A stretch of 20,000 nt of DNA from Bacteriovoracaceae bacterium (GCA_018649885.1 JABIHA010000086.1:119059-139058); one strand, 5' to 3'; shown: positions 1-20,000, numbered from the stretch's first letter. The notes: generated by a model not told the origin, from the sequence alone. Translations and numbers: made by a program.

Positions 1-261
1 GCGGGTGTTAATATATCCGATCATTATTCAAAAACTGTAGATGAAATTGAAGATGTTGAATTCGATTATGTATTTACTGTCTGTGGTCATGCTAATGAAA
101 ACTGTCCTTATTTTCCAGGAGGAAAAGTCATACATATTGGGTTTGATGATCCGCCTCAGCTAACTAAGAATATGGAAGATGAGGAGAAAATTCTTTCCGT
201 TTACCGTCGCGTTAGAGATGAAATTAAATTGTCTATTGAAGAAATTGAAACTCATCTTTAA
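1..261 (+). CDS. arsC: Arsenate reductase, thioredoxin-coupled LMW-PTP family (3' part only; 5' end outside window)
   Basis: Frame 1 translates to AGVNISDHYSKTVDEIEDVEFDYVFTVCGHANENCPYFPGGKVIHIGFDDPP...YRRVRDEIK...HL, stop TAA 259-261. TVC..A.E.CP, FDDP and RRVRDEI are typical ArsC motifs. Not in the supplied ORF track. Confidence 0.9.
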   Translation, partial: AGVNISDHYSKTVDEIEDVEFDYVFTVCGHANENCPYFPGGKVIHIGFDDPPQLTKNMEDEEKILSVYRRVRDEIKLSIEEIETHL

Positions 262-381
262 TATCCAAGCTTGTCTTATAAGAAGTTAAGATTATTTTAT
301 TTTTCATGAAGATATTTTAGGCCTAACTCTCACGCCTGTAATGTAGAATACATTCAGTATCATTACTGATTATGGCGGGCC

Positions 382-1734
382 ATGAAAATACTTGTAGTAG
401 ATGATGAAATTGAAATTTGTCACTTAATAAAGCTATTGTTTTTAGCTGACTTTCCTTGTCAAGTTGATATTGTTTTTAATGGCAAAGAGGCCATCGATGC
501 CATATCAAATGAGCAGTTTGATCTTATTATTTGTGATCAAAATATGCCTGAGAAAAATGGAAATGAAGTCTTTCAGTATATTAACAATAATTCAATAAAC
601 CTCCCTTTTGTATTAGCGACAACAGAGGAGTGGGAGCATGTCCCCTATTTTACAACTAACCCTCTATTTTTTCAGATTCAAAAACCACAAATTGCTGAGG
701 GGATTACAAAATTAATTAAAAAATTAAAAGATGAACCAAGTGATGTCAGAGTAGAAGAAGGGGATCTCGTTGTTGAATTTTCTCCGGTGCCCATTGAAAT
801 TATTTATAAAATGGGCGCACTCCCTGTGGATATTTATTTAAAAATTAGAGATGGGAAATTTCTAAAAGTTATTAGGGCCGGAGATATCCTTTCTGGAGGA
901 CATCTCGTTAGATATAGATCAAAAAATGTTCACGATGTTTATATTGAAAACTGTGACATAAGACTATTAACGGGAGCAATGGAAAAAATCTTTGCAAATT
1001 TTTTCAATCGAGAGAAAAAAGGTGCTCTGAAACCAGACAATATTATCGCATTCCAGGAAACACTTGTTGAAGGGTTCTCCCTTTTTCCTGAGGATCCACT
1101 CTTTCATCGCTATGTTACTGAGTTTAATAAATTGATGTTAGAGGTTGCCACTAAATATGAAGGTGTAGAAGATATTTTAATGCAGTTGATGGGTGATAAA
1201 AGAAGTTATATTTGTAAGCATGCCAGTGTGAGCCAGTATATTGGGGTCTTTCTTGCTAGGAAAATGACTTGGGATTCTGAGTTATCACTTGTCAAAGTTT
1301 CCATGGCCTTATTGTTTCAAAATATTTCTCTAATTCAAATGGATCTAAATGATGAAATTAAGATATTTGATATTCAGCAAAATACAGCTGATAAACGAAC
1401 GGTAAAAAGATACCGAGAACACAGTTTAAAAAGTGCACAGATGATAGGTAATTTAACCAAAATGCCTATTGATCTAGATACACTTATACTAGAACACCAT
1501 GAAACTCCCCTTGGAGAAGGTTTTCCTACAGGAAAGGATTTTGCTTACATCTCTCCTCTAGGAGCAATAGTAATCCTTTCAGGAGTTGTAGCTGAATATC
1601 TTTTATTTAATAAGGTATACAAGCTTGAAGAGCTTTCAGCAGATGAGTTTTTAACCAAACTTGAAGATGAAGGTTTTTGCAAAGGGGTCTTTAAAAAGTT
1701 TTTTCCATTTCTTGAAGAACTACTTATTGGCTAA
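382..1734 (+). CDS. Response regulator: N-terminal REC domain plus C-terminal degenerate HD-GYP-like domain
   Basis: MKILVVDDE and LIICDQNMP (phospho-acceptor Asp). C-terminal HHETPLGEGFP resembles HHExxDGxGYP. The HD position reads FQNI. Confidence 0.8.
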   Translation: MKILVVDDEIEICHLIKLLFLADFPCQVDIVFNGKEAIDAISNEQFDLIICDQNMPEKNGNEVFQYINNNSINLPFVLATTEEWEHVPYFTTNPLFFQIQKPQIAEGITKLIKKLKDEPSDVRVEEGDLVVEFSPVPIEIIYKMGALPVDIYLKIRDGKFLKVIRAGDILSGGHLVRYRSKNVHDVYIENCDIRLLTGAMEKIFANFFNREKKGALKPDNIIAFQETLVEGFSLFPEDPLFHRYVTEFNKLMLEVATKYEGVEDILMQLMGDKRSYICKHASVSQYIGVFLARKMTWDSELSLVKVSMALLFQNISLIQMDLNDEIKIFDIQQNTADKRTVKRYREHSLKSAQMIGNLTKMPIDLDTLILEHHETPLGEGFPTGKDFAYISPLGAIVILSGVVAEYLLFNKVYKLEELSADEFLTKLEDEGFCKGVFKKFFPFLEELLIG

Positions 1735-2515
1735 CTTTCGCTAGCCAATTGGTCTTCACAAACCAACTATCATGAATTTTCTTATAACGACCATCACTTT
1801 TAATGACCAGAAGAAAATTATTTAACCAATTTAGAAAATTAAAATCATCTTGCCTGATGGCAATACCTACAGGCTCTTTAGTAAAAGGTTTTGCAATATG
1901 GACAACTTTACTTACTCCCTTTGTTATGGAGAACACATGGTTTGCAGGGAAATCGTAGACAAAAGCATCAACCCGAGAAAAAGCAACATCGAGCATGCCT
2001 GTTTCTCTGTCTTCATAGGTTTTGAGAGTTGCTCTTGGTAGATATTTCTTGATAGCAAGTTCGCCCGTGGTGCCAAACCTAGAAGCTATTACAAATTTCT
2101 TATGGTTTAAGTCTTTGTAGCTTTTTACCTTTACTCTGTGTTTTCCCGCTATGATAATTGATTGCCCGGCCTCAAAATATGGAGTTGTAAAATTCACTTT
2201 GAGATTTCTCTTAGGTGTAATGGACATTCCTCCTAAGATTAGATCAAACTTATTTGTCAAAAGAGCTGGGATTATTCCGTCCCACGAAGTATTAACAATT
2301 TTTAATTTTACTCCCATCTCCTTCGCCATTAATTTTGCCAAATCTATATCAAAACCAATAATTTGCCCTTTCTTTGTTTTCATCTCAAAAGGCATATAGC
2401 CCACATCTATTCCTATTCTTAGGACTTTGTCTTTTTGAATTTGGGCAAGAGTGTCCCGTGAAAATCCGATAGAGCTTTGGAGAAGTATCATGATAATTAA
2501 AAATATTGTTTTCAT
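1724..2515 (-). CDS. Polar amino-acid ABC transporter substrate-binding protein (SBP family 3)
   Basis: Motifs LRIGIDVGYMPFEM, IIGFDIDLA, WDGIIPALLTNKFDLILGGMSITPKR. Signal peptide MKTIFLIIMILLQSSIGFS suggests start 2515 rather than 2542. Confidence 0.9.
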   Translation of the reverse strand: MKTIFLIIMILLQSSIGFSRDTLAQIQKDKVLRIGIDVGYMPFEMKTKKGQIIGFDIDLAKLMAKEMGVKLKIVNTSWDGIIPALLTNKFDLILGGMSITPKRNLKVNFTTPYFEAGQSIIIAGKHRVKVKSYKDLNHKKFVIASRFGTTGELAIKKYLPRATLKTYEDRETGMLDVAFSRVDAFVYDFPANHVFSITKGVSKVVHIAKPFTKEPVGIAIRQDDFNFLNWLNNFLLVIKSDGRYKKIHDSWFVKTNWLAKVSQ

Positions 2516-2681
2516 ATAAAACCTAGCTTTTGGTTCAGGCATTCATAATAAGTCTTTCAATAGGTGGATTGTCCCTTACTGGGATTTCAATTTCAACGAA
2601 ATAGTTGAACAAAGAAGATGGGCACAAAGCGATATTAAGTAGTTGTCTGTAAGCATATTTTTCCACCTGGGTCCTGCGGGC

Positions 2682-2709
2682 TAATGATAGAGAGGTAAAC
2701 AGCCGAAAT
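2682..2709 (+). promoter_or_regulatory. Putative sigma28 (FliA)-type promoter for the PilZ gene
   Basis: TAAT-N16-GCCGAAAT compared with consensus TAAA-N15-GCCGATAA. Lies 38 nt upstream of ATG 2748, which has an AGGAG RBS. Confidence 0.45.
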
Positions 2710-2747
2710 ATATGGAGCAAATCCTTTAAGGTAGGAGAGTTAAGCTC

Positions 2748-3218
2748 ATGGCAGAAGAACTTAAAATCATCAATTTTGTTGAAAAAAGAGAAAAGTTAAT
2801 TGAACAAAAAAGAAGGAACTTCGAACGTATTATGTTTGAAAACTTCTTGGGTTGTTACTCAGTCATTGATGACAATGGAACTATTTTTGAAATCTCACTT
2901 GTGGATATTTCTGCAGAAGGAATTCAGTTTCAAGTCCCTTGGAATGGAAAAAACAGTGAGAAAGAAAAGTTTACTATTGGAGAGGAGCTGGGGATTCGGA
3001 TCTACTTCACCCAAACCTCATATATTCCTGCAGTCATCCAGGTTCGGCATGAAGGCGAGTGGACAGATGAGCGGGGACAGAAATTTTTGCGCTACGGGGC
3101 GGAGTTTGACCAGGACACAGTGAGTTATGAGGCCCTTTTATGCTTTGTAAACTTCATTACTAAGTTTGCAGAGCACTCTGTTGAAGATAAAGGGGACTCC
3201 AAAGTCTATTTCTTCTAG
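2748..3218 (+). CDS. PilZ domain-containing protein
   Basis: KRRNFER (RxxxR) and DISAEG (D/NxSxxG) c-di-GMP binding motifs, plus C-terminal YGAEF. Confidence 0.85.
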   Translation: MAEELKIINFVEKREKLIEQKRRNFERIMFENFLGCYSVIDDNGTIFEISLVDISAEGIQFQVPWNGKNSEKEKFTIGEELGIRIYFTQTSYIPAVIQVRHEGEWTDERGQKFLRYGAEFDQDTVSYEALLCFVNFITKFAEHSVEDKGDSKVYFF

Positions 3219-3252
3219 AATAATTTTGTTATATTGATATTCCTAAAATGAT

Positions 3253-3281
3253 GAGGGGAGGCATTAGCCTCCCCTCTTTTT
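3253..3281 (+). terminator. Intrinsic terminator after the PilZ gene
   Basis: Perfect 10-bp stem GAGGGGAGGC-ATTA-GCCTCCCCTC followed by TTTTT. Confidence 0.85.
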
Positions 3282-3305
3282 ATTGTTTTAAAACTAGGAA
3301 TAGCT

Positions 3306-4469
3306 GTGAAGGTTGCCATCATTGGTGGACATCCCTATGGGTTAATTTTGGGCGCAAGACTTCTTGAAGTGGGCGCAAGCGTTTCGGTCTTTGGTAGTGA
3401 TAGGCCTTGTGCTTCTGTTTTTTTTGAGCGCACTCATACTCCAGTCGCCACCTGGGCAAATATGGTTGAAAATGCCATTGCCGTTTTGGGGAAAGCAGAT
3501 TGCTTTATCACCAATGATATTAAAAGAATCCATAAAAGACATTTAAGAAACTATGAGACTCCTCAGAGCTCTAGTAGGATGATTGATTTATTTAGAGTGG
3601 TCTATGAATCAAGACCGAGTTCTTTAACAAGTGATGAAGTTTCTAATATTGAAGCTATTGATAGAAATATTGTAACTCACCTTTCAACAGCGGTTGAGTT
3701 ATTTAAAGATTATGATTTTATTGTTGATGCCAGAGGGAGCTTTTTCAAAAGAAGTTTTTTAGGAGGGTGTTTCCCTGCACTTGGTGAAGACCAGAGTATG
3801 GAGCACCTTGACCCATATTGGGGAGAGAATTTAGAAGAAGCAGTGGCCTCACTTCAAGTTTCTGATGGTGAAAATATATTTGTTTATGGAGATTCCTCTC
3901 TTAGCGCCACTATCATTCCACTGCTCTGGGAAAAAGTTTTAAAACCTAGAGACTCAAAATTAATTTTGGTTTCTGAGTGTCAAAGTCCATTTTCAAAAGT
4001 TGCACCTTTTCTTAAAGATGCAGTGGAGAAAGTGCGACTTGAAAACCATGAGCTTTTCGAGAATGGGAAAAGAGAGTATGAAAGAGCTCTTTTTGAATAC
4101 AGAAGTTTGGAGCCTAACGAAAAGCAGGGCGTGACGACTCCGGTGTCACCACACTCAAAATTACAAGGATTCTGGGGATATAATATCAGCAGTGTCGATT
4201 ATTTAACGGATAGAGAAAAAGCTTATCTAACTCTTGAAAAACCATCTTTTAGGGGAAGTGAAGAACTGAAGACAATTGCTGTGGACCATTTATTTATTGG
4301 GGATCCAGTGTCTGCGGAGCGCGATCAGCTCTATCATGGAATGAGTGGTAGTGAAGAGCCAGGATGGTATATCTTGGGAGAGCAAAATTTGAATATTGAT
4401 GGAATTGAAAACGTTTTAGAAAAAACAATGGAAGATATGATGACATATTTTAAAAAGGTGGAAGCTTGA
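3306..4469 (+). CDS. Divergent FAD/NAD(P)-dependent oxidoreductase-like protein (flavoprotein monooxygenase-like)
   Basis: N-terminal Rossmann-like KVAIIGGHPYG, DFIVDARG, GGCFPALGE, second nucleotide-site-like IFVYGDSSLSA, C-terminal EPGWYILG. GTG start with AGGA upstream. Confidence 0.55.
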   Translation: MKVAIIGGHPYGLILGARLLEVGASVSVFGSDRPCASVFFERTHTPVATWANMVENAIAVLGKADCFITNDIKRIHKRHLRNYETPQSSSRMIDLFRVVYESRPSSLTSDEVSNIEAIDRNIVTHLSTAVELFKDYDFIVDARGSFFKRSFLGGCFPALGEDQSMEHLDPYWGENLEEAVASLQVSDGENIFVYGDSSLSATIIPLLWEKVLKPRDSKLILVSECQSPFSKVAPFLKDAVEKVRLENHELFENGKREYERALFEYRSLEPNEKQGVTTPVSPHSKLQGFWGYNISSVDYLTDREKAYLTLEKPSFRGSEELKTIAVDHLFIGDPVSAERDQLYHGMSGSEEPGWYILGEQNLNIDGIENVLEKTMEDMMTYFKKVEA

Positions 4470-5221
4470 AGAAGGTAATTTCTGTTTTGGCCTTCATGGT
4501 ATTATTTGGCTGTACTTCACCTTCTGTTAAAAACTCAAAGCGGAAAAAAATTGGAGAGGTCTTTTCATCAGTGGGTATCTCTCAGTATTTTTTGGGGCCT
4601 GTTCCCAAATGGGCAAACTTTTCAACCTCAGGGTCTTGCTTCATAAAAAACCCTGTCAGATATGTTGATCTTCCAAAACTTCAGCATAGTTTTAATCTGT
4701 CCTATCAGCAGTCGATTCAATTTCAAAGCGTTTACCACAAGCTGCTGCGGTCTTCGACCACTAAAGCTGGGATGCATTATCTTTCTCTAAAAGAAGAGGA
4801 GTTGCTCTTTTATAATGCTGTAGAAAAGGTTGAAAGTCGTTTAGATGGCTTTATGGCCCCTACATACAAAAAGGTTCATATCTATTGGATCGATTCCATT
4901 TGGAACTGGAAGGCTACAAAGCTTCGACGGTTTTTAGAAAGAGGTTCCAATGTAGGAGGCCACCCCGTATTTTTATCTCTTTGTCACGACTCAGTTGAAG
5001 TTGAAAAATTTCTAGTGGTGAAAAAAATTGATGATCTTAATATTAGAGTAATTGGAAATGATATGTTTACTCCTTTTGATTTTAAAGGAAATAGAATCCC
5101 TGGATTTTATTTGAAACTCGATACATTTTTTAATAAAAAACAGAAATTGGTTTTTTATTCGAGTGGAGGAGAGTTTCCGTTTGAAGTTGGTGGAATAGAA
5201 AGTATCAAAAAAATAAAATAA
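4466..5221 (+). CDS. Hypothetical lipoprotein
   Basis: MKKVISVLAFMVLFGC lipobox. TTG start overlaps the previous stop (TTGA coupling). Confidence 0.7.
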   Translation: MKKVISVLAFMVLFGCTSPSVKNSKRKKIGEVFSSVGISQYFLGPVPKWANFSTSGSCFIKNPVRYVDLPKLQHSFNLSYQQSIQFQSVYHKLLRSSTTKAGMHYLSLKEEELLFYNAVEKVESRLDGFMAPTYKKVHIYWIDSIWNWKATKLRRFLERGSNVGGHPVFLSLCHDSVEVEKFLVVKKIDDLNIRVIGNDMFTPFDFKGNRIPGFYLKLDTFFNKKQKLVFYSSGGEFPFEVGGIESIKKIK

Positions 5222-5225
5222 TTAG

Positions 5226-5330
5226 TATACTGAAGTGATTTAGGTTTTCCAGTGAGTGGATGACGAGGAAGGCGTGTAGTACACTCCGACGAGGAATACG
5301 CCACTGGAAAGCCTAAATCACTTCAGTATA
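5226..5330. mobile_element. 105-bp palindromic miniature element (ERIC-like MITE)
   Basis: 29-bp terminal inverted repeats TATACTGAAGTGATTTAGGTTTTCCAGTG (5226-5254) and CACTGGAAAGCCTAAATCACTTCAGTATA (5302-5330) match at 28/29 positions. Ends are TATAC...GTATA. Internal direct repeat GACGAGGAA x2. Confidence 0.7.
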
Positions 5331-5342
5331 ATGGAGGTTAGA

Positions 5343-5858
5343 ATGAAATGTGATTACAAAGAGGAACTAGACCGAGTAAATGTAAAATTTGAAACAAGTC
5401 TGGGAGAGTTTGAAGCTGAGTTATATGCCAAAGAATGCCCCGAAACAGTTTGGAATTTTATTAACCTGGCAGAAGGAAGACAAGAAAGTAAAAGAGAAGG
5501 CAATTATTATGATGGCCTGATTTTTCATCGTGTTATTGAAGGTTTTATGATCCAAGGCGGATGTCCAGATGGAACTGGTATGGGCGGTCCAGATTATCGC
5601 TTTGAAGATGAGTTTCACCCTGAGTTAATTCATGACTGTGAAGGAATATTTTCTATGGCCAATGCAGGGCCGGGGACAAATGGCTCACAGTTTTTTATTA
5701 CTCTTGCTCCAACCCCCCATTTAAATAATAGACATACCGTATTTGGAAAAGTTGTTAAGGGGATGGATGTTGTGAGAGCTATTGGAGTCGTCCAAACAGG
5801 TTTTCAAGATAGGCCAGCTGAAGATGTTGTTATTAACAAGTTAAGCGTTCTTAGATAA
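5343..5858 (+). CDS. Cyclophilin-type peptidyl-prolyl cis-trans isomerase
   Basis: YYDGLIFHRVIEGFMIQGGCP, SMANAGPGTNGSQFFIT, HTVFGKVV. GGAGG RBS at 5333-5337 supports ATG 5343 over 5331. Confidence 0.95.
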   Translation: MKCDYKEELDRVNVKFETSLGEFEAELYAKECPETVWNFINLAEGRQESKREGNYYDGLIFHRVIEGFMIQGGCPDGTGMGGPDYRFEDEFHPELIHDCEGIFSMANAGPGTNGSQFFITLAPTPHLNNRHTVFGKVVKGMDVVRAIGVVQTGFQDRPAEDVVINKLSVLR

Positions 5859-5859
5859 T

Positions 5860-6528
5860 TTGCACTGTAGTGCTAAAGAGGTTTATCAGAAGTTATTAAA
5901 ACTGCATGGGCCACAGGGATGGTGGCCTCTGTTTCATCTTGAAAAAGATGGTGGTTATCATATCGGTGATTATAGCTATCCTCGAAATGAAAGTGAAAAA
6001 TTTGAGGTTTGTGTCGGCGCTATTTTAACTCAAAATACCACATTTAAAAATGTTGAAAAATGTTTGGCCTTACTCCATCAAAACGGTATTTGTGATCCCA
6101 GTAGTCTTCTAAAGGCAAGTTCTCAGCTTGTTATAGAGTCAATTAGACCTTCTGGTTATTTTAATCAAAAATTTAAGAAGCTTCTTATTTTTTCAGAATT
6201 TTTCATCAGTCTTAAACAAGAAACCCCTTCGCGCGAACAACTTTGTGGGCTCTGGGGCATTGGTCCTGAAACGGCAGACTCCATACTTCTTTATGCTTAT
6301 GAGGTTCCGATTTTTGTTGTTGATGCCTATACACAACGAATTTTCTCCCACTTAGGCTTCGTACAAGGGTCTTTCAACTACAGTCGACTTCAAAGCTACT
6401 TCATGGACCAGTTAGGATCTGACGTGGAGCTTTTTCAAGAGTACCACGCGCTGATTGTGGCCCATGCTAAGAGCTTTTATGCTCGCAAGCCCTATGGTGC
6501 CAGCTGTCCCCTTTTAAATAAGTATTGA
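5860..6528 (+). CDS. Endonuclease III-related HhH-GPD DNA glycosylase
   Basis: GPQGWWP, FEVCVGAILTQNT, IRPSGYFNQK, HhH motif LWGIGPETADSILLYA, FVVDAYT, EYHALIVAHAK. Confidence 0.88.
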   Translation: MHCSAKEVYQKLLKLHGPQGWWPLFHLEKDGGYHIGDYSYPRNESEKFEVCVGAILTQNTTFKNVEKCLALLHQNGICDPSSLLKASSQLVIESIRPSGYFNQKFKKLLIFSEFFISLKQETPSREQLCGLWGIGPETADSILLYAYEVPIFVVDAYTQRIFSHLGFVQGSFNYSRLQSYFMDQLGSDVELFQEYHALIVAHAKSFYARKPYGASCPLLNKY

Positions 6529-6664
6529 CTCTAATTTCAAGTGCTTAGAGTGTTATCAAACTGTGAACCTGTAATAACTGCAAGGATTTTAAAACCATTA
6601 TGACGCAGGTTGTTGTTGTTGTATGATCCCTTCAAATTTATAATGACTATACGGGGGTCTAAGC

Positions 6665-9175
6665 ATGCATATCTCACACAATCAGTGGGCAAAGAAAGTG
6701 CTATTTTTCATGATATCACTACTCATTTCAACTCAATTGGCCTTTAGTTCTGCAGGAAATATCCCCGTAAGAAAAGTCGACAAGCTATTCAAAAGTTTTG
6801 GTGTAGGTGTTGAATACAGCTATCAGTCTTTCAAAAATTTGGAAAAAGAGTTTGGTAAGAGGCTTACTAAAACCAATGATGATATTGGGACGGAAAACAA
6901 AGCTCTTAAAAAGGCTGAGAGAAAGCTAGAAGAGGCTAAGAAAAAAGAAGTAAAAATTGCCATCAAAAAAGCAAAAAAAGATATTGATAAATATGAAGAC
7001 AAGATTGAGGACTTAGAAGAAGTAAAACTATTTTATCAATATGCCATTATGGCCATGAAGTCAGTTGACCCCATTGGCGGAAGATTAAACTCCCAAAGAA
7101 TTTATGAAATAGAAGATCAACTATCTGAGCTCAAAAAGAAATATAAAAAGGCCATTATCCAAAGAAAGAAAAAACAAAAGGTCTATAAACAAGAAATTGA
7201 AAGTCTTGAAAGACAAAGACATGAGCTTCTAGGTGGAGGGCAAAGTCTTGAGTCCATGATTCAATTTAGTGAGCAAGTTGCTCTAGAAGAGGTTTTTGTT
7301 ATTCAAAAAAGACTTCTCTATGGTCTTATTTCTGAAGAGACAATTAGTTCATTTCCATTTTTTAAAATAATCTTCTCTCTTTTTCATCAGTTTGAAACCT
7401 ATGTTGACTATATAAACCCTGAAGATATTCATTCAATTATTGATAAAGAACAGGCCTTAAAAGAAGCTGGCTATTTAAAAGACCCAGAGACTTTTGGTCC
7501 CATTTCATTCGACCAGATTTCTCAAATGAGTTATGAGCAAATCTCAGAACTAGATGTTTCACCAAGAAACCCTGTATGGCATACAAAGAAGTATATGGCC
7601 GAGCACCAAAATCCTTATAGTGAATTTGAAACTTGGGTTGAAGACAGTGTTCAAAGTGAGATTTCTGATAAATACAAAGAGAAGTACCAAGGGGAATACA
7701 AATTAAAGAAAGCTAGAAAAGTATTATTCTTTAGTAAAATTAAGTCTAATGATTCAAATCCTAAAATCAACTCAAAGGATGCATTTGGTTATTCTTGGAA
7801 GGTTAAGTGGGGATCTGAAACACAATCAGAAACAGTTGCTGGAAGGCTCTACATGAAGCTTGGAGCGAAATACACTGATCCACTTTATGCAGCACCTTTT
7901 ATGAAAAAGAAAAAAGATGGTACTTTCAAAAAAGATCCTCTGACTTTAATTCTGGATAAAAAACCAGCTGATTACCAACCTAGAAAACTTACTGGGAAAG
8001 TGCGCAACTTTGCTAAAGAGTGTAATAAAGTTTACACCACTGAAGAGTTGGTAATTTGTTTAAAGGCATCTAAATATAAATTTAACCTAGCTCCTTATAT
8101 TCTTGAGAGTGGAACTATCACAGATGCAAATTACAAGGATATCTTAAAAGAGATGCCTAGTGATATCATGAAAAAGAAGTACAAAAAAAGCAAACAAGCT
8201 GGAAGAGACTATGTCCGCTTTGTGAATGCTTCAGTTGAGTTTAGAGGAAGTAATTCCATGCATAAGGGTGGACCAGCTGCCTATTCATCAATGGGTGCTA
8301 ATGACAACAGAGCAGGTAGAGGAACAGGTTTATTCAATCTTCTTATATGGAATATTGATGTAAGAGATCAAAATAATAAAAACTTTATTTTTGAGGGGTT
8401 TGAAAGTGGATCACCTCTAACATATATAGAATCTCAAACTGACCTTGGTGCTACAATGGGTGGGAAATTAGTTTCTGCCAAGATGAATTCATACAAAACA
8501 GATACTAATTTCGTTGAAAGAAAAAGACGAGCAGGCTCAGTTAATGGGATTCAGCACTATAAATTGAAATTTAAGCAGTTTACTCTTTATAGACCGATGG
8601 CCTGGATGGCAGCTTCTCATAGTGATATGCTTTGGATGGCGAAAAAGATCGCAAAGCTTACTGACCAAGATATTGCTGATGCTGTTAAGGTTAGTAAGTG
8701 GCCAAATTTTATGAAACGCGTTTATGAATACAAAATACAAAATAGAAGAAATCGTATTGCTGAGTTATATGGACTTCCGGTTCAGGTTTCAGAAGGTGAA
8801 TTTGTTGCATCTCCTGAGTTAGCAGCACCTAGCTTTAAAAGGAATTTATCAACTGCAAAACTGAGAAGATCAGTTGAAGCGGAGTATGGCCTAGCTGAAA
8901 AGAGTATTGATTTGGCGATGGTCAAAGGTAAGATTATGGATCTTGCTGGTAAGCCTTTGAAGAAGAAATTTCGAGGTGAAAATGGGGAGCTTCGGTTTGT
9001 TGATAAGCTTGTTAAGGATGGGAAAGTTGTTAATTGTGGGAAGACTGTTCTTACGGGGCTTCTGCAAAGTACGCAATTTCCTGCTGGGCTTCAGAGACGG
9101 ACTTCAAGGTTTACGGATAGTCGGGGGTTGAAGGAGTGTTGGTTTGGGCATCATCCTTTGAGGATAATTGAATAA
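6665..9175 (+). CDS. Large secreted Lys-rich protein with N-terminal coiled coil and putative atypical kinase-like domain
   Basis: 836-aa ORF with signal peptide ending AFS and a charged helical region. Motifs NPK...WKVKWG-SETQSE, WNIDVRDQNN and TDLGATMG. Confidence 0.65.
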   Translation: MHISHNQWAKKVLFFMISLLISTQLAFSSAGNIPVRKVDKLFKSFGVGVEYSYQSFKNLEKEFGKRLTKTNDDIGTENKALKKAERKLEEAKKKEVKIAIKKAKKDIDKYEDKIEDLEEVKLFYQYAIMAMKSVDPIGGRLNSQRIYEIEDQLSELKKKYKKAIIQRKKKQKVYKQEIESLERQRHELLGGGQSLESMIQFSEQVALEEVFVIQKRLLYGLISEETISSFPFFKIIFSLFHQFETYVDYINPEDIHSIIDKEQALKEAGYLKDPETFGPISFDQISQMSYEQISELDVSPRNPVWHTKKYMAEHQNPYSEFETWVEDSVQSEISDKYKEKYQGEYKLKKARKVLFFSKIKSNDSNPKINSKDAFGYSWKVKWGSETQSETVAGRLYMKLGAKYTDPLYAAPFMKKKKDGTFKKDPLTLILDKKPADYQPRKLTGKVRNFAKECNKVYTTEELVICLKASKYKFNLAPYILESGTITDANYKDILKEMPSDIMKKKYKKSKQAGRDYVRFVNASVEFRGSNSMHKGGPAAYSSMGANDNRAGRGTGLFNLLIWNIDVRDQNNKNFIFEGFESGSPLTYIESQTDLGATMGGKLVSAKMNSYKTDTNFVERKRRAGSVNGIQHYKLKFKQFTLYRPMAWMAASHSDMLWMAKKIAKLTDQDIADAVKVSKWPNFMKRVYEYKIQNRRNRIAELYGLPVQVSEGEFVASPELAAPSFKRNLSTAKLRRSVEAEYGLAEKSIDLAMVKGKIMDLAGKPLKKKFRGENGELRFVDKLVKDGKVVNCGKTVLTGLLQSTQFPAGLQRRTSRFTDSRGLKECWFGHHPLRIIE

Positions 9176-9402
9176 AAATATAAAGGCGTCTGCCGGAGCC
9201 GATTGCCGGGGCCGGTACCGTTTTCTTTTGCATAGTTATTGGGCCGGTTGAGGGCCTGTAGCAATTCAGTTGAGCTTTTCTTTGAAGATAATTAAATAAA
9301 ATTGAAATGTATTGGTGTCTGCCGGAGCCGGAGCCGATTGCCTGAGCCGTTTTCTTTTGCATAGTTATTGGCTCGGTTGTGAGTCTTTAGCAATCCAGTT
9401 GA
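9156..9402. repeat. Two imperfect tandem ~120-nt direct repeats (9156-9273 and 9280-9402) containing GCCGGA-type hexamer runs
   Basis: Shared blocks CTTTGARGATAATTRAATAAAA, GTCTGCCGGAGCCG, CCGTTTTCTTTTGCATAGTTATTGG and TAGCAATYCAGTTGA. The copies differ by substitutions and by hexamer-sized indels in the GCCG run. Confidence 0.9.
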
Positions 9403-9466
9403 CTAAGTAAAGGCACGCTTCGCTCAAGGCCTTGACTGAGTCGCCTTACTTGCTCTTTTTTGGGGA

Positions 9467-9485
9467 TAACGAGCTTTGCTCGTTA
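9467..9485. promoter_or_regulatory. Perfect 8-bp hairpin upstream of the four-helix-bundle gene
   Basis: TAACGAGC-TTT-GCTCGTTA, 22 nt before ATG 9508. Function unknown. Confidence 0.45.
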
Positions 9486-9507
9486 CATTTTTAGGAAGGA
9501 GAATGAA

Positions 9508-9822
9508 ATGGCATTGTATGACTTTAGGGTTTTTAACTTGGCGACTGATCTTTATCACCGGTGTGAAGAATTGAAGTTGGCTTATCATCTTAGATCTCAG
9601 CTTTCGCGGGCGAGTAGTAGTATTGCACTGAATATTGCGGAAGGGAGTGGGAAACGGACGTTTAAGGATCAGAGACGGTACTTCTATATTGCCTATGGGA
9701 GTTGTAAAGAGACTATTGCTATATTGACTCTAGCTAGGGCCTCAGATCCGCTTCTGCTTGATCTGGCGGATCATGTTGGTGCTTGTTTGTATAAATTATG
9801 TAATCGAAAGGCTCCCTCATAA
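9508..9822 (+). CDS. Four helix bundle protein (23S rRNA-IVP / TIGR02436-like; structural relative of DGR Avd)
   Basis: LRSQLSRASSSIALNIAEGSGK and RRYFYIAYGSCKE match the family signature QLxRAxxSIxxNIAEG...IAxGSxxE. AGGAGA RBS supports ATG 9508 (104 aa). Confidence 0.9.
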   Translation: MALYDFRVFNLATDLYHRCEELKLAYHLRSQLSRASSSIALNIAEGSGKRTFKDQRRYFYIAYGSCKETIAILTLARASDPLLLDLADHVGACLYKLCNRKAPS

Positions 9823-9832
9823 AGGAGTTTTT

Positions 9833-10804
9833 TTATCTGATGATGGCCATTCCAATAGGCCCGGCTCCAACACTTATTGTCGCTTCAACAGTATCTGTAA
9901 CCGTGTTAATGACTGAAACGGTATCACTTCCAAAATTTGTTACATACGCCTTGTTGTAATCACTGTCTACCAGGACATAGAACGGGGTTGTTCCTACTGT
10001 AATTGTGCCGGAGACTATTTTTGAGCTTGTGTGTATAACAGATACTGTTCCATCAGTTTCATTTGTTACATAGGCCTTACTATTGTCACTATTTAATGCA
10101 ATCCATTGTGGAACGGTACCTACAGTGATCGATGTGATCAGGGTACTTGTATTGGTGTTATAGACATGGACATTATTAGATCCTACGTCAGTGACATAAA
10201 GCATGCCTGAACTTGTATCTATTGCTAGCCCATGAGGGTTTGTTCCCATGGCAACTGTAGAGATTTTGGCATTTGTAATCGTATTATAAATATGAATGCC
10301 ATCAGTAAAATCTGAAATATAGGCCGTGTTATTTGTAGAATCTATTCTTATGTCTTGTATATTAGATCCAATCGTAACATTGGCAATTACTGCGTTGTCA
10401 GTTGCTGTGACTGAGTGAATGCCGGTGCCCGTGGAAGAGTCGACACAAAAAAGTCTATTTAAGGAAGTATCCATATCAACTCCACCATTCACATTACCTA
10501 CGGCAATTGTTCCAGAGATGGTCTGAGAGTTTGTATCAATCACCTGTACACTGGTACTGTTTAAATCGCCAACAAATGCTTTTTGGCTAGTTGAAGAGTA
10601 AGTAATGTGTGCAGGTTGGCTGCCAACAGATGATATGGTTTTAGAAACTTTTCTATCAGAAAGACTTACTACTGAAACAGACATATCAGTGAGATTGGTT
10701 ACATAAAGGTATCCAATACCAGAGTCTGAGCCTGGAGGACCGCCTTCTCCACAGGATGTAAAAATGACCAAAATCAAAAACTTCAAGATGATCAAAATTT
10801 TCAT
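9833..10804 (-). CDS. YVTN/YncE-family beta-propeller lipoprotein
   Basis: About seven ~42-aa repeats (LYVTN, KAYVTN..GTVSVI, TITVGxxP). Lipobox IFTSC after MKILIILKFLILV suggests start 10804. Confidence 0.88.
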   Translation of the reverse strand: MKILIILKFLILVIFTSCGEGGPPGSDSGIGYLYVTNLTDMSVSVVSLSDRKVSKTISSVGSQPAHITYSSTSQKAFVGDLNSTSVQVIDTNSQTISGTIAVGNVNGGVDMDTSLNRLFCVDSSTGTGIHSVTATDNAVIANVTIGSNIQDIRIDSTNNTAYISDFTDGIHIYNTITNAKISTVAMGTNPHGLAIDTSSGMLYVTDVGSNNVHVYNTNTSTLITSITVGTVPQWIALNSDNSKAYVTNETDGTVSVIHTSSKIVSGTITVGTTPFYVLVDSDYNKAYVTNFGSDTVSVINTVTDTVEATISVGAGPIGMAIIR

Positions 10805-10843
10805 GATGATTGGACCTTTAGTAAAACACTGCAAAAGAGCATA

Positions 10844-12589
10844 TTAAAATATAAATTTTTCTACCATTAACTGGATGTATTCTCTCCCGTTAAAGCGATT
10901 GATTCCCAAAGTGAACTGGACTTCAAGTTCTTCATGCTCTTGTCTACTGAAGAGCTCTTCAGGGGAAGGAGTGTTGAATTTTCCGATATAGTTAAAGCTT
11001 ATACCTCTGAATGTTTTAGAGGGCATAGACTTTGATTTTATGGACCATCTGACATGGATGTCTTTCATTAATTGATAAGAATCAATGGTGATATTTTGCA
11101 TTCTAAAGATTGGTTTTTTATTGCCCATTCCAAAGGGCTCTAATTGCTCAAGCTCTTTTAGAAGGTTAGCATTGATTTCTTCTGGACCAATTTGGATATC
11201 ATAAGTATCTTGTACCACTCTTAGAATTTCAGGAGTTTGAGATAATTCTTCATTTAAAGCTTTCTTCAAAAGAGGCAAGTTCTCTTGTTTCATGGAGAGT
11301 CCGGCAGCTGCCTTATGGCCTCCAAATTTAATAAAGAGATCTTTATTTTCTTGCAGTAAATCGAATATGGAAACTTGGCCTGCTGTCCTGGCACTGCCTT
11401 TTATAATCCCTTTTTCAGCAGAGTCAGAAAAAACAATACTTGGAACTTTAAATGTTTCCACCAGCTTTGAGGCCACAATTCCAATGACACCTTCATGCCA
11501 ATGGGGAGCATAAACCACATTAAAAACTGGAGCGTCGTCTTTTAATTCGGCAAGTACTTGCTCTTTTGCCTCTTTATACACATCTGCTTGGATAAATTTT
11601 CGCTCTCTATTGCAAATTTCAAGTTGGTTATATAGTAGCGAGCACTCTTCCCCATTATCGCTAATGAGAAGCTTTAACGCTTTTTCAGGGTGATCAAGTC
11701 TGCCCTTAGAATTAATCATTGGGCCTACATTAAAAGAAATTTTTTCCGAAGGTATAATTGGGTAAGCTCTTTCAGCACACGAAATAAACGCATTAAGACC
11801 TGGATAAGTCCCTTTTTTAATATAACTCAAACCATGCCTTGTAAGTTTGAGATTCATCGGAGTAAGGCGGGCCAAATCACAAATTGTTCCTATGGCCACA
11901 AAAGGGAGTAGCGGGTAGATACTTCCCATATCCATCCCTTTCTTGTGGAGATCTTTTTTAATTTGTAGGCATAAGGCGAAGGCGACCCCCACACCAGCTA
12001 AAAATTTTAATTCAGATTCCTCATCCTCATCTCTTCTATTGGGATTAACTATCTCATAGGCACTAGGCATCTGCTCTAAAGCATCTTTGTGATGATCGGT
12101 AATAATAAGGTCAACACCCTTAGTAAGAGCGTAATCACAGGCTTCACTATTGGTGATGCCACAATCAACTGTGATGAGAACTTTCACATCATTTTTCAAA
12201 GCCTCATCAATGGCACTTGGATGTACTCCATAGCCTTCAACAAATCTAGAGGGTTGATATAATTTGACCTCAACTCCAAGCATCTGGAAAAAGTGATAAA
12301 ACAGAGCACAAGAAGTTGTGCCATCAACGTCGTAGTCACCGTAGATACCTATTCCCTCGTTGCTCTCAAAGGCCTTTATTATGCGCTCAGAGGCCTTCGA
12401 CATGCCATGCATAGCAAGGAGATCTGGGAGTTCGTTTAGGTTACTAGATAAGAGGTTTTTAATTTGATCACTACTATATCCACGGTGGGATAAAATTCTT
12501 TCGATTGTAGGATTAAAACGTCTTTCGACATTGGAAGATTGCTCTGCACTTGGACGTGTTTGATTTCTAATTGACATGGTCGTAACCAT
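10844..12589 (-). CDS. recJ: Single-stranded-DNA-specific exonuclease RecJ
   Basis: YGDYDVDG, ITVDCG, IITDHH, GTICD, HEGVIGIVASKL, GSAR, FGGHKAAAG, LEPFGMGN. Start may be 12577. Confidence 0.96.
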   Translation of the reverse strand: MVTTMSIRNQTRPSAEQSSNVERRFNPTIERILSHRGYSSDQIKNLLSSNLNELPDLLAMHGMSKASERIIKAFESNEGIGIYGDYDVDGTTSCALFYHFFQMLGVEVKLYQPSRFVEGYGVHPSAIDEALKNDVKVLITVDCGITNSEACDYALTKGVDLIITDHHKDALEQMPSAYEIVNPNRRDEDEESELKFLAGVGVAFALCLQIKKDLHKKGMDMGSIYPLLPFVAIGTICDLARLTPMNLKLTRHGLSYIKKGTYPGLNAFISCAERAYPIIPSEKISFNVGPMINSKGRLDHPEKALKLLISDNGEECSLLYNQLEICNRERKFIQADVYKEAKEQVLAELKDDAPVFNVVYAPHWHEGVIGIVASKLVETFKVPSIVFSDSAEKGIIKGSARTAGQVSIFDLLQENKDLFIKFGGHKAAAGLSMKQENLPLLKKALNEELSQTPEILRVVQDTYDIQIGPEEINANLLKELEQLEPFGMGNKKPIFRMQNITIDSYQLMKDIHVRWSIKSKSMPSKTFRGISFNYIGKFNTPSPEELFSRQEHEELEVQFTLGINRFNGREYIQLMVEKFIF

Positions 12590-12621
12590 ACCACTGTAGA
12601 TTTATCAGTTAAAAGAAAAAG

Positions 12622-12870
12622 TTACCAAATTACGTGGATGCCCTTGATTAAATCAGCATCACTTAGCTCGTCGCAGCTTGCAAACATGTCGACTAGCTTT
12701 GTTTCGGCACCTTGTTCATGAACCTTTGTGAAGTAGTTAAGAGGTAGAAAAGCCTTTCCACATTTTGGACAGCGTTCTAACTCTTTTGTCGATTCTGCGA
12801 CTTTATCGCAAACGTGACATCTCTTTATTAAAGTTCTTTCTGAGTGAAAAATTTGTGCGCTCGATTTCAT
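12622..12870 (-). CDS. Small zinc-ribbon-like hypothetical protein
   Basis: CHVC...CPKC pairs in 82 aa. AGAGG RBS upstream on the minus strand. Co-oriented directly upstream of recJ. Confidence 0.7.
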   Translation of the reverse strand: MKSSAQIFHSERTLIKRCHVCDKVAESTKELERCPKCGKAFLPLNYFTKVHEQGAETKLVDMFASCDELSDADLIKGIHVIW

Positions 12871-12948
12871 TTGCTAACCTCTAATTAATGAAATCACACT
12901 CCCTTGCTGGTTTGCGAAATCACATCCTCGTGATCCGCGTTAATTTAG

Positions 12949-12976
12949 CTATCGTCCCGGCCAGCTCATAGGTTTA
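12949..12976 (-). promoter_or_regulatory. Putative sigma28 (FliA)-type promoter for the zinc-ribbon gene/recJ
   Basis: Minus strand TAAA-N16-GACGATAG. Confidence 0.45.
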
Positions 12977-13036
12977 GAAAAAAGGGCAATATTTGCCGAA
13001 AATAGTCCCAGCGTCGGAAATGCGCCTTGGGATTTC

Positions 13037-13067
13037 AAAAAGTTAGGGCCCTAATACTAGGGCCCTA
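13037..13067 (-). terminator. Intrinsic terminator after the 13116-14606 gene
   Basis: Minus strand TAGGGCCCTA-GTAT-TAGGGCCCTA followed by ACTTTTT. Each arm is itself a 10-bp palindrome. Confidence 0.75.
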
Positions 13068-13115
13068 TTCTATGATTTAAATGAGTTATAAACGTTTTAT
13101 TCGGTTGGTTAATGC

Positions 13116-14606
13116 CTAAATACGGCCTCTATTTCCAAAATTAACGGACCCTGGTCCATTGGTGTTAAAGCCTTGAGGTGCTTGTGGTGCATTGATAGGA
13201 CCATTGCTTGCAAAGCCTCTACCGATAATGGGACTTACTGTTGCCGATGATGGTGAAGTTTGAGTAGTACTAGTTACACCATTTGAAAATGAAGCAAAAC
13301 CAAAGGGCTCATTATTGATAGCTGCTGGATTTGTAGGAGCTTGTTGTCCCCATGGCGAGCCCATGACGATGGTATTGTTATTACCAAGGACAGTGAATCG
13401 ATCACTTCGTGATTGCTGAAAATGAGTTCCAATAAATTGGCCATAATCAAGTGGTGCGCTCGCAGGACCTGCATACTCACCGCCGTTATTAAATTGTCCG
13501 AGGCCCATGAAATCAACCATTTTAAGCATTGCTAGCTGTGCTTGGTAGTCAGGTTGTAATGTAAAGCTAGGCGCTGACTGACCAAGACCTAGTATAGAAG
13601 AAATATCATAGTTTGAATCTAAGAGTCCTCTCGCCGCAAGAAGTGGTGAGAAAAAACTTCTGAAGCTATTAGGTGTTACTGATTTTGCAGCGTGCTTATC
13701 TCTGCAAAGTGCACTGGAGACAAGGTCTTCAACTCTGTCGAGTTTTCTCTCAAGGCTTGAAGTTTTTTCCACGCCATCGATCATTTCAACTTGTTCTTCG
13801 AGTATCACTAATGCTGATTCAAATTGAACTGATAATGCATCAAGATCGACGCCTTCAGCTGCTTCAATTTTGATCTTGTTTAGACCTTCCGTTTTTTTGT
13901 AGAGGGCCAAGATTTGTTCTCTATCACTTTCTTCAGCTGTTAGTAGAAGCTCTTTTAGTTCTTCTCTAATTTTTCGTAACTCTTCTTTTGTTTCAGCCGA
14001 GATAAATTCAAGAGCGCCTTGCTCTTCAATAATTTTTTTGTGTTCTTCTTGATAGGCCGTAAATTTATCAAGTTCTTTGTGAGCTTTTTCGATTCTTACA
14101 TCAGAAAAAACATAATCACTATCTTTTCTATTTTTTCTAAGTCTACTGGTTTCTGATTCAACTGCTTCAACTCTCATTTTTAGTAGCTCTTCTTTTTCGC
14201 TATCAAAGCTTACTACGCTTTGAGAATATTGTTCGAGTTTCTCAGCACTAAATTGATCTTCAATTTTTGTGATTCTAAGCTCCAGTGCATCGATATCACC
14301 TTTTATAAGTGAAACTACAGGAACTGCGGGTAGATTATCTAGCTCAGTGCCGTCTATTACAAGCTCTTCTATTGGAGCATCTTTTTCAAGATCAGCAGCA
14401 GTTGGCTCTAGAATTTCGGGGGCTGGAGCATCTAAGGCGGCAGCATCAGCATCTTCAAGCACGGCTTCTTCATCTGCACTCGCAGGAAACCTAAGAGAGT
14501 AGAACTCACTTGAGCCTGACAATTGCTGTGAAAGATAGGGTAATGAAAAAGATGTAATCCCTAAAACGATAAAACTTAAGGCAATTAGCCTCTTCTTTGC
14601 TTGCAT
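13116..14606 (-). CDS. Hypothetical exported or membrane-anchored protein with acidic coiled coil and low-complexity N/G/S/P-rich tail
   Basis: Hydrophobic N-terminal segment, RFPAS motif and long E/K/L heptad-like region. CAGGAG RBS supports ATG 14606 (MQAKKR). Confidence 0.7.
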   Translation of the reverse strand: MQAKKRLIALSFIVLGITSFSLPYLSQQLSGSSEFYSLRFPASADEEAVLEDADAAALDAPAPEILEPTAADLEKDAPIEELVIDGTELDNLPAVPVVSLIKGDIDALELRITKIEDQFSAEKLEQYSQSVVSFDSEKEELLKMRVEAVESETSRLRKNRKDSDYVFSDVRIEKAHKELDKFTAYQEEHKKIIEEQGALEFISAETKEELRKIREELKELLLTAEESDREQILALYKKTEGLNKIKIEAAEGVDLDALSVQFESALVILEEQVEMIDGVEKTSSLERKLDRVEDLVSSALCRDKHAAKSVTPNSFRSFFSPLLAARGLLDSNYDISSILGLGQSAPSFTLQPDYQAQLAMLKMVDFMGLGQFNNGGEYAGPASAPLDYGQFIGTHFQQSRSDRFTVLGNNNTIVMGSPWGQQAPTNPAAINNEPFGFASFSNGVTSTTQTSPSSATVSPIIGRGFASNGPINAPQAPQGFNTNGPGSVNFGNRGRI

Positions 14607-14647
14607 CTCTAAACTCCTGTCTAAATAATTTATCAACACTTACTATT

Positions 14648-14662
14648 ACAAGTTTGATGCCA
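14648..14662 (-). promoter_or_regulatory. Putative sigma54 (-24/-12) promoter
   Basis: Minus strand TGGCAT-CAAAC-TTGT compared with consensus TGGCAC-N5-TTGC, about 40 nt upstream of ATG 14606. Confidence 0.55.
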
Positions 14663-14855
14663 GCTTTGGGCAATCCCTGTCTTGTTTAATCAGTTAATAT
14701 ATATGGAGGGGATTTGAGAGAGTGTACAAACAATTGACAGTGGCACACGGTTTTTTCACTGTGCGCATTTTAAATTAATCGCCTTTTTTTAAATTTAATG
14801 GCCTTTATCAAAACATAGCTTTGTTATTTAAAGTATCTTTATTTACAATTTCTAA

Positions 14856-15485
14856 ATGTTTAAAATTATTAGATACTCACTATTGGGTCTAGTTATGACC
14901 TGCCTTTTGCCCTCTGTCTTTTGTGAGGAGGTCCAAAGTATCAATCTAGAGCTGGATGTGGTGACTCTTGGTGACTCAGAAATTGTATTAAATAAGAGTG
15001 TTGAAAGTGCAGCTGATACAAATATACCCCAAAAAAATGGAAGGAGTTGGCCATATTTTTATATTGGAAGTGGCATGTCCTCAGCGACACATTCTCAGGT
15101 TGTACCTCTTATTTATTCGGCCCTTCAAGGTGATGTTTGGACACTGTCTTTTATGTCAACTGGTTATCAAAATAGCCTGATGTATCAATCAAATTATCTC
15201 TTTAGTGGTTTTTTTCAATTCCCTGAAAAAATGATTTTTGGACATTCTCTTTTTGCTGGAGTTGGCTGGGGTTATTACCACTACCGCTTGGGATTTAGGT
15301 CGGGAAAAAGTGAGCCTAAATTGGAAAAAATCAACTATGCAACAGGTCCTAGCATGAGGGCAATGTATCAAATTTGGGGGCCCGCATTTATTGGTGTGGA
15401 GGCGATGTTTGGCATTCGAGGACTTTTAAATATTTTTAATACCTACCAGTCTGTTGCCAATATTGTTGTGGGAGTAAAAATTTGA
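14856..15485 (+). CDS. Hypothetical secreted protein, probable outer-membrane beta-barrel
   Basis: Signal peptide, alternating aromatic/Gly strands (FYIGSG, LFAGVGWGYYHY, FIGVEAMFG) and terminal strand IVVGVKI. Confidence 0.55.
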   Translation: MFKIIRYSLLGLVMTCLLPSVFCEEVQSINLELDVVTLGDSEIVLNKSVESAADTNIPQKNGRSWPYFYIGSGMSSATHSQVVPLIYSALQGDVWTLSFMSTGYQNSLMYQSNYLFSGFFQFPEKMIFGHSLFAGVGWGYYHYRLGFRSGKSEPKLEKINYATGPSMRAMYQIWGPAFIGVEAMFGIRGLLNIFNTYQSVANIVVGVKI

Positions 15486-15883
15486 AAAGTTTAACGGCCA
15501 GACTATTCCTAGTGATCTGTATATTGACAAATTTTAGTGCTCATTCAAAAACCAGGACTGAGGCAAATTTGGGACATATATTTTTGGGGGTGGGAAATGT
15601 ATTTCTACCGGCGACAGTTCGAGTTGGTCACCATCAATATGAATTTGGGATACTAGACAGTGAATTCTTAGGAGCTGTCTATTTAGTAGATGTCTATGAA
15701 GATATTTTTTCTTCAATTGGCGTTGGCTACCATTTTGAAAAGAGTATGGGAATTTATGGATCTGTGGGGTGGGAGTTTTTAAAATGGGAGTTTCTCACTG
15801 TTAGGGGAGAGTTTAGTGCTCATGGAACCTATAAAAATACAACATTAGCAACACTTCTGATTGGAATATCAGCTCATATTTAG
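15482..15883 (+). CDS. Hypothetical small secreted protein, probable beta-barrel
   Basis: Signal peptide, strands SIGVGY, GIYGSVGWEF, LTVRGEFS and terminal LLIGISAHI. TTG start overlaps the previous stop. Confidence 0.5.
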   Translation: MKSLTARLFLVICILTNFSAHSKTRTEANLGHIFLGVGNVFLPATVRVGHHQYEFGILDSEFLGAVYLVDVYEDIFSSIGVGYHFEKSMGIYGSVGWEFLKWEFLTVRGEFSAHGTYKNTTLATLLIGISAHI

Positions 15884-15891
15884 GAAGTACC

Positions 15892-16572
15892 ATGAATAAA
15901 TTTTACCGCAGTGTTTTAATAATCTTATTTTGCTCATTCACGCTTGGTTTTAAACCCTTGGGGCATCAAAGGTGGGGAATAAGCGAAGCTGATCCCTATG
16001 TATGGATTAAGCTTTGTAATAATGGAGTCAGCATATCAGGTCAAAGTTTTCCTCCCAGTGATTATATATTTTATACCGATAGAAATATAAGGACGGTGGC
16101 CCAATCACTTATTGATGATATTAATAATATGGAGGGGACTTTTTTGAAACTAGAGCTCTTTCCTGAAGACGTTGATAATATTCCCGCTACCTCTTATTAT
16201 GATTCAACCCTGGCAAAAGAAAGAACCATTGAATACTGCGGTAAGAAGTTACTATTTCCATTTGCTGCGGGCCTTGCCAAGCCTGAAATAAGTGGCAATC
16301 GAATCACTGGTTGCGAAATTCAAATTAACAAAGATCTTGAAAGTGAGGGCGTTAGTTGGGCCAGAACTTTTGTTCATGAATTGGGGCATTGTATAGGCCT
16401 TGATCATCCTCAGGAAGTTGTGGACGCCATTATGTCTTACTTTAGTGCTAGTGGTGAATTTAGATACTTAATTGATGATAAAATGGGTATAGTCACCTTA
16501 TACCCTGCAAGGGCAGCGGGCGACTTAGAAACCCATAATACTCTTGGATTAAAGTGTTCTTTCAGAGATTAA
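15892..16572 (+). CDS. Secreted zinc metalloprotease, metzincin (matrixin/M10-like)
   Basis: HELGHCIGLDH (HExxHxxGxxH), Met-turn AIMSY, DDKMGIVTLY and a signal peptide. Confidence 0.85.
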   Translation: MNKFYRSVLIILFCSFTLGFKPLGHQRWGISEADPYVWIKLCNNGVSISGQSFPPSDYIFYTDRNIRTVAQSLIDDINNMEGTFLKLELFPEDVDNIPATSYYDSTLAKERTIEYCGKKLLFPFAAGLAKPEISGNRITGCEIQINKDLESEGVSWARTFVHELGHCIGLDHPQEVVDAIMSYFSASGEFRYLIDDKMGIVTLYPARAAGDLETHNTLGLKCSFRD

Positions 16573-17525
16573 TAAAAAAAATATTCAAACCAAGCGTTGT
16601 TAAAGTACTCGTCTTTAATGTTCAAAATTTATTTCTTTTTATTGATGATGGATCGATCCCAAATTTGAGTGAGTTGGATGAACAAAAATGGAAAGACCTA
16701 TCACATTCACTCAACAGAAATAAAAAACTGAAAGACCTCTATGAAATAGCCAGAGTTATTGAAGAGCTTGATCCCGATATTGTGTTTATGGTCGAAGTCG
16801 GAGGCGTCCAGTCTCTCAGGTACTTCACTACTCTATTTTTAAAAAACCGTTACAAGGATATGATGATAGAGGGGAACTCAGATCGTGGTATTGATTTTGG
16901 TTATTTGATAAAAAATGATTTCTCCTATCAATGTTCAATTCATTCATCAAAAAATAGCACTATTGCCAAAAATGAATACTTCTCAAGAGATTGTCTCGAA
17001 TTAAAGGTGATGGATGGTAAGAAAGTGGTTCTATCTACACTCGGTGTACATTTAAAATCCAAATTAGATTTTAGGAAAAAAGATTATGAAGGAAGAAGAA
17101 AAAGGCAAAAGGAAGTAAGAGCACTTGTGAGAATCTTTGAGAAAAGAAAGAAGTGGTACGGGCCTGACACTCCGGTAATGCTCCTGGGTGATTTTAATGG
17201 GGTTGCTTCGACTAAATACTATGAACCGGAATTCTCACCCATCTATCAAAAAACGAGCTTAAAAGACTATCTAGAAATAATGAACGTCCCTCTAGATGAG
17301 CGGTTCACCCATGTCTATTTTGCCAAGGGAAACAGAGTTCAAAGACAACAGCTAGATTATATTTTTATTGAAGATAAGTACGGTGAATCCATTGATGAAA
17401 ATTTGAGCGGGGTTTACAGATACCCCGATCAATTTGGAGTGGATTACACAATTGATAGTATAAAAGAGAAAGTGGCCCTACCATCGGATCACTTTCCTGT
17501 TTATATGACTTTGAAATTAAAGTGA
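16554..17525 (+). CDS. Endonuclease/exonuclease/phosphatase (EEP) family protein
   Basis: VFNVQNLF, PDIVFMVEV, GNSDRGID, FSRD, HLKSK, LLGDFN, QLDYIF and PSDHFPV. Exact start uncertain. Confidence 0.9.
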   Translation: MFFQRLIKKIFKPSVVKVLVFNVQNLFLFIDDGSIPNLSELDEQKWKDLSHSLNRNKKLKDLYEIARVIEELDPDIVFMVEVGGVQSLRYFTTLFLKNRYKDMMIEGNSDRGIDFGYLIKNDFSYQCSIHSSKNSTIAKNEYFSRDCLELKVMDGKKVVLSTLGVHLKSKLDFRKKDYEGRRKRQKEVRALVRIFEKRKKWYGPDTPVMLLGDFNGVASTKYYEPEFSPIYQKTSLKDYLEIMNVPLDERFTHVYFAKGNRVQRQQLDYIFIEDKYGESIDENLSGVYRYPDQFGVDYTIDSIKEKVALPSDHFPVYMTLKLK

Positions 17526-17840
17526 CGTCTGAATAGTTTTTAGTTGCTGCTCAAGTGCCTTATTGATTCTTTTCATGAGGGCAATTTCAGCATGAAGTCT
17601 CATGGTTTCCATCCGCTTTTGCATCAACATCTCATTTTTCTTTTCAAGGGTGCGTCTTCTTCTTTTCAAGCGGTCGGTATAGGTGAGCTTTCTTCTTCTC
17701 TTTCCCTGAACATTGAGTTTTGGGAAATCCATATTCTGAGAATTTTGCTCAACTTCTTGTTCAAGGCTTAGTCCTTGAGAAAAGGCAAAATTACCTGAAA
17801 GCATTCCAATGCTTAATACTAGTACGTACAACCCGTTCAT
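17517..17840 (-). CDS. Small hypothetical exported protein with basic coiled coil
   Basis: Signal peptide MNGLYVLVLSIGMLSGNFAFS supports start 17840. C-terminus is R/K-rich and helical. Confidence 0.6.
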   Translation of the reverse strand: MNGLYVLVLSIGMLSGNFAFSQGLSLEQEVEQNSQNMDFPKLNVQGKRRRKLTYTDRLKRRRRTLEKKNEMLMQKRMETMRLHAEIALMKRINKALEQQLKTIQTSL

Positions 17841-18031
17841 ATTAGTCTCTCTTTCGTTAGAATTGATAACTCCTCCTGCGTACACCTGATTGAGCACAGA
17901 AGCTATTATAATCGTGCGGCGCGTAAATTTTTCGTGCTCTAAGTGGCTAAATTTTCTAAACTTTCAAAATTTGAACTTTCCATTAGAATGAAAGAGCGAG
18001 CAATCTGTTAATTAAAGTTTTGGAGGTTTAT

Positions 18032-18667
18032 ATGTCTTTTCCTAAGTTTGGGGGAGGGAAAAAAGGAAGTGCTGGGAAGAATAAAACTTCAGGTAACTTC
18101 ATGGGGAAATGCACTTATTTGATGATGGTGATCAAATCAAAGTGCCCGTCTGCTTACGATCGCTTGGCGCCTAAGTTTAAAACCGTCAAGGCCCACGAGT
18201 CGTCAGACTTTCATGACCTGCTTCAAGCAGAAGTAAAGCAACTTCAAGCTAATAACTGGAAAGACAAAGGTGAAGCGGAAGTCGAGGCCAAAGATGATCA
18301 CAAATTTGATCTGATACAGCCGGAAGATAATCCAAAGACCATAGAGAAGAAAAAGCGCAGAGAACAAGAAGAAAAACAAGCTGAGTTAGAGGCCAAAAAA
18401 GAGAGTCCTAAAAAAGTTGAAAAGGCTGCAAAACCTGCTGTCAAAAAAGTGGTAAAAAAAGCTGCTGTCAAAAAGACTGAAGCCGCTGCTAAAAAGAAAG
18501 TAGCAAAAAAGAAGGCCTCCACTACCGCAAAAAAGAAAGTGGTAAAGAAAAAAGCTGCCAAAAAAGCTGCTGTGAAAAAAGTGGTCGCTAAAAAGAAAGT
18601 CGCAAAGAAAAAGGTAGCTGCCAAAAAAACAGCTTCCAAAAAGAAAAAAGTCACTAAGAAAAAATAG
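18032..18667 (+). CDS. Protein with histone H1-like Lys/Ala-rich C-terminal tail
   Basis: GGAGG RBS before ATG 18032. The last ~90 aa are KKAA/KKVA/KKVV repeats. Confidence 0.8.
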   Translation: MSFPKFGGGKKGSAGKNKTSGNFMGKCTYLMMVIKSKCPSAYDRLAPKFKTVKAHESSDFHDLLQAEVKQLQANNWKDKGEAEVEAKDDHKFDLIQPEDNPKTIEKKKRREQEEKQAELEAKKESPKKVEKAAKPAVKKVVKKAAVKKTEAAAKKKVAKKKASTTAKKKVVKKKAAKKAAVKKVVAKKKVAKKKVAAKKTASKKKKVTKKK

Positions 18668-18690
18668 AAACCTTATATGGTGTTTTAATT

Positions 18691-18984
18691 GTGATCGTGC
18701 AAGAAGACATCGAGGTCATATCCAGGGAATCTATGGCCGAAAACTATTCTAATCTTTTTGAACTTCCCGTTATGTTTTCGATATTTTGCAGCTTTATTGC
18801 AATTTACCATATAACGGACAGTACATTCCTCATTTTAGCATGGATCTTTTTTCTATCACGAGTTATTCACTCTATAGTTCATATAACTATCAAAAAATTG
18901 AATCCAAGGTTTTCTAGTTATGGATTGGGAGTTTTAATTTTGTTAATTATGGTGGTGAGAATGGGGATCACACTCGCAGCTTGA
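18691..18984 (+). pseudogene. MAPEG-family membrane protein, apparently 5'-truncated
   Basis: NYSNLFELPVMF and LAWIFFLSRVIHSIVH are MAPEG motifs. The first TM helix and a clear RBS are missing, and an in-frame TAA at 18655-18657 prevents upstream extension. Confidence 0.55.
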
Positions 18985-19003
18985 TCCCAAGGCTTGAATT
19001 TTT

Positions 19004-19819
19004 CTAAAGAGCTCTGTAAGCAGCTCTCATGAGCATTGAGTAAATGATTTGATATTGGCCATAGATTCCAGGGTTATGACCTTCTGTTGGAACATCAATG
19101 AGGGCGGCAAAGAGAGTTTTTAGTTTTTCAATTAATTTTAACTCTTCACCATCAAAGCTTGCTAAGTTCATTTGTTCAAGATTTTCGAGAACTCTTTTAG
19201 CATTGGGAAGAACTGATCCCATTAGAACTCCTGCTTGGATCCAATCCCCATGTAGGGAGTATTTCTTGGTATAAAACCTGGACATTTTTGTGTTGAAATT
19301 AATGACTAGCCCAGATTTTTTAAATCCTTTAAGTTCAAGCTTAGTTAGGACCTTTTTGAAAGCTTTTATTGATGACGATTCTCGCATGCTGTACAGATCT
19401 TTATATCTAACTCTGTATGAATGGCTGCCATAATTGTATCTTCCGTCCCTGACATCCATAATTTGCTGTTCTGTGGGCATACTCTCAGTCCAATATTTAA
19501 CACGGCAATATAAATCTATTACAAATAAATCCTGTATTTCTTTAAGAGAATTTGCAGGTCGGTCTAGGTATTTATCATCACAGGTACTATCTAACTCAGT
19601 CTCCTGGTAATATTTCTCAAGAGTATCACCAATATGAGCTATCCATTTTTCATTGGCCCTATTTAGAGCGACGGGTTTATTTTCTTTTCCTTTAAGTCCA
19701 GAAACAGAAATAGCATAGAAGATATCTTTTAAGTCATCGGCTAAAGCTGTTGCTGGAATAACGAAGGATAGTAATAGTGATACACATAATGGTTTTGAGA
19801 AAATTAGTTGTTTTTTCAT
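19004..19819 (-). CDS. Hypothetical secreted protein
   Basis: 271-aa ORF with signal peptide ending ALA. No recognised domain. Confidence 0.65.
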   Translation of the reverse strand: MKKQLIFSKPLCVSLLLSFVIPATALADDLKDIFYAISVSGLKGKENKPVALNRANEKWIAHIGDTLEKYYQETELDSTCDDKYLDRPANSLKEIQDLFVIDLYCRVKYWTESMPTEQQIMDVRDGRYNYGSHSYRVRYKDLYSMRESSSIKAFKKVLTKLELKGFKKSGLVINFNTKMSRFYTKKYSLHGDWIQAGVLMGSVLPNAKRVLENLEQMNLASFDGEELKLIEKLKTLFAALIDVPTEGHNPGIYGQYQIIYSMLMRAAYRAL

Positions 19820-19926
19820 AGCACTATTGTATTACAAAAGCTTACCTCGCTTATATGGCCATTGTTATTATTACATGAGTGAATATATTTTAGACAGTTT
19901 CTCTGTAACTGCCCAATATACTGTTT

Positions 19927-20000
19927 TTAAAGAGATCGTATAGTTTGGGCAAGAAAAGGAAGTTCTCCGCGGGCCGAAGTTCGATCATCTAGGTATTTCC
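19927..20000 (-). CDS. Possible 3' end of a gene entering from beyond the window
   Basis: One minus-strand frame is open: KYLDDRTSARGELPFLAQTIRSL, stop at 19929-19927. Too short to identify. Confidence 0.3.
   Translation of the reverse strand, partial: KYLDDRTSARGELPFLAQTIRSL

Follow-up and report, generated by a model that had tools for sequence, protein, structure and literature searches.

A stand-alone IVP gene in a Bacteriovoracaceae bacterium, preceded by hexamer arrays and by a leader that likely buries its ribosome-binding site

The stretch of DNA analyzed here (the window, 20,000 nucleotides in length) comes from a Bacteriovoracaceae bacterium whose genome of 5.4 Mb has a GC content of 38%. 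The locus of interest within this window, which we designate C8, carries an array, hairpin A, a CU-rich anti-SD segment, hairpin B, an SD, and an IVP gene, in that order. These features and the neighboring genes are listed in Table 1.

Table 1. Features of the C8 locus, with positions counted from the first nucleotide of the window.
Feature	Position	Strand	Remarks
836-aa gene	6665..9175	+	no Pfam family; last ~22 nt are the start of repeat copy 1
Repeat copy 1	9154..9282	+	gene end, A-rich stretch, CCG-hexamer array, 25-nt core, tail
Array 1	9186-9224	+	69% GC
Repeat copy 2	9283..9411	+	diverged duplicate of gene end (CTTTGAAGATAATTAAATAA), array, core, tail reaching into hairpin A
Array 2	9315-9353	+	64% GC
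54-nt module with hairpin A	9394..9447	+	hairpin A 9401-9442, stem 9401-9414 / 9429-9442
SD-sequestering helix	9453..9501	+	CU-rich anti-SD CUCUUUUUUGGGG pairs with AGGAAGGAG; hairpin B (9467-9485) nested
IVP (four-helix-bundle) gene	9508..9822	+	104 aa; PF05635, TIGR02436
Weak terminator-like stem	9806..9834	+	CTCC..GGAG plus T7; dG -10.8, z -1.97
YVTN beta-propeller gene, convergent	9833..10834	-	stop codon 10 nt past IVP stop

The 836-aa gene belongs to a set of 8 paralogous matches in the same genome, and among 60 family genomes it has only paralogue-level matches of ≤38% identity. Its C-terminus (FGHHPLRIIE, then stop) is colinear with that of the paralogue at C54 (FGHRPMALVD, then stop). 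On the other side, the stop codon of the convergent YVTN gene lies so close to that of the IVP gene that there is no space for a downstream arm. The weak terminator-like stem that the first-pass annotation placed at the gene end is indeed present, running from the last codons of the IVP gene up to the stop of the convergent gene. An inverted repeat flanking the cassette (9139-9155 / 9839-9855, 14 of 17 positions matching) beats 300 of 300 shuffles and lies in coding sequence. It was rejected as a cassette boundary because the codons past its left arm are homologous to the C54 C-terminus. An 83-aa ORF on the minus strand (9111-9362) has no Pfam family and was treated as spurious.

As the first-pass annotation had indicated, no recognizable transposase or RT was encountered, nor any integrase, among the 23 window ORFs scanned (43 are listed). 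A tRNA/tmRNA scan gave no match. At the Rfam gathering score there are no matches in the window, and no rRNA, and the same is true of five sister loci. Between 9100 and 9900, a search at E≤5 yielded only SNORD87 and Trp_leader, both at chance level, and no Gut-1, thermometer, or leader family. None of the PADLOC defence models match the six proteins tested, and no sigma-70-like promoter was found on the plus strand between 8900 and 10000. A sigma-54-like GGCACG..GC within hairpin A was set aside because its spacing is wrong, as judged by eye.

Proteins matching PF05635 or TIGR02436 are common across many phyla and have been known since the 1990s from rRNA intervening sequences (IVS), and we know of no function for the stand-alone genes. 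The protein encoded at C8 belongs to this family and has the Avd-like fold that was initially attributed to it. It scores 64.7 bits against PF05635 (cut-off 33.8) and 66.5 bits against TIGR02436 (cut-off 24), and a sequence search matches it to PDB entry 2GSC (E 3.8e-5). An AF2 model (pLDDT 96) has four helices and a four-helix-bundle fold like those of XCC0516 and BT_0352 (Foldseek TM about 0.8), and it aligns with 2gsc_D at Z 15.8 (rmsd 2.0 over 101 residues) and with 2rld_B at Z 15.7. The model also aligns with bAvd of a diversity-generating retroelement (DGR; 8ub8_C, Z 13.1, rmsd 1.9 over 98 residues) and with 4DWL (Z 11.4), where Z values of 11-13 are within the range of generic helical bundles. 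A family member from X. campestris is reported to be a homopentamer (PMC4990558).

The first-pass annotation also drew attention to two imperfect direct repeats of about 120 nt, the first beginning inside the last codons of the upstream gene, with a shared 25-nt core and with runs of hexamers that vary by whole units. Each of these points is correct. The two copies span 129 nt apiece, and a gapped alignment matches them at 98 of 121 ungapped columns (81%) with a score of 74, whereas 500 shuffles averaged -91 and reached at most -31. Similarity is arranged in blocks of 63 nt (84%), 36 nt (78%), and 22 nt (91%) at a spacing of 124-135 nt. Copy 2 has one extra GCCGGA and copy 1 has six extra bases, and thus the indels are whole hexamers. 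The core, CCGTTTTCTTTTGCATAGTTATTGG, is found at 9218-9242 and 9347-9371, and 14 nt of it also occur on contig C63. Its perfect identity in copies that otherwise are 81% identical hints at constraint on the repeat itself, and we estimate the chance of such an identical 25-nt run at about 1 in 10.

The array hairpin is terminator-like in copy 1 only. Array 1 forms a hairpin (dG -18.3) that has UUUUCUUUU and a U-run on its 3′ side, and a terminator scan flags 9204-9217 plus CCGTTTTCTT within it, with the larger hairpin being no better than GC-rich shuffles of the same composition (z -0.6). Array 2 has no fold (z +1.57), and the fold of the whole 361-nt region is unremarkable (z -1.0 on the plus strand and -1.4 on the minus strand). 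The full repeat has no other occurrence in the genome or its relatives, and a DNA search of 60 relatives with 9156-9832 gave one 61-nt match inside the coding part (G001), with the repeat absent. Parts of it do recur in addition to the core fragment, as a 31-nt array segment is present with 97% identity at two sites on C63. On that contig, a 629-aa gene is followed by a CCGG array of this sequence family, which makes a strong hairpin with a T-run (z -3.8).

Ancestral codons of the 836-aa gene are included in the duplication. Because copy 1 starts within the codons that are colinear with the C54 C-terminus, the repeat can be understood as a tandem duplication of the gene end plus the GC-rich array hairpin. 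The 129-nt direct repeat is therefore a local duplication and probably not a dedicated repeat RNA, and the earlier proposal that its copies are a purpose-built noncoding RNA is not supported, given an ancestral gene end in copy 1, an array that folds in only one copy, and a full repeat that is unique.

Two hairpins follow the repeats, again as first described. The 54-nt module containing hairpin A is 100% identical to a sequence upstream of the paralogue at C5, despite the C5 protein being only 31% identical to that of C8. Related versions are present at the paralogous locus C20, at the metagenome locus L122, and in the relative G078. Compensatory changes are seen at 2 of the 12 stem pairs of hairpin A, at 4 of 7 pairs of hairpin B, and at 6 of 19 pairs of the leader consensus (four sequences). 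Hairpin B together with the SD helix has a dG of -21.1 and a z of -4.5, with none of 200 shuffles being as stable, and a second estimate gives a z of -3.5. By our reading, 7 of the 22 pairs in the SD helix are G·U, so that this helix is confined to the sense strand; the minus-strand fold retains only a short inner stem. The minimum-energy fold joins the segment 3′ of hairpin A to the SD in four of five related leaders (C8, C20, L122, and C5, but not G078). At C8, a sense-strand-only helix joins the CU-rich segment to the SD around hairpin B, and the hairpins likely keep the IVP gene untranslated by burying its ribosome-binding site. The description of the region as structured consequently holds for hairpin A, through covariation, and for hairpin B with the SD helix, but not for the repeat overall or its arrays.

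A covariance model of the leader (R1), as the first-pass annotation had proposed, was built from three loci of this genome (C5, C20, and C8). In the 5.4-Mb genome, where 150 of 4027 first-look candidates were scored, R1 matches only these loci, all upstream of IVP genes, and among 100 foreign loci it has one match, in G078, upstream of an IVP gene. In these searches, the leader is restricted to IVP genes. An exact scan with an 18-mer of hairpin A returned 51 stretches from many phyla (by our estimate ~35 are expected by chance), none of which has an IVP ORF within 1.2 kb. The near-chance rate and the lack of IVP neighbors indicate that the element is not widespread.

The layout of array, hairpin A, hairpin B, and IVP gene is shared by C20, L122 (whose protein is 75% identical), and G078, and this sharing, along with a leader model exclusive to IVP loci within the genome, bears out the original suggestion that array, hairpins, and gene are one recurrent unit. 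At C20, the arrays sit in a divergent intergenic region with no upstream gene to terminate, and termination therefore cannot be the general role of the arrays. There are only 8 CCGG clusters in the genome, of which 3, at 2 loci, are within 400 nt upstream of IVP genes. Furthermore, the IVP gene at C83 is preceded by tandem 96-nt array units of its own and followed by an array palindrome. Modules are shared between loci at 97-100% identity.

Short-unit arrays and SD-burying hairpins are also enriched beside IVP genes elsewhere. Of 80 metagenomic IVP loci, 24 carry strict arrays with a period of 6 or 7 nt in their flanks; the background is 16 arrays in 200 kb, compared with 43 kb of IVP flank, and short-unit arrays occur at 6 of 29 IVP genes at loci from the family. 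The sequence of the arrays beside diverged IVP genes varies, while their period of 6-7 nt persists. SD-burying structure (-70..+5, z<-3) accompanies 38% of 42 IVP genes versus 3% of 152 control genes, in a test that used a heuristic choice of start codon and for which 42 of 108 IVP ORFs qualified. Similarity between the two flanks of a gene is seen in inverted orientation at 10 of 85 IVP genes versus 2 of 208 controls, and in direct orientation at 12 of 85 versus 3 of 208. We found no description of the array-IVP pairing in the published literature, and a paper on heptamer repeats of Xanthomonas and Nostoc (PMC4692102) makes no mention of the IVP family.

Given these observations, we favor, with a probability of roughly 0.55, the interpretation that C8 is a stand-alone IVP cassette, which comprises an array hairpin, an IVP-only leader that locks translation, and a weak terminator, and whose 129-nt repeat arose when the junction to the upstream gene was duplicated in tandem. 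The leader would keep the IVP mRNA untranslated through its buried ribosome-binding site, and array 1 might serve the 836-aa gene as a terminator or insulator. For the IVP gene to be translated, the SD helix would have to be opened, perhaps by RNase III cleavage of the duplex. This step is modelled on the stems of IVS elements, in which the PF05635 gene family was first found; RNase III acts on such stems, which carry S23p ORFs (PMC4990558). The duplication may have arisen by array slippage or unequal recombination, and the cassette could be a free-living relative of those rRNA intervening sequences that bear an ORF. It is also conceivable, although we offer this only tentatively, that short-unit (6-8 nt) arrays and a start-burying hairpin mark a class of widespread, undescribed free-living IVP cassettes that are cousins of the rRNA intervening sequences. 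The four-helix-bundle protein would then have its own array or hairpin nucleic acid as its target and might, for instance, be a chaperone in the copying, exchange, or processing of modules. Such an activity would explain the identity of the 54-nt and 31-nt modules between unlinked loci and, if true, would be the first function for PF05635.

One alternative overlaps with this best explanation and differs in claiming that this copy is or was mobile. It holds that the array arm or arms, leader, and IVP gene form a transposase-free mobile or selfish cassette that is moved or copied as a unit, perhaps with help from the protein. The family does have such an appearance, as IVP genes are patchily distributed (16 of 61 genomes, 1-12 matches each) and often lie at contig ends. 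Another IVP subfamily of this genome, the C82 type, is a dispersed repeat, with fragments on 10 other contigs that are 85-99% identical and with a copy on C99 in which the arms are joined without the ORF. Complementary arms enclose the gene at C83 and in the C82 type, and the gene lies between inverted arrays at L124, L125, L151, L156, L167, and C83. Modules common to unlinked loci at 97-100% identity also accord with mobility, as does the mobile-IVS idea of Ralph and McClelland (quoted in PMC4990558). However, the whole C8 unit has no second copy, its left end is ancestral coding sequence, its downstream arm is absent, with 10 nt to the convergent gene, and the 54-nt module lacks target-site duplications as judged by eye. 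Contigs from four other DNA metagenome runs, compared with 8800-10100, carry the same allele without joints or indels, which says nothing on rare variants; the sole one-letter difference is in pieces belonging to the C63 copy. Contigs of other runs end exactly at 9394 and 9447, that is, at the shared module. With no transposase, integrase, or RT in the scanned window ORFs either, we consider mobility of this copy fairly unlikely.

Another option is that the repeat, array, or hairpin transcript is a noncoding RNA bound by an IVP pentamer, much as Avd binds DGR RNA; it could serve in autoregulation or act as a cofactor. The exclusive co-location of the leader with IVP genes, the period kept by sequence-divergent arrays beside diverged IVP genes, and the superposition of the IVP model on bAvd of the DGR ribonucleoprotein would all fit such an arrangement. 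Yet no Rfam family matches, the structure of the repeat region is not above that of shuffles, array 2 is unfolded, and the Z values in question are also typical of generic helical bundles. We consequently view an RNA-protein module of this type as improbable.

The hairpins might instead act in DNA, with A, B, or the array palindromes serving as folded single strands that might, for example, form a strand-specific promoter or be a site of recombination. The strong hairpins that precede IVP genes in relatives are near-perfect palindromes with G·U counts of 22/497 on the sense strand versus 26/505 on the antisense strand, and the antisense strand is the more stable one in 13 of 20. This lack of strand bias means that a DNA-level role fits the relatives as well as an RNA role does. 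Moreover, the orientation of the loop relative to flanking genes is inverted between two loci of G031. At C8, however, the G·U pairs limit the SD helix to the sense strand, no -35/-10 pair is seen within the stems by eye, and the plus-strand promoter scan is empty. The TTGACT in the 3′ arm of hairpin A is likewise without a -10 element at 16-18 nt in five leaders (by eye), and a DNA-level function here seems distinctly unlikely. Finally, an ordinary local duplication beside an unrelated small gene, which would account for the inclusion of the upstream gene's end, the uniqueness of the full repeat, and the near-chance occurrence of the hairpin-A 18-mer in other phyla and never beside an IVP ORF, is already disfavored as very improbable by the recurrence of the layout at three other loci, the separate tandem array units of C83, the rarity of CCGG clusters and their concentration at IVP loci, and the enrichment of arrays and SD-burying structure beside the IVP genes of relatives.

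Stand-alone IVP genes thus travel with recognizable cis elements, namely a period-6/7 array, an IVP-only leader, and a buried ribosome-binding site, and loci exchange parts of them. An orphan family thereby becomes open to testing, as its candidate RNA or DNA ligands, its putative translational lock, and a signature for genome surveys are now defined.

Several known systems resemble parts of the stand-alone cassette that we propose. REP/BIME elements, MITEs, and the cyanobacterial heptamer STRR are likewise GC-rich or short-unit intergenic hairpins, some of them at gene ends, and they also have gene-less solo copies, to which C63 and the C99 copy of the C82-type element correspond. Unlike these elements, the IVP arrays have a very low copy number (8 CCGG clusters in 5.4 Mb), differ by locus yet keep their 6-7 nt period and IVP neighbor, and have no linked RAYT or transposase.

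Leaders that sequester the SD can be opened by melting, as in the fourU and ROSE thermometers, or by RNase III, as in RNase III-activated mRNAs. As in such leaders, the SD at C8 is held by A-U and G·U pairs to a U/C-rich strand, and the hairpin is located just upstream of the start codon. In contrast to them, C8 has an extra upstream hairpin and an array, and the helices of its relatives reach a dG of -50 kcal/mol over 27-30 bp, which is too stable to melt as a thermometer would.

The four-helix-bundle fold is shared with Avd of DGRs (4DWL; ribonucleoprotein 8ub8; Z 11.4-13.1, generic-bundle range), and Avd-like DGR proteins match the Pfam family PF05635 (PMC10053308). The order of gene end, repeat, and Avd-like gene also has a superficial likeness to a DGR. 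This reading was rejected because there is no adjacent RT, the mismatches are not adenine-specific (of 23 between the copies, copy 1 has an A at 5 and copy 2 at 8), and copy 1 is coding for only ~22 nt. The only RVT_1 match in the genome is on contig C141, away from all six IVP loci.

ORF-bearing 23S rRNA intervening sequences, such as those of Coxiella burnetii (with S23p) and Leptospira (PMC4990558), encode the same protein family. The C8 cassette differs from them in being outside any rRNA gene, with protein-coding neighbors, in having arrays that are direct and upstream only rather than flanking and inverted, and in having a stem that does not enclose the ORF but buries the SD. As in the intervening sequences, however, the gene is associated with stable stems such as RNase III cleaves, its distribution is patchy and selfish-looking, and the sister loci C83, C82 type, L124, and L125 hold it between complementary arms.

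The locus is best supported as a stand-alone, IVS-like cassette built around an IVP gene, a member of the PF05635/TIGR02436 four-helix-bundle family first found in 23S rRNA intervening sequences (IVS). The window gene belongs to this family, and it represents one of six PF05635 loci in the source genome. The AlphaFold model of the encoded protein (pLDDT 96) is a four-helix bundle whose closest structures are XCC0516 (2GSC, Z 15.8) and BT_0352 (2RLD, Z 15.7). It also superposes on bAvd, the accessory protein of diversity-generating retroelements (DGRs), with Z scores of 13.1 (8ub8_C) and 11.4 (4DWL). Thus, the Avd/IVP-like gene proposed in the first-pass annotation agrees with both the profile scores and the predicted fold. 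Of the other features proposed there, the two hairpins preceding the gene were located, and the terminator-like stem at its end is present and, on folding, weak.

Coordinates of the repeat, leader, and gene features in the window
Feature	Position	Details
Repeat copy 1	9154-9282
Repeat copy 2	9283-9411
Identical 25-nt core, copy 1	9218-9242
Identical 25-nt core, copy 2	9347-9371
Array 1 (6-nt units)	9186-9224	69% GC
Array 2 (6-nt units)	9315-9353	64% GC
Hairpin A	9401-9442	stem 12-14 bp, form AGT(A/C)AAGG..CCTTGACT
Hairpin B	9467-9485	3' of CU-rich segment, 5' of SD
IVP gene	9508-9822	104 aa; PF05635 64.7 bits, TIGR02436 66.5 bits, both above cut-off

Three of the six PF05635 loci, namely those on contigs C8 (the window locus), C5, and C20, share a leader in which hairpin A, a CU-rich segment, hairpin B, and the SD follow in that order. 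Folding of the window sequence pairs AGGAAGGAG with the CU-rich anti-SD segment (9453-9465) around hairpin B, which yields a 22-bp helix (dG -21.1, z -4.5; z -3.5 with flanks). When the other leaders are folded, the outer SD pairing is likewise part of the minimum-energy structure at C20, C5, and L122 (a metagenome relative), and it is absent in the family relative G078. Compensatory changes occur at 6 of the 19 consensus pairs when four leaders are aligned. The covariance-model check that had been suggested was carried out with the leader. The model matched only C8, C5, and C20 in the source genome (150 of 4027 first-look candidates scored), and its one match among 100 further IVP-bearing loci, 326 kb in total, lies directly upstream of an IVP gene in G078. 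Folding, statistics, and recurrence show that the SD is buried in a duplex.

Arrays recur beside IVP genes as well. Only eight CCGG clusters (≥3 closely spaced CCGG) exist in the source genome, and three of these, at two loci, lie ≤400 nt upstream of IVP genes. The C20 locus carries two arrays in inverted orientation, and because they reside inside a divergent intergenic region, they are not terminators there. Upstream of the L122 gene (protein identity 75%), a perfect palindrome of CCG hexamers, 33 bp long, precedes a hairpin A plus B leader like that of the window, and a period-6 array lies upstream of the IVP gene in G078. The proposal that repeats, hairpins, and gene form one compact unit is thus supported in part: it holds for array, hairpins, and gene, which recur together at C20, L122, and G078, whereas the repeat itself is only a 129-nt duplication.

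Several further sequence features were observed. A downstream hexamer array in the metagenomic relative L125 (580-660) continues the IVP reading frame, so that the protein gains a TDTDTDTDSVSDSDS tail. In the window, GGCCCGGCTCC (9858-9868) is the reverse complement of the array word GGAGCCGGG, which has only nine occurrences genome-wide. GGCCCGGCTCC is situated 36 nt past the IVP stop, within the last YVTN repeat of the convergent downstream gene (codons G-A-G-P), and may be either what is left of a downstream arm or simply the outcome of coding constraint. A 17-nt inverted repeat (9139-9155 and 9839-9855; 14/17 complementary, a value reached by 0 of 300 shuffles) exactly brackets the repeat-plus-gene unit. 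Because both arms are coding and the left arm is ancestral, we tentatively read this repeat as chance.

The two direct copies, their identical core, and the whole-hexamer indels that distinguish array 1 from array 2 are all present as originally described, and in a gapped alignment the copies match at 98 of 121 ungapped columns (81%), well above shuffles. The upstream 836-aa gene is part of a family that has eight matches in the genome. Its closest paralogue (C54, 51% identity) terminates in ..FGHRPMALVD, compared with ..FGHHPLRIIE for the 836-aa gene, with equal length and conservative substitutions. Because the two C-termini are colinear, the codons where copy 1 begins are ancestral. Judging from these alignments, CTTTGAAGATAATTAAATAA in copy 2 is the duplicated gene end, the counterpart of the terminal codons in copy 1, and the 129-bp repeat is a tandem duplication of the segment that comprises the gene end, array, core, and tail. 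Prior to this event, the tail (..CAATYCAGTTGA) was directly continuous with hairpin A. The conspicuous repeat is thus ordinary.

Array 1 folds (dG -18.3) and has UUUUCUUUU directly 3' of it, and for this reason it was flagged as terminator-like. Array 2 has no fold (z +1.6), and folding of the whole repeat region revealed no more structure than in shuffles. The window DNA is present in marine metagenome runs; the same sequence is found in contigs from four other runs, one contig spanning 9015-9413 with zero differences. We favor reading the duplication as a side effect of slippage within the array or of unequal recombination. A second, independent case is shown by the fourth paralogue (C83), where two 96-nt units that are 88.5% identical lie in tandem, each with a 6-8-nt-unit array of another sequence, and where a palindrome of those array units is found downstream of the gene. 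A DGR TR/VR pair was rejected because the copy mismatches lack adenine specificity and because the only reverse transcriptase match in this genome (5.45 Mb, 38% GC) is on another contig (RVT_1, G000:C141:14327-14899, inside a 445-aa open frame).

Some pieces of the locus are shared with other sites. At C5, the 54-nt stretch around hairpin A (9394-9447) recurs with 100% identity, yet the C8 and C5 proteins are 31% identical, and a 31-nt array piece is 97% identical at two C63 sites, one of which is a strong hairpin with a T-run downstream of a 629-aa gene. Therefore, modules have been exchanged between loci or kept identical. The reading of the locus as a mobile cassette partly overlaps with that of a stand-alone, IVS-like cassette. 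Many IVP genes in family genomes lie <350 nt from a contig end, a position that points to multi-copy elements of near-identical sequence.

Other arrangements were also noted. Contig C63 has two gene-less GTCTGCCGGAGCCGATTGCCGG array copies in opposite orientation (G000:C63:32900-32990 and 35918-35965; L035 2900-2990 and 5918-5965), the second being the strong hairpin with its T-run. They bracket ~3 kb containing the 629-aa gene and a 265-aa gene that we take to be TIGR02147-like. A second IVP subfamily (~120 aa, MKVIHHEK..) occurs as a dispersed repeat flanked by inverted arms of ~100 nt (C82:18730-19310, C36:20235-20820). Copies or fragments of the C82 type, 85-99% identical, occur on 10 other contigs, several at contig ends, with fragments located on C115, C143, C79, C49, C55, C99, C85, C140, and C22. 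The C36 gene is a pseudogene with two stops, and the C99 copy has its arms joined without an ORF, like a MITE. Many IVP genes in family genomes G001, G004, G022, G031, G075, G078, and G082 are paired back-to-back or face-to-face, 60-200 nt apart. At two divergent pairs, L045 (G031:C1) and L059 (G031:C6), a perfect ~22-bp palindrome supplies both ribosome-binding sites, and its 13-nt loop has opposite orientations at the two pairs with respect to the flanking genes they have in common, as though arm-arm recombination had flipped it.

Two further readings concern the level at which the hairpins act: as an RNA bound by the IVP protein, or as a DNA-level hairpin. The window SD helix is sense-strand only because seven of its pairs (read by eye) are G·U, and the opposite strand retains only the inner stem. 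In relatives, the IVP hairpins are near-perfect palindromes with no strand bias, so an RNA role is not the sole possibility there. Coincidence, a further rival reading, has to be set against the persistence of the pattern outside this clade: strict period-6/7 arrays flank 24 of 80 metagenomic IVP loci (background, 16 arrays in 200 kb) and 6 of 29 family loci; upstream and downstream flanks are alike at 10/85 IVP versus 2/208 control genes (inverted) and 12/85 versus 3/208 (direct); and strong structure over -70..+5 is found for 38% of 42 IVP genes versus 3% of 152 controls.

In the stand-alone, IVS-like cassette, the array hairpin would form the upstream edge, and in the window it probably also serves to terminate the 836-aa gene. 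Next would come a leader specific to IVP genes that keeps the ribosome-binding site in duplex, with the IVP gene and then a weak terminator as the remaining parts. The buried SD would block IVP translation, and this block might be relieved by cleavage or melting. RNase III would be a natural candidate because, according to PMC4990558, it cleaves the stems of those rRNA intervening sequences in which genes of this family reside.

The literature consulted, including PMC10053308, PMC10910872, PMC4692102, and PMC4990558, describes neither arrays nor SD-locking leaders next to IVP genes that stand alone. New here are the quantified controls for the pairing of IVP genes with arrays and hairpins, and the clear demonstration that the 129-nt repeat is a duplication only. 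For this orphan protein family, the cassette architecture is a genuine, recurring feature that is as yet undescribed. In the tests applied, the locus came out as neither an rRNA IVS nor a DGR, and it fits no Rfam family. The window cassette works most like an ORF-bearing IVS that has been freed into the chromosome, yet it lies outside rRNA.
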